Positions 1 to 64,000 of a stretch of 64,000 nt of DNA are shown piece after piece. Each line of letters opens with the position of its first letter. Positions within the stretch are counted from its first letter, which is position 1. The notes beneath the pieces are model-generated. The model had not been told where the DNA came from. It saw nothing but the letters and a program-made list of their open reading frames with translations, and made no database searches. The DNA is taken from positions 4,544,001 to 4,608,000 of the forward strand of contig OZ244587.1 of NCBI GenBank assembly GCA_965218095.1, given 5' to 3'. The position numbers were made by a program, and so were the translations under genes. This stretch comes from Candidatus Poribacteria bacterium (GTDB lineage Bacteria; Poribacteria; WGA-4E; PCPOR2b).

Positions 1-972
1 TGGATGATACGAAACGCATCTAAGGCTTTCGGTCAATTGTGTACTGCTGCGGTTGATGTTCCTGTTGCCTATCTTGAAGGGAAAGCCTCTGAAATTCGGG
101 CAGGAACGGAAGCACGCATTAAAATTAGGGAGGAGACCGCCACCCAAATTGTTCAACAAACGAAGGTTAACCCGGAATATGCGTGGAGAGCAGGGAACAA
201 ATTCGCGGAAAAAATAATTCGGGAACAGGTCAATCTTGATAAAGTCTCCGTTATCGCTGCAAATGAACTCAAGAAAGAGAAATTTGATAATTCGACACAG
301 CAGAACGCAGATAGCGGTCAGGAAAAGACGATTAGTGATGATTTTCTTAACAGCTTTGAGGAGGAAGTCAGACAAAAAAGCAGTGAAGAGATGCAACTTC
401 TTTTCGGTCGCATCTTAGCGGGGGAAATTAGAAAGCCGGGGACATATTCGATACGAACTATAAAAATCCTAGGTCAGTTAGATCAAAATGTTGCAATATT
501 GTTCAAAAGATTGTGTTCGCTCTGTGTAGTTCATGGAGACCCAGCTGGTAAAGAGATTTTTGATGCAAGAGTTCCCACTCTGGGTGGCAACCCTGGATCC
601 AATGTACTCCGTAAATACGGCTTGAGTTATGGAAAACTCAATATATTAAACGAGTATGGTCTGATTATTTCAAGCTACGACTCTTGGTATGAGTACAACT
701 TGTTGACAATAACCGATCAACCCCCTTTCACTTTACCACTTTGGCATCAAGGTCAATATTGGGGTTTATTCGCTTTGCCGGGGTGGAATAAAAGTCAACG
801 GAAATTTAAGTTGGCAGGTGTTGCGCTTTCCCATGCTGGATGTGAGTTATTCCGCCTAGTCGATCCGGATCCGATGGAGAATTATACTGAAGATCTCAAG
901 AAATTTCTTGCAGAACAGAACCTACAAATACGCGAAATTAATATTCAAAACGGAAATATAATCCTTCCATAG
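1..972 (+). CDS. DUF2806-like domain protein (5' partial)
   Basis: Frame open from the window edge; motifs REQVNLDKV, DDFLNSFEEE and EEMQLLFGRILAGEIRKPGTYSIRT are typical of DUF2806. Confidence 0.7.
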   Translation, partial: WMIRNASKAFGQLCTAAVDVPVAYLEGKASEIRAGTEARIKIREETATQIVQQTKVNPEYAWRAGNKFAEKIIREQVNLDKVSVIAANELKKEKFDNSTQQNADSGQEKTISDDFLNSFEEEVRQKSSEEMQLLFGRILAGEIRKPGTYSIRTIKILGQLDQNVAILFKRLCSLCVVHGDPAGKEIFDARVPTLGGNPGSNVLRKYGLSYGKLNILNEYGLIISSYDSWYEYNLLTITDQPPFTLPLWHQGQYWGLFALPGWNKSQRKFKLAGVALSHAGCELFRLVDPDPMENYTEDLKKFLAEQNLQIREINIQNGNIILP

Positions 973-1021
973 GTACAAGTAGATTGATGAAACAGTGATT
1001 TCAAGGCAATGGATGGGATCA

Positions 1022-2716
1022 ATGAGACATCAGAAAAAAATATTGTGGCATCTAGCTCTGGTTACAATCGTAGGTGTGCTGCTATGCTGCACCATAAGCA
1101 ATGCTCAAACTGTGCCGCAGATTGCCGAAAAAGCGTTAGCAGCTACCGTATCTTTAGAGATGCGAGATAAAAGCGGTGCACTACTCGGACAGGGCAGCGG
1201 CTTTTTCGTCCGGCACAACCTGATTGTTACCAACTATCACGTCATTGAGGGAGCAGCGCACGGCACCGCGAAGTTGGCGGGTAAGAATACCACATACGCG
1301 GTTGAAGGAATTACAGCAACAGATCAGACAAACGACCTCGCACTGCTACAGGTTAAGACGCCTATCATTCTCGTCAAGTTAGCTGGCATCCAACCTCTTC
1401 CACTCGGCGACAGCGATACGGTTCAGGTTGGCGAGACGGTTTATGTCGCAGGTAACCCGCTGGGGTTGGAGGGCACGGTTTCGGACGGGATTATCAGTGG
1501 ACGTAGAGATAAAGGCGTGAAAGAACGCCTCCAGATGACTGCACCCATCTCCCCGGGCAGCAGTGGAGGACCGGTGCTAAACGGCAAGGGTGAAGTGATA
1601 GGAGTGTCAGTCTCAATCTACGGCGGGTTAGCGGCACAAAATCTCAATTTCGCAATTCCTTCAAATACGCTCAAAAGGCTACTTGCACAATCGGGAACGG
1701 CCAAACCCTTTTCGCAAGGGAGCCAATCCATATCCGCCGAGACTTACCTCATTCGAGCCGATGAAAAGATCGGGATGAAGGATTATGAGGGGGCAATTGC
1801 GGACTACACCCAGGCTATCCGCCTCAAACCCGATTATGCATATGCCTACGTCCGTCGGGGAAATGCAAAGGCAAACTTAGGGCAACATTCAGCCGCCATC
1901 GCTGATTATGACACAGCTATCCGCTTCCAGCCTGATGATGCCGTAGTCTACGTTAGTCGGGGATATGCGAAGGCAAGTTTAGGGCAATATTTCGCTGCCA
2001 TTTCCGATTATGATACTGTTATCCGTCTCCAACCCGATGATGCCTATGCCTACGCCAGTCGGGGAAATGTAAAAGCAGACTTAGGGCAACATTCCGCCGC
2101 TATTACCGATTATGACACGGCTATCCGAATCCAACCCGATGATGCCTATGTCTACGTCAGGCGGGGATATGCGAAGTGGCAATTAGGACAACATTTCGCC
2201 GCCATCGCCGATTATGACACGGCTATCCGCCTCAAACCTGATGATGCCTATGCCTACGCCAGTCGGGGAATTGCAAAAGCAGACTTAGGGCAACATTCCG
2301 CCGCCATCGCTGATTATGACACGGCTATCCGAATCCAACCTAATGATGCCTATGCCTACGTCAGGCGGGGAATTGCGAAGGAGCAGGTAGGGCAATATTT
2401 TGCCGCCATCGCCGATTATGACACGGCTATCCGCCTGAAACCCAATGATGCCGGTGTCTACGTCAGTCGGGGAAATGTGAGGACAAACTTAAGGCAATAT
2501 TCAGCCGCCATCGCTGATTATGACACGGCTATCCGTCTCCAACCTAATGATGCCTATGCTTACTACTTTCGGGGAAATGCAAAAATGAGGTTGAAACGCT
2601 TTTGGGAGGCGAAGCAGGATTACAGGACTGCGTTGAAACTGACAAAACAGAATGGCAATGAGAGTCTCAAAACCTCGATTGAGGAAGCACTTCGATTCAT
2701 TGACAGGTGGGAATGA
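1022..2716 (+). CDS. Secreted trypsin-like (S1C) serine protease with 9 C-terminal TPR repeats
   Basis: Signal peptide; GSGFF, TNYHVI, DLALL and ISPGSSGGP catalytic motifs; 34-aa TPR units (AYAY..RG..K..LGQ..AAIADYDTAIRLQP). Confidence 0.9.
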   Translation: MRHQKKILWHLALVTIVGVLLCCTISNAQTVPQIAEKALAATVSLEMRDKSGALLGQGSGFFVRHNLIVTNYHVIEGAAHGTAKLAGKNTTYAVEGITATDQTNDLALLQVKTPIILVKLAGIQPLPLGDSDTVQVGETVYVAGNPLGLEGTVSDGIISGRRDKGVKERLQMTAPISPGSSGGPVLNGKGEVIGVSVSIYGGLAAQNLNFAIPSNTLKRLLAQSGTAKPFSQGSQSISAETYLIRADEKIGMKDYEGAIADYTQAIRLKPDYAYAYVRRGNAKANLGQHSAAIADYDTAIRFQPDDAVVYVSRGYAKASLGQYFAAISDYDTVIRLQPDDAYAYASRGNVKADLGQHSAAITDYDTAIRIQPDDAYVYVRRGYAKWQLGQHFAAIADYDTAIRLKPDDAYAYASRGIAKADLGQHSAAIADYDTAIRIQPNDAYAYVRRGIAKEQVGQYFAAIADYDTAIRLKPNDAGVYVSRGNVRTNLRQYSAAIADYDTAIRLQPNDAYAYYFRGNAKMRLKRFWEAKQDYRTALKLTKQNGNESLKTSIEEALRFIDRWE

Positions 2717-2797
2717 ATTCCCTTTGAATGTCCAAAGTAAATAGCCGGGTTGGTATCTACACAACCCACAATGCCATAAGAATCGACCAATCCTTGA

Positions 2798-2857
2798 GTT
2801 TGTAGTCGGGCGATTCAGCATCCATCCAAACGTCCAATAAATTGTGCTGCTACAAAC
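2798..2857. repeat. GTAG-type REP-like element between convergent genes
   Basis: Inverted ends GTTTGTAG...CTACAAAC. Confidence 0.45.
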
Positions 2858-2970
2858 GGAAGTATTTCGTCAAGATGTGAATCTCGACCTACGTAGTACG
2901 TTTTTTCTACTTAATTCGTTTAGTCGGTGATTCAGACAATAATGATTTCCCCCTCCACTTATGCCCTTAG

Positions 2971-5900
2971 TTATGTCACCTGCTCCACACCAATTGTTGC
3001 ATCTTCTCCATTGACCTTCTGTGATTTCAGAAAAGCGTTTGGGCTTGACAACCCAACGACATGCAGCGTCAAGGTTTCGTGTGTGATGTAGTCACGGTAG
3101 CGGTCAAACGCTTCGTGAACGATTGGCGTCGATTCCAAACTGAGCGAGATCCGGTCAGAAACATTGAAATCGGCTTCCTTCCGAATCTGCTGAATCTTGT
3201 TGACCAACTCCCGCGCAAAGCCCTCAAGGATGAGTTCGTGTGTCAATTCCGTCGAGAGGGCAACAAATTTGTAGGCGTCTGCTTCGACGGCGTAACCCTC
3301 CCGGTTCTCCGATTGCACATCAACCTCTGCTCTGTCTAGCCTATAACTGATGCTGTCCGCCTGAATCTGTAACTCACCGTTTCCATCGAGCTCCTGCTTG
3401 AGGGTGAGTGCATCCGCCGCTGCAACGGCTTTCGCAATTGCTTGGACGTTCCTTCCGTATTTCGGGCCCAGCAGCTTGAAATTCGGCTTGATTGTGTAGG
3501 TCGCAAACTCATCGATCCCCTCGTGAAAAGAGATCTCTTTGACGTTCAGTTCGTCCAAGACAAGCGCGGACAGATGATTCACAGCAGCCTGTTGTTTTTC
3601 AGATAGCCCACCGATCGCGATGCATCCAAGAGGTTGCCGTGTCTTGAATCCTGATCGATTCCGAGCAGCACGTCCCAAACCGATTAGGTCACGGGCAAGC
3701 CTCATATCATCTTCCAGTGATATATCAACGAGTGCCTCCTCCACAGCCGGGTAATCGGAGAGGTGGATGCTTTCAGGGGCAGCCGGATCAGCCGAACACA
3801 CCAAGTTTTGGAAGATTGACTCTGTAACGAAGGGAACAAACGGCGCCAGCAGCCGGCTGATCGTCACCATGACTTGATACAGTGTCCGATAGGCGGCGTC
3901 CTTATCTGCGTCGGCTTCCGACTTCCAGAAACGACGCCGGCTTCGACGCAGATACCAGTTCGACAAATCATCCAGAAAATCCTCAACGACGCGGCAGGCA
4001 CCATCCGGTGAAAATTCGTCCAGACGCTCCGTTACCGAGCGGACTGTGCTTTGCAGACGGGATAGAATCCAACGGTCAAGGAAATTTTCAGACCTTTGCG
4101 GTTTGTCTTTCCAGAGGTTCGCATCTGGTTTCCAGCCATCAACGTTGGCATAAGTAACCAGAAAACTGTACACATTCCAGAACGGAATGAGAACTTGGCG
4201 GCGGACCTCATCGGAGTGCTTGTAGCCGAAGAGCAGATTCTGCTCCGGCTTGGCGGCGCAGTACATCCAACGCATCACGTCCACGCCCATCGTCTCGGCG
4301 GCGTCATCAAACCAGATAGCGTTGCCCCAAGATTTGTGCATTGCGCGTCCGTCTTCCGCAAACAGCGTCGCATAACTGAAATTGTGCTTAAACGGGGCGC
4401 GCTGTTCCATCACCGTACTCATTGCAATAAGCGAATAGAACCAGTTCCGAAATTGTCCCGGAAAACTCTCGCTGATCAGATCGGCGGGAAACCATTGACT
4501 CCAATAATCACGGTCGGTGCGGTACTGCATCGTGCTGAAACTGACAATGCCGGCGTCTAGCCAAGGATTCCCAACGTCTGGGATACGGGAAACAGAAGCA
4601 CCGCAACTTGGGCAGGCGATCTTCACCGCATCAATCCAAGGGCGGTGGGGTGTATGCCCCTCAAATTCATCCCAGCCTTCAACAGCGAGTTCCTTCAGCT
4701 CCTCCAAACTCCCAACGAGGTGAAAATGGTCGCATTCATCACATTCGTAGATGGGGAGTGCCAACCCCCAGTAACGTTTCTTAGAGATCATCCAATCGTG
4801 CATATTGCGCAGCCAGTCGAGCTCGCGGGCGAGTCCGAAAGTAGGATACCACTGGGTTTCATTGAGGACAACCTCCATCATCTGGTAGCGTAGATTCTGT
4901 TCCTTCTCTTCTTCAGTCACCTTCTCATAAGGTTTATCCAGTTGCTCGCCCATTGAGATGAACCATTCGTCCACAAGACGGAAGACCAGTTCATCTTCGC
5001 AACGCCAACACACCGGGTAGCGGTGGGTGTAGTCTTCGAGGCGATAGACAACCCCTTTCTGCTTCAGGTTTTCAAAGATGTCCTCCGCGACGGTGTGGAC
5101 CTGGCGACCTGTCAGCCAGTCAAATCCATTGAGATAGATTCCCTCTGCTCCCAGTGGCGCGATGACAGGGAGGGCTTGTTCTTTACTCAATTCAAAGTCC
5201 TCTGCACCGCACCCCGGTGCGGTGTGGACGACCCCCGTACCTTCCGCTTCACCGACTTCATCCCACAGGATGACACGGTGCTGTCCGGCTGCTCCGGATG
5301 TGTGTTGGGCTGGTAGTTCATCGAAGGGACCATCATAAGTCCAGCCTTCCAATTCGTCGCCCAATTTCTCCGCAAGAATCTGATAATCCCCCCGAATGGC
5401 GTTCTCTAAGGCCCCTTTGCTCAACCAGACGCGATGCTCGCCTTGTTCAACCAAAACGTAGGTCAACTCTGGATGTACCGCCGCTGCAACATTGCTGGTC
5501 AACGTCCACGGCGTTGTCGTCCAGACCAGCAGGCTCTCGCCGGGGCGGTTACGTAGCGGGAAGCGGAGAAAGATGCTGGTATGCGTCAATTCTCGGTATC
5601 CGTCGGTGACAATCTCGTGCTGGCTGATGCCGGTATCGCACCGCGAACACCACGGCATTACGTCGGTGCCTTTGTAGATCCAGCCACGGTCGAAACATTT
5701 CTTCAGCATCGCCCAGATGGTGTAATTGTTTTCATTTGAAAAGGTGAAGTAAGAACCCCCTAACTCCGGCAATCCGAGTCTCCCCACGAGTTGTTCAACC
5801 GTGTTCGTGACGGGACCATTCGGTCCCTCCACAGTGAGCATCTGTGAGGGGTCTTGTGCCATTTTCGTTTCCAGTTCGCGTAATAAATCCGGATCGTTCC

Positions 5901-6330
5901 AGTCCATCCAGTAGCCGAGCCGCATTGATTGCTCCGTCTGCGTTGCTGCATGCCGGAGCACCTGCCGCTTGCAGGCGTTGACAAATTCATCCAGTCCATA
6001 GGCTTCAATGTCCTTTTTGGTCTTAAAACCCATGTCGCGCTCGACATTGACCTCAATCCAGAGTCCTTGGCAATCAAACCCGTTTTGGTATCGCATCTGA
6101 TAGCCTTGCATGGCCTTGAATCGATGAAAGAGATCTTTATAAGTCCGCCCCCATGCGTGATGGACACCCATCGGGTTATTGGCGGTGATTGGACCGTCGA
6201 CGAAACTCCAGCATGGTGCATCCTGCCGCAGTTCCTTGAGTTTGTGAAAAACGTTGCTGTTGCGCCAGAAGTCTAAGACCTGATGCTCTTGGGCGACGAA
6301 ATCGACTGTATTGGGTACATCTTCGAACAT
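2971..6330 (-). CDS. ileS: Isoleucine--tRNA ligase, type 2
   Basis: DGPITANNPMGVHHAW (HIGH variant), WTTTPWTL and GTGVVHTAPG editing domain, DWMISKKRYWG, AMHKS (KMSKS variant), LSNWYLRRSRRRFW. Confidence 0.97.
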   Translation of the reverse strand: MFEDVPNTVDFVAQEHQVLDFWRNSNVFHKLKELRQDAPCWSFVDGPITANNPMGVHHAWGRTYKDLFHRFKAMQGYQMRYQNGFDCQGLWIEVNVERDMGFKTKKDIEAYGLDEFVNACKRQVLRHAATQTEQSMRLGYWMDWNDPDLLRELETKMAQDPSQMLTVEGPNGPVTNTVEQLVGRLGLPELGGSYFTFSNENNYTIWAMLKKCFDRGWIYKGTDVMPWCSRCDTGISQHEIVTDGYRELTHTSIFLRFPLRNRPGESLLVWTTTPWTLTSNVAAAVHPELTYVLVEQGEHRVWLSKGALENAIRGDYQILAEKLGDELEGWTYDGPFDELPAQHTSGAAGQHRVILWDEVGEAEGTGVVHTAPGCGAEDFELSKEQALPVIAPLGAEGIYLNGFDWLTGRQVHTVAEDIFENLKQKGVVYRLEDYTHRYPVCWRCEDELVFRLVDEWFISMGEQLDKPYEKVTEEEKEQNLRYQMMEVVLNETQWYPTFGLARELDWLRNMHDWMISKKRYWGLALPIYECDECDHFHLVGSLEELKELAVEGWDEFEGHTPHRPWIDAVKIACPSCGASVSRIPDVGNPWLDAGIVSFSTMQYRTDRDYWSQWFPADLISESFPGQFRNWFYSLIAMSTVMEQRAPFKHNFSYATLFAEDGRAMHKSWGNAIWFDDAAETMGVDVMRWMYCAAKPEQNLLFGYKHSDEVRRQVLIPFWNVYSFLVTYANVDGWKPDANLWKDKPQRSENFLDRWILSRLQSTVRSVTERLDEFSPDGACRVVEDFLDDLSNWYLRRSRRRFWKSEADADKDAAYRTLYQVMVTISRLLAPFVPFVTESIFQNLVCSADPAAPESIHLSDYPAVEEALVDISLEDDMRLARDLIGLGRAARNRSGFKTRQPLGCIAIGGLSEKQQAAVNHLSALVLDELNVKEISFHEGIDEFATYTIKPNFKLLGPKYGRNVQAIAKAVAAADALTLKQELDGNGELQIQADSISYRLDRAEVDVQSENREGYAVEADAYKFVALSTELTHELILEGFARELVNKIQQIRKEADFNVSDRISLSLESTPIVHEAFDRYRDYITHETLTLHVVGLSSPNAFLKSQKVNGEDATIGVEQVT

Positions 6331-6393
6331 GCTTTTCTCCTATGCGTGAAACGTGAATGAACTAATGAGCTTATGAACCAATGAACTTCCTTG

Positions 6394-6437
6394 CAAACAA
6401 AAACGCCCACCACCGAAATCGTTTCGATGATGGGCGT
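6394..6437 (-). terminator. Intrinsic terminator in the ileS leader (attenuator 3:4 hairpin)
   Basis: Minus strand ACGCCCATCATCGAAA-CGA-TTTCGGTGGTGGGCGT followed by TTTTGTTT, about 65 nt upstream of the ileS start. Confidence 0.85.
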
Positions 6438-6468
6438 GTGTATCTTTATGATGGCTATGGAATCGAGG

Positions 6469-6588
6469 TTACATTCTTTTCATCAGCCCACCATCGCAAG
6501 ACCGGGTGATAATAATCCCGATCGAAGGGCGTATGCTTCGAGTATCAGTCTTGTTGATTGAGATGGTGGTTGATGATAAATATGACAC
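6469..6588 (-). CDS. Putative ileS leader peptide (39 aa, 7 Ile, IGIII run)
   Basis: GGAG SD then GTG start; MSYLSSTTISINKTDTRSIRPSIGIIITRSCDGGLMKRM; lies between a sigma70 promoter and the terminator. Confidence 0.75.
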   Translation of the reverse strand: MSYLSSTTISINKTDTRSIRPSIGIIITRSCDGGLMKRM

Positions 6589-6628
6589 GATATCAATCTC
6601 CGTTTTGCTTTTAATGATACAAGATAGT

Positions 6629-6657
6629 ATGGTAACAAACGTTTGGAGGGATGTCAA
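6629..6657 (-). promoter_or_regulatory. sigma70 promoter of the ileS leader
   Basis: TTGACA-17 nt-TACCAT on the minus strand. Confidence 0.7.
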
Positions 6658-6805
6658 GATTTTTTTCGATTCAGCTACAGTTCATCAACTCCATGTCGTC
6701 TCCACTGGTAAAGATTTCTGTTGCAGAAAGATAGTTATTAACGTATAATAGCCGCGCAATAAACGCTTTTCTCCGCAATACAAACCATACTTGGAGGGAC
6801 GCCCT

Positions 6806-7387
6806 ATGTATATTCAGGATTTACTCACCTGGGACCAATTCAATGATGAAAATTCGCAGTATGCATCAGGTTGACCCTTCGCTGGATCTCCGGGATGGGG
6901 TGGATAGGACGGATTTTTTTGAAGCCGCAAAGGCGAAGGTGGAGTCCCATGGGATAGCGTTGCACAGCGTTTTTAGGCAGGTTGGGATGAAATTGCGCTG
7001 GGACTGCCAGATCGAGATGAGAAGATCGAGGCGTGGTGTACGATGCTCCGAAGCATCAGTGCGGCGGGCATCCCGGACCTGGGATACAATTTCAAACCGA
7101 TGGGGAATTTCCGCACAACGTCGACGAAAGGCAGAGGGGGCGCGACGTACAGTACGTTTGATTACGATGAATTCTCCCGGAACCGGCCCACACCACATGG
7201 CCCACCGGCCTCCGAGGGGGAGATGTGGGAACATATCACGTACTTCATCGAAAGGGTGATTCCGGTGGCTGAAGAAGTCGGGGTACGGATGGCGCTGCAT
7301 CCGGACGATCCGCCGATTCCCGATCCGCTTGCAGGTGTGGCACAAAAGCCCCTTCGGATCGACCAAGCTTCATTCCGTTCCCTATGA
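6806..7387 (+). pseudogene. Mannonate dehydratase (UxuA)-like pseudogene, fragmented and truncated
   Basis: GGAGG SD then ATG 6806 with an early stop; fragment [41 protein letters not shown]; C-terminus missing. Confidence 0.75.
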
Positions 7388-7438
7388 CATACCTGTTCAT
7401 AAGCACAAATCCTTCTCTCCGACAAATCATATCTGGAG

Positions 7439-8689
7439 ATGTCTATGAATTTTGCCAAAAAAGTCCAGGAGATTGAATCCCTTCTGGAGCAGCACAGAAC
7501 CTTTCGAGGAAACTGTTTGAACCTCATCGCGTCCGAAAACGTACCGAGCCCATTGGTGGAGCAATTGCTCGTCGAAGATCTGGATCAACGTTACGGGAAC
7601 TACGTCGGTATCGATCTGCACGAGCGGCTTTACCAGGGGAATCGGTTCATCGTGCAGATCGAGGAATTGGCGCACGAGTTGGCGAAGCAACTCTTTGGCG
7701 CGGCGTTTGTCGACCTCCGTCCGCTCTCCGGCAACATCGCGGGCATCGCCGCCACCTTTGCGCTGGCGAGCCCCGGCGATACTGCGCTGGAGGTTCATAA
7801 TGGGCATCAATATGCTCGCAAATTGGCGTCCTCTCCCTTAAAAGTTAAACTTCAATCCATCCCCATCCCTTGGGATGGCATCCGGTCCAACATCGATCTC
7901 GATCAGACGGTTGAGCTTATTCAACAGCATCGTCCCAAGCTTGTCACGATTGGATCGGGGGCGTTTCTCTTTCCGCAACCGGTGCGCGAACTCAAGGAAG
8001 CGATGAACCGATACACTCCCGATTCATACCTATTCTATGACGCTGCCCATGTTATGGGGCTGATTGCCGGCGGACGGTTTCAGTCTCCGCTGGAGGAAGG
8101 GGCGGATGTCGTCATTTCGAGCACGCATAAGACCCTTGCTGGACCGCAGGGCGGTATGATTTTGACCAACGACAGATTGCTTGCGGAACGAATCGGACCG
8201 GCGGTCGCCCCGCTGCTTGAGAGCAATCATCACCTCGGTCGATTGCCTGCGTTGGCAGGAACATTTCTGGAGTGGATGGCTTGCGGCAGAGAACATGCGG
8301 GGACAATTATCAGCAACGCGAAGGCGTTGGGCGGGGCGCTGCATGAGCGGGGGATTCAACTTGTCGGGGAGAAATTTGGATTCACGGAATCGCATACACT
8401 GATACCGATTGTTGACGCATTCGGTGAGGGGAAGACGTTGGCCGACCAACTTGAGGCGTGCAATATCATCGTCGGCGCGGCGAGTGTCCCCCCAGGATTG
8501 GGGACGCACGGCTTGCGGCTTGGGGTGCAGGAAGTGACCCGACGCGGCATGACAGCAGCGGATGCGCCGGAGGTTGCAGATTGCATCGTCGATGCGTTAA
8601 GAGGGGATGACCTCGAAGGTGTTAAAGGTCGGGTGGGTGCGTTGGCGGGGCGATTTAACCAGACGCGGTTTACGCTGAACGCTATCTGA
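7439..8689 (+). CDS. Serine hydroxymethyltransferase-like PLP enzyme (divergent)
   Basis: NLIASEN, YDAAHVMGLIAGG, SSTHKTLAGPQGG (PLP Lys), GLRLGVQEVTRRGM. Confidence 0.85.
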   Translation: MSMNFAKKVQEIESLLEQHRTFRGNCLNLIASENVPSPLVEQLLVEDLDQRYGNYVGIDLHERLYQGNRFIVQIEELAHELAKQLFGAAFVDLRPLSGNIAGIAATFALASPGDTALEVHNGHQYARKLASSPLKVKLQSIPIPWDGIRSNIDLDQTVELIQQHRPKLVTIGSGAFLFPQPVRELKEAMNRYTPDSYLFYDAAHVMGLIAGGRFQSPLEEGADVVISSTHKTLAGPQGGMILTNDRLLAERIGPAVAPLLESNHHLGRLPALAGTFLEWMACGREHAGTIISNAKALGGALHERGIQLVGEKFGFTESHTLIPIVDAFGEGKTLADQLEACNIIVGAASVPPGLGTHGLRLGVQEVTRRGMTAADAPEVADCIVDALRGDDLEGVKGRVGALAGRFNQTRFTLNAI

Positions 8690-9082
8690 TACGATTTCTT
8701 CAAGGCATTCTCAAAGAGATCATCCGTCGACTTTGGGCTGGTTTTTTCTTCGGTCTTTTGAGCGTCACAATATATCCATAAGCGTCAAAAATAATGGGCT
8801 ATGACCAAAATCACTGGATTTGACGGTAACCGAAAATTGCGTCAATACTGAATTTTGGTGTTTGCTATTGATTGGCTATCCGTACACACGATTTCGCACG
8901 CTAATTTGACTCCAAGAAACCTGCACAAACACTGGCTTGAATTTTCCGCAGATGCCCGAAGATCGCTAAACACGATCAATAATTGATCGCACAGCCCATC
9001 TAAAAATCTCTGAAACCCGCTTAGAATCTACATCCTGAAATTCAGAGTGTTGTTTTTTTCGCATTTTCTACTACAGATTCTA

Positions 9083-9902
9083 GGTTCTGTTGACATTTGA
9101 GTATAAGGTTGTGGCATAATAGAAGAATGACGCCAATAACTTTACCTGATGAACAATGGAATAAGATATACCGGTTTCTTCTTAGCTGTCCCACCATCTA
9201 TGTTGGCGACGAAGCTGCTACACGCCGCTTCGTCGAAGCAGTTCTGTGGGTAACTCGTAGTGGGGCTCAATGGAGACTTCTACCAGACACCTATGGCAAA
9301 TGGAACACCCGCTACAAGCGGTTTGCTCGATGGTGCGACAAAGGTATCTTCACACAGATGCACCCCCACTTCGCCTCTGACCCCGATATCGAGTCGCTTA
9401 TTGTGGACAGTACCATCTGCCGCGCTCACCCGTGTGCGGCGGGCACCTTAAAAAAAAGGGTGGCACTGAAAACCAAGCATTAGGTCGGTATCGGGGCGGT
9501 TTCAGTACAAAAATTCACATCACAGTTGACGGACTAGGCAATCCCCTAAGAATTCATCTGACCCCCGGTCAGAGACATGACATAGCTGAGGCGGAAGGGT
9601 TGATAATCGGATATAACAGTGAATATGTGATTGGAGACAAGGGATACGATTCGGACGCTTTTATCGCGGTTATTGAGGCGAATGGAGCAATTGCGGTGAT
9701 ACCGCCCAAAAGTCATCGTGTTGACCAAAGAACGTATGACAAACGCTTATACAAAGAGAGACATCGGGTTGAATGTTTCATCAACAAGATAAAATGGTAT
9801 CGTCGTATCTTCTCTCGGTTTGAGAAGCTAGCTGTCCGTTATTTTGGATTTCTCAGCTTTGTCGCCACTCTTATATGGCTCCGTTGAAATGTCAACAGAA
9901 CC
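9083..9902 (+). mobile_element. IS5-family (IS427-like) element, copy 1; orfA/orfB joined by a -1 frameshift at an A8 run
   Basis: TIR GGTTCTGTTGACATTT / AAATGTCAACAGAACC, TA duplication in CTAG; motifs GAQWRLLP, VDST, GDKGYDS, YKERHRVECFINKIK. Confidence 0.93.
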
Positions 9903-9947
9903 TAGTTGCTTTGAATCCCGATTTCCTATCGGGGCTGGTTCATCTGC

Positions 9948-10835
9948 TTAGGCGGTTACGGGGTAACGGGCTGGCAGCGTCGCTTTAACCTCAGAATTTA
10001 TCTGACAGTGCACCACATCACTTACTATGCGCACCATCGATTTCTCAGCGGAAGGACAGGGGGTAGTTGTCCGGGCAAGCCGAAAGCCGATAAAAGAGGT
10101 TTTGAGGCTAGGATAGAACTGAAGTCGAGAAGTGACAGCGCACCGATTGATGTCGTTTGTCCAAGCGCCGCCGCGGATAGTACGCCAGCTTCCCGTATCT
10201 GGTCCCTTGGGATTCCGTTTGGGATTGTAGGTGTAATAGGCGTCGCTATACCAATCCGCTGTCCATTCCCAGACGTTACCCCCCATGTCCATTGCACCGT
10301 AGTAACTCTTCCCATTGGGATAGCTTCCGACAGGCGCGATGCCGTTGTCATATCCATCTCCGCCGTTCCATGTGTTGGCGTAAGGGCGCAATGAATTGCC
10401 CCATGGCCAGAGTCGATCGGTGGGACCGCGGGCCGCCTTCTCTCATTCTGTTTCTGTTGGTAAACGCATGCCCGCCCATTCGGCATAAGCGAGGGCATCC
10501 TGCCAGGAAACCCCAACAACTGGATGACGTGGGAACTTTAACGCACGTTCAGGCCACGTCCCAATATCGTATTCGCTCGCAAAGTTCTCAGGCGTGTGTT
10601 TGCCAGTCGCCTGCCAGAACTGGTAGTACGCTTCGTTCGTCACTTCATATTTGCCGATATAGTAGGCATCAAGGTACACCTTGTGGGCGGGTTGTGCATC
10701 GAGACCACCCTTTTCACTTCCCATCGTAAATTCGCCGGCAGGGATGCGTATCATCTCCTCTTCAGCGGCGAAGGCGCACATTACCACGACGAGGGTAATT
10801 CCCAGACTCAGCAGGACATGTTTTGCGCTTCTCAT
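9948..10835 (-). pseudogene. Formylglycine-generating enzyme (SUMF1/FGE-sulfatase) family protein with a single in-frame TGA
   Basis: IPAGEFTMGS, EVTN, PVVGVSW, RLPTETE-TGA-EKAARG, DMGGNVWEW, GFR; TGA at 10443-10445 sits at the conserved Trp. Confidence 0.85.
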
Positions 10836-12013
10836 CATTGTGGTGTCTTCCCTTTAAGGCGTTTGTACATCTGATAATGTGCTTCAGCCAGCTTATCGTT
10901 ACCTGCCTTTTTGTATAGTTTCGCCAGATTGAAGTGATGATCAGGAACTTCAGGGGCAAATTCGACAGCTTTCAGGAACGCCTGAATCGCCTTCGGTATA
11001 TTACCCTGCATTGCATAGGTAACGCTGAGTGTATTGTATAAAGTTGCTTCATGCGGGCGGCGTTGAATCGCATTGAGCACCGCCTTTCGCGCTGATACAG
11101 GGTAGCCAAGCCTGATGAACGCCTCGCTCAGTTCATGATAAAATGAGGCGTTTGCGGGCGCTAATTCAATACATTTTTGAAACACCGGTATCGCCTCTGC
11201 ATAGTTTTTTCGACGCATCAATAACTCGCCCAATCTAGCCCAGCCCTCAATGTTGCCCGGTTCTGTCTGAGTGAGCCGACGGAAATGGTCATATTCCACA
11301 GATTCTTTTTGCAACCGTTGGAATCGAAGCATTTCAGTCCGCGCTTTCTCTCTCTCCCCCAAACGGAAATAGGCTGTGCCCAAACCGTGATGTGGCTGCG
11401 AATAGCGAGGCGAAAGCTGGATGGCTTTCTCGAAGTACAGTATCGCCTCCTTATGTTTTTTTTGATTAAGGTAAGCTATACCCAGTTCGTGGTATATATC
11501 TGGTGAGGTGGGCCTTAACTCAACTGCCTTTTTCAGCGTCTCTGCTGCTTCTGCAAACTGGCGCAACTTGACCTGAGCCTGTCCAAGCACATAGTACGCG
11601 CGAGCGTGCATTGGCGAGAGGGCGATAGCCTTCTGAAGGGCTTCCGATGCCTTTGCCCATTCACCGAGCGTTAAATAGGCTTGCCCCAGTGAATATAAAG
11701 CCTGTATATTGTCCGGCATTAGTTCCAGAGATCTTCGGTAGGCAGCCACAGCTTTGTTCCCGAAATCGATTTTCGCATAGACCATTCTCAGATGATGGTG
11801 GATTTCGTAGTGGTCTAGTTCAATCTTAAGCGCTTTTTCAAATTCTGTGGCAGCGGCCTGGCGCCCTCCATGGAATAGCCGTATGAATCCTCGTTCCACA
11901 TGGGTAATATATTCTAAATGGCGTGCCTCCACATCTGCGTGTCCTGTATTCAGGATTCCTAACAGCATAGAACACAAGCAGGTTATATACAGGAATCTTG
12001 TCGGTCTTCGCAT
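10835..12013 (-). CDS. Secreted TPR-repeat protein
   Basis: Signal peptide followed by many TPR units. Confidence 0.85.
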   Translation of the reverse strand: MRRPTRFLYITCLCSMLLGILNTGHADVEARHLEYITHVERGFIRLFHGGRQAAATEFEKALKIELDHYEIHHHLRMVYAKIDFGNKAVAAYRRSLELMPDNIQALYSLGQAYLTLGEWAKASEALQKAIALSPMHARAYYVLGQAQVKLRQFAEAAETLKKAVELRPTSPDIYHELGIAYLNQKKHKEAILYFEKAIQLSPRYSQPHHGLGTAYFRLGEREKARTEMLRFQRLQKESVEYDHFRRLTQTEPGNIEGWARLGELLMRRKNYAEAIPVFQKCIELAPANASFYHELSEAFIRLGYPVSARKAVLNAIQRRPHEATLYNTLSVTYAMQGNIPKAIQAFLKAVEFAPEVPDHHFNLAKLYKKAGNDKLAEAHYQMYKRLKGKTPQ

Positions 12014-12450
12014 GAATTAACACCTTATTCAAACTGACTGATGATGGTCGCTTATATTTACGCGCGCCCACCAAGATTAACAACCCGAAGGAGATAGGTT
12101 CACGCAATAAGTGGTACATCAGACACCACGGTAGCACCACAATAAAGTGTGGAATCGCCACACCGGCCGCCTTGGCGCCCATCATCCGTCATACATTTGT
12201 CATACAGATTTTTGTGCAATGGGTCAAGACGCCCATGACCATTAGATTGTCAGTGTCTTACAACGTCAGACAATTGACACTGCGTTGGACGTTTTTTGTG
12301 CCAAATGACCGTTTTTTGGCTCAAATGTACCTCCACACTTAGTTGCAGTGCTACCTCGGTATTACGTCCTGTTTGAAAGTGCTGATACTGTGACGGAAGT
12401 CATTTGCCATCCGCTTGAGGAATCTCTACGATTCGCGAAATGGTATAATC

Positions 12451-12479
12451 TTGACAGAATTAGAGATTGGCGCTATAAT
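12451..12479 (+). promoter_or_regulatory. Consensus sigma70 promoter upstream of the selenoprotein gene
   Basis: TTGACA (12451)-17 nt-TATAAT (12474). Confidence 0.75.
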
Positions 12480-12507
12480 TTCCGCATATCGATCGCCACA
12501 GTTTTAA

Positions 12508-12609
12508 ATCATCAATGAGCATGAGATGATTGTGTGGAAATTTCTCAATGAACGGCGGGGCGATCGCTTAGATCCTGCCAGGCTCGTCGATACCCTGAAA
12601 AAATTGTAG
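12508..12609 (+). pseudogene. 3' remnant of a redoxin paralog
   Basis: IINEHEMIVWKFLNERRGDRLDPARLVDTLKKL* resembles the C-terminus of the next gene (IVDENGVIRWKFVDVRLAGRLDPAKLVDALKKL*). Confidence 0.75.
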
Positions 12610-12621
12610 AAGGGAATCGCT

Positions 12622-14028
12622 ATGACAAATAAACTCATTTATCAAACATTGGTATTGATCCTCTTGGGGACTGTGCTGATTGTGTGGTTCGGTTGTGGTA
12701 GCAGTGATGATTCCAGCAGCGATAATCCCACGGTGGCAGAAAACGCATCAAGTGACGATTCGATTGCTGAAGTTGCAACCGGTAACCTCAAGGGACGGGT
12801 GGTACGGATTGAAGGCGTGCAGATCGACGTCCAAGTCCTGCAAGATGGCACCGTGATTGCCTCCACCGAAGCTAAGCCCGATGGAAGTTACCAGATCGAT
12901 AACATTAAATCTGGAACCTACACGGTTCAAATCACAGCGAAAGGCTATAAAGTTGTTGAGCAAACCGTGCAGGTCCGCGCGGGTGAAGTTCCGGTGCTGG
13001 ATAACGTAGCACTCGAAGCATTGGAAGCCCCCGTTACCCACATTCGTGGGCTTGTATTAGACCAAGAAACGAAGACCCTCCTCAACGGAGCCCGCGTTCA
13101 ACTCATCAATGAAGCGAGGGTTGTTCGCGAGGTACTGACAAAGCAAACGGGCGTCTTTGAATTTGAAAATGTTCCTGCGGATCAGCAATTCACTCTCATC
13201 ATTGATGGTGAGAAGTACGAGAAACAAGAAATTACCATCAACCCCATTCCCGCCGGTGAAACTGAGAAAGTCGAAGTGGAGCTTGTCCCCCTGCCCAGGA
13301 TACGAGGGCTCTTACTGGATCAAATAACGAAGGACGGTATCCAATCGGCTCATGTTCAACTCATCGAAATGAAGGGGATGATGAACTGGGGCGATGTTCG
13401 TGAGGCAGAGACAAATGCGCTGGGAGTGTTTGAATTTGAAAACGTTCCCACAGATCAGCAATTCGCTCTCATAATTGATATCGATGGATACCAGAAGCAA
13501 GAAATCACCATTAACCCCATTTCAGGCGGTGAAATTGCGAAGGTTGAAGTTGAACTCGTCCCCATTAATCCGGATCAACTCCCCATCGGCGATGGTTTGA
13601 GGGTCGGCGTGGAAGCCCCAGCTTTTAGTCTGCCCGATCAGGACGGAAAGATTCGGACCCTCGCCGATTACGCCGGACAGAAGGTTGTACTGGCTTTTGA
13701 TCGCGGTCGCTGGTGAATATTTTGTCTTGAGCAACTTGTAAAGTTGCAGAACGTTTATAAAGGGATTCAAGCTGAAGATGCAGAAGTGCTCTTTATTACT
13801 TCCGATGCACGACCTGCTGACTTTAAAACAGGCTTCCCAAAGCTCTTAGATCCGAAGACAAAGGCAATTGCGGCTTATAATGCTGCGGATCCCCGTAATC
13901 GCCGGATCGCGAGGCCACTGTACTATATCGTCGACGAAAATGGGGTAATTCGGTGGAAATTTGTCGATGTACGGCTGGCAGGTCGCCTAGATCCGGCTAA
14001 GTTGGTCGACGCGTTAAAAAAATTGTAG
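12622..14028 (+). CDS. Selenocysteine-containing lipoprotein: three carboxypeptidase-regulatory-like beta-sandwich repeats plus an AhpC/TSA (peroxiredoxin-like) domain, 468 aa
   Basis: Lipobox WFGC; APAFSLPDQDG..VVLAFDRGRW-TGA-IFC (UxxC), in frame with ORF 13744-14028; SECIS-like hairpin downstream. Confidence 0.85.
13731..13747 (+). promoter_or_regulatory. Putative bacterial SECIS element
   Basis: GCAACTT-GTA-AAGTTGC hairpin beginning 14 nt after the in-frame TGA (13714-13716), with G first in the loop. Confidence 0.7.
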
Positions 14029-14039
14029 GCGGAAGTTAT

Positions 14040-14195
14040 TATAACAAATAAACCAATTTATCTTGACTTGAGAGTTACGCTGATTATGTGGTCCGGTTGT
14101 GACAGCAGCGATAATCCCACAGTGACAGAAGACCCATCCGCCGGTAGCCTGAACGGGCAGGTGGAAGTGGTTGAAGGCGTACAGATCAACGCCCG
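14040..14195 (+). pseudogene. 5' remnant of another paralog of the 12622 lipoprotein
   Basis: Decayed copy of the gene start (ACAAATAAAC..., GGTTGT...AGCAGCGATAATCCCAC, GAAGGCGTACAGATC), ending just before IS5 copy 2. Confidence 0.7.
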
Positions 14196-14238
14196 CCCCA
14201 TCGTTAGAAATTCTTGACATGAAAAAAAAGATGTGCTA

Positions 14239-15064
14239 GGTTCTGTTGACATTTGAGTATAAGGTTGTGGCATAATAGAAGAATGATGCCAATAACCTTA
14301 CCCGATGACCAATGGAAAAAGATATACTCGTTTCTTCTAACTTGTCCCACCATCTATGTTGGCAACGAAGCGACAACACGCCGCTTTATCGAAACGGTTC
14401 TCTGGACGACCCGTAGCGGTGCTCAATGGCGGATTCTGCCAGACACCTATGGTAAATCGAACACCCTCTATAAGCGTTTTGCTCGGTGGTGCGACAAAGG
14501 GGTCTTCACACAGATGCCCCCCCACTTCGCCGCCGACCCCGATATCGAGTCGCTTATTGTTGACAGTACAATCATTCGAGCGCACTCGTCTGCGGCGGGT
14601 GCCGAAAAAAAAACGTTGGCACTGAAAACCAAGCGTTAGGCCGCTCTCGCGGGGGATTCAGTACAAAAATTCACATCACCGTTGACGGCCTGGATAATCC
14701 CCTAAGAATACATCTGACGCCCGGTCAAAGAAACGACATAGCGGAAGCGGAAGCAGAAGCGTTGATACTTGGATATAAAAGCGAGTATGTGATTGGAGAC
14801 AAGGGATATGACTCCGACAATTTTATCACCGTTATTGAGGCGAATGGAGCGATTGCGGTGATACCGCCCAAAAGTCATCGTGTGGATCAAAGAGATTACG
14901 ACAAACATCTGTACAAAGAGAGACATCTGGTTGAATGTTTCATTAACAAGATAAAATGGTATCGCCGCATCTTCTCTCGGTTCGAGAAGTTAGCTATCCG
15001 TTATTTTGGATTTCTCAGCTTTGTCTCCACTCTTATATGGTTCCCTTGAAATGTCAACAGAACC
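14239..15064 (+). mobile_element. IS5-family element, copy 2 (more diverged, A9 frameshift site)
   Basis: Same TIRs, TA flanks, transposase orfA/orfB. Confidence 0.92.
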
Positions 15065-15194
15065 TAAAATTAAACTATAGTCTCCCTTTTTTAGAGGGTG
15101 TGATATGCTCATAACACTCAAGGGAGGAATCACCAGTGCAAAAGGCGAAGGCGCCTATTGATGCCTCACTTTACTAAAAAGGAGGAAATTGAAG

Positions 15195-15821
15195 ATGCGA
15201 TTGGTAATGGGAATTACGCTAAGTATTTTGGTATTAGTTTGAATGTCTGCTCTTAGCCCGACTTATGCGGCGAAGGAGCACGTTCTTCGCATTGAACACT
15301 CAGGGAGGTTTCATCCAAAGGCTGAGATATGCTGTGGAGAAATGGGTATTGCGTTTGACGCCCTCTTTTTCCAAACGAAGGATGACGAGATAGTCGCTGT
15401 CGACGATAACGACAAGATTCCATCTGTGGCGGGCGAAGGTAATACGGACATAGAGTGGTTCGGCGAATGGAAGCATCACCACGCAGGATGGTTGGCGGAG
15501 AAGGGGTATAATTTGTCGTTCTCCTGGACCCATGATGGTAGGTGGGATTTTCAGGACTTACCGGCAGGGGCTTTGGAGTATACCTTCACCGATGACGATG
15601 GATTTACCCACGTGTGGGCGATGTTTAACGTGTTCAACAACAATGGGATATTTAACCTTCTTATCGATGGAGAACTCATCGCAGGGGTGGACGAGTATGC
15701 CCCTGCCGACAATGCAGGACCTGGTTATACAAACCCGGTATATAACATCGAAGATATTTTGAGCGTGGAGCCTGCCAACAAGCTGGCGGCTACCTGGGGT
15801 GAAATCAAGCGTCGTTATTAG
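15195..15821 (+). pseudogene. Secreted protein with a C-terminal SVEPANKLAATWGEIK motif; in-frame TGA in the signal peptide
   Basis: AAGGAGG SD, ATG 15195, MRLVMGITLSILVLV-TGA(15240)-MSALSPTYA; the rest of the frame is intact. Confidence 0.7.
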
Positions 15822-15857
15822 ATTGTAACTCAACTTTGTTCACAGGCGCTCAAGTTG

Positions 15858-15913
15858 ATGGGCGCAATCAGTCTGAAAAAGACTTACTATTACTGATTGC
15901 GCCCATTTTTATT
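15858..15913 (+). terminator. Intrinsic terminator
   Basis: ATGGGCGCAATCAGT...ACTGATTGCGCCCAT followed by a T-tract. Confidence 0.8.
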
Positions 15914-16121
15914 GTCAATTCCTGAACGGGTTTAACGAAAAAATCAGCCTGTCCGACCTGGTCGGATACAGCGACACACCTGCGGAGCATGTACAGGTAG
16001 ATTCCGTGAAGATAGACTCAGGAAACCCCACACTCACTGAGCTAACATCATTCTTGCCGAAGCTCAAAAAGAACGAACTGCGTTTGGGGTCGGCACTCCC
16101 TTCCATGGGGCATTTTGCGCT

Positions 16122-16547
16122 TTATTCCAGGCCGAGCTGGTGCATAAACGCTAGCATCTTTGCCTCCGCCTGCTGGGCAATCGGTTCCAGCGTTTCCGGA
16201 TCTATCGTTGTCTGCTGAATCCTTTCATCGGTGTTTGTAAAGAGACAAAAACCGAGGTTGTGCCTCAGATCATGCATTGCTTGCTCAACATGATCTCTGA
16301 CAGATCCAGGCCGGTAGTGCCACTGCCTTGCCTTGGTCTGTCTCAGGTTTATGTGGCAGTGCCCCTTTCCTTTTGTTTCTTTTGCCTCGCCAAAGCAGTC
16401 AAGACGCAAAATCTCCTGGTCATAGGCATACATAGATGCTGCGGGGCCGTACCCGGCGCGATCATCCCGCCAGTAGACTTTCAGTCGAACATTGTCTTGT
16501 ATCGGATATTCAACCAGATCGTTTCTTCCTTGTTGTTCTGGAGGCAT
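16122..16547 (-). CDS. Hypothetical protein (141 aa)
   Basis: AAAGGAG SD then ATG 16547; protein-like composition (LRLDCFG, GHCHIN). Confidence 0.65.
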   Translation of the reverse strand: MPPEQQGRNDLVEYPIQDNVRLKVYWRDDRAGYGPAASMYAYDQEILRLDCFGEAKETKGKGHCHINLRQTKARQWHYRPGSVRDHVEQAMHDLRHNLGFCLFTNTDERIQQTTIDPETLEPIAQQAEAKMLAFMHQLGLE

Positions 16548-16820
16548 CTTTTCTCCTTTCAATTGTATACTGCACAACGGCATAAACCGCGCTTTTGAAA
16601 TCATCCGCGAATAACGCGAATAGACACGAATTTTTATTCTTATTCGTGAAGATTGGCGAGACTCCCAAATCACACCACGATTTGAGGACGATTGAGTGGT
16701 TGGGGAGTCTCGATTCGCTGATAAAAAAAGCGCAATTTTACCCGGCGTTGAGTATGTCTCCCTGAATGTATGGTACAGTATATCAGTCTGAATGAGAAAA
16801 GTCAAGCGACTACCACTCCT

Positions 16821-17223
16821 ATTAGAAATTCCTCACGCATGGCGGCTAGCTGTTTGAGGCTCGTCTTCGCGGTGTCTTGAATCTCATCTGCTGTGTCCGC
16901 TGGCCGGACTTTAATTCCGATCCATCGTTGTCATCACACAGGTTGCTTCAACCACGTTTGTCTGCTGCCCTGCTTCTACATTTACGCTTCGATAGCATTC
17001 AACAAGACCAACCCCTTCTCCACGTTGACTCCCGGCGCACGCGGTAAAGGATCCGTGCTCACAGCGGAGTTTCCGCTCAATCACCTGCTGGATGTGACGG
17101 CTGAAGGCCGTTGCGGTACGGCTGTTTTGATACGGAAAATTGTACACCGCAACCGTCGATTCCGGATTGAACCCTTCAGCCATCGCACCCTTGATTAGCT
17201 GTAAACGTTTACGTGAGTTCATT
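16821..17223 (-). pseudogene. Degraded hypothetical protein
   Basis: AAGGAG SD then ATG 17223 (MNSRKRLQLIKG...); coding-like signal appears to shift frame downstream. Confidence 0.35.
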
Positions 17224-17335
17224 TGAGGTTCTCCTTCCTGATGTATGAAACGTATTGCGTAAAACGTAAAATTGCGTAAAACGTAAAACGACTCGTTGAT
17301 TTGTTCAAACTTGCGTAAAACAAAAGGAGTTAGAG

Positions 17336-18001
17336 ATGGAATGGAATAGCGAGACAGAACTTTTTGACATGATGGCAGAACAACTGTACGCCGCCGTGAT
17401 TGCAGACGCCCTGGATCGCATGGGGTATCGCAATCAGGCGATGCACCACAACATTCGTCCGTTATACACGGAAGTTGTTGTTGTTGGACGTGCAATGACC
17501 GTTTTAAGTGTAGATGTTTTTGAAATTCCCGACGAACCCTATCAGATGGAAATCGAGGCGGTGGACAACCTGAAGCCGAATGGTGTGCTGGTCTGCACGA
17601 CGAATCATTCAACCCGTCACTGTTTTTGGGGGGAACTCCTTTCGACGGCGGCAAGGGCGCGGGGTGCACGCGGCGCAATCATTGAGGGATTCATCCGCGA
17701 TACCAAACAGATTATGGCAATGCAATTTCCAGTGTTCATGACAGGGTTTTTGCCGTTGGATTCTAACGGGCGCGGCGATGTGTTGGCTTACGATGTCCCA
17801 ATCGTGTGTGGTGGCGTGCAGGTCAATCCGGGAGACATCGTTTTCGGGGATTACGATGGCGTGGTCGTCGTTCCCAGGGCAGTGGAAACGGACGTCATCG
17901 AAGCGGCGTTGGAAAAGGTCAGCGGTGAGAATCGCACCCGCGATGAGCTCCTTAAGGGTTTGACGTTGAAAGAAGTTTATGATAAGTACGGTATTTTGTA
18001 A
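17336..18001 (+). CDS. RraA / HMG-aldolase family protein
   Basis: AVIADALD, VGRAMT, WGELLSTAARARGARGAIIEGFIRD, V.PGDIVFGDYDGVVVVP. Confidence 0.9.
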   Translation: MEWNSETELFDMMAEQLYAAVIADALDRMGYRNQAMHHNIRPLYTEVVVVGRAMTVLSVDVFEIPDEPYQMEIEAVDNLKPNGVLVCTTNHSTRHCFWGELLSTAARARGARGAIIEGFIRDTKQIMAMQFPVFMTGFLPLDSNGRGDVLAYDVPIVCGGVQVNPGDIVFGDYDGVVVVPRAVETDVIEAALEKVSGENRTRDELLKGLTLKEVYDKYGIL

Positions 18002-18037
18002 TGATGTAGCTATATAATTCACGAAAGGAGAAGATCT

Positions 18038-18367
18038 ATGATTTATGAACTGCGCATCTACCAGGTCGTTCCCGGAAAGATGAAGGAACTCAACAATCGT
18101 TTTGCCAATATGACGATACACCTATTCGAGAAACACGGCATGAAGGTGGTTGGGTTCTGGGAAACCGCAATCGGTGAGGCAACGACGACGGAGTTGATTT
18201 ACATGCTCGTCTTTGAAGACCTCGGCCACTATCAACGGGCGTGGGATGCCTTTATCACCGATCCGGAGTGGCAGGAAGCCAAACGGCAGACGGAGGTTGA
18301 TGGGCCATTGGTGAACATCGCGGGATCAAAAATCCTCGAACCGACAGATTATTCCCCTATGCAATGA
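18038..18367 (+). CDS. NIPSNAP family protein
   Basis: MIYELRIY..PGK, FEKHG..VVGFW, AWDAF..DPEW, LEPTDYSP. Confidence 0.92.
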   Translation: MIYELRIYQVVPGKMKELNNRFANMTIHLFEKHGMKVVGFWETAIGEATTTELIYMLVFEDLGHYQRAWDAFITDPEWQEAKRQTEVDGPLVNIAGSKILEPTDYSPMQ

Positions 18368-18374
18368 TGAGGTA

Positions 18375-18677
18375 TTACGAGAGAAAGCATTTGCCGAAGG
18401 CCAAGAGCAAGCGCGACGCCCCTTTGAGCTGAATTTTCTGGCGAAGCAACTCCCAGACGATATGCTGCTCTTTGGCGAGGAATTTGAGCCAGGTTCGACT
18501 ATCGGCAGTAACATGCAAATCAGGGATATAGATGGTGAAACCCTTCGATAATTCGGGCATCACTTTATCGAAGTATTCAGATTGCGTCCGAAGTGTATGC
18601 AGCAGAAGCAGATTCGGTCCACCTCCGGTCGTTCGGTATCGAATACTTTGACCGTTTACTTCAAGTCGATTTGTCAT
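18375..18677 (-). pseudogene. Alpha/beta hydrolase fragment
   Basis: N-terminus IRYRTTGGGPNLLLLH...YIPDL; the nucleophile region is missing. Confidence 0.65.
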
Positions 18678-18725
18678 GACAACATTTCCTTAATATAAAT
18701 GTATATGCACCTATTTTCTAAAAAA

Positions 18726-19166
18726 TTAAACTTTCTGAGCGATTGTGACTGATTCTGACAGGAGTCCTAGCAAACTGTCTAAAGTCTCTTGTCCCAAGCC
18801 CTCCACCATTTTCGCCTGTGCTTTTTCCCAAAGTAGCAGCGCCTCAACTAAGGTCGTTTGCCCCTGACTTGTCAGCCTTACCAATCGCGTGCGTCGATCC
18901 TCACCCGTTGTGCTCTCAATCAAGCCACCCTTTTCGAGCGGCTTGAGGTTGCGCGTCAACGTGGTTCGATCCATCACTAACTCCTCCGCCAACGCCTTAA
19001 TGGTCATTTGACCTATCAACGAAATTGTCGCAAGCACAGTAAACTGTGTCACTCGCAGTCCGCTGGGTTGCAACATCTCATCGTAGAGTTGCGTAATTGC
19101 CCGAGATCCCTTTCGGAGGTTGGCACAGGCACAAAATCTGACGTGGGATAAGTTTAACTCGTTCAT
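18726..19166 (-). CDS. MarR family transcriptional regulator
   Basis: CACANLRKGSRAITQLYD, TQFTVL, LAEELVMDRTTLTRNLKPLE, DRRTRLVRLT. Confidence 0.92.
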   Translation of the reverse strand: MNELNLSHVRFCACANLRKGSRAITQLYDEMLQPSGLRVTQFTVLATISLIGQMTIKALAEELVMDRTTLTRNLKPLEKGGLIESTTGEDRRTRLVRLTSQGQTTLVEALLLWEKAQAKMVEGLGQETLDSLLGLLSESVTIAQKV

Positions 19167-19260
19167 TTGGATTCCTTCAAAAGGTGTATACACACGTATT
19201 ATACATGTCTTCGTTGAGTTTGTCAACCAGGATTTTTCTTTTACTGATTCACCGAGCGTT

Positions 19261-22200
19261 TTACCGCAAGATCGCCAACCGACCAATCTTCTCAATCTTG
19301 CCCTCATTTGTCTCAACGATGACCTTGTAGAAATAGACGCCGTTTGCCAGGCGCATCCCATTCTCATCACGGGCATCCCAAAAGGTTTCGTTATAACCCC
19401 GTCTCGCCGATGCATCTTCAATCGTCCGGATGAGCCTGCCGCTCACTGTGTAGAGCTTGATCATGACCCAATCTGGCGCTTGAACAAGGTTATAGGTAAA
19501 CACCGTATTAGTGCGTACCGGGTTTGGCACATTCAGCACGTCCCTGATGTCCACAGCCTCCTCAAGGCAGAAGCGAGAGATGGGCGTTTCAGCCGTGTTT
19601 TCACTCATATCCGTGGCGAGAATTTGAAGCTGGTATTCGTCATTGGGCAGATCGGGTTCAAAGGTAATCTGCGCCTCCATCGGTTGGGTCACGTCAAACA
19701 CAAACTCGTAGCTGTCTTCAGGTAATGGAAGCAGTGGATGGCTTGTTGGGCTAAAGGCAAACTGAACCCTGGCTGGATCGATGCCGCTTTCGTCGGCGGT
19801 CAAAATCTCAAATTGCGGCTGTTCGTGTATAATCTCTCCATCCGTCAGCACCTCGCCGTTGATGCGGATTTCAATGGTTGGCGGCTCAAGATCCGGTTGT
19901 TGCTCAACGAAAAAGCGGAATTCACGAAATCCGCCCTCGCCCCCAAGTGGGTTCCCGTTGAGGTCCTTGACCGAGATTCTGAAGCGATAACGACCAATGA
20001 ACAAGGTTGGTTTGTAGCGGATGGGAACGGCTGTCACCTGCCCTCTGCTGACGACCTTAAAGTCCTTAATGGTTTCAAATGTGCCTTCATCTTTGCTCAC
20101 CGCCAGGGTAAAGCTGTCCAAATCGACCCCATTTTCATCTTCCAGGAGCAAGGAGATTTTGGGACGAGGTGGAATGATGCTGCCATCTCCGTTCCGAGAA
20201 TCCTGATTAGAGGTCCCGACATGCGGCACTTTACCGTCCACCCAGAGTTGGAGTTTTGGCGAATCTTGATCTGTACTCTGCATCAGTGCAAAGGTTGAAA
20301 GGTCCTTTGTTTTCGTGGAGACAACCCCCACAGCCGCCGTACTGAATTTAATCTTGTCCCCAAATTCAAATGGTCGAGCTCCAGAGGTAACAAGCACCTC
20401 AATGCCGATTTCGTTAAGGACTAAAGGTTGGTTGACTCTCCCCACGACGGGAGTCTCATCTGTGTTGCGAATCAGTTCATTTGCCCCATTGCGGAGCTCG
20501 AACCGCTGGCTATCTTGGAAAAAGATGAGCCAATCACCGCTCTCAAACAGATCTTGCTCCCCGATGTTTAAGCGCACATGCGCAGAACCGTCGCCGCGAT
20601 TGACACCCCGCGACGCGGAGAGAAGCACATCCCCGTTTGGTCCCAGATTGGTTTCAAAGGCCAACACATCGCCAAATTCAAAAATCAGATTTCTACCAAA
20701 CTCGTCTGTTTCTCCAAGGTGGGGAATATCTAACTCAACTCCCAGTCTTTCGTCCCTGAAGGGCACATCTACCCGCCCGATTCTGTCTAATTTCTCGATC
20801 TCACTTTTGCCCTTTCTTTGAATGGAGACCTCATATCGGTCGGCATCAAGGAAGAGGAGGACCCATTTTCCCACTGGCGTGAGGTTGGGATCAACGCGAA
20901 CATCAGAGGTCGGCAACTTTTGAACGCTTGTATTTCCCCCTTGTGTTGGCGTCACAAATCTTTCCAAAGCCAAATTCCCGTCATGATCGCGCAGGCTTTC
21001 GGAGGGGAGCCGTTTCCATGCACTAATTGCTTCCTTCCATTGATAGATCGCAAGACTCTCCACTTCCCGTTGTAAGGCGTCATTGAATCCTTCTGCTCCG
21101 GGGCTCAGCCTCAAATTTTTTTGCAAATTATCTTTCAAGGCGTCGAAGTCAAATCGGAGCTTGAGCGCCGCCGGCTCGACTAGTTGCTCGATGTCGGCAT
21201 GCAATTCGATTTGGTACGCCCCACGAAACGAGTTTCCACTTTGCAATGCCGTAGCACGGGGAAGCGGGCCAAAACGCAAGTCGGGCTGAAATGAAACGGG
21301 TGGCTCGATTGCATTGACGGAGAGCGTTATCGTGCGCTCGGAGGAAGCCCCAATTGGAAACATGGTGTCAAACACGCGATCCAAGCTAAACGCCGTGAGT
21401 TCCTCATTGGCCTTTAAGGTGAATTCGTTGACGACGAGAGATACGAAGCTCTTATTATCGAAGGAACGTGGCTCATCGAGCCTACCGACAACTCCATCCT
21501 CGTGGTCGTCGTCGGGCGATTCTGGGTCCGCGAAGACATAGATCTGATGAAAACCGGTGGACAACGGTTCAGTCAAGATTAGCGTCGCCATCGCCTCCTG
21601 AAGGTTCGTCTTGCTTGGTTTCCACGCATCGGCTCTGACCAGAACACGCCCAAGCACCTTTGCTTCGGGATCGATCTGTCCATCTCCGTTTCGATCCAGA
21701 GCACCGTCCGAAAACCAGACCTCGATCTCTATATCGATTTCCCTCCCGCCGTCGTTGATGAGTTGGGCGGTGAGGGTGTGGGCTTTTTTCTTACTTGAGA
21801 AAGCGTAGTGGATGGTCGGTGTTAGCACGGCTGCTGAGGCGATGGCGATATTCGCCCCTTCGGGCACTCTGAGAGATTTTCTGTCGGTCTTGATGATATG
21901 GTTGGTGCGGTCTGTCACCACGACTTGATACCGCACTGTTGCTCCGCTTTTTGGCAGGGGAATTGGCATTTGTAGCTTGTACCAGTGCCCACCGTTCGCC
22001 GCAGGGACGGGTGGTGCTGGATCGGGTATCATGGACATTGTCCGCTCCTTGAATTCCACTGTGTCACTCCAGACTACTTCTACCGCTTTAATTCCAGCAG
22101 GACCTTCATTATCCACAACCAGCGCAAAAAGGTTTAGCGTATTCGTGCCTTGATGCTCCATATCTTCGCGGACTTCGAGGATGGCGGGTTGATACGTCCA

Positions 22201-25200
22201 AAACTTCGTTCCTCCAATCGCTGCCCGCTGATCATCGAAGGCAAACAGACGGACGATACCTCGTCCGGGGGTCACATCTTTCGGAATGGGAATGCGAATC
22301 GCCCCAAACTCGCCCTGCCAAACCTGAAGGTGTTCTTTTCGTCTCGGGTGATCGTTGGTCGGATTATCATCCAGATCGTTGGCAAAAAACACCAGCGCCG
22401 ACATCGCTCCCGTGCTGAAATCGGTTGCCTTATGAAACTCGATTTCTCCCGTAATCGGCGAAAATCGATGACGCCCAACGATGTTCGGTCGAATCACCAA
22501 TTCTTTGTTCGGATCGACCGCAATTTCCTCTAACTCAACTTGCATTCCTAAATCTGGCAAAGCGAGCCGCGTCGCTGGATCGCCGAAGAGGGTGTACTGC
22601 TCTGCGCCGGGAATCCACAGTTGCGGCGCTTTCATCATAAACTGTGTCTTCGCATCGGCGATAATTGCGCCGAGTGTCGGGGGCTTAACGGTGAAAATGG
22701 AGGTGAAGAGGTCCTTATCGAACTCCGCGTTGGCACTTCCAAAGGTCAAACGGGTTGCACTCAGTATGCCAATTGCACCACCCCTCTCCATCAGAAACTG
22801 TTCACTCAGGCTCCGCTGCTCAAACTGTAGCGGCTGATCAAATTGACCATTGAGGCAGGTCGTTGTGATAATAAACGGTAGGTGCCGGTTTCGCAAGCCC
22901 TCTGCATCCGCAATGCGGAAAATGCCCTCATCCGCCCACGTTTGCGTGCCGCCATGCCCCGAATATTCGAGGATGAGGACGCCATCATCGATTGTCGTAA
23001 GGATGGCTTGTTTCGTGCGCTCTGGACTCCCAATCCGCCGCAGGTACACTTTGCGGGTATCATAGCCGACAGGAATAAATTCTTCGATGAGTTGTTCGCG
23101 GCTGCGCTCAAAAATGTCGTCCGTTGGATTATCCACCTCGTTATCCGCAACCTGCATTAGCTGACCCTGCCATGGGCCGGTTTGTTGCTTTGCCTCATAA
23201 TCGATGATCTTTTTCACCATCGCATCCAACTCGTCCGGAAATTGTACCGGCAATCGCCCGATAAACATATCTGGCAGCGGGTCATCGCCGCTGACGGTGA
23301 CGAAACGATGGTCCATCGCGGTTTCCCCGCTCGCAGGCGCCCAGCCGTGAAACGTCGGAACATAGATTGGGTAGAGGTTATACCGCCTATCGAACTCTTG
23401 CTGATACAGCTTGACAGTCGCCCTCTTATAGTCATAGTGGGCGTCACCGACCAGCAGGACATACGTTGGCTTCGGGGCGCGCCAACTGGTGTAGGCGTAG
23501 CGTAAAAATTTCTGGATGGCGAGGGGATTGAAAATTCCATAATTGAACTGATCATACACCTCCTCAACGTCAACGACCATGAGTGACAAGCCTTGCGACC
23601 GCCGAAATGCAGCGAGCGGTTGGATGCTGTTAATAAAGTCTCTGTGAGAGATAATGATATAATCTGCCTGATTTGCAGGATTCCTGAGCATCGACGGTTT
23701 GATGGGGAGAATGTGTTGCACCTGACCATGTCGATCCCGTTCAACGACAAAATAGCTAAATTGTCCTATCACATTAGCCTCGAAGGTGATTTGGAATCTC
23801 CCCCCATTCCGTTCAATCCGCCCGTTAGTCAGCTTTGCGAATATGCTTCCGTCGCGGATCTGGTACACATCAACGTTGGGGCTATGAAGGTTTGTCACGC
23901 GGTACTGGACAGTCCCGGTCGATCTCGATTCGGTTTCCGAGTTAAATTCGAGTCTGCCTTCCAACGCTTCAAAGGTGTGCCAGTAGTCTATTTCAAACCA
24001 GTCCAGGTAAAAATCAGGTTTGCCTGGCGGTGTCCCGTTCTGATCTTCGGCGATAATCGTTAAAATATCAGTATCCTCGGGATGAATGAGTCGGTTTTGC
24101 TCGAATTCACGCTTAACCAACGGCGCGGCTTGTCTCCGCCACTCCGCAACACGTCCGAGTGGTGTCCCGTTGAACAGGATACGCGCCTGGTGTCTTGCAT
24201 TCCGCTCGCGTGACGCCCCTTGAAACTTCATGCGAATCTTAGCCTTCTGATTAATTTGTCCTCGTGGCACAGCACGCGGAAGCTGAATTGGGAAATCCTT
24301 CTTGCTGAATCGGCCATCAGCGCCCCCGGTTAGGCTTGTCCAAAAATAGTGATCTGCCAGTTCAAATTTCACGTCAAGCAGCCGGTCGTGCTTGCGATCT
24401 TGTTCAAAACGTTCAGTCTTCTTGAACGCAAAAGGAATCGGTGCATTCGGCGTTTTCGGTGCAGCGTTTTTGATGCGCACCCGTGAACCGCCGATGCCTC
24501 CCCAACTTAACCAATACACGTTATCGTCGGTAAACTTATCCCCGATCAGGGCTTGACCGAAAAACACAATCGAGTCGTCCCGATCGAACCTGCTGTCTGT
24601 ATCGCGGTCAAAGGCATAAGCCCCGACCCTCCGTCCACGATTCTCCATCTTGAGTGTCTCAAGGTCAATACGTGCCGGATTGGCGCCGGCTCGCCTGAGC
24701 TCGCTATAAGTGATTTTATAAACCCCTGTTCGGTCGATCAGGATTTTATATCGTTCTTCGGGTATGTGCTGCGCCGCGGGGGCGGCCGGTACATTTTGTG
24801 GATATCGCCGCCACGCCTTCGCCTGATTATAATTGAGCAGTTTTGCCTGAAACAGTTGCTCAAATGGATGCGATGTTACTATAAATGGAGGCGGGGCGGC
24901 GGAGGATGAAGACGGGGAATTGAGGTCGATTCGGATCAGCAGTTCGCGATAGATCTTGATTTGAGATCTGGCGGGGTTATACTGAATTGGCTGGATCTGG
25001 AGTCGCGCAACGCGCTGTTCGCGGATGAATCCGATCGGCACAACTCCGACAACATTGGCTGGCTGGAAATGATCGCGTCGATAAAAATCTGTGTCGATGG
25101 CAAACGTGGGTTGTTGATTGGCGAATGTCGGTCGCTGGGCGGGGATAATTCGTCCGGTTTGGCGGACTTCAATCCGGGAGTTAATGATGGTCGCATGGGG

Positions 25201-25737
25201 TGACGCGTCGATTGGAATCCCAATTAACTGCGCGAAAACAGGCTGGCTGGGGCGTCCAACCTCCATCGTGAGGGGCGCCCTCGTAAAAGTAATCTGCGTA
25301 AAGGCGTGTCCGTCGATTTCCTGTTGGCTGAACTGTAGCTTAGGCACCTCAAATTTGAGGATGAGGCTGTCGGTATTTACCTGAATGACTTGTAGGGGTG
25401 ATTTGGCTGCAATGGTGGATGACCATATTCCAGAAAGCCAGAAAACCGGAAGGACGTAAAACGTAAAACGTAAAACATAAAGCGTGAAACGTGCTGCGTA
25501 ACCCGTAGTGCGTAAATGAACCCATCGATAGCTCGGGGTATCCCCCGATAGATCAGGGCAGGTTGTGCTCGTTCGATTGTTTTGAATCCTTGATGCTTCA
25601 TCGGGATCTGATCGAACTTCGCTCCAACCTGAACACCCTGATAGCTTGGGATTTCCGTGCTTGTCCGATCTGATCGGACTTCGCTCCAACCTGAACGCCC
25701 GAAGGCTTTGTCTTTCTTTGCCTACTCGCTCACTCAT
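19261..25737 (-). CDS. Large C25 (gingipain/PorU-like) cysteine peptidase with propeptide and a C-terminal T9SS-CTD/FlgD-Ig-like domain
   Basis: C25 propeptide, ADYIII, YVLLVGDA, PDMFIGRLP, YSGHGG (His), TTCLNGQFD (Cys), YTLFGDP; C-terminal NVPNP..YTVSGRLIR..WDARDENG.RLANGVYFY; start uncertain. Confidence 0.88.
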   Translation of the reverse strand: MSERVGKERQSLRAFRLERSPIRSDKHGNPKLSGCSGWSEVRSDPDEASRIQNNRTSTTCPDLSGDTPSYRWVHLRTTGYAARFTLYVLRFTFYVLPVFWLSGIWSSTIAAKSPLQVIQVNTDSLILKFEVPKLQFSQQEIDGHAFTQITFTRAPLTMEVGRPSQPVFAQLIGIPIDASPHATIINSRIEVRQTGRIIPAQRPTFANQQPTFAIDTDFYRRDHFQPANVVGVVPIGFIREQRVARLQIQPIQYNPARSQIKIYRELLIRIDLNSPSSSSAAPPPFIVTSHPFEQLFQAKLLNYNQAKAWRRYPQNVPAAPAAQHIPEERYKILIDRTGVYKITYSELRRAGANPARIDLETLKMENRGRRVGAYAFDRDTDSRFDRDDSIVFFGQALIGDKFTDDNVYWLSWGGIGGSRVRIKNAAPKTPNAPIPFAFKKTERFEQDRKHDRLLDVKFELADHYFWTSLTGGADGRFSKKDFPIQLPRAVPRGQINQKAKIRMKFQGASRERNARHQARILFNGTPLGRVAEWRRQAAPLVKREFEQNRLIHPEDTDILTIIAEDQNGTPPGKPDFYLDWFEIDYWHTFEALEGRLEFNSETESRSTGTVQYRVTNLHSPNVDVYQIRDGSIFAKLTNGRIERNGGRFQITFEANVIGQFSYFVVERDRHGQVQHILPIKPSMLRNPANQADYIIISHRDFINSIQPLAAFRRSQGLSLMVVDVEEVYDQFNYGIFNPLAIQKFLRYAYTSWRAPKPTYVLLVGDAHYDYKRATVKLYQQEFDRRYNLYPIYVPTFHGWAPASGETAMDHRFVTVSGDDPLPDMFIGRLPVQFPDELDAMVKKIIDYEAKQQTGPWQGQLMQVADNEVDNPTDDIFERSREQLIEEFIPVGYDTRKVYLRRIGSPERTKQAILTTIDDGVLILEYSGHGGTQTWADEGIFRIADAEGLRNRHLPFIITTTCLNGQFDQPLQFEQRSLSEQFLMERGGAIGILSATRLTFGSANAEFDKDLFTSIFTVKPPTLGAIIADAKTQFMMKAPQLWIPGAEQYTLFGDPATRLALPDLGMQVELEEIAVDPNKELVIRPNIVGRHRFSPITGEIEFHKATDFSTGAMSALVFFANDLDDNPTNDHPRRKEHLQVWQGEFGAIRIPIPKDVTPGRGIVRLFAFDDQRAAIGGTKFWTYQPAILEVREDMEHQGTNTLNLFALVVDNEGPAGIKAVEVVWSDTVEFKERTMSMIPDPAPPVPAANGGHWYKLQMPIPLPKSGATVRYQVVVTDRTNHIIKTDRKSLRVPEGANIAIASAAVLTPTIHYAFSSKKKAHTLTAQLINDGGREIDIEIEVWFSDGALDRNGDGQIDPEAKVLGRVLVRADAWKPSKTNLQEAMATLILTEPLSTGFHQIYVFADPESPDDDHEDGVVGRLDEPRSFDNKSFVSLVVNEFTLKANEELTAFSLDRVFDTMFPIGASSERTITLSVNAIEPPVSFQPDLRFGPLPRATALQSGNSFRGAYQIELHADIEQLVEPAALKLRFDFDALKDNLQKNLRLSPGAEGFNDALQREVESLAIYQWKEAISAWKRLPSESLRDHDGNLALERFVTPTQGGNTSVQKLPTSDVRVDPNLTPVGKWVLLFLDADRYEVSIQRKGKSEIEKLDRIGRVDVPFRDERLGVELDIPHLGETDEFGRNLIFEFGDVLAFETNLGPNGDVLLSASRGVNRGDGSAHVRLNIGEQDLFESGDWLIFFQDSQRFELRNGANELIRNTDETPVVGRVNQPLVLNEIGIEVLVTSGARPFEFGDKIKFSTAAVGVVSTKTKDLSTFALMQSTDQDSPKLQLWVDGKVPHVGTSNQDSRNGDGSIIPPRPKISLLLEDENGVDLDSFTLAVSKDEGTFETIKDFKVVSRGQVTAVPIRYKPTLFIGRYRFRISVKDLNGNPLGGEGGFREFRFFVEQQPDLEPPTIEIRINGEVLTDGEIIHEQPQFEILTADESGIDPARVQFAFSPTSHPLLPLPEDSYEFVFDVTQPMEAQITFEPDLPNDEYQLQILATDMSENTAETPISRFCLEEAVDIRDVLNVPNPVRTNTVFTYNLVQAPDWVMIKLYTVSGRLIRTIEDASARRGYNETFWDARDENGMRLANGVYFYKVIVETNEGKIEKIGRLAILR
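25605..25700. repeat. 34-bp direct repeat pair (25605-25638, 25667-25700) in the 5' region of the C25 gene
   Basis: GATCTGATCGRACTTCGCTCCAACCTGAACRCCC, 2 mismatches. Confidence 0.7.
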
Positions 25738-25780
25738 CCCATCCATCCTCCTTCGACAACACTCAGGAGTTCGTAGCCAT

Positions 25781-27178
25781 TTACGCTACGGTCAACTCAT
25801 CAGCGATTTCTTCAGCAGGGTAGCTCAACGCCTCGCCAAGGGTTGGGTGCGGATAGGGAATATTCAGGACATCAAAGACGGTGTCATTGTGATAGAGGTG
25901 TGGTAGGGCAATCTGCATAATATCGGTCGCGTGCGGACCGAGGATATGTAGCCCGATGATTTTCCCGGAGGGTCGCTCGGCAACCATCTTGATAAAACCA
26001 TCTATTTCCCCGATTGCCACGGCTTTGCCAATATCCTCCATTGGCGTTTTTACGGTTATCACGTCCAGCCCCCTCGCTTTTGCCTCCGCTTTAGTGAGAC
26101 CAACCGTGCCGATTTCGGGGTGAGAGAAAATGATGTTGGAGACTAAGTTGTAATTCATTTTTACGCCACGTTTCCCCGCCGCGTGCAAGCCAGCGATTTT
26201 TCCTTCCATCGTGGCGGCATAAACTAGCGCCGCTTTGCCGGTTACGTCCCCGACCGCATAGATATGTGGAATACTGGTCTGCATGTAGTCATTAACCTCG
26301 ATGGTGCCTTTTTTACCCAGACGCACGCCGGTTTTTTCCAAGCCTAACCCATCTATCGCAGGGGCGCGGCCGGTGGCTACCATGAGCTCCTCCGCACTGA
26401 CAACCTTTTCTTCACCCCCTTGTGCGAAGTGTACTTCCTTACCGTTCTTCGTACGTTTAAACGATTTCAGGCTCGTCTCGGTCAGAATATTCATCCCATC
26501 ATGCCGAAGCAGTTCCTGTAATTCAAAGCCGATGTCCGGGTCGAGGCGTCTTAAAATGCGCGCGCTACGGACTAAGATGGTGACTTCGACCCCCATCTTA
26601 TGAAAGAGATACCCTAACTCCATGGCGATATAGCCGCTTCCTATCACAATCAAAGAAGCGGGAAGTTCTTCCAGGTAGAGCGCCTCGTCGCTGGTGATGT
26701 ATCCCATCTCTTTCAACCCTGGCAAAGGCGGAACGTCAACCGCAGATCCGGTTGCGATAACGATTTTCTCTCCAGAGTAGAGGTCATTTCCAACCTGAAT
26801 TGTATGCAGGTCAGTGAAACTCGCACTGCCTTCGACGATATCCACCGATGCCTTGAGAATTGCCTCTCTGCGGGCGGCGAAGAAATCTTCTTCCACGAGG
26901 GTTCGGACACGCTTCTGAACGGTGAGCCAATTTACCTGTAGATCGCCTGAAGTGATACCAAAATTTGGACTTTCTTCAAAGACGCGCTTCACACTCGCAG
27001 AGGCGAGAAGCGTTTTAGACGGCATGCATCCCTCGTTCGTACATAGACTGTATCCGACGCGACGCTTTTCTACCAGGAGAATCTTCTTAAATCCTTCGGC
27101 TTTGGCAGCCATTGCCGCCGAAAATCCGCCACTGCCGCTGCCAATACAAATGAGGTCGTAGTGATGTATATTTGTCAT
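25781..27178 (-). CDS. Class I pyridine nucleotide-disulfide oxidoreductase (dihydrolipoyl dehydrogenase-like)
   Basis: IGSGSGG, CTNEGCMPSK, IATGS, IGSGYIAME, YAVGDV, HPTLGEA. Confidence 0.88.
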   Translation of the reverse strand: MTNIHHYDLICIGSGSGGFSAAMAAKAEGFKKILLVEKRRVGYSLCTNEGCMPSKTLLASASVKRVFEESPNFGITSGDLQVNWLTVQKRVRTLVEEDFFAARREAILKASVDIVEGSASFTDLHTIQVGNDLYSGEKIVIATGSAVDVPPLPGLKEMGYITSDEALYLEELPASLIVIGSGYIAMELGYLFHKMGVEVTILVRSARILRRLDPDIGFELQELLRHDGMNILTETSLKSFKRTKNGKEVHFAQGGEEKVVSAEELMVATGRAPAIDGLGLEKTGVRLGKKGTIEVNDYMQTSIPHIYAVGDVTGKAALVYAATMEGKIAGLHAAGKRGVKMNYNLVSNIIFSHPEIGTVGLTKAEAKARGLDVITVKTPMEDIGKAVAIGEIDGFIKMVAERPSGKIIGLHILGPHATDIMQIALPHLYHNDTVFDVLNIPYPHPTLGEALSYPAEEIADELTVA

Positions 27179-27397
27179 ATCAATCTCCCTTCTGAGTACA
27201 CTTTCGTCAGCTATAAATTGAGGTTTCATCATGACTCGATGTCAAGTTTGGAAGGAAAGGAAAGAGGGAAGGAAAGAAGGGAACAGAAGGCATTTCGTTG
27301 ATTTTCGGGACCAACTCCCGCGGCATCGCCCATTGTAATGCCGATTCGGCGTGGGATTGTTTCGATTGCAGGTTGTGGGGTGTTCCAATTGTGGGAT

Positions 27398-27432
27398 AAA
27401 AATAAAATAGACCCCGATCTTTGATCGGGGTC
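27398..27432 (-). terminator. Intrinsic terminator after the lon-rqcP operon
   Basis: AGACCCCGATC-AAA-GATCGGGGTCT then ATTTTATTTT on the minus strand. Confidence 0.8.
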
Positions 27433-27451
27433 TGGTCATCTACTCATCACG

Positions 27452-27706
27452 TTATGATTTGTCGATTCGCCGGTAGAGGGTTGAGGCTTTCCCTTTTGGA
27501 ACGGCGCCAGATGGAACTTCCAGCACTTCATACACAGACATGCCCTCGTCTCCGAAGTCGATGGATAACGTGTCACCAACAGCGAGTTCTTTGCCCGCTT
27601 TTGCCGGATGACCGTTGACCATGACCCGTCCACGACTACAGATCGAGCTAGCAACGGTACGGCGTTTAATGATGCGGCTCACTTGCAGGAATTTGTCCAG
27701 GCGCAT
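27452..27706 (-). CDS. S4-domain RNA-binding protein (YabO/RqcP/Hsp15-like)
   Basis: [36 protein letters not shown]. Confidence 0.9.
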   Translation of the reverse strand: MRLDKFLQVSRIIKRRTVASSICSRGRVMVNGHPAKAGKELAVGDTLSIDFGDEGMSVYEVLEVPSGAVPKGKASTLYRRIDKS

Positions 27707-30113
27707 CGGGTGTCCTCAAAGGCAGATCCAATACCTCAGTGACGGCATCGCTCTCAGGCGAATCGGGCATCTTCAAAGCGAGATCTAACACTTCGGTCAT
27801 GTCGTTAACTTTGTAAAAATGCAGAGAATGGCGGATTTCTTCAGGAATATCGGGGAGGTCTTTGTCGTTCTCCTCAGGGATGATAATGTTTTTGATGCTA
27901 TTGCGGTGCGCTGCTAATATCTTCTCCTTCAACCCCCCAATGGGTAGGACACGCCCACGTAAGGTGATTTCGCCAGTCATCGCGATATCCTTGCGAACCT
28001 TCGTACCCGTCATTGCAGAAATCATTGCTGTTGCGAGTGTGATTCCGGCCGACGGTCCTTCTACAGGAACAGCCCCCTCGGCAACATGAATATGGATATC
28101 GCGTTTATTAAACTCAAAATCAGGAGGCACATTCAGGGATTCAGCTCGCGAGCGGATATAGGCGAGCGCCGTCTGAACGGATTCACGCATGATCTCCTGA
28201 AGTTGGCCCGTCATTGTTAACTTGCCCTCCCCTGCCATTGTGGCGGCTTCAATTGCAACGATATCTCCACCAGCTTGCGAAATGGTCAGGCCCGTTGCAA
28301 CACCGACCTGATCTTGTTTTTCGGCTTTTCCCTGTGTAAATTTTGGGGGCCCCAGATATTCTGTCAGATCATTGACATCAACCTGGATTTCCTTGTCCTC
28401 CTCCCCGCTTTTCACAATCTCCTTAGCGACTTTGCGACAGATGCCGGTGATCTCGCGTTCCAGGTTTCGGACGCCCGCCTCGCGGGTATACTTTTGAATG
28501 ATTTCAAAAATTGTCTCGTCCGAGAATTGGAGGGATGCTTCCTTGAGACCGTGTGCTTTAATCTGTTTGGAAATCAAGAACAGGCTGGCAATTTTATGCT
28601 TTTCATACTCCGTGTATCCGGGAAGCTCGATGATCTCCATGCGATCTTCCAGGGCCGGTGAAATTGGAGCCCGTGTGTTCGCGGTTGTAATAAACATAAC
28701 TTCCGAGAGATCAAATTGTACATCCAGATAGTGATCACGGAAGGTATCATTTTGCTCTGGATCGAGGACTTCAAGCAGCGCAGACGCCGGATCGCCACGA
28801 AAGTCCATACTCATTTTGTCAATTTCATCTAAGAGGAAAAGGGGATTCTTCGATTTCGCGTCCCTCAACCCTTGAATAATCCGACCGGGCAAGGATCCGA
28901 TGTAGGTGCGGCGATGTCCACGGATCTCCGCCTCATCCCGGATGCCTCCCAGGGACATACGAATGAAGTTTCGACCGGTTGCCCTGGCAATCGACTTGCC
29001 TAATGACGTTTTCCCGACCCCGGGCGGGCCCACGAAACAGAGAATTGGTCCCTTGAGTTTTTTGACCAATTGCAGCACGGCGAGATATTCGAGAATTCGA
29101 TCTTTCGGCTTTTCCAAGCCATAGTGATCATCGTCGAGTATCTTCTCCGCTTCGCTCAGGTCGATTTTACTTTCTGTCCGTTTATTCCAAGGCAAAGCGA
29201 TGAGCCAGTCAATATATGTTCTGATGACACCCGATTCGGCAGACATCGGTGGCATCTGTTGAAGCCGGTCCAGCTCTTTCAAGGCTTTTTCTTCGGCTTC
29301 CTCGGTCATACCTGCCGCCTTAATCTGTTCACGTAGTTCGTCAATGTCAGCTTGATCATCTCCACGACCGAGTTCCTTCTGGATTGCCTTCATCTTTTCG
29401 TGGAGGTAGAACTCCCGATGCGTCTTCTCAACTGACTTCTGGACTTGAGTATTGACTTTTTCCTCCAACTTGAACAGATCCAACTCTTCCTTAAGCAACT
29501 CAATGACAACCTGAAGCCGCTTAATCGGGTTAATCTCGTCCAACACGCGCTGCAACCCATCTGAATCTATGCTAGTAGTGAAGCTGGCAATTGAATCAGC
29601 GAGATAGCCGGGCTCAACCTCTTTTCGGACCGCCATCAGGGCTTCACGTGGCGTTTGCTGATTTGCTTTGATATACTCTTCAAAAGCTGCAATCGCTGTT
29701 TTCATCAGCGACGTCGCTTGTTTTGATTGATCAGATTCCTCATGGACGATTTTGACTTCTGCTTTCAGAAAATCATCCGCCTCAAAACAGCGCAGCACGA
29801 TTGCACGGCCATATCCTTCAATCGCAAGTCGAATGCTTCCATCGCGTGGATCATAAGAATCCGCAATGCTTGTGGCTGTGCCAACACGATAGAAGCTATC
29901 AGGGTCCGGGTTTTCTTCCTCTTTGTCTTTTTGATTGAGCAACAGCACATCCTGATTTGCGTGCATGGCGTATTTTGTTGCCTGGACTCCCATCTTGCGA
30001 GTAACAATTAACGGAGTACTTGTACGGGGAAAGAAAACTTTCCCGGGGGTAGGAATAACCGGAAGTACAAAAACTTCATCAGCTTGGTGGTTTCTATTCG
30101 AATCTGCACTCAT
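27666..30113 (-). CDS. lon: Lon protease (LonA)
   Basis: N-domain, [29 protein letters not shown] (Ser), GGLKEK (Lys). Confidence 0.97.
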
Positions 30114-30184
30114 AATCAACTCCTTAGAATAATGCAAACGAAATACGTACGAACTCATTGCGGGTAGTTTCTTGGCAGTCTAAT

Positions 30185-30247
30185 AGAGCGCAGCGAAGAA
30201 TCTCCTCGTTAAGGTGCAAGAGATCCTTCACTCCGTTCAGGATGACA
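30185..30247. repeat. REP-like intergenic element
   Basis: GAGCGCAGCGAAGAATCTC...GAGATCCTTCACTCCGTTCAGGATGACA paired palindromes. Confidence 0.6.
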
Positions 30248-30309
30248 GAAGAAGAGCGCGTTTTACTCGCTATAAGTTCTACTACATAATTTGCCCATTC
30301 GTCAATTTT

Positions 30310-31581
30310 TCAGGCGGTTAAGGCTTTGGGTTCATCTCCATAAACCAGGGTGGGAGGCTCATTTTTCAAGATAGAATCTGCCGTGATGATACATTCTTTG
30401 ACAACTTTGGAGGAAGATGGAATTTCATACATGATGTCTAGCATCAGGTTTTCCAGAATTGACCTTAACCCTCTTGCACCAGTTTCACGCTTAATGGCTT
30501 CCTGGGCGATGGAACTTAGTGCATCCTCCATGACCCGGAGATTGACTCTATCATAACGAAAAAGTTGAGTATACTGTTTGACCAGAGCATCTTTGGGACC
30601 GGTTAAAATCTGAATCAAAGCAGATTCATCAAGGTCATGGAGTATTGCAGTAACAGGTAGGCGTCCGACGAATTCTGGAATAAAGCCGTACTTAATCAAG
30701 TCCTTGGGGACAACCTGGGAAAGAATTTCGTGGATCTTTTTTTCGTCCTTCGCTTGAATTTGCGATCCAAACCCCATCCCTTGCTGTCCAACCCGCTGTT
30801 GTATAATCTTTTCAAGGCCGATAAAGGTGCCACCACATATAAATAAGATTTTTGAGGTGTCGACTTCAATAAATTCTTGATGGGGATGTTTCCGCCCCCC
30901 TTGTGGAGGCACGCTCGCTGTTTTCCCTTCCAGAATCTTCAATAACGCCTGCTGAACCCCTTCACCTGAAACATCCCTGGTGATCGAGGGATTTTCAGAT
31001 TTGCGGCTAATCTTGTCGATTTCGTCGATATAAATAATCCCCTTCTCCGCACGTTCCACATTGCCTTCTGCTGCTTGTACCAACTTCAGGATAATATTTT
31101 CAACGTCTTCGCCTACATATCCAGCTTCCGTGAGTGTCGTCGCGTCAGTGATTGCGAAGGGTACATCCAGAATGCGTGCTAAGGTCTGAGCCAGAAGAGT
31201 CTTACCTGTGCCTGTGGGGCCAATCAACAAGATATTACTTTTGTCTAACTCGACATCTGAATCCTTGCGAAATCGCAGTTTTTTGTAGTGATTATAGACT
31301 GCAACAGATAAGCTCTTTTTCGCTCCATCCTGACCGATTATATACTCATCAAGCTGGGCTTTAATCCCGGCAGGAAGCGGAAGGGGAAACAGATCTGAAA
31401 CCGCCGCAAATTTTTCCTCTGTTTCCGACTCATATAACTCAGCAAGGATGTCGTTGCATAACTCAACACACTCGTCACAGACGTAAACACCAGATCCAAT
31501 AGGGCTTGCAATGAGCTTACGGACATCCTCCTGGCCCTTATCGCAAAAGGAACACTGTTGATCGTCTATAATACCCGGCAT
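30310..31581 (-). CDS. clpX: ATP-dependent Clp protease ATP-binding subunit
   Basis: CSFC..CDEC Zn finger, [33 protein letters not shown]. Confidence 0.98.
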
Positions 31582-31652
31582 GGAAGTCTCCAAATTTTTG
31601 TGAGTTTATACTTTCGTTAACGTACTTAGTGAACTGTTTGACGTGATACGCA

Positions 31653-32273
31653 TCACGCATCACGCATCACTTCTTTGGTAGACCGATGAGAAACAACTGA
31701 ATCAATGATACCATATTTACCATATTCAAGTGCTTCCTGAGCTGTCATGTAGAAATCACGATCAGCGTCCGCTTGAATCTTCTTCTGCGATTGTCCGGTA
31801 TGCTGGGCTAAAATGTTATATAACTCGCCCCGGATGCGAAGGATTTCCTGCGCATGGATACTGATATCGGAAGCCTGACCGCTAACACCACTAATAATGG
31901 GTTGGTGAATTAACACGGTAGAGTGAGGCAAAGCATGCCGCTTACCACGCTCACCACCCGCAAGCAAAATCGCCCCCATGCTGTAAGCTTGACCGACACA
32001 CCATGTCTGAACATCAGGTTTGATATACTGCATCGTATCGTAGATTGCTAGCCCCGCTGATACTGAGCCACCGGGTGTATTTAAATAAAGCACGATGTCG
32101 GAATCGTGCTTTTTGCTCTCCAGGAAAAGCATCTGAGCGATGATGCTGTTTGCAGCGGCATCGTCAATCATCGAACCGACCATAATGATCCGATCTTCCA
32201 GCAATCGTGAGTAAATATCGTAGGAGCGCTCGCCGCGACTTGTTTGCTCCACAACGATAGGAATAAGATTCAT
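31653..32273 (-). CDS. clpP: Clp protease proteolytic subunit
   Basis: [26 protein letters not shown] (Ser), IHQP, DRDFYM. Confidence 0.98.
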
Positions 32274-32309
32274 TCCAAAAATTCTCCTCAAATCAAGATG
32301 GGACTTCTG

Positions 32310-33614
32310 TTATGGAATAATCACAGACTGTTTGGCGGACGCACGTTGAATTAGAAATCGGTAAATTTTATCATTCCGCAGCGTGTCCCGAAACTCCTCT
32401 AAACGATTGTTCGCCTTGAGCAGGCTCGCGTATTTTTGAGGGTCTTGATTTTGCTGCTCTGCAATGAGCCGAATTTCTATATCTAACTCATCATCAGTGA
32501 CTCTGATATTCTCACGTTCAGCGATGGCATCAAAGATCCATATCTGTTTCGTTTGCTTGATTGCATCTTCACGCAATTCCGCCGGCAAACTTTTCATATC
32601 TATTCCCGCTTGCTCAGGAGTTTTTCCTTCACGTCTTAATTGTTGCTGAATATTTTGAATGGTTTGCTGCACATGCTGATCGACAATCGACTCGGGAATC
32701 TCAATCGCCGTTTTTTCGATTAACTGTTGAAGGATCTCTTCGCGCTGGCGCTGACGGCGGATTTCCTTCTGTTCCTCGACGAGGTTATTCCAAATTGCGC
32801 CATAGAGCTGATCATAATTTTCGTATTCCAAATCTTTTGCGAATTCATCATCAAGGGGCGGAAGCTGTTTCTCCGTAATCACATGTAGCATCACGTTGAA
32901 TACAGCATGCTTGCCTGCAAGCTCAGGGTTTTCGTGATTCTGATTGAAGTCCACCTCAACTTGCCTGCTTTCCTCAACACGCATACCAATTAACTCGGCT
33001 TCAATCTCCGGTAAGAGCATCCCTTTTCCAACGTCGATATCTGCATCTTCCTTGCGCCCATCCGTAATTGGTTTGCCGTCCACAAGACATTCCCAGTCAA
33101 TCCTCACTGAGTCGCTGTCCTGGACAGGTCGATCCACCTCAAGTGGAATGTATGTCGCATGTTGTTCCTGCAACCTGCGGATGTACGTCTCCACTTCCTC
33201 ACGTGGGACATTCGGAGGAGATTTATCAATAACTAAATCTTCGTATTCCGGGAGGACAAATTCAGGCTTGACATCAATAGTCGCTTCAAACGCAAGGGGC
33301 TGATCCGCCTCAATTTCCATCTGGTTCATGGAGGGCGAAATCTCCAGATTACCAAGAGGAATCAGTCGCTCAGAAATCAAAGCCTGTTCGTAAGCGGGTG
33401 GGACGAGATTTTGGATGGATTCAGCTTTGATGTGTTCTGCAAATCGCGCTTTAAGGATGCCAGAAGGAACTCTGCCCTTCCGAAAGCCGGGAACTGAGAC
33501 TTTTGTTCGCACAGCCTGACAATTGCGCTCAAGCTCTTCATTGACTTCTTCAGCGGAGATTTCAATACGCAAGCGTACACGACTGTTTCCCAGCTTTCCA
33601 ACTTCAACCTTCAA
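32310..33614 (-). CDS. tig: Trigger factor
   Basis: VPGFRKGRVP signature, FKBP domain, LDDEFAK; lies upstream of clpP; TTG start with GGAGG SD. Confidence 0.95.
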   Translation of the reverse strand: MKVEVGKLGNSRVRLRIEISAEEVNEELERNCQAVRTKVSVPGFRKGRVPSGILKARFAEHIKAESIQNLVPPAYEQALISERLIPLGNLEISPSMNQMEIEADQPLAFEATIDVKPEFVLPEYEDLVIDKSPPNVPREEVETYIRRLQEQHATYIPLEVDRPVQDSDSVRIDWECLVDGKPITDGRKEDADIDVGKGMLLPEIEAELIGMRVEESRQVEVDFNQNHENPELAGKHAVFNVMLHVITEKQLPPLDDEFAKDLEYENYDQLYGAIWNNLVEEQKEIRRQRQREEILQQLIEKTAIEIPESIVDQHVQQTIQNIQQQLRREGKTPEQAGIDMKSLPAELREDAIKQTKQIWIFDAIAERENIRVTDDELDIEIRLIAEQQNQDPQKYASLLKANNRLEEFRDTLRNDKIYRFLIQRASAKQSVIIP

Positions 33615-33646
33615 GTAGACCTCCAAATTATCTCAGAAAAGGCATT

Positions 33647-33733
33647 TGGTGGGCGAGGAGGGACTTGAACCCTCACGGGGAGAACCCCAATAGATCCTAA
33701 ATCTATCTTGTCTACCAATTCCAACACCCGCCC
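33647..33733 (-). tRNA. tRNA-Leu(TAG)
   Basis: Cloverleaf with long variable arm, anticodon loop TT-TAG-GA, encoded CCA. Confidence 0.93.
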
Positions 33734-33742
33734 ACATAAAAA

Positions 33743-33819
33743 TGGTGCGCCGTGAAGGAATTGAACCTTCAACCGCCTGATTAAGAGTCAGATGCTCTGC
33801 CTGGTTGAGCTAACGGCGC
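33743..33819 (-). tRNA. tRNA-Lys(CTT)
   Basis: GCGCCGTTAGCTCA...CT-CTT-AA...GGTTCAATTCC...CCA. Confidence 0.95.
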
Positions 33820-33829
33820 AGAAGGAAAG

Positions 33830-33903
33830 CGCGTCCGGAGGGACTCGAACCCCCAACTTATAGGACTGAAGTCTATCGCTCTATCCAATTGAACTACGGA
33901 CGC
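33830..33903 (-). tRNA. tRNA with an Arg-type body and anticodon TCA (putative opal suppressor or decaying tRNA-Arg(TCG))
   Basis: GCGTCCG/CGGACGC acceptor stem, D-loop AATTGGATA (A20), loop CT-TCA-GT, A31-C39 mismatch, 5-nt variable loop, TTCGAGT T-loop, G73. Confidence 0.8.
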
Positions 33904-33981
33904 ATTTCGTAACATTTAAGATTGAATATTGAGGATTGAAAGAGAACACAGTCCATATTCAATAATGCTGTAGACCAATGA

Positions 33982-34057
<76 letters not shown>

Positions 34058-34065
34058 AAGAAAGG

Positions 34066-34139
34066 GGTGGATGATGGGATTTGAACCCACGACCACTTAA
34101 TCCACAGTCAAGCGCTCTACCGACTGAGCTACATCCACC
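34066..34139 (-). tRNA. tRNA-His(GTG)
   Basis: G-1, anticodon loop CT-GTG-GA, C73. Confidence 0.95.
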
Positions 34140-34149
34140 ATAAACGAAT

Positions 34150-34226
34150 TGGCACGCCCGGCAGGATTCGAACCTGCGACCTACTGATTAGAAGTCAGTT
34201 GCTCTATCCAACTGAGCTACGGGCGC
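34150..34226 (-). tRNA. tRNA-Arg(TCT)
   Basis: GCGCCCGTAGCTCAGTTGGATAGAGC...CT-TCT-AA...CCA. Confidence 0.96.
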
Positions 34227-34247
34227 AAACAAAAGGCAATCAGAGAA

Positions 34248-34326
34248 TCAGAGCGAGAAAAATCGAACCGCCGACCTTTCTGATCTCCTAGATCGGAACG
34301 CGCTAACCGGGCTGCGCTACGCCCTG
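34248..34326 (-). pseudogene. Aberrant tRNA-Pro-like duplicate
   Basis: 5' 28 nt nearly identical to tRNA-Pro(TGG); anticodon arm elongated, T-stem degenerate. Confidence 0.7.
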
Positions 34327-34362
34327 TGGATGTTTTGCCTCTTACTGCCCAAAAGCCCGGAA

Positions 34363-34392
34363 AATATACCACATGAGTATAGGCAGTTGCAA
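34363..34392 (-). promoter_or_regulatory. Promoter of the tRNA operon
   Basis: TTGCAA-18 nt-TATATT with extended -10 TG and a GC-rich discriminator. Confidence 0.55.
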
Positions 34393-34811
34393 GTCAAAAT
34401 TCAGATTGAGTAAAGAGAGAAGGAAATTGGAAATCAGATATTTGTCTGGCGGTTTGGGGGATTGTCTGCTAAAATAATGATGTGTATCAAAAGAATCACC
34501 CATCATGAAGAAAGACTTGGTAGACCCGACGACTTTTTCCCGGATTTTCAAGTTCAGTTGGAAATTGTTAGAAATGACGCACTGAATCCAATGAAATCGC
34601 TACAGGCATGGGCATATTGGAGACGGGAGTATGAGTCGGAAGTAACTGTTCATGTGATCGCGCAAACTGATAGTTTGCGTTACAAGCATCTGTCAGATTG
34701 CGCGTATTTCACGTTCTGCTTCATTTACGACCTGAACGGTTACAGTCGGAATAATAGAATGCGCCCACGCCCTGAATCAATTACAAAGTTGTCGCCTCAA
34801 CCTGTGTGCTA

Positions 34812-35244
34812 AAGTCGTCAAAGTCTGAATTTCCCACATAGCTTCCACATCAATTTCGGTCGCTGGCGCTCCACAAATGTCGCATGGCAATTGAGGCATC
34901 GTGTTACGCGCTAAAATCGGATTTTCTCTCGCTGGACTCCCTGACGTTCAGCAAATACTTGTCCTTCAAGGTTGGTCGTTGAACCAAAATCGTACTCATA
35001 TTCAAACTTATCTTTGACGCCGAATACCGTTTTTAAGGGAACATTCATGGATTTTGATTCGATGCCCCAAAAATCATCCTCCATGTCGGAAGCTGAATAT
35101 CTGACGCTGTTAATCGTAAACTCGCTGAGATGCTCACAACATTCAAGCCAAATCCTTCTCAAAAAATGATCGAGATCAGAAAGTGTCGCTGTGGATTTCG
35201 CTTCAAGGTGCAGCCAGAACGGCTTATAACTCCAAATTTTCAGA
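34812..35244 (-). pseudogene. pRiA4b ORF-3-like protein fragment
   Basis: ATLSDLDHFLRRIWLECCEHLSEF, FEYEYDFGSTT; 5' end lost at the intron remnant. Confidence 0.7.
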
Positions 35245-35325
35245 GTAAGCATAGGTTGATTCCTTGCGGAATTTTCCCTGCTTCTAAACCGTGCGTGCGA
35301 CTTTCACCGCACACGGCTTGCCCAG
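35245..35325 (-). mobile_element. Group II intron 3' remnant (domains V and VI)
   Basis: AGCCGTGTGCGGTGAAAGTCGCACGCACGGTT (DV) followed by a DVI-like hairpin ending CCTATGCTTAC. Confidence 0.85.
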
Positions 35326-36257
35326 TCATAAGTGGCGATTAAATTGAAAATCCATGGGTTTTCCGTTAAAGTAGAGGTAATCCAAACCATAATACCTCAA
35401 AGGAGAAACCAAAGGAGAAACCCATGGACATCCAAATTGCAACCATTTTCTATCTCTGTGACAAGCTCTTAGAAGCACTCAACTCAAAACCACACCCACA
35501 AACGCAGATGTCTGATGCCGAAGTGATGACCACCGGCATCGTCGCTGCGTTGTTCTTCGGGGCAAACTTGCAAACCACTTGTGACTTTCTAAAGACTCAT
35601 GGCTATATACCCAAGATGCTTTCAAAAAGTCGATTAAACCGATGTTCACCACATTGTTCAAAATCTTGGGACGAAGCTATGTGCAACTTAATCAACAGAA
35701 AATCTATGCACTGGATACCATACCAATTGCTGTTTGTTCCGCATTCGTCGGTCAAAAATCTATACCGATAAGGCATATCGAGGCTATCAAGCGTCCAAAC
35801 GTCGGTATTTCTATGGCTTGAAAGTTCATCTGCTAGTGACTGCGAGTCGACACCCTGTTGAATTTTTTGTGACCCCAGCCAGTACAGGGGACGTTGAAGG
35901 GTTACAGTGGTTTGACTTCGACTTGCCACCGGGCTATGGTGACAAAGCATACAATAATTATGAGATAGAAGATATTGTTACATCAGTCGGAGTCGAATTA
36001 AAGCCAGTACGCAAGAAGAATTCCAAGCGGCTGTATCCACCATGGGAGACCTACTTGGCTAATTACCATCGTAAGTCTGTTGAGACGGCTGGCAGTTTGA
36101 TTAACAAACTGCTTTCACGTTCAATCCATGCAGTAACGCGACACGGATTTGAATTGAAAGTGGTCTTGTTTGTATTGGCTAGCAGTATCAATCAGCTCTG
36201 AGTTCACTCACATATTCAGTTCACTCACATATTCGATGAATAGGTCGCAACTTGGGT
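35326..36257 (+). mobile_element. IS982-family element with a frameshifted transposase (35424-36201)
   Basis: MSDAEVMTT, MLSKSRLNR, RYFYGLKVHLL, GDKAY, RKSVET; right end ...GTCGCAACTTGGGT, degenerate left end. Confidence 0.8.
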
Positions 36258-36559
36258 TATACTAAGAAAAATCACAGGTATTATAGTGATCCATTGGTTC
36301 TCTCTGCGAGCCGGATCAGTTTTCGTCGCCAGATTCTGACAAATCTGACGATCCCAAGGAGGTCTTTACTCCTATCAGTTACGAGCCGGCAATTTCATGG
36401 CTGTCAAACCGATGGTCATCCTTAAATAGGGGCGCTTGAATGAACAATAGAAAAATGTGGGTTCAATTCTCACCCGCAACGAAAGGGGTAGAGGTCGCAT
36501 CTAAGTCAACCTGCAAAATCTCCTATTGGGGAATTCAAGAGATCCTAAGTCGTCCTGTT

Positions 36560-36957
36560 ATCTGTTTTTTTCCAGTTTACACAAACCAATTGTAGACTGG
36601 CCGGCGGAAGTGCAGGGGCGTACCCGGTACTGGATTGGCGTCTATAAGCGTGTCCGTCATCTGCTGATGGGTAACGATTATTGCCTTTTGCCCCAGCCTC
36701 AGTCTGAGGTCGACTGGAACGCCAGGCAGTTTTGCAATGGCGCAGGGGAAGGGCTGGTGTTTGTCTTTCGGTGGACAGTGGCGACCAAGGGCTAGAACCT
36801 GGCGCTACGCGCTCTGGATGCCGGTTACTCATACTGCTTCCAAAACGAAGGAAATGGAGAAGAGACCGTGTATGTGGGCGAGAAGTTGATGGTTCGCGGC
36901 TTTTTGGCGAACCTGACCCCCAATTCAGCGAAACTCTTTTCATACAAGGACGAATAG
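36560..36957 (+). pseudogene. C-terminal fragment of a glycoside hydrolase (alpha-galactosidase-like)
   Basis: YKRVRHLLMG.DY.LLPQP...W.A.QF...GEGLVFVFR; no start. Confidence 0.45.
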
Positions 36958-36996
36958 GACCGGTACACGTTTGCCGGTGATAAGGAGGTAGCAACA

Positions 36997-37947
36997 ATGT
37001 CCTTTGCAGTGACTAACACAACGGGATACTTGACAGAGGAAGCCATCGCATATCTCGAAATGAACGGATGCCGGATAACCAACTGCCAGTTCGATCAGTT
37101 GACCGAAGAAGCATTTTGCGAGGAAATCCGTGGCATAGACGCGGTCATCGCCAGCGGTGAGCAGTATACTGAAAAAGTCTTTCAGGCAGCAGATAAATTG
37201 AAGATCGTGGCGCGAACAGGGGCGGGTTATGAGCGCGTGGACATCGAAGCGGCAGCAAAACATGGCATCTGGGTCACAACGACCCCGGGTGCGACAAGCC
37301 ATGCCGTGTCAGATTTCACCCTTGGCCTGATGCTGAGTCTGTTAAGAAATATCCCGGCGATGGCACAGGAAATGAAGGATGGTCAGTGGAACCAGTTCGC
37401 TGGGAAGGAACTGGCGAGTTTGACCGTAGGAATCGTTGGGGCCGGTTCCATCGGGCGGCAGGTCATCAAAAGGGCAACCGCTTTTGGCGCCAAAGTCCTG
37501 GCCTACGACATTCAACCGGACGACGAATTTGCCGATCAGTGGAATGTCCAATACCTTCCGCTGGATGAACTGATGGCTCAATCTGACATTGTTAGCCTCC
37601 ACGTTTCATTCAATGAGGAAACCCGGGGACTGATAGACCAGCGACGATTGAAGTTGATGAGGAAGGGAGCCTATCTGATAAACACCAGCAGACCCGCCGT
37701 TGTGGACAAGGAAGCCCTTATAAGAGTGCTGAAAGCGAAAGAGATTGCAGGGGCGGCAATAGATGTTCACGCGCCTGATCCTTGTCCGCCGGATGATCCG
37801 CTCGTTCAACTCGATAATGTCATTGCCACACCATGGACGGCATATAAAACGGAGGAGACGATAGCGCGGATGTGCATTATGGCAGCCACTGATGTGGTAA
37901 CGGTTTTGCATGGCGGCGCGCCACAGTTTCCGGTGAATAAGCTGTAG
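36997..37947 (+). CDS. D-isomer-specific 2-hydroxyacid dehydrogenase (SerA-like)
   Basis: ARTGAGYERVD, GIVGAGSIG, SDIVSLH, INTSR, GAAIDV, ATPW. Confidence 0.92.
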   Translation: MSFAVTNTTGYLTEEAIAYLEMNGCRITNCQFDQLTEEAFCEEIRGIDAVIASGEQYTEKVFQAADKLKIVARTGAGYERVDIEAAAKHGIWVTTTPGATSHAVSDFTLGLMLSLLRNIPAMAQEMKDGQWNQFAGKELASLTVGIVGAGSIGRQVIKRATAFGAKVLAYDIQPDDEFADQWNVQYLPLDELMAQSDIVSLHVSFNEETRGLIDQRRLKLMRKGAYLINTSRPAVVDKEALIRVLKAKEIAGAAIDVHAPDPCPPDDPLVQLDNVIATPWTAYKTEETIARMCIMAATDVVTVLHGGAPQFPVNKL

Positions 37948-38068
37948 GATAGCTGAAGACGTAGTGGCCTATTTCTTAAACGCGCTTATAAGGTTTAGGC
38001 TTGCAAGTTTTGTGTAAATTTGATACAATATAGGCATCAAACCCTTATGAATAAAGGAGTTGAGATGA

Positions 38069-38950
38069 ATGAACTTGTTTGATGCTGTAGAACGATTTTC
38101 TGACCAAGAGAGTTGTATTAAACACTTAGAAACTATCCGCTGGGGTGGCAAACCTGAGTGTCCATATTGCGAAAGTAAAAAGGTTGCACCGAAGAATGAA
38201 GCTAGCATAATTGGTCGTTGGAATTGCCATACTTGTAAGTCAAGTTTCAATGTGTTACAGGGAACGATATTTCAAGGAACACAGATTCCACTTCAGAAGT
38301 GGTTTATGGCTATCCTGTTAATGAACGATGCGAAGAAAAGCCTATCAAGTTGTCAAATGGCTCGTCATTTGGACTTAACGCAACCCTCAGCTTGGTTCAT
38401 GATGAAACGAATCAGGTCTGAGATGGGTAGAAAGGGCAAGGTTTTACTGAGAGGAATTATTGAATGCGATGAAACCTACGTGGGCGGTAAGCCCCGACGA
38501 CGAAAAGACAAGGACGGGAACTTGCCTCCACCGAGCAAGCGAGGTAGAGGCACGAAGAAAACGCCCGTTATCGGTGCTGTTGAACGGGCTGGGAATGTTG
38601 TGGCGCGTGTGGCTACGAGTTTGAGTCGTAAGGGCGTTTTGGGGTTCATCAAAGGCGTTATTGAGAAGCCGAAGGATTCAGTTCTAATGACAGATGAGTT
38701 CTCATCGTATGAGGCGGTTGATGGGCTCATGCCTCACCATGTCATCAGACACAAGAACTGGCAGTACGTGGACGGTAATACCCACACAAACACGATTGAA
38801 GGGTTCTGGTCGCTGGTGAAACGTGCGTTTCATGGTACACATCACCACTACAAGCATGTTTCGCTCTACATCGCTGAGGCGTGTTACAAGTACAACAACC
38901 GGAAGAACCGGAACATCTTCAAGAAGTTTATCAGGGAATGCTTTGTGTAG
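38069..38950 (+). CDS. IS1595-family (ISXO2-like) transposase
   Basis: CPYC..CHTC Zn ribbon, IECDETYVGG, MTDE, HTNTIEGFWSLVKR. Confidence 0.95.
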   Translation: MNLFDAVERFSDQESCIKHLETIRWGGKPECPYCESKKVAPKNEASIIGRWNCHTCKSSFNVLQGTIFQGTQIPLQKWFMAILLMNDAKKSLSSCQMARHLDLTQPSAWFMMKRIRSEMGRKGKVLLRGIIECDETYVGGKPRRRKDKDGNLPPPSKRGRGTKKTPVIGAVERAGNVVARVATSLSRKGVLGFIKGVIEKPKDSVLMTDEFSSYEAVDGLMPHHVIRHKNWQYVDGNTHTNTIEGFWSLVKRAFHGTHHHYKHVSLYIAEACYKYNNRKNRNIFKKFIRECFV

Positions 38951-38988
38951 GGTGGGAAAACCTCTGGAGACTCCATAGAAGGATTAGA

Positions 38989-39183
38989 TTACACTATTTC
39001 CAACCTTTTGAAAATGGTTGTAATTAGTGTGTAGTCATTTTTAAGTAACTGAATTGCAACTCTTAAATCTTCTACGGTTGCAGTAGAGGTAAATAACCTC
39101 TCTTCAATTCGGTGGGTTTTATCAGCATGTTTTTGTAGATGTTCTTTAACACGTTGAATATCCACCTTCCTTTGTGATGACAT
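38989..39183 (-). CDS. Passenger hypothetical protein (64 aa, helical)
   Basis: AAAGGAGG SD then ATG; inside the IS1595 element. Confidence 0.6.
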   Translation of the reverse strand: MSSQRKVDIQRVKEHLQKHADKTHRIEERLFTSTATVEDLRVAIQLLKNDYTLITTIFKRLEIV

Positions 39184-39372
39184 AACATCTGCCTCCTTTC
39201 TGAGTCATATTTTCAGAGGTTTTCCCATAAGGGAGTGTCCGGTGGGAGCCGGACACTCTAGCAACAAAATATCAGGGAGTGCTTTGTGTAGCACCCCCTG
39301 ATATTGCCTAAGAGTTATTGCTTAGGCGTAGCCGTATAAGGACTGCTATACGGCGTTTGATTACCCTTACGT

Positions 39373-39552
39373 TTAGCGATTTTGAGTACGATAAACGTAA
39401 AGGTTTTGCGTATTTTTATAAACACGATAATCCCTCCTTTCATTGGAATAAGTCGTGATGCAGAGGGTGTTATCAGCAGTTGTCCGTATATGTGGACTTA
39501 CAAGCGTGCCGTCTTTACGCCTGTAAGACTTGATGTATTTGATGCGTGGCAT
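39373..39552 (-). CDS. Passenger small basic protein (59 aa) with an xSYRRKDGTxVxPHxRT motif
   Basis: AAAGGAG SD then ATG; MPRIKYIKSYRRKDGTLVSPHIRTTADN...; below the ORF-track cutoff. Confidence 0.65.
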   Translation of the reverse strand: MPRIKYIKSYRRKDGTLVSPHIRTTADNTLCITTYSNERRDYRVYKNTQNLYVYRTQNR

Positions 39553-39617
39553 GGGGGGTCTCCTTTGCCATGTTGTGGCGGTGGGGGTGCTATAACACCC
39601 CCTCGCCTGTTTTATGT

Positions 39618-40058
39618 CTATCTCATGTGCAATCTTCTAGCAACATTTCGGAGGGTTGTTTCGGTTTGCCCAAATCGTTCCTCCATTTGGGCATAACGCC
39701 CCTCTATACTATCTATTGACTTGATGACTGCTACATGAGTTGCAAGGGTAGTTGTCATGTACCTGTCCATTCTCGTTACTGACTGTTGAAAAGAATCAAG
39801 TTTCTTGTCAATATCTTCAACAGGTACGGTTTTCTTCGCAGTTGCATCTCTAGTTTTCAGATTCTCTGCGATGTTGGTAAGCTCTACCCTTCTTAAATTG
39901 ACGACTTCTTCTTTCAGTTGTTTTGCTTCATCTCTGAAGTCTATGAAGGACTTTCTGATACTATACAAATCGTCACTACTGGGAATGTGTTTCCAAATGA
40001 ACTTTCCAGCAGCAATGATAATGAGTATATCCGCTACTACACTAAGAAAATCACTCAT
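39618..40058 (-). CDS. Passenger protein with an N-terminal TM helix and coiled coil (146 aa)
   Basis: AAAGGA SD then ATG; hydrophobic N-terminus, heptad-rich remainder. Confidence 0.65.
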   Translation of the reverse strand: MSDFLSVVADILIIIAAGKFIWKHIPSSDDLYSIRKSFIDFRDEAKQLKEEVVNLRRVELTNIAENLKTRDATAKKTVPVEDIDKKLDSFQQSVTRMDRYMTTTLATHVAVIKSIDSIEGRYAQMEERFGQTETTLRNVARRLHMR

Positions 40059-40295
40059 TGGGGTGTCCTTTACTTTGGCGAGGAAAGGTAAAACAAGCCA
40101 ACGATTTAATAAACTTCAGAATCACAGGCTTGTAACACCCCAATAATATCACATATTCAAAGAATCTGCAAGCCAATTATTTATAAATGCGTTTCTTAAA
40201 TTCGTGTCGGGTTTGGAGCACCCCAGACATCAATCGAATTTAAGAAGTGAATCAGTAGACGGTAGCTCATTCACACACAGATAGGAGGACGTTCA

Positions 40296-40590
40296 ATGTC
40301 AACCCAAGCCCCCGGCCATTGGAAACCCGGCGATCCAATCGGCTACATCCGTCCCGAAATCCCTGCGTTCGAGCTGCTGCCCTACCAGGGTGAGCGTTAT
40401 AAGACTATGGCGCCAGACACGCTGGAACTGCAAGACCGGGCAAGGCTGGCTATCTACACCATGACCGAAATCACCGATCCCCTGGCGGACTACTGGGACG
40501 ACGTCGACCATTGGATTCGCAACATGCTCACCGAGGGATAGTTGTTGGCGACGGACTGGATCTATCGGAGGTCAGATGCTGGAACCGAAA
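40296..40590 (+). pseudogene. Internally deleted hypothetical protein
   Basis: AGGAGG SD; APDTLELQDRARLAI fused to YWDDVDHWIRNMLTEG, with an in-frame TAG. Confidence 0.5.
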
Positions 40591-40788
40591 CCAATCTCAT
40601 ACCAAAGCACCTAAATAAAACCAGGAAAGAGAAAATGTCAGTTTTCCGCCAATTTTTCGAGTATGCCTCAACGGAAGGATGGGAGAAAAAGGCTTCCACC
40701 CTTCCAATCTTTCCAATTTTCCATTCTTCATGACATCGCAAAAACGTTATTCATGGGGAATACATCACTTTACCAGAGGTAAATTACA

Positions 40789-42129
40789 ATGCATAATCTG
40801 GGTACAAATCAGCCAACAGCTAGGTCGACGTTAGCAAGGGACTTCTACGATAGGATGAGCCAACTGTGGATTATCGACGCCCACGAGCATCTTCCCGCCG
40901 AGGCAGATCGAGTCGCCATAGAGGTTGATGCTGTATCGCTTTTCGAGAACTATCCCCGGTTCAACTTGGCCTGCGCCGGTCTACCTGAAGACCAATTTGC
41001 GGCGATGGTGAACCGAGAATTACCCCTCGATGAGCGGTGGAATATTTTCAAGGAATACCTTCCTTTGATACGTAACACCTCGTTTACGCGGGTCGCCTTG
41101 TTGGGAATGCAAGCGATGTACGGGTTCGAGGATATCACGGAGGATAATTATCAGGAACTCTCCCGTGCGATGCAAGCCGCCAATACGCCTGGCATCTATC
41201 AGCGTGTCTTCCGCGATCAGGCGCAAATTCTGGTTGCGCTGAATCAAGAAAGCTATAATGAACCATGGGAGCTTCCACCGCCGAAGAGTTTTCGTCTTCC
41301 GCAGTGGTGGGAATCCCAATTCAGCATTGCGCTGCGGTCCAATGCACTGAAACGGATTGAGGCGCATCTTGGACGTGCCTTATTATCCCTTGACGCTTAC
41401 ATTGAGGGAATCGGAGAAGTCCTCTCATACTATAAGAGGCAGGGTGTCCTTGCGGTCAAACTCAACAAGGAAGCAATCGAGTTGTGGCCAGAAAAAGACG
41501 ACGTGGTGCCCCTCTTTGACAACTTCGTGCGAAACAAAGAACAGACCTCACCTACACGAGAATCACTATCCCCTTCAGCGTACAAGGCGCTGCGCGATTT
41601 CATTGCCCATGCCATCCTGCGCTTTGCTGGCGAAATGGGATTGGCTGTTTGCTTTCATTGCGGACACAGAGCGGAATGGAGAGATTATCGCATGACGAAC
41701 CCATCACTCATGGTGCCAATCTTCCAGCATTACCGAGATGTGAAGTTCGAACTGTACCACGCCGGTTTGCCCTGGGTTCGAGAAACAGGCTTGATTGCCA
41801 GTGCTTTTCCAAACGTTTGGATTAACATGTGCTGGGCGCATGCCCTGGCATCCACATTAGCTAGGAACGCCCTCAACGAATGGCTCGACATGGTGCCAGC
41901 TAACAAGATCATCGGATTTGGCGGAGACACCCAACTCTGGGTTGAATGGACGCTAGGCGACCTCATCGTGAGCCGGCAGAACATTGCGGCGGTGCTGGCA
42001 GGACGGGTGGAGGAAGGCCTGTTAAAGGAGGAACACGCCTTCGACATTGCCAGGATGATGCTTTACGACAATCCGAAAAATCTCTATCAGCTTGAATGTG
42101 AGCGTCTCAATGACGTCGAGTATGTCTGA
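40789..42129 (+). CDS. Amidohydrolase family protein (uronate isomerase-like fold)
   Basis: IIDAHEHL, FHCGH, LYHAG, NVWINMCWAH, KIIGFGGD, YDNP. Confidence 0.85.
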   Translation: MHNLGTNQPTARSTLARDFYDRMSQLWIIDAHEHLPAEADRVAIEVDAVSLFENYPRFNLACAGLPEDQFAAMVNRELPLDERWNIFKEYLPLIRNTSFTRVALLGMQAMYGFEDITEDNYQELSRAMQAANTPGIYQRVFRDQAQILVALNQESYNEPWELPPPKSFRLPQWWESQFSIALRSNALKRIEAHLGRALLSLDAYIEGIGEVLSYYKRQGVLAVKLNKEAIELWPEKDDVVPLFDNFVRNKEQTSPTRESLSPSAYKALRDFIAHAILRFAGEMGLAVCFHCGHRAEWRDYRMTNPSLMVPIFQHYRDVKFELYHAGLPWVRETGLIASAFPNVWINMCWAHALASTLARNALNEWLDMVPANKIIGFGGDTQLWVEWTLGDLIVSRQNIAAVLAGRVEEGLLKEEHAFDIARMMLYDNPKNLYQLECERLNDVEYV

Positions 42130-42250
42130 TACTGGATTAGGCTTGCTGTTTCCCATTTGGTGTGTAATAAGCCCACCTCTATATCTCCCCCCAAAGTTAG
42201 GGGGAGATATAGAGGTGGGCGTCAAATGAGACATTTCACCTAAATCGGTA
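42130..42250. repeat. MITE/REP-like element with a 21-bp perfect hairpin (42171-42220)
   Basis: GCCCACCTCTATATCTCCCCC...GGGGGAGATATAGAGGTGGGC; imperfect terminal IRs; TGA on both sides. Confidence 0.6.
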
Positions 42251-42300
42251 TGACAGACTGACACCTTACAAAGCACAATCTTCCGATTGGAGGAATAACC

Positions 42301-43158
42301 ATGGCACAAGGTCTCACCGAACAACAAGTCAAACAATTTCACGACGATGGCTTCATAATCGTGCGAGATCGCCTGTCGTCCGAGGCGATACAACCCCTAA
42401 TCAACGACCTTGAGCACCGAATCGATCAGCTCGCAACCGAAGCGATGGAACAGGGCATCCTCAATGAGACGAAAACCTTTGCCGATGCGCCGTTTAACAA
42501 GCGCCTAGCGCTGTTGACGGAAGCCACCGGACACGAGATGTTCTTTGCAAAGTTGAAAGGCAAACAGTTTAAGACATCCGGCATGTTCGCCCTGCGAACG
42601 TATCCGGGCCTGCTAGACATGGTTGAGTCGATCATCGGCCCGGAGATCATGGCGCATCACCAGTATTCACTGCGTCCGAAACTGCCTGGCGCAAGTGGGG
42701 CGGTTGGATGGCACCAGGACAACGCATTACTCGACGAGGACGGCTGGGCAACGCTGGTCGCCAACTGCTGGGTACCGCTGTCCGAAGCGTCCCGAGCGCA
42801 CGGCTGCCTCCAGGTCATTCGTGGCTCACACAAGTTTGGCATCCTGTCAAGCGGATTTTTTCACAATCCACACCCGGGCGCCAATGGCCACTTACCAGAA
42901 GGTGAACGGGTATTCTGTGAAATGCAGCCGGGCGATGTCCTGCTCATGAGCGGAGGGGTGTTGCACCAATCAGACGACAACACCACCGACACGGTTCGTT
43001 GGAGCGTCGACTCACGGTACTGCCGCACAGGCTTGCCGACGGGGCGGACAAGCCCTTCATTTGTGGTACGCAGTAAAGCGAATCCGCAAAGTGTCGCAAA
43101 AGCGGTAGATGATTGGATTCAGCTTTATATCAATGCAGGAGCGGACGTCAGATATTAA
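42301..43158 (+). CDS. Phytanoyl-CoA dioxygenase (PhyH) family protein
   Basis: FHDDGF, GWHQD, NCWVPL, GCLQVIRGSH, PGDVLL, LHQS..N....R. Confidence 0.9.
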   Translation: MAQGLTEQQVKQFHDDGFIIVRDRLSSEAIQPLINDLEHRIDQLATEAMEQGILNETKTFADAPFNKRLALLTEATGHEMFFAKLKGKQFKTSGMFALRTYPGLLDMVESIIGPEIMAHHQYSLRPKLPGASGAVGWHQDNALLDEDGWATLVANCWVPLSEASRAHGCLQVIRGSHKFGILSSGFFHNPHPGANGHLPEGERVFCEMQPGDVLLMSGGVLHQSDDNTTDTVRWSVDSRYCRTGLPTGRTSPSFVVRSKANPQSVAKAVDDWIQLYINAGADVRY

Positions 43159-43191
43159 CTCAAGTGTTGTAGCAACTTTGGTGCTAGATGG

Positions 43192-43370
43192 TGGAGGAGA
43201 AGGCTCTATCGCGCTAACTTCACCAATAAACTGAACATAGCTGAAAGTGAGGCAAGAGAAACACAGTCTTGGCTAGAAAATGCTGTTGAGTGTGAATACA
43301 TTACGAAGGAGGTTGGTGGTGAACTTGTCCAACAACATCATTGGCAAGCTCGTCGCAATATCGAAATAAT
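43192..43370 (+). pseudogene. Four-helix-bundle (23S IVS-like) protein remnant
   Basis: WRRRLYRANFTNKLNIAESEARETQSWLENAVECEYI; no start. Confidence 0.65.
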
Positions 43371-43525
43371 TTCCCGTCTTCTCGTTCCCTCGCCTCCTCT
43401 AGTTGGCGCCAGCGCAAAGCCGCTTGAGCGTTGAGTTCTAACCACACCCTACGGTCTAACCACACCCTACGGGATGGGAAATTATAACCCAAAATTCGTA
43501 TGAAACATTGTGAGAGGGGAAAACC

Positions 43526-44686
43526 ATGAAAGTGATTACTGACCCCAGTGTGAAAACCGATCGACTGGGCGGCGTGGACGTGCCGGCAGCTGAGGTGCTA
43601 AAGCAGATGCATCAGGACCAATACATTCTCCATGCGCGCGAGGGGAAACTCACACAGGTGCCGGTGGAGAAGAACTTGCTCCCCCATGATCTAAAAATTA
43701 AACCCCAAGGCGTGCGGGTTGCCTTTGGACCGGACAGCACGATTTATGTGGCTCAACCCACCATGGTATGTAAGTCCACCGATGGCGGGCGAATCTGGAC
43801 TTCGCACAAGCGCACCGACACGGACGGATTGTTGCAAAAATCCCCATTTTTTGCGGTGCTCAACGATGGGACGTTCGTCGGCATAACCGGCGGCGGAAAC
43901 GCAAACGAGCCGGTGGCAGTGATGTCCTCTTCGGACGAGGGGCGCACCTGGCGGGAGATCTCTCAGATTAAGCCGCCGCCCAACCACTTTGGGGGGGCTT
44001 GCTGGATATTGCACACCCCGGATGACATGCTGGTGTGTGCAGTAGGGGCAGCGAACCATGTTTTCAAATCTGTTGGTGGTACACTGAGGTTGATATCTGG
44101 TGGTGGTCGGCTGCGGACGTTCCGCTCCACGGATGGAGGCAAAACTTGGCAAGATCCCGCAACGGTGGCAGATTGGGGCAGTGAGGGCGGGTCGACACAA
44201 ACAGCTTCAGGCAAGTTGTTAGCGGTCATCCGCTATCAGCGGCCGCCGCTGCCCGGGGATCCACCCGACCTGGAGAAGCAGACAGGAAGCATTTCCCCAG
44301 GCTGGCCCTACAAGCATGTCTTTCTCGCCGATTCCCCGGACCAAGGGCTGACTTGGAGGAACTTCCGGCAATTGGCAACAGTCTTCGGCCAGACGCTTGG
44401 TTATCCTGCCGCGCTCAGGGATGGCACCGTGGTGGTCATTCATGACACGCGCTACGGGCCGGGGCCGCCGGGCAGTCGGGCGATGATTAGCCGTGATGAA
44501 GGACAAACCTGGGAGGACGAGGTCTATTACATGGACTACACCACCTTCACCGGTTGCTACAACACGAGCGTGGTGTTCGAGGACGATACCATCCTCACCA
44601 TTGCCGCATCGAGCCAGGCGGGTAATTCCTGGGATGCTGTTGCCGGCAACACTGACTTAATCGCGATTCGTTGGAAGCCTGTTTAA
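43526..44686 (+). CDS. BNR/Asp-box beta-propeller (sialidase-like) protein
   Basis: Five SxDxGxTW-type Asp boxes. Confidence 0.85.
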   Translation: MKVITDPSVKTDRLGGVDVPAAEVLKQMHQDQYILHAREGKLTQVPVEKNLLPHDLKIKPQGVRVAFGPDSTIYVAQPTMVCKSTDGGRIWTSHKRTDTDGLLQKSPFFAVLNDGTFVGITGGGNANEPVAVMSSSDEGRTWREISQIKPPPNHFGGACWILHTPDDMLVCAVGAANHVFKSVGGTLRLISGGGRLRTFRSTDGGKTWQDPATVADWGSEGGSTQTASGKLLAVIRYQRPPLPGDPPDLEKQTGSISPGWPYKHVFLADSPDQGLTWRNFRQLATVFGQTLGYPAALRDGTVVVIHDTRYGPGPPGSRAMISRDEGQTWEDEVYYMDYTTFTGCYNTSVVFEDDTILTIAASSQAGNSWDAVAGNTDLIAIRWKPV

Positions 44687-44712
44687 GTAGAATAGCTTTA
44701 CGACTTGTGCTA

Positions 44713-45562
44713 GGTTCTGTTGACATTTGAGTATAAGGTTGTGGCATAATAGAAGAATGACGCCAATAACCTTACCTGATGACCAATGGAATAAGATATA
44801 CCGGTTTCTTCTTAGCTGTCCCACCATCTATGTTGGCGACGAAGCTTCTACACGCCGCTTCGTCGAAGCCGTCCTGTGGGTGACTCGTAGCGGGGCTCAA
44901 TGGAGACTTCTACCAGACACCTATGGCAAATGGAACACCCGCTACAAGCGATTTGCTCGATGGTGCGACAAAGGTATCTTCACACAGATGCACCCCCACT
45001 TCGCCTCTGACCCCGATATCGAGTCGCTTATTGTGGACAGTACCATCTGCCGCGCTCACCCGTGTGCGGCGGGCGCCTTAAAAAGCTGGCGCCTTAAAAA
45101 AAAGGGTGGCACTGAAAACCAAGCATTAGGTCGGTCTCGGGGCGGTTTCAGCACAAAAATTCACATCACAGTTGACGGACTAGGCAATCCGCTAAGAATT
45201 CATCTGACCCCCGGTCAGAGACATGACATAACTGAGGCGGAAGGGTTGATAATCGGATATAACAGTGAATATGTGATTGGAGACAAGGGGTACGATTCGG
45301 ACGCTTTTATCGCTGTTATTGAGGCGAATGGAGCGATTGCGGTGATACCGCCCAAAAGTCATCGTGTTGACCAAAGAACGTATGACAAACACTTATACAA
45401 AGAGAGACATCGGGTTGAATGTTTCATCAACAAGATAAAATGGTATCGTCGTATCTTCTCTCGGTTTGAGAAGCTAGCTGTCCGTTATTTTGGATTTCTC
45501 AGCTTTGTCGCCACTCTTATATGGCTCCCTTTATATGGCTCCCTTGAAATGTCAACAGAACC
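44713..45562 (+). mobile_element. IS5-family element, copy 3 (orfA-orfB fused in frame; stop codon lost)
   Basis: Same TIRs and CTAG target; 16-bp duplication at the frameshift site; 14-bp duplication TTATATGGCTCCCT at the 3' end. Confidence 0.93.
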
Positions 45563-45564
45563 TA

Positions 45565-45738
45565 GCAACGCATTCCCCATTGATTGTTGGACTCACCAAC
45601 CGGGAACAAATTCTCTGTTTTGCCAAAAACCCTTCTGGTGCTACTTCAATCGTGCGTGGAAGTGAGCATCCAAAGTTAAAAGATTGGCAAGGGCAGGTCG
45701 ATTTAGGAACCCTATACGCGACAGGAGTTTTGGGATGA
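45565..45738 (+). pseudogene. C-terminal remnant of an ABC/AAA ATPase (MAD3-like)
   Basis: ATHSPLIV..ILCFAK...GAT.IV.GSEHPKLKDWQGQVDLGTLYATGVLG*; truncated by IS5. Confidence 0.6.
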
Positions 45739-46369
45739 GGACAGTAAAGCAGGAACGGAGAGATTTGGTTGTCTTGGTTGCCGATAGCCATTAGAAGCAA
45801 ACTGTTGCGACATTGCTTAAACGACCTCAATCTCTGGGTATACAGGAGGTGTCTATTGATATTGATTCGGACATTTTCTCCCATCCTAATCGCGATCCGG
45901 GAGTGTTCCATGAAGCGGGACGTTTTCTGGCAGTCTTTGCCCAACAGTACGAACATGCCTTAGTGTTAATTGATGCAGAGTGGGAAGGCAGCCCCGCGAG
46001 TGCAGAGGAGATCGAGAAAAAAATCCAAGACGATTTGAACAGAAACGGCTGGGAGGGACGGAGTGCAGTCATTGTGATTGATCCAGACTCGAAATCTGGG
46101 TATGGAGTTAGTCACGTCATGTGCCCGAATTATTCGGAATGGATTGGGAGACGATAAAAGATCTGGGACATCAGACAAATTACTGGCAGGAGGGAGAAAC
46201 TAAACCTTCTCGCCCGAAAGAGCTTTTAGAGGAAGTACTTCGTCGTACCAGAAAAAGGCGTTCCGCTGCACTGTATCGACAGTTGGCACGAAAGGTGGGC
46301 TTGAGAACGTGTCGAGACGATTCTTTTTGCCGCTTCCGTGAAATCCTGCAACAGTGGTTTCCCGCATAA
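45735..46369 (+). pseudogene. MAD4-like (TOPRIM/DUF4276-type) defence-associated protein, pseudogenised
   Basis: DLVVLVAD, RPQSLGI, HPNRDPG, ALVLID, VIVIDP/LEIWVW, PSRPKE; TAG at 45792 and a frameshift near 46088; ATGA overlap with the ATPase. Confidence 0.65.
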
Positions 46370-46400
46370 AGATTGGCACCTCAAAAGGAGGATCTACCTC

Positions 46401-46805
46401 ATGAAAACAGACAACGCAACAAAACTAACCAAACCCGTTATCATCTACGATGGAGAGTGCAATTTCTGCTTGAACGGTATCCGCCGCATTCAGAACAAAG
46501 ATCAAGCGGAGCAGTTTACCTATACCCCCAAACAAACCCCCGACCTCTACACGCACTATCCACAGCTTGAAGCCATTGAATCTAAAGAAGGGATGCGATT
46601 CATTGACTCAAACGGGAAGGTCTATTACGGAGCGGATACCATCTACCAGATTTATAGGCGACTTGGCAAGTATCGCTATATCACATGGCTCTACGTTGTG
46701 CCCGTCATTCGGACGCTGCTGAAGGGGGCGTACCTGATTATCTCGAAAAATCGGTCACGTTTGGGCAGGTCGGACTGTGAATCTGAAACCTGCTCTATTG
46801 AATGA
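46401..46805 (+). CDS. DCC1-like thiol-disulfide oxidoreductase (DUF393)
   Basis: IIYDGECNFC, YGADT, AYLIISKNR. Confidence 0.88.
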   Translation: MKTDNATKLTKPVIIYDGECNFCLNGIRRIQNKDQAEQFTYTPKQTPDLYTHYPQLEAIESKEGMRFIDSNGKVYYGADTIYQIYRRLGKYRYITWLYVVPVIRTLLKGAYLIISKNRSRLGRSDCESETCSIE

Positions 46806-46838
46806 TAAACTTGTTCAGGCAAATAGTTGGAGGATGAA

Positions 46839-48548
46839 ATGTCACTCTCAAAATCTGTAGATTCACAAAGCCACCTCGACTGCTCTCAAATGCGCGGCTG
46901 GGATATCGTGGTCGCCGATGCGGCGATTCCCGCCGAAAAGTATGCGGCGGAAGAATTTCAGCGATGGTTTGGTCGCGCAACGCGAATGAGACTGCCGCTG
47001 CATGCGTTGGCTGAATCCGTGACACACCACGTTTACATTGGTCCGGATGCAGCATCTCTTCACTCCGCCACAATGGGAGAAGAGGAAGTGCGGATTGTGG
47101 TTGAGGGCGATTGGGTAGTCATCGCCGGTGGACGTCCACGCGGGACGCTCTACGGGGTATACCAGTTTCTCGAAGATTACCTCGGCGTCCGCTTCCTCAC
47201 ATACGACCACACGTATGTTCCAGATGCGTCGGTGTTGAAGATTCCCTGTGGGATGTATAGCTACAATCCGCTGTTTTCATTCCGGTGGAGCTTCTACCGT
47301 GAGAATACGGAGCACCCCATATTTGCGGCGCGACTGCGGGTCAATACCGTCACAAACGATGAACGGCTAGGTGGCAAAACCGGACAGACGCTCATCAACC
47401 ACTCCTTCCATGCGTTGGTCCCCTTCAGTGAATACGGGGCAGACCACCCCGAATATTACGCTCTGGTTGATGGGAAACGCGATACGCGCACGCACGGCAG
47501 TGGTCCCCAATTATGCGTCACCAACCCGGGGAGCATTGAGGTTGCTGCAGCGGCAGCGATTAAATATCTGGATGGACACCCCGAACTCAAAAATGTCAGC
47601 GTCAGCCAAGCCGACACGGATGCCTACTGCAAATGCGACCATTGCGAAGAACTCAACCAGCGTGAAGACTCGCCGATGGGCGCTCAACTCACGTTTGTCA
47701 ACGCTGTTGCGGAGCAGGTTGAGAAAACGCATCCGAATGCCAAAGTTGGGACGCTCGCGTATTGGTACACCCGCAAACCACCGAAGACCGTCCGCCCACA
47801 GCATAACGTACAGATTCAACTTTGCAGCATCGAGTGTTGTACGCTGCACTCAATCGACAATCCAAATTGCGAGAAGAATCGCGACTTCTGCCGAGATATG
47901 GACGAATGGGGAAAAATCTGCGACGACATCTGGATCTGGAATTACAACACCAATTTCCGTGCTTACGACCTGCCCTTCCCTAATCTTCGGGTTATCGGCC
48001 CAAACGTGCGCTATTTCCTGCGAAACAACACCAAGGGCGTGTTCATGCAAGCAAACGGCAATGGTCTGACTGGCGAGCTCTGCGATTTGCGGAACTATAT
48101 CATCGGATGGCTGATCTGGAACCCCGACCTCGATGACAAGGCGCTTTGCGAGGAATTCATCAAATTGCACTACAAGGGCGCGGCGCAGCCAATTCTGGAT
48201 TACATCAACATGCTTCACGATAACGCCGACGCAAAGGGGGTTCATCCGAATTGCTTTCCATCGCCAGAGGAGGTTGGGCTGGACGCAGAGATTTCGCAGA
48301 GAGCACTTGACTACTTTGAGCAGGCGCTCACCCTGGCGGACGACAGCTTTGTTCGGGCGCGGGTCGAGAAGACTTCCATCTGCGCTTACAAGGCGATGAT
48401 TGTCGCAGGCGGAGAGATGGAGGCTGCGGAGCGTGAAAATCTCATCGACCGTTATATTGAATTGTGCGAGCGTTATCAGATGACCCATGCTTCGGAGGGT
48501 CAGCTTGCCTCCGAGTATTTTAAGGAGCTCAAGGCGATAGAACCGTAG
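46839..48548 (+). CDS. DUF4838 domain protein
   Basis: YAAEEFQ, RGTLYGVYQFLE.YLGVRF, HPEYYALVDG, QLCVTNP, LAYWYT.KPP, WIWNY. Confidence 0.88.
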   Translation: MSLSKSVDSQSHLDCSQMRGWDIVVADAAIPAEKYAAEEFQRWFGRATRMRLPLHALAESVTHHVYIGPDAASLHSATMGEEEVRIVVEGDWVVIAGGRPRGTLYGVYQFLEDYLGVRFLTYDHTYVPDASVLKIPCGMYSYNPLFSFRWSFYRENTEHPIFAARLRVNTVTNDERLGGKTGQTLINHSFHALVPFSEYGADHPEYYALVDGKRDTRTHGSGPQLCVTNPGSIEVAAAAAIKYLDGHPELKNVSVSQADTDAYCKCDHCEELNQREDSPMGAQLTFVNAVAEQVEKTHPNAKVGTLAYWYTRKPPKTVRPQHNVQIQLCSIECCTLHSIDNPNCEKNRDFCRDMDEWGKICDDIWIWNYNTNFRAYDLPFPNLRVIGPNVRYFLRNNTKGVFMQANGNGLTGELCDLRNYIIGWLIWNPDLDDKALCEEFIKLHYKGAAQPILDYINMLHDNADAKGVHPNCFPSPEEVGLDAEISQRALDYFEQALTLADDSFVRARVEKTSICAYKAMIVAGGEMEAAERENLIDRYIELCERYQMTHASEGQLASEYFKELKAIEP

Positions 48549-48786
48549 ATTTCGTAGAATAGCGCGGATTCTGATTTTCCCATAACTGCTCAAGTGGTAA
48601 AATGAACAGGAGTTGGAAATCAGCGCGATCACCTGAAGGTTACTTGACAAGAGACATAGTTGATAGGGAACAGCGGATAGGCCTGACATGGGAGAGGCTA
48701 ACGAGTAACAACAAAGACATTCGAGGTCAGAGGAGGCATTTGGATATCCTCCTCTGACAGAAAGAGCCAGAAATTTAGCCATTTTA

Positions 48787-49194
48787 ATGGCTGGCACACT
48801 GGATTTGGCTGGTTTCCGATACAGTCCAGCAGTTGGGGTCATGACCCATTCTGATGGTAGTATCACTGTGGCCGTTTCAGGTCTGGCTCAGAGAAATGTC
48901 ATCGATCACCTTGAACCGCAACTTATTGAGTTGCAGAATAAAGGTTCGATAACAGGCTACCGTTTCGGCCCTGAAATGCCTGACCCTAATCGCCCCCCTC
49001 TTCGACCGACATTATTCCCGGCTGGAACAGTTAGGACGAGTCTTGTTTGTGCTGAGATCAGATTAGGTGAAACTGCAAGAGACCATGATTCACCACCAGA
49101 TGGTATGGCAGTCGTTTGGCGGAAAGAGGGTGCGAGAGGTAGAGGCAATCCCTATCCCGATTTCTTGAGGTTTATGTGTCCATGTAATAATTGA
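48787..49194 (+). CDS. Hypothetical protein, possibly a fragment
   Basis: Open frame; motif CAEIRL...CPC; upstream in-frame stop suggests decay. Confidence 0.35.
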   Translation: MAGTLDLAGFRYSPAVGVMTHSDGSITVAVSGLAQRNVIDHLEPQLIELQNKGSITGYRFGPEMPDPNRPPLRPTLFPAGTVRTSLVCAEIRLGETARDHDSPPDGMAVVWRKEGARGRGNPYPDFLRFMCPCNN

Positions 49195-49215
49195 TCTTTG
49201 GTGCTAGTTGGTGAG

Positions 49216-51363
49216 TATACTTACCCCCATTGTCTAGACAAAAATGAACGATATTTAAGGTGGAAAAGCTAACCAATTCGGTCAGGTTTGAACGCCTGAT
49301 ATTATTGGAAATACACCGGGTATGGTGTTTGATAATTGAGGGATTGATGAAGTTGCCGTCGATTGTAGAAGTTGAAATAGCGTTTCAATCCACACAAAGC
49401 CGCGTTAACTGAGTCATAGTCGTTGATATAAACATCTTCATACTTCACGCCTCCGCCAGAACCGTTCAATGAAGATGTTATCAAAAACGCGGCCGCTGCC
49501 CGCCTAGCTGATGGCAACATAAGCTGCTTTGAGTCGAGCGGTAAAGGCGTCAGAAGTAAACTGACTGCTCTGATCGCTGTTGAAAATCAAGGGCTTGGTT
49601 CGGCTGAGAGCCCGTTGGAGAGCTGACAGACAAAAGAAAACGTCTAGGGAGTTTGAAGGTTCCCATGACAACACATAACGAGAAAACCAATCGATAATCG
49701 CTACCAGATAAACAAAGCCATTGTTCAAGCGAATATAGGTGACGTCAGTTGCCCAGACCTGATTCGGTTTTATGATACCTAACTCCTTCAGCAGATAGGG
49801 ATACTTTTTCGACGGTTTGCCCATGCCAGAGGTTTTGGGCTTGAGATAGATGGCGGCCAATCCCATCTTCCGCATCAACCGAGCCACCCGTTTGGGATTG
49901 ACAACCTGTCCTTGGGAACGAAGTCATGCGGTCAACCGTGGCGCCCCGTAGAACGGCGTCTTCGTGTACTGCTCATCTAACAGACGAATATATAGCAAGT
50001 TTTGTGGCGACTCTGCTACCGGCTGATAGTAGAACGAAGCTCGAGCCAATCCCAGCAGTTGGCATTGCTTCAAAATCGACAGAGAACAACGCCCCTGTTC
50101 AACAAGCTCCCGCTTCTGTTCAACGGAGCGGTTCTGTTTTTTTTGTAGCCAGTCCAGTTCTACCTTCAACTGACCGATTTGCGATATAGTTCTGCGACTA
50201 GGTTCTGTTGACATTTCAAGGGAGCCATATAAGAGTGGCGACAAAGCTGAGAAATCCAAAATAACGGACAGCTAGCTTCTCAAACCGAGAGAAGATACGA
50301 CGATACCATTTTATCTTGTTGATGAAACATTCAACCCGATGTCTCTCTTTGTATAAGCGTTTGTCATACGTTCTTTGGTCAACACGATGACTTTTTGGCG
50401 GTATCACCGCAATCGCTCCATTCGCCTTGATAACCGCGATAAAAGCGTCCGAATCGTACCCCTTGTCTCCAATCACATATTCACTGTTATATCCGATTAT
50501 CAACCCTTCCGCCTCAGTTATGTCATGTCTCTGACCGGGGGTCAGATGAATTCTTAGCGGATTGCCTAGTCCGTCAACTGTGATGTGAATTTTTGTGCTG
50601 AAACCGCCCCGAGACCGACCTAATGCTTGGTTTTCAGTGCCACCCTTTTTTTTAAGGCGCCAGCTTTTTAAGGCGCCCGCCGCACACGGGTGAGCGCGGC
50701 AGATGGTACTGTCCACAATAAGCGACTCGATATCGGGGTCAGAGGCGAAGTGGGGGTGCATCTGTGTGAAGATACCTTTGTCGCACCATCGAGCAAATCG
50801 CTTGTAGCGGGTGTTCCATTTGCCATAGGTGTCTGGTAGAAGTCTCCATTGAGCCCCGCTACGAGTCACCCACAGGACGGCTTCGACGAAGCGGCGTGTA
50901 GAAGCTTCGTCGCCAACATAGATGGTGGGACAGCTAAGAAGAAACCGGTATATCTTATTCCATTGGTCATCAGGTAAGGTTATTGGCGTCATTCTTCTAT
51001 TATGCCACAACCTTATACTCAAATGTCAACAGAACCTAGTTGGTTGCTGTCAGAAGAAGCCTGCGTGCGTTCGTTTGTAAAGATTTGAGGCAATTCTTCG
51101 AGCACCTGTTTTTTCCATTTGCTCACTTGATTGAGGTGGACTCGATATTCACTGGCAATCTGAGCGATAGTTTGTTGATTGTTTATCGCTTCAATAGCGA
51201 CCTGCGCTTTGAATCGTCCATCGTACTGTTTTCTCCGAGTCATGGGATATAAACTCCTTTCTTTTTCTTGGGGTTTCTGAGCCATATTTTCGCCCAGATG
51301 ATGACCGTTTTGCCAGTCGGAAATCCACCTTAGTCACCTGTCTAGTTTTTGGAGGTAATTATA
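49216..51363 (-). mobile_element. Degenerate IS3-family element interrupted by IS5 copy 4
   Basis: TIRs TATACTTACCCCCATTGTCTAGACA / TATAATTACCTCCAAAAACTAGACA; orfA FKAQVAIEAI; orfB PNQVWATDVTYI, FNSDQSSQFTS; stops and frameshifts. Confidence 0.88.
50201..51036 (-). mobile_element. IS5-family element, copy 4 (single fused transposase ORF)
   Basis: Same TIRs; removing it plus one TA restores IS3 orfA ...NQLVAELY. Confidence 0.94.
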
Positions 51364-51845
51364 GGATACTGCTCTCAGCAACCAGGATGAGGAAGCTATC
51401 GATGAATTGCAGGAAGAACTTCTGGATCTCTTGTATGAGTTGGGGGATTGATTGAAAGGCGAATATAGGGGTGTTGAAATGGGAAGTTGGAAGGAGAGAA
51501 TGTAGGACTGGAAGTAAAGAAAGGGACAGAATCGCACTCGTAGTAGTTTTGGAACAATTTTGATCGATGTGTCGGATTCCATGGTGAAAGAAACGTCAGA
51601 ATCCGCTTTTTTCGCCAATGATTAGCTGAGATACCGACTGGCTTTCCAACCAAGAAACCGGATTTCTTCTCCAGAAACGCGGTCATGAAGCGAGTTTTGA
51701 AGAAGTCGCTCAAGTGGATCGACATTTATGTTCGATTGCTACAAACACTCCAACATCTTCCTTTGCTTCTCTTCTTTCTCGATTTCATTGTGATCCAAAA
51801 CGACTTTTCTGCATCTTACATCCGCGATTTCAAGTCGAAATCGTC

Positions 51846-53246
51846 CTACCGCCGTTCAGTAGCAAGCGTAGCCCCGGGCATGATGTAATGGTGCCCTCTT
51901 GTGACTTCGGTAACACGTTGCTGAAATTTGTCAGAAAATGAACCACTAGGCATTGGCTTGAGACCGCCGATGACATAGACTTGCGCCCTGGGTTGACGAC
52001 AAGCTGCGATTGCATTTTCAGATGTATATCCTTTTTCTTTACGGCGGCTTGTTGATTCATCAGTTACGATAAAGAGGACAAGCTGACGATCATCCGGCGT
52101 TTGGAGTCTGGGTACTCCTTCCACAATTGCATCTAGCAGATGTTCATCGCCACGTTTGGGCGTCCGAAACAGCTTCTTGACTTGATTAGGGTCTAAAGGC
52201 GGTTTTGTTGTCAAAATGAAACTTTCTCCGCCGCCTGCCCTTGCCCAGAATCTGATGACTCCAAACCGATAGTCTAGCCCTTCGCCATCCAGGATTTTGA
52301 CCAGTTTATCGAACCCGGTGCAAATCTCATCCACTTTATTCTCCATGCTCAGGCTTGAGTCAAAGACAAACACAATGTCGGCTGCTGGCTTCACGGTTGC
52401 CGCGATGTGTTGCGCGATGCGCCTGAAAATCCCCTCGATCTTGAGTATGGACCTGTCTATCATAGGGACTTTCATAGAGGCTTGGCTGACTGTCCGCTGA
52501 TTTTTGTCGATGGCGTACCACTTGCCATCTGTTTCATCGGCTAATTGTATCTGTATCTGTTCGCCTATCCCAACGACGTTGATGTGAATTTCGTCCTGTT
52601 TACACCGATCAAGAATCTTCCCAACAACCTGATTTTTCCCGCTGTCCATCTCCCAAGACGTTTTCAGTTCCGAATTTGTCGCGAGGACAATGTGCTTTTC
52701 GGCATCCAATCGCAATTCTGACTCCTCGAGCCCTCGCATAATCGCGTCGAGCCCATATCCAGCAACGACATCCCCAAATTTTATCGGCAAATTGCGAAGG
52801 CTTTTTTCAAGCGGACTTAACCCGCTCTCCAGCGGTTTGACCATGATGCGCGGCGTGCCTTTGATGCTTTGAAACCAGATGAGTGCAAACTGATAGTCGA
52901 TTATTGATTCCTCAAAGACACTTGCCACGTCGGCAAGCCGTCTTTCAATGGAGGCGACTGGTGCCTTCATTTCCTTACTTCCATCAATGACGAGTACGAG
53001 ATCAACCATCTGGTTCGTGCTCTGGCGACTAGCCCGCTGGGCAATCTCCACAAGGCTTTTCCCAATGTCAATCTTTGTTTCATCCTTTTCCTGTTTATCC
53101 TTTGTGCTGATCATCACTCGTCTTTTTCGACGGGGCGGACGCACTTCCGCGGTTGTGATTGTCGCCACGCCATCGAGGCTAATCCAGGCTACCAATATCA
53201 GCAAAGCAATTCGCCATTGCCAAGCGTGCCGCTTAGACGATTTCAT
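51846..53246 (-). CDS. Secreted tandem vWA-domain protein
   Basis: N-terminal hydrophobic helix; DLVLVIDGS and DIVFVFDSSLSM MIDAS motifs; IVTDE. Confidence 0.8.
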   Translation of the reverse strand: MKSSKRHAWQWRIALLILVAWISLDGVATITTAEVRPPRRKRRVMISTKDKQEKDETKIDIGKSLVEIAQRASRQSTNQMVDLVLVIDGSKEMKAPVASIERRLADVASVFEESIIDYQFALIWFQSIKGTPRIMVKPLESGLSPLEKSLRNLPIKFGDVVAGYGLDAIMRGLEESELRLDAEKHIVLATNSELKTSWEMDSGKNQVVGKILDRCKQDEIHINVVGIGEQIQIQLADETDGKWYAIDKNQRTVSQASMKVPMIDRSILKIEGIFRRIAQHIAATVKPAADIVFVFDSSLSMENKVDEICTGFDKLVKILDGEGLDYRFGVIRFWARAGGGESFILTTKPPLDPNQVKKLFRTPKRGDEHLLDAIVEGVPRLQTPDDRQLVLFIVTDESTSRRKEKGYTSENAIAACRQPRAQVYVIGGLKPMPSGSFSDKFQQRVTEVTRGHHYIMPGATLATERR

Positions 53247-53333
53247 CGATTCTCCTTCCATGAACGTCGTAATATGTGATTTGTAAAGCGCGAAGATGGC
53301 TCATTTCCTGACTTTTCCATCTCTATGTCTGGT

Positions 53334-53362
53334 ATTTTAGTCCCTCACAGTCTGTTTGTCAA
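53334..53362 (-). promoter_or_regulatory. sigma70 promoter for the vWA gene
   Basis: TTGACA-17 nt-TAAAAT. Confidence 0.65.
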
Positions 53363-53381
53363 CTCCTTTTCCTTTTTGCCC

Positions 53382-53410
53382 TTGCGTCACTTTCGCGTTT
53401 GTGCTATAAT
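53382..53410 (+). promoter_or_regulatory. sigma70 promoter for smpB
   Basis: TTGCGT-17 nt-TATAAT with extended -10 TG. Confidence 0.7.
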
Positions 53411-53419
53411 TCACCTGTT

Positions 53420-53884
53420 ATGAAAGATGCCAAGTCTGCCGCAGCTATCAAAACCGTTGCTATGAACAAGAAAGCGCGGCACGACTATCACCTGCTAGAT
53501 CGTTACGAAGCTGGGATTGCCCTTCAGGGGACAGAAGTCAAGGCGATTCGTGCTGGCAGGCTGAATCTGACAGATAGTTATGCGCGAGTCGAGGACAGCG
53601 AAGTTTTTCTGATCGATGCCCATATCGGTCCTTACGAGCAAGGAAATCGCGAGAATCATGAACCAAAGCGGAAACGGAAGTTGCTGCTGAACCGCAGAGA
53701 GATTAAGAAAATTGACGCGAAAACCGGTTCGGCTGGCATGACGATTGTCCCAACAAAGGCTTATTTCAGTAGCGGGGTGGTAAAAGTCGAGATAGCGTTG
53801 GCGCGTGGCAAGCACGCTTATGATAAACGCGAAGATCTCAGGCAAGATGCCGATCAACGCGCTATTCAATCATATCTGGGGTAG
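53420..53884 (+). CDS. smpB: SsrA-binding protein
   Basis: NKKARHDY, EAGIALQGTEVKAIR, RKLLLNRREI, ARGKHAYDKR. Confidence 0.97.
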   Translation: MKDAKSAAAIKTVAMNKKARHDYHLLDRYEAGIALQGTEVKAIRAGRLNLTDSYARVEDSEVFLIDAHIGPYEQGNRENHEPKRKRKLLLNRREIKKIDAKTGSAGMTIVPTKAYFSSGVVKVEIALARGKHAYDKREDLRQDADQRAIQSYLG

Positions 53885-54025
53885 CAGCGGCGATCAAGTC
53901 ATTGGCGCTTATACCAATTGAAACTTGGAATTGCGATTGAACAGCATTCCAAGAATTCAAGGGTTCAGGTGCTCAAGCGTTCAAAAGTTCAGCGCCCTAT
54001 GAACTCATGAATTGATAATCAACAT

Positions 54026-54380
54026 GGGGGTGCAAAGGTTTCGACGGGAGTGGATGATATAAAGGTTGCATGCCGAGGTCTCCGCAGGCCTCGTTAAACA
54101 GGCGGAAAAAATTTAATTGCCGATGAAGAATTGGCTCTAGCTGCTTAATAAAGCAGTTCGTCTCGCTAATTTGCGGTCCCGTCGAGTTAGCGAGACGTCA
54201 TAAAACGGGCTTTGCGCCTTGCTTGGTCTCAAGGGGCAAGCTGTGAGACTCAACTTGAGATAGTCCGCAGCGAATCCGGCATAAGGGAGTCTTGTGGACG
54301 AAACGCTAAAACTTATGCTATGCATGTAGTAGCCTTTATTGAACTGCTCTCGGACGCGGGTTCGATTCCCGCCACCTCCA
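54026..54380 (+). ncRNA. ssrA: tmRNA; tag peptide (A)ADEELALAA at 54119-54148
   Basis: GGGGGTG..GGTTTCGAC 5' end, GGACGCGGGTTCGATTCCCGCCACCTCCA 3' end, G3-U70 pair, tag ending LAA then TAA TAA; adjacent to smpB. Confidence 0.96.
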
Positions 54381-54422
54381 TTATATTTTTTTACAACTGA
54401 GCCATAAACGTTTCTCACCTAA

Positions 54423-54550
54423 GAGCCTATTTAATAATTCAGATTAACCCAGTGTTTACGGGCATTGACGAAAAATTCATCATTTCGGACACCAACGCTG
54501 TCCTAATCAAAGTTGGTTTGATGTTTGCTCCAGATTTTTTAGATAGGCTC
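54423..54550. mobile_element. 128-bp MITE (IS5/IS1031-like ends)
   Basis: TIR GAGCCTATTTAATAATTC / GAGCCTATCTAAAAAATC, with TAA direct repeats on both sides. Confidence 0.7.
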
Positions 54551-54607
54551 TAAGCCTCTTAATATCTGCACACCGCATACGTTTCCTGTTGCGTAACCTT
54601 CCGCAAA

Positions 54608-54623
54608 TGGCAATATCCTTGTA
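54608..54623 (+). promoter_or_regulatory. Possible sigma54 promoter for the psp-like operon
   Basis: TGGCAA-N5-TTGTA (consensus TGGCAC-N5-TTGCW), about 65 nt upstream of pspA. Confidence 0.4.
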
Positions 54624-54688
54624 ACCCGACACATATCTATTGGTTTAGGATCTTGATACCCAACAACGCTACGAGGATGAACTGAATC

Positions 54689-55387
54689 ATGCAAACGCTA
54701 AACCGAGCCAAACTCATCGTTAGATCGCATGTGAACGATCTCCTGGTAAAGGCTGAAGATACACGCAAAACGCGCAGCCTGATGGTGGAAGAGATGCATC
54801 AGAACATCCGCAATGTTAAGTCTTTGATTGCAGGCGCGATTACCGATCTCAAGCTAATCGTACGGGAGATTGACATACATGAGGGTGAAGCGAAAAGGTG
54901 GGAAGAGAAAGCAGTTTTCGCCTTGAAAAAAGGGGAAGAAGACTTGGCACGCCGCGCACTCACTCGAAAATGTGAGCATATTAAGAAGGCGGACCAATAT
55001 CGGGAGCAGATAGCGACACAGCAGGAAACCATTAACTCCCTCAAGTCTAGTCTGGAAACGCTGGAAGCCAAGCTGGATACCATCCGTTATCAGACTGCAA
55101 AATTAGCTGTGGCGGAAAGTCTGGAATCCTCCCGACCGGTTGTCACCTCAACGCCACCTGCTGATACGGTGATTGACACAAGTGCATTCGATGCCTATGA
55201 TCGACTGGTTGATCGCGTCCGAGATCTCGAAGCGCATGCAGAAGCGTTAGCCGAGTTGACACAAGGCGATGACCTTGAGCAGAAATTTCACGACCTGGAG
55301 AGCAAAGAAAAGGTTGAGGAAGATCTTGCGGCATTGAAAGCAAAAGTCGATGCTAAGAATCGAGAAGGCTCGTCCGCAATGGAGTAA
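54689..55387 (+). CDS. PspA/IM30 family protein (copy 1)
   Basis: VNDLLVKAED, WEEKAVFALKKGEEDLARRAL, AFDAYDRLVDRVRDLEAHAEA. Confidence 0.9.
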   Translation: MQTLNRAKLIVRSHVNDLLVKAEDTRKTRSLMVEEMHQNIRNVKSLIAGAITDLKLIVREIDIHEGEAKRWEEKAVFALKKGEEDLARRALTRKCEHIKKADQYREQIATQQETINSLKSSLETLEAKLDTIRYQTAKLAVAESLESSRPVVTSTPPADTVIDTSAFDAYDRLVDRVRDLEAHAEALAELTQGDDLEQKFHDLESKEKVEEDLAALKAKVDAKNREGSSAME

Positions 55388-55392
55388 CGAAG

Positions 55393-55761
55393 GTGGCTGA
55401 GTTTCATCATTTGCCATCTCGAATTCAAGAAACAGCCCAGGCCCAACTGACTATGAATGAGCAGGTCAGATTGTGTATGCTTGGGCGATCTAATCTGCTC
55501 AATCCCGATTTTATCATTATCACTTCTGACCGGGTATTGGTGCTGGAGGAGCGTCAGATGGGTAGCCTCAGTGCTTCCTACATCAATATTCGGTGCAACC
55601 TCCCGTTTTCCCAGATTACGGCGGTCAAACTTGACCGAAGCTTCAAACACCACATCTTTGGGCAAGCTGACCTCGAAATCAGAGTAAATGGTGATAAGTA
55701 TCTGATAAACAACATCAGCCATCGCGAAGCCGAACACGCGCTAGCGTTGATTCCCTCATAA
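55393..55761 (+). CDS. Bacterial PH-domain-like protein
   Basis: IIITSDRVLVL, LPFSQITAVKL, FGQADLEI. Confidence 0.65.
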   Translation: MAEFHHLPSRIQETAQAQLTMNEQVRLCMLGRSNLLNPDFIIITSDRVLVLEERQMGSLSASYINIRCNLPFSQITAVKLDRSFKHHIFGQADLEIRVNGDKYLINNISHREAEHALALIPS

Positions 55762-55877
55762 ATCACACCGAAGCGGGAAAGGGGTAACAGGGCTGCGAAG
55801 GGAAATGCGTAAAGCACAACCTCATTAACTCATTCTTCCTGCGCAATACGCATCACTTGCACAGTTGGGGTGTCGAT

Positions 55878-56576
55878 ATGTCAGACCTCCTCATTGAATT
55901 GAGCCGCTGGTATAATCTATTATTCGTCCTGCCCATCCTCATCATATTCGTTTACCAAGTTTTACACATGTTGGCGGGTCTGAATATCGGTGGTCTGGAC
56001 TTGGCGTTTGGCGACCTCGGAGCGATTATCGCGAATCAATTATCTAGTTCCAAACCCGCCTCTCCACTGAACCGATTCTTCGCTTTCCTGAATGCGGGAC
56101 GAATTCCCTCTCTCATAGTTATTGTTACTTTTCTGTTCTTCTGGGGAATCGTGGGTTTTGCCTGTAACCACTGGTTCATTCCGTTGTTTGGAAATTTTGT
56201 TCTCCCTGCCGTTGTCATCTCATCTCTTACCGCTTTTACACTCAGCAGCCTGATAACCCACCTCGTTTCGCAAGCGATCGACCTCATCTTTCCCACCCCC
56301 CACGCCGACGAATTGCGTCGTGCAGATCTTGTCGGCATGGTTGCGAAAGTCACCAGCCGTGAGGTAAATACCGCCTTCGGAATCACACGAACCGAAGATT
56401 TCCCTGTCCGTACGACGATATACTGCCAGGTTGACCCGGAAGAGGAAAGTGTGAAGCAGGGCGAAAAGGTGGTGCTTTGGGATTATGACCCGCAAACACA
56501 TTTCTATAAAGTGCAACGGCTTGACGGAGAGGGAGGTAGATATAGACTTTCTACATTACATCCTTGTCTGGTATAA
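55878..56576 (+). CDS. YqiJ/DUF1449-like membrane protein with an NfeD-type OB fold
   Basis: WYNLLF, FAFLNAGRIP, three TM segments, DLVGMVAKVTS, GEKVVL.DYD. Confidence 0.75.
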   Translation: MSDLLIELSRWYNLLFVLPILIIFVYQVLHMLAGLNIGGLDLAFGDLGAIIANQLSSSKPASPLNRFFAFLNAGRIPSLIVIVTFLFFWGIVGFACNHWFIPLFGNFVLPAVVISSLTAFTLSSLITHLVSQAIDLIFPTPHADELRRADLVGMVAKVTSREVNTAFGITRTEDFPVRTTIYCQVDPEEESVKQGEKVVLWDYDPQTHFYKVQRLDGEGGRYRLSTLHPCLV

Positions 56577-56885
56577 CGTCTGGTTTACAGCGCCGATCGC
56601 TTTCGTCTTTCTTTTTGCCATTTTTCAACTCGTCATGGGCGGCGTGGATTTTGGGGGCGGGGATGCCGACGTCGATGTGGACGTTGACGCCGATGCGGAT
56701 GCGGACGCTGATACCCACAACGACTCAGGGGTGCAGCAGTGCCGGCACTAAAGGAGATTTTGAATTTTACGGATGTTGACCCCTAGAAACTCGCCAAGAC
56801 TGTGAGTGAGTATGTTCCTGACTTGAATTTTGCCGCCAAAAGTGAAGCCCAAGAATCAACTGACTCGAATGTATCAGAAACCTGA
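56542..56885 (+). pseudogene. Truncated second YqiJ-like gene joined to an unrelated 3' fragment
   Basis: GGAGGT SD with ATA in place of ATG; WYNVWF...DADVDVDVDADADAD, then an abrupt switch to another frame (GAAVPALKEILNFTDVDP*). Confidence 0.6.
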
Positions 56886-57092
56886 AAGTGCAATTTGGGT
56901 TTATCGATGGCAAGACGATTGGCAACATTCTTGTAGCATTGCATCGTGTCATCGGATCCCCAATTGAAATTTCAAATTCGCTCGAAGTTACCGAGCAGAT
57001 TCCCTTCACCCCAAAGGGAAATTAGCAAATAAGGAGTCTTAAAGATGAAAGATTCAAAAGCTAATGAACTCCTCCAGATCAGAGGAGAAAAT

Positions 57093-57581
57093 ATGATCGA
57101 AGTTGATGTTGCATTCATCTCTATCGAAGCGAGTAGCGGCACCCCAATTCTCTTTCTGAGAGAAAAGAAAGGGGATCCAAAATCTATGTTACCAATATGG
57201 ATTGGACAAGGAGAAGCTTTTGCAATTCAGTTCCAGCTCAAAGGCGAATCGCCACCTCGTCCAATGACCCATGATCTCATGAAAAACATCATCGAAAGCC
57301 TTGATGCGAAAGTTGATGGAGTCTATGTGCATACCATGAAAGATTCAACTTATTTCGGGCAAATTGATCTGAAAATCAATAGCAAAACGCTGGAGATTGA
57401 TGCTCGCCCCAGTGATGCGATTGCCCTTGCATTGAGGTTTGGAGCGCCCATCTATGTGGCAGAGCAGATTGTTCAAGAAATTGGTTTTCCTGAAACAGAG
57501 TTGAAAGAAGCTGAAAAGCAACAGTCAAGAGAAGAGTTAGAGAATTTAGATGAGGAGACGTTAGGAAGGTATACTGTATAA
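57093..57581 (+). CDS. Bifunctional nuclease family protein (DUF151)
   Basis: LPIWIG..EA.AI, PRPMTHDL, IDARPSDAIALALR; alternative start at 57045. Confidence 0.93.
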   Translation: MIEVDVAFISIEASSGTPILFLREKKGDPKSMLPIWIGQGEAFAIQFQLKGESPPRPMTHDLMKNIIESLDAKVDGVYVHTMKDSTYFGQIDLKINSKTLEIDARPSDAIALALRFGAPIYVAEQIVQEIGFPETELKEAEKQQSREELENLDEETLGRYTV

Positions 57582-57610
57582 ATCGTTGCGGATGATAAGG
57601 GAGTGCACCA

Positions 57611-58276
57611 ATGCCAATCTTTGAGAAAGTCAAGCGAATACTCAAATCGAACATTAACGACCTGCTCGATCGGGGTGAAGATCCGGAGAAAATCTTGAAT
57701 CAACTTCTGGAGGATATGCAGCACGAACTCAAAGAGGTAAAGATTCAGGTTGCTGCGGCGATCCGGGATGGGAACAAATTTGAAGCGCAGCACAAGGAAA
57801 ACCTGGAAAGCGCGGAGAAATGGGAGAGGCGTGCCATCGTGTTTATCCAGAACAGCGATGATGTTCGCGCAAAAGAAGCCCTTCGCCGGAAGCAATCTTT
57901 CACCGATTTAGCAGAGAGTTTTCGTAAACAGTTCGAGGCGCAGAAAGAGAGTGTTTCTGTACTCAAAGATGGGCTGGCAACCCTGGAAGCAAAAATTGAA
58001 GAGGCAAAGAACAAACGTACCTTGCTGATGGCTCGTCAGAAACGGGCGGAGGCAGAGCGAACAATTCATCAAACAATGTCGGGCATTGCGGATTCCAATG
58101 CGTTAAGTGTTTTTGATCGCATCGAAGACCGTGTCCTTGATGCGGAGGCGAATGCCGAAGCCCTCAGCGAAATGCGTCAACTCAGTTTGGACAATGAGTT
58201 GGACAAACTGAATCGCAGCGACGAAATCGATGATGAACTTACCGAACTCAAAGCCCGGTTAAAAAACCAGGGCTGA
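57611..58276 (+). CDS. pspA: PspA/IM30 family protein (copy 2)
   Basis: IFEKVKRILKSNINDLLDRGEDPEKIL, AKEAL.RK, LMARQKRAEA, FDRIEDRV..EANAEA. Confidence 0.9.
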   Translation: MPIFEKVKRILKSNINDLLDRGEDPEKILNQLLEDMQHELKEVKIQVAAAIRDGNKFEAQHKENLESAEKWERRAIVFIQNSDDVRAKEALRRKQSFTDLAESFRKQFEAQKESVSVLKDGLATLEAKIEEAKNKRTLLMARQKRAEAERTIHQTMSGIADSNALSVFDRIEDRVLDAEANAEALSEMRQLSLDNELDKLNRSDEIDDELTELKARLKNQG

Positions 58277-58314
58277 GAATTTTGTGAAACCTGAATTCAA
58301 AAGGAGTCAATCTA

Positions 58315-58488
58315 ATGGGATTACTTAGAAATCTCGTCATCTTAGCATTGATACTCGGGCTGATTCTGTTCGCGTTAAAAATTGTCCTGCCGATTATCGG
58401 CTGGGTATTTCAGCTTGCTATCACTCTTATCCTGCTGGGGGTGATCGGTCTTGCAATCATCTATCTTTACCGGAAACTTCGAGCGTAA
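58315..58488 (+). CDS. Small two-TM membrane protein (57 aa)
   Basis: AAAGGAG SD; MGLLRNLVILALILGLILFALKIVLPIIGWVFQLAITLILLGVIGLAIIYLYRKLRA; below the ORF-track cutoff. Confidence 0.75.
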   Translation: MGLLRNLVILALILGLILFALKIVLPIIGWVFQLAITLILLGVIGLAIIYLYRKLRA

Positions 58489-59075
58489 CGTTTATCGCTA
58501 TGACTTCTGCTCCCTCTGCTTCAAACGCTTTGTAATCTTTCTGCAACTCGCCAAGCTATTCCATGCAAGGCGGTCACCAACTGCCTCGGTAAAAAACCAG
58601 CACAATCTTCTTTTTCCGGACATAGTCGGCGAAGGAGTGAATCTTCCCATTCGCATCTGGCAGGCTGAAATCTGGGGCTTTTGTACCGACTCTCAAGCCA
58701 TCATCGATGGGGAGTTAATCCGGATCAATGAACGCAAGTTCGACCTCAACCTTTGCCATTTCACCAACTGGAATGAGGTTGATGGGAATTTCCTGCCTTT
58801 TGTATCTCTCGACATTGATGATGACGGTGAATTGTTGATTTGAGGGAACGGTTTCAAATTCAAAGACTCCTGTTTCCCTTGTAACGACTTCACGGACACT
58901 GCCGCCCCTGAATATAGGGAAGCGGAAGTTCTAATGCCTTTGATGTGTCTTGCGGCTCGGTTGGCGTGCCTTATTTGACGACAGGCTCATCGCTGCTGCC
59001 ACACCCGCCCCAAACAAGCATCGAAACTCCCAAGAGCGCCAATACCAAAGTTTTATAAATAGGTCTATTCCTCAT
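58486..59075 (-). pseudogene. Pseudogenised paralog of the 12622 selenoprotein lipoprotein
   Basis: MRNRPIYKTLVLALLG...WGGCGSSD, TGVFEFE, APDFSLPD, VFYRGSW-TGA-PPC; additional TAA/TAG stops and deletions. Confidence 0.85.
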
Positions 59076-59101
59076 AGCTATTTCTTCAACTCACTTTCAT
59101 A

Positions 59102-59354
59102 CTATACTTTCTAACTTTAATGAGTTCTGTACTAAAATGTCTAAAGTTGGGTAGGGGCTAGATAAATCCACTATTTTCATTTCTCAAATTCTGCTTGGCA
59201 AGCGGACTTGAAGAAAATCGAATCGACCTCGAAGGGAGCGTTTTTAACTTTAGCACACTCTAGCAAACGTTAGGATACTTTAGCGCACTTGGTAGCTGAG
59301 AGAGATGAATTTCCGTTCTGTTAAAAACAGACGCGAAAAAGTGCGAAAGTATAG
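59102..59354. mobile_element. 253-bp MITE
   Basis: TIR CTATACTTTC / GAAAGTATAG, flanked by the 7-bp direct repeat TTTCATA. Confidence 0.65.
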
Positions 59355-59454
59355 TTTCATAGATTGCTTTCTCTGCCTGTGCACCGTTGAACACTTTCAC
59401 GACCCTTCGGTGGCGAAGGCTACGGATTCATAGCTACTTACTATTCATCACGTT

Positions 59455-60909
59455 TCATTGATTTGTATTTGTGATGGCTTCCAGATACGCCTTAATCTGG
59501 TGCCGATACCGCACAGGAATCCGATCTCTTTCCATCGCCTCCGCGTAAGCCTGTTTTGCACTGAGGTAGACTTCGCGGTATTGCATATAAGCGGGTTCGT
59601 CTTCACTGCTTGGAGGCTCTTGCATGGCGACCGAGGAGAAATCCTGCGAAGCCGATGCTGCACTCGTCAGCCGTAGCTCTTCTGCAGGTTGAGCCTCCAA
59701 ACCACCTGATCCATTTTCAACCTGTGTGCCTTGCGCCTCTCCTGTCTCAGATTCCTCACCCGGGCCGCCTCCACCACTTGCTACGCCCCCCGTTTTACGC
59801 GCCATTTCAATACCTGCCAATCCGATATTTTTTCGACTTGACTTAATCTCCTCCAAAATCTTTTCCATTTGAGCAATGTCTTTCGCCTGCTGATCGATTT
59901 CTAGCAATGAACGCGCAATTTTCTCCAGCATCTCAGGGCTGACTCTCTGTGTTTCAATCTCTTTCAATCGATCGGCGAGGCTGTTGGCGGCGGTGTTGCC
60001 TGCAAGCTGTTCAGCGAGCTGTCTGAGCATGGCCTCCAATTTCGCCCGTTGCTCCGCAGTGAGTCCACCCATCTGGCCAGCGATTTTCTCAAGCTCTGAA
60101 GCGGTCTCACGTACATCCGTTCCACTGAGAAGTTTGGATGCTTCGCCGAGTTTGGAAATGGCTTCGACTGCCTGATCAATTTCATTCTCTGTAACCTGGC
60201 TTTCTTGCGCTTGAACCGCATCACGTAGCTTGCTGAGTTGCTTTTGCGCGGCTTGCACGTCAATGCGTTTATTCCTTAACCCTTTGACGGTATCCTGAAC
60301 CCGCTTGGCAAGTGCAGCGTCGTTGATACCGCTGATCTCCCGTTCAAGCCTTGCCGCGGCTTCATCAATGGCGGCTTGCTCGGCTGCCGTTGGCGGGGGA
60401 GGAATCTCATACATGTGTGGGATGAAAAAGGAAAGTCCAATGAGCAACATGGGTATGGGGAGCCATTTGAGGGTGGATGGAAGCCTGTGGGATACAGCAG
60501 TGGAAGGGATAATCCCTTGGGCAACCTTTGCAGCGTCACGAATTTGCAAAATGGCGAAATCGTCCACCAATCCCCGTTGAATCGTCTCAAGAGCAGTGCT
60601 GAGGCGTTCCTTCAGAGTTAGGCGTTGGTCTACGAGGCGTGCGACATCGAGTTGATCAGTTTTCCGCAGCAAGCTCAAACCGACTGCTATGGTGATTGCA
60701 ATAACAAGCGACAGGGAAGTCACAAAACCGATCGGTATCGGCAAAGGGAAAAATCGGTTGACTATGAGCAGCACCCCAGTAATGAGGAGTCCCCAGAAGC
60801 CGCAGCTAGCCAGATTCTGGAAGATACCATCGATTTGCATTCGGTGTTGGATGGCGGATAGCCGGCTCTGGATAATTTGTTCAGGTTGATTTTGCATTGC
60901 GTTTCGCAT
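59455..60909 (-). CDS. Membrane-anchored coiled-coil protein (DUF4175-like)
   Basis: TM segments, LKERLSTALE, long helical region, C-terminal IPVRYRHQIKAY. Confidence 0.7.
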   Translation of the reverse strand: MRNAMQNQPEQIIQSRLSAIQHRMQIDGIFQNLASCGFWGLLITGVLLIVNRFFPLPIPIGFVTSLSLVIAITIAVGLSLLRKTDQLDVARLVDQRLTLKERLSTALETIQRGLVDDFAILQIRDAAKVAQGIIPSTAVSHRLPSTLKWLPIPMLLIGLSFFIPHMYEIPPPPTAAEQAAIDEAAARLEREISGINDAALAKRVQDTVKGLRNKRIDVQAAQKQLSKLRDAVQAQESQVTENEIDQAVEAISKLGEASKLLSGTDVRETASELEKIAGQMGGLTAEQRAKLEAMLRQLAEQLAGNTAANSLADRLKEIETQRVSPEMLEKIARSLLEIDQQAKDIAQMEKILEEIKSSRKNIGLAGIEMARKTGGVASGGGGPGEESETGEAQGTQVENGSGGLEAQPAEELRLTSAASASQDFSSVAMQEPPSSEDEPAYMQYREVYLSAKQAYAEAMERDRIPVRYRHQIKAYLEAITNTNQ

Positions 60910-60972
60910 CGTTCTCTCCTTACCACCAAACTTCAGAAATCCGGGTTAAATACAGGTGCCTGACCTACCTAA

Positions 60973-61920
60973 TTAATCCTCCAGTTTGAAGTGATACGGA
61001 ATTTGTACATTCCGCACAATTACTGCCCCATCCCCCCGCTTGGCTGGCGCGAAACGTAACGCCTTCAGGGCTTCAATCGCAGCTTTATCACAGCCAAATC
61101 CGATTCCGCGAATCACTTTAATATCTCTGGCGATGCCGTCAACGCCAATCGAGACTTCGAGATGCACAATACCCTCTCTCTGAGCACAACGCGCGAGTTC
61201 CGGGTATTTAGGTAAGACGCGATGGAGAAAGCGGGGCGGCTGTGTGACATCACTTAGATCAACCGTTGGTGGCTCAACCGCATCCGGATTGAAATCCGCC
61301 TGGGGAATCTGCGCCGATTCAATTTTGTCGATTATTGATAAACCGATCGACCAGCCCGGCTCAATTTTAGGGATGACAGAAGGAATCTGGGCGTGATGTT
61401 TACCTGAAAGTAACCGTCTTTCAAGCCCTCCCGCCCCAATTCCCGTACCACCGGGAAAAGCAGATTGAATAGGAATAGAGATGTCACTTGCTGGGAGCGT
61501 GAATCTTGCATCTCCTGTTGGGATTTTAACCGCTGTTGTGATTGGTTGCTGCAATCGTGGCGGTTGAGTTTGTGAAGATCGTGGATTTTCAATCCGTTTG
61601 ACCCTGCGGGCTGGTATCCGGTGTCTGGGTTTGGGTGGTTCTTTCAACTGGAGAATCTCCGCAATCACCACATCATCATCGATTTCTGCAATCTGGACAA
61701 CAAATAGCGTTGCGATCATTCCCACAATAAGGTGGAAGGCAAGAGAAATCAACAGCGAAAAACGTCTCGGCGTAATGATCTGGAATTCTTGTTCCTGGTG
61801 AGAACCCGCTTGAATCGCAGAAATGGCTCGCTTCTGTTGGGAATCCAGTGGAATAGATTTCAGAAGTACAGCATTAGGGAGACCAGCCACCATCTGCCTT
61901 TGGGTTTCATGGGCTTTCAT
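60973..61920 (-). CDS. TonB family energy transducer
   Basis: TM SLAFHL (TonB motif), Pro-rich linker, PKYPELAR..QREG.V, GFGCDKAA, RFAPA. Confidence 0.85.
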   Translation of the reverse strand: MKAHETQRQMVAGLPNAVLLKSIPLDSQQKRAISAIQAGSHQEQEFQIITPRRFSLLISLAFHLIVGMIATLFVVQIAEIDDDVVIAEILQLKEPPKPRHRIPARRVKRIENPRSSQTQPPRLQQPITTAVKIPTGDARFTLPASDISIPIQSAFPGGTGIGAGGLERRLLSGKHHAQIPSVIPKIEPGWSIGLSIIDKIESAQIPQADFNPDAVEPPTVDLSDVTQPPRFLHRVLPKYPELARCAQREGIVHLEVSIGVDGIARDIKVIRGIGFGCDKAAIEALKALRFAPAKRGDGAVIVRNVQIPYHFKLED

Positions 61921-62409
61921 CGAAGATTTGGATCAACGATATGTCTGTTGAGTGTAACAGATAAAATTCCTAATTTCAACCCCAAAAGATTTATGACATA
62001 GGGTTATTTCACTCTTCGGCAAAGTGAGCGTTGAGCCTACCCTCGTAGTGAAGTGTATCGAAACCAGGTTGAGCGAAGCTGCTTGCATCCCGATCTATTG
62101 GGGCGGGCATTGGTTTCGATAGGCCGAAGGCCACTCGACTGACGCCCGAAGGTGGAAAATGAAATACCCCTGATTTACGACAATCTTTCCTGCAGTTGTG
62201 CGACGGTGGTTTGCAGTTGTCTTTCTCTTGCTTACAGAGTAACATCGCAGGTGACAAAATAAGCGCAAATGCCATCACGTCGAAAACTGCTTGTCTCTGG
62301 TAAACCAATGATACAGGTATATCGTCGCAAAAGTAGCAGCTCTTACGGAAGTTAATACTTTGCAAAGGATGTGTTCAGGTTGAAAGCAAATCAACAGATC
62401 GACGAATCG

Positions 62410-64000
62410 ATGAATTGTTTACGCAATACGCAATACGCATCACGTTTCACGTTTTTGCTCATTGCCGTGCTTATGGGTGGGCTCATTGGGTGTACGACAG
62501 ATCAAAAGCCAAAGTCCGGTCATTGGGAAATTGTTCGGCGTGCAGATTGGGAGACGCGGTTCTATGATGTATTCTTCATTGACGAGAAAACAGGGTGGGC
62601 AGTTGGAAATAACGAGGGAAGCACATTTGCAGAGGAGTTCGATAGCGTCATCGCACACACAACGGATGGCGGTGCAACATGGCATCCGCAAAAGAGTGGA
62701 ACGTATTATTCGTTGCGAGAAGTGCGATTTATTGATCGCCAGATAGGGTGGATTGCCGGCGACAACGGCGTCATCTTACACACGGTGAATGGCGGAAAAA
62801 CGTGGGAACCGCAAGCAACAAATACTCATAATAGCCTGTTCGATCTCCATTTTGTTTCAGCAAAACAGGGCTGGGCAAGCGGTGATTTCGGAACCGCGTT
62901 GTACACAGGGGATGGCGGAGAGACGTGGGTGAATCGGGCTCAAGGGATCGGCGAAAATTCGCTGAGGGGTGTCTATTTTCTCAATCCTCAGCGAGGCTGG
63001 GTCGTTAGCTATGAAGGTTACGCCTATCACACGAATGATGGTGGAGAGACCTGGAAACGCCAAAAGACGAATGTGCGCTACGAGTTATCTGATGTCTTTT
63101 TTGTCGATGAGAATCATGGGTGGATTGTCGGGGATAGACGCATAATTCTTGCAACAACAGACGGCGGTAAAAACTGGAAGTATTTGACCCAGGGATCGAA
63201 TAATCGACACGAACAGCTCTATGGACAACAGGTCAAAACCGGGAAGGAACCTTTGCACAGCTTCCTCTTATCCGATCTCTACTTTACCAATGCCAACAAT
63301 GGTTGGATCGTTGGCGACTTAGGCGCTATCTTACATACCAGTGACGGTGGCAAGACATGGAAGCATCAGCGAGGCGGTCCCACGCGGCTTGTTGGCGGCG
63401 ATAACGTCTTGCTAGGCGTACATTTTGTCAACAATCAACAAGGTTGGGCGGTCGGTGAAGTTGGGACAATCTGGCATACAGCAAACAGCGGGAAAACATG
63501 GGAACTCCAATCCTCGCCGAGCTATCTGTTATCGGACATCCATTTTATCAACAATAAGGTTGGATATGCGGTTGGCGATCGCGGGGAGATCCTTAGCACA
63601 AATGATGGGGGACGACACTGGCAGTCGCAAGACAGTGGGACAATGGAGTGTTTTGGTTCAACACATTTCATCAACGATCAGATGGGCTGGGCGGTTGCGG
63701 AATGGGGAATGATTGTCCACACGGTTGATGGCGGCAAAACCTGGTCGCAGCAAAGAACAGATACGGAGCAGGCGCTTCTTGGCGTCTTCTTTATTGATGC
63801 ACAGCAAGGGTGGGCAATTGGCAACAACGGCGAAATTGTGCATACCGCAAACGGTGGCAAGACGTGGAAACGTCAACGCAGCGGCATTAGTCGCGATCTC
63901 TTCGGCATTCATTTTATCGACGCTCAGACAGGGTGGATCGTCGGCGATGGCGGTATGGTTCTCTATACCAGGGACGGTGGGGATAAATGGGAACTTCAAA
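62410..64000 (+). CDS. YCF48-like BNR-repeat beta-propeller lipoprotein (3' partial)
   Basis: Lipobox LIGC; repeated F.D..GWAVG..G.I.HT.DGG.TW units; frame open to the window end. Confidence 0.88.
   Translation, partial: MNCLRNTQYASRFTFLLIAVLMGGLIGCTTDQKPKSGHWEIVRRADWETRFYDVFFIDEKTGWAVGNNEGSTFAEEFDSVIAHTTDGGATWHPQKSGTYYSLREVRFIDRQIGWIAGDNGVILHTVNGGKTWEPQATNTHNSLFDLHFVSAKQGWASGDFGTALYTGDGGETWVNRAQGIGENSLRGVYFLNPQRGWVVSYEGYAYHTNDGGETWKRQKTNVRYELSDVFFVDENHGWIVGDRRIILATTDGGKNWKYLTQGSNNRHEQLYGQQVKTGKEPLHSFLLSDLYFTNANNGWIVGDLGAILHTSDGGKTWKHQRGGPTRLVGGDNVLLGVHFVNNQQGWAVGEVGTIWHTANSGKTWELQSSPSYLLSDIHFINNKVGYAVGDRGEILSTNDGGRHWQSQDSGTMECFGSTHFINDQMGWAVAEWGMIVHTVDGGKTWSQQRTDTEQALLGVFFIDAQQGWAIGNNGEIVHTANGGKTWKRQRSGISRDLFGIHFIDAQTGWIVGDGGMVLYTRDGGDKWELQ

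Follow-up and report, generated by a model that had tools for sequence, protein, structure and literature searches.

An apparent four-base rewrite of the anticodon arm gives a tRNA-Arg(UCG) orthologue of Candidatus Poribacteria the anticodon UCA and recurs in a second lineage

Why does a core tRNA operon of a Candidatus Poribacteria genome contain a tRNA of ordinary size whose anticodon, UCA, would read the stop codon UGA? To our knowledge, stop-reading tRNAs encoded in the chromosome are very rare in bacteria that use the standard code. The window analyzed here is a 64,000-nucleotide stretch that lies in a single 6.35-Mb contig (50% G+C) of the source genome, G000, and its tRNA with the anticodon UCA is referred to as tRNA-X. 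An earlier note, made from the letters of this DNA, had proposed that tRNA-X derives from tRNA-Arg(UCG) and that it is either a natural opal suppressor or a tRNA decaying only in its anticodon arm. Our findings support the proposed descent, point to a single templated mutation as the origin of the new arm, and favor a poor decoder at most. The coordinates of the features involved are given in Table 1.

Table 1. Features of the tRNA-X locus, with positions counted from the first letter of the window.
Feature	Position	Strand	Basis
tRNA-X, tRNA-Arg(UCG) orthologue, anticodon UCA, 74 nt	33830..33903	-	ARAGORN, Rfam, operon slot
tRNA-X anticodon U34 C35 A36	33867..33869	-	ARAGORN and sequence reading
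Rewritten bases 36-39, AGUC (ancestral GGAU), including A36, U38, C39	33864..33867	-	Orthologue comparison
Bases 30-33, GACU, presumed template	33870..33873	-	Sequence; GACT in every relative with the arm found
tRNA gene operon preceding tig, Arg(TCT)-His(GTG)-Pro(TGG)-X-Lys(CTT)-Leu(TAG)	33647..34226	-	ARAGORN, Rfam; kept in relatives
tig (trigger factor), downstream neighbour, used for tree	32310..33626	-	
Decayed tRNA-Pro relic, operon head	34248..34326	-	ARAGORN Pro(agg), 79 nt

The gene was called by ARAGORN at 33829-33903 of the minus strand, with the anticodon tca and the default label SeC. The Rfam tRNA family (RF00005) matched 33830-33903 over the full model (1-71) at 58.3 bits (E 7.9e-12), above its gathering score of 29, and the sole non-standard pair that it flagged is 31-39. 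The acceptor stem is GCGUCCG/CGGACGC (7 bp), the D stem GUUC/GAGC (4 bp) with the D loop AAUUGGAUA, and the anticodon stem AUAGA/CCUAU, in which A31 stands opposite C39, with the loop CUUCAGU; these are followed by a variable loop of five nucleotides (AAGUU), a T arm of GGGGG-UUCGAGU-CCCUC (5-bp stem) and G73. ARAGORN, Rfam and a direct reading of the sequence therefore agree with the earlier note on the 74-nt cloverleaf, its anticodon and the A31-C39 mismatch, and the ARAGORN calls reproduce the order of the operon that it had described.

The SeC label is due to the anticodon UCA and to nothing else. As had been claimed, tRNA-X lacks the shape of a tRNA-Sec, an identity that is ruled out by its 7-bp acceptor stem (not 8/9), its 5-nt variable loop and the presence of a separate, true selC. 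The latter shares the anticodon UCA with tRNA-X but measures 94 nt instead of 74 nt; it lies at G000:C1:2576029-2576122 and adjoins selB. Both selB (353.7 bits) and selA (605.7 bits) are present in G000, as is the RF2 gene prfB (512.6 bits against a cut-off of 370), which also exceeds the cut-off in G006, a relative discussed below. Annotation pipelines should beware of the SeC label that ARAGORN assigns to tRNA-X. Across the whole genome of G000, ARAGORN called 51 tRNA genes and one tmRNA (52 genes), with a tRNA-Arg set consisting of ACG, CCG, CCT and TCT and no Arg TCG. Thus, of the genes whose presence elsewhere in the genome had been left in doubt, tRNA-Arg(ACG), selC and prfB exist and a gene for tRNA-Arg(TCG) does not. 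The tmRNA gene lies within the window at 54026-54380 (+) and encodes the tag peptide ADEELALAA.

G or U at position 36 is a minor identity element of tRNA-Arg, and tRNA-X has A at this position. The Arg identity elements A20 and C35 (PMC12361112, PMC8629427) are both retained, the former in the D loop and the latter in the anticodon, so that charging of tRNA-X with Arg is plausible as a prediction. In G000, the combination of G73, C35 and A36 could also attract TrpRS, judging from general identity rules together with the criteria described in PMC8629427.

The slot that tRNA-X occupies was surveyed in 40 related genomes of this family and order, comprising 29 loci (L002-L030) and 11 further regions. 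Of the former, 27 hold Arg(TCG), one holds tca (G006) and one gave no call (G012); of the latter, nine hold Arg(TCG), one has no tRNA in the slot (G002) and one is broken by a contig end (G039). An intact Arg(TCG) therefore occupies the slot in 36/40 relatives, and the tRNA of G039, although cut off at the contig start, retains the ancestral arm. Compared with its orthologues in genus g4, tRNA-X of G000 differs at 5/75 positions, three of them in the arm and two outside it, and the working operon neighbours show 0-7 differences from that genus. The stem damage in G000 is confined to the 31-39 pair. Because a TCG tRNA fills this slot across relatives, tRNA-X is the orthologue of tRNA-Arg(UCG), and synteny together with the near-identical body of the orthologues substantiates the descent that had been proposed. 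The idea that close relatives might show TCG at this position holds for the other species, which keep the ancestral TCG, but not for G000 itself, where TCA is also found in an independent library.

Four genomes of one family (G000, G006, G012 and G002) have lost tRNA-Arg(UCG) or carry it in damaged form, and none of the four has a second intact copy. G012 retains the TCG tRNA, but 4 nt are deleted from its 3' anticodon stem, and in G002, whose genome is rated 94% complete, no match to tRNA-Arg(UCG) was found anywhere. To judge from this gene content, tRNA-Arg(UCG) is dispensable in the family of G000, being absent in one member and broken in another. In G000 it is redundant because tRNA-Arg(ACG) and tRNA-Arg(CCG) cover the CGN codons, and a rewritten allele would therefore be tolerated. 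Beside the empty slot of G002 (L036, 1256-1435), the tRNA-His looks interrupted or degenerate and received no ARAGORN call.

The head of the operon offers what is, by its alignment, a picture of genuine tRNA decay at the same locus. The tRNA-Pro relic has no Rfam tRNA match at E up to 1 and is altered in its anticodon arm, T loop and 3' acceptor strand. Set against this relic, the intact cloverleaf of tRNA-X in G000 fits either continued constraint or a recent event. Pro(TGG) sits elsewhere in the operon of family f3 and genus g7, and this position and the relic suggest that Pro(TGG) may have been relocated within the operon by duplication, with subsequent decay of the old copy.

Relative to its orthologues, the arm of tRNA-X has changed from CUUCGGAUCUAU to CUUCAGUCCUAU, which corresponds to G36A, A38U and U39C with G37 unchanged. 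The new bases 36-39 are the exact reverse complement of bases 30-33. In a pattern scan, the arm was found in 36/43 loci, where it reads either GGAT or AGTC with zero intermediates; the seven loci without a pattern match are that of G002, which has no copy, and those of six genomes of family f2, whose TCG tRNAs have a different arm. The picture in the earlier note of one anticodon mutation beside an unrelated mismatch needs revision, since bases 36, 38 and 39 have all been replaced and, with G37, make up one block complementary to bases 30-33.

Quasi-palindromes are known hotspots of mutation by template switching, which can build RNA hairpins (PMC7202029, PMC8794818). tRNA-X resembles the cases described in these sources in having clustered substitutions that are the reverse complement of an adjacent stretch, and it differs from them in that its arms are just 4 nt long and the ancestral complementarity is weak, the mechanism being deduced here from the pattern. 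In the template register, the ancestral arm forms one Watson-Crick pair, two wobbles and one mismatch, and a quasi-palindrome as weak as this would not be expected to act as a strong hotspot. Given an adjacent reverse complement and a cluster without intermediates, we infer that a single templated mutation of the quasi-palindrome or template-switch type is the simplest cause, and not three separate substitutions.

One copying event at the DNA level accounts for all three changes together. Selection for a UCA anticodon needs G36A alone and therefore leaves the changes at 38 and 39 unexplained. Selection for a closed hairpin would keep G36, because the double change at 38 and 39 on its own (closed fold -1.1, MFE -1.9 kcal/mol) closes better than the triple change (closed GAC-UUCA-GUC fold -0.2, MFE -1.0 kcal/mol) in the isolated 17-nt arm.

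The UCA form is not an artefact of assembly, because it is matched exactly by a contig from an RNA library. In run X1, a sponge metatranscriptome represented by Logan contigs, a 216-nt contig spans 33795-34010 of the window with 0 differences, so that an independent library confirms the TCA at 33867-33869 from which the earlier note had started. The same library yields other contigs with the ancestral letters (two at 33865 and 33867, one at 33864), which are from co-resident relatives. One X1 contig (depth about 27.6) may join G36 and A38 with C39 and may represent either an intermediate or another species in which position 31 is also different. Runs X2 and X6 do not span the anticodon, and X9 contains only a relative with the ancestral letters. 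All of the RNA-library runs consist of contigs, in which RNA ends, strand and level are unreadable; since DNA carry-over is possible and the ends are not visible, the matching contig is just a weak hint of transcription. The sequencing runs that hold the tRNA-X stretch come from sponge or marine samples.

An identical rewritten arm is found in G006, which belongs to genus g7, and in the metagenome contig L034. Exact scans for the derived arm in 185,579 species genomes and a metagenome collection revealed no further lineage, and the fact that just one lineage besides that of G000 carries it argues against a frequent hotspot. As read from these alignments, the change in tRNA-X spans four bases and is seen again in a second lineage, which makes it more than a lone anticodon mutation. 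G006 and L034 also both lack one G of the T stem, a deletion that is not an assembly slip because it is common to the two.

The two lineages are not sisters. In the Tig tree, G000 is sister to genus g4 (90/82) within a clade that includes g6 (100/97), and G006 and L034 are placed elsewhere. The tree of ArgRS, an unlinked gene, groups G000 with g4 (85/81) and G006 with G002 (99/64). A clade of G000 and G006 was rejected by the AU test (p 0.0111, log-likelihood difference 52.3; the group was chosen after the trees had been seen), and the ancestral arm is present in 17/17 genomes of g4 and g6. Position 73 is G in G000, as in g4 and g6, and A in G006, as in g5 and family f3; in addition, the spacers and the operon order differ between G000 and G006. 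These marks of each gene's own clade, together with the differing spacers and order, make transfer of the whole gene unlikely, so that the recurrence would be due either to a separate origin or to gene conversion over a patch of about 20 nt.

Candidate donors of the arm were considered and rejected. Five 10-mers from the arm occur in G000 at chance frequency (6-17 matches against about 12 expected), which offers no gene-conversion donor within the genome; the selC loop is unrelated sequence; and the single viral contig containing the 17-mer has no tRNA and represents a chance match. Between the ArgRS sequences, one column is exclusive to G000 and G006, a number that falls within the background of 0-5 observed for other pairs. 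In the ArgRS tree (loci L086-L115), a branch of ~10 changes/site lies between family f1, whose proteins measure about 590 aa, and families f2-f4, with about 570-587 aa; from these sequences, f1 appears to use a different type of ArgRS.

The explanation that we favor, and to which we would give an even chance of being right, is that one templated mutation in a redundant tRNA-Arg(UCG) produced a loss-of-function allele or, at most, a weak Arg-inserting opal suppressor, which was tolerated. Its basis is formed by the observed orthology, substitution pattern, recurrence and redundancy, and by the normal UGA stops, RF2 and Sec machinery of the genome. A template switch would have copied GACU (30-33) into bases 36-39 as AGUC, changing UCG to UCA, breaking the loop-closing 31-39 pair, introducing U38, keeping G37 in place of A37 and making the loop self-complementary. 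The RNA would probably still be transcribed and cut out of the operon, and would probably still be charged with Arg by virtue of A20 and C35. It would likely be a poor decoder and at most a weak UGA-to-Arg suppressor, with an effect that is invisible at the level of the genome. The additional damage in the second lineage, where G006 and L034 have lost a G from the T stem, counts for this poor-decoder explanation. Against an accident stands the argument that a rare neutral event should not recur in two non-sister lineages.

What is known of anticodon arms bears on how well tRNA-X could decode. TrmD requires G36 to methylate G37, and with A36 the G37 of tRNA-X would therefore stay unmodified. 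A37 is a conserved base of the tRNAs for codons starting with U, and it is important that pair 31-39 closes the loop (PMC8219837); tRNA-X has neither of these features of an efficient UGA decoder, with G37 in the loop and A31 opposite C39. The canonical arm, weaker than the ancestral one, and the slightly favored closed fold that competes with it likewise speak against efficient decoding. On the other hand, G36A alone turns 5/6 human tRNA-Arg(UCG) isodecoders into working Arg-inserting UGA suppressors (PMC12361112), and some read-through activity of tRNA-X is therefore plausible.

A stronger role is envisaged by a second explanation, which we hold only tentatively and regard as clearly less probable than the favored one: tRNA-X would be a working natural opal suppressor under selection, inserting Arg (or, in G000, Trp through C35, A36 and G73) at a low rate in competition with RF2. 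U38 and C39 would then tune its activity to a tolerable level, and the two lineages would reflect convergent selection. The presence of the same three changes in two non-sister genera, as indicated by the AU test, agrees with this proposal, as do the human suppressors (PMC12361112), the retention of A20 and C35, the cloverleaf of G000, which has remained intact unlike the adjacent Pro relic, and, as a weak hint, the 216-nt RNA-library contig, which contains the UCA form and both spacers. G37 and the open 31-39 pair run contrary to the known requirements (PMC8219837), a T-stem base pair has been lost in G006 and L034, and the ArgRS columns give no sign of co-adaptation.

The use of UGA in G000 also speaks against a selected suppressor. 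TGA ends 1763 (40%) of the 4415 ORFs with 200 codons or more, ahead of TAA (1482) and TAG (1170), and it is not depleted in comparison with relatives, its share being 0.399 in G000 versus 0.329 in G013 (400-kb sample, n=243) and 0.339 in G006 (181 kb, n=109). Nor is there an excess of back-up stops after TGA in G000: an in-frame stop occurs within five codons downstream of 0.210 of TGA, 0.228 of TAA and 0.194 of TAG stops. Together with RF2, selC, selA and selB, these TGA stops corroborate the view that G000 uses UGA both as a stop and for Sec.

In-frame stops that are spanned by paralogues, after a coding-score filter, number 89 for TGA, 129 for TAG and 63 for TAA, all of which are upper bounds. 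The residues aligned at these stops include Arg at 26 TGA, Gln at 41 TAG and Gln at 21 TAA, where the corresponding codon frequencies are 9.67, 22.07 and 17.58 per thousand. CGA-like TGA stops are accordingly roughly 1.5-fold above the expectation from codon use, which would favor selected read-through; the figure is unreliable, since CpG mutability could explain the excess and the list contains antisense artefacts and multiply broken genes, for instance L168, an antisense frame in a repeat gene, and L170, a TonB-type receptor with two TGAs and another stop.

A search of 51 TGA read-through candidates against Pfam, with X at the TGA, gave a family match for 16, and in 11 of these the domain spans the TGA. 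Five of the 11 resemble selenoproteins, namely two AhpC/TSA fusions, a UGSC-family protein, a peroxiredoxin and a formate dehydrogenase; both AhpC/TSA fusions have the motif W-U-x-x-C, and their paralogues also have TGA. A conserved Arg at the in-frame TGA was found in 0/6 of the remaining TGA-spanning candidates, and no otherwise intact gene shows such a codon at a conserved Arg, which is a further point against selected suppression. G000 keeps the standard code, and a trace of read-through is absent from the genome-wide proxies that were run.

A more specific form of the suppressor proposal, which is doubtful and which we rate a little below its parent, holds that an identical, attenuated opal suppressor was made from the spare tRNA-Arg(UCG) in each of two sponge-symbiont lineages, with low and possibly conditional UGA-to-Arg (in G000, alternatively Trp) read-through alongside RF2 and Sec insertion. 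If this were true, ambiguous decoding would be fixed in wild bacteria and, in a genome with many interrupted genes, could for instance soften the effect of CGA-to-TGA nonsense mutations.

A third explanation, which we consider improbable, is a single origin of the arm followed by lateral spread among co-resident sponge symbionts through short-patch homologous recombination, with fixation by drift or selection. Contigs with the derived and the ancestral arm occur together in one sponge RNA library, bases 27-48 are identical in G000 and G006, and tRNA-X differs between the two at 6/76 positions where the neighbouring Arg(TCT), His, Lys and Leu genes differ at 9-12, all of which would suit such an exchange. 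The tract would, however, have to be about 20 nt or less, because the own-clade marks (G73 versus A73) lie just outside the arm and the spacers and operon order differ, and neither the viral contigs nor the 10-mers of G000 provided a donor.

Slightly more improbable still is a role outside decoding, in which a closed arm would bar tRNA-X from the ribosomal A site and the molecule might instead take part in operon processing, act as a regulatory target or donate an amino acid to reactions other than translation. The alternative GAC-UUCA-GUC fold that the earlier note had pointed out does exist and is slightly favored in the isolated 17-nt arm, where the canonical arm comes to +0.5 kcal/mol (-0.5 kcal/mol for the ancestral canonical arm); the G000 molecule has intact acceptor, D and T arms, and the rewrite occurs in two lineages. 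These differences amount to ~1 kcal/mol in a fragment out of its context, the UUCA loop closes less well than its UUCG predecessor, and the T stem of G006 is weakened. When whole tRNAs were folded by MFE, the cloverleaf failed to appear in the ancestral as well as in the derived form, and such folds are uninformative in this respect.

A sequencing or assembly error and a reassignment of UGA as a sense codon can both be set aside with hardly any residual probability, the former because three bases are changed, the RNA-library contig is exact and the arm is also seen in an independent MAG and a metagenome contig, and the latter because TGA ends 40% of the long ORFs, RF2 is kept and treating TGA as sense (tables 4 and 25) merely fuses unrelated frames.

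Several known systems resemble tRNA-X in part. Phage T4 has a UGA suppressor derived from tRNA-Arg, a laboratory-selected mutant with a single anticodon change that was described in the literature of the 1970s. Like tRNA-X, it shows a tRNA-Arg of bacterial type becoming a UGA reader by a change of the anticodon; tRNA-X differs from it in being fixed in wild genomes and in its four-base rewrite. Bacteria with a reassigned UGA are not known to keep RF2. The human tRNA-Arg(UCA) suppressors share with tRNA-X the parent isoacceptor, the change from UCG to UCA and the retention of A20 and C35, but they carry G36A alone (PMC12361112), whereas tRNA-X is also changed at 38 and 39, has a broken 31-39 pair, resides on a bacterial chromosome and is known from its sequence only.

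UGA has been reassigned to Trp in Mycoplasmatales and insect symbionts and to Gly in Absconditabacteria and Gracilibacteria (PMC8629427). The tRNA(UCA) of these codes is, like tRNA-X, a cloverleaf of ordinary size with the anticodon UCA; in those genomes UGA is a sense codon (PMC8629427), whereas in G000 it is the commonest stop, RF2 is present and the tRNA body is that of Arg and not of Trp or Gly. In the portion of the Codetta screen of bacterial reassignments on which we draw, UGA is assigned to Trp or Gly only, and UGA-Arg is not listed (PMC8629427). Among the best-matching titles and abstracts, with most subscription journals outside the search, there was no report of a bacterial tRNA-Arg(UCA) or of stop read-through in Poribacteria.

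Codon reassignment has been proposed to pass through an "ambiguous intermediate" stage, and any decoding by tRNA-X would make it an instance of that stage in nature. Should tRNA-X not decode, it would still illustrate cleanly how a single complex mutation can remake an anticodon arm, here with the same outcome in two lineages.

Other genes of G000 contain in-frame TGA codons and merit separate mention. Within the window, the gene at 12610-14028 (+), with its TGA at 13714-13716, consists of CarboxypepD_reg domains fused to AhpC/TSA with the motif W-X-I-F-C, and is a probable selenoprotein gene by its sequence. It has a paralogue at G000:C1:3351213-3352415 with the motif W-X-P-H-C, paralogue alignments also show TGA at this site, and one of the paralogue HSPs falls within the window itself, at about 58490-58906 (-). 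Selenoprotein-like TGA genes, all on the minus strand, are found at G000:C1:3661015-3663732 (formate dehydrogenase alpha subunit), 2609298-2610899 (UGSC-family), 6294074-6294682 (peroxiredoxin, with TGA at the catalytic Cys) and 5450434-5451627 (MetE-like, with Cys in the paralogues). Paralogous genes interrupted by stops are many and involve all three stop codons, as exemplified by L170 (G000:C1:5508300-5510200), which suggests a sizeable pseudogene load in this 6.35-Mb symbiont genome.
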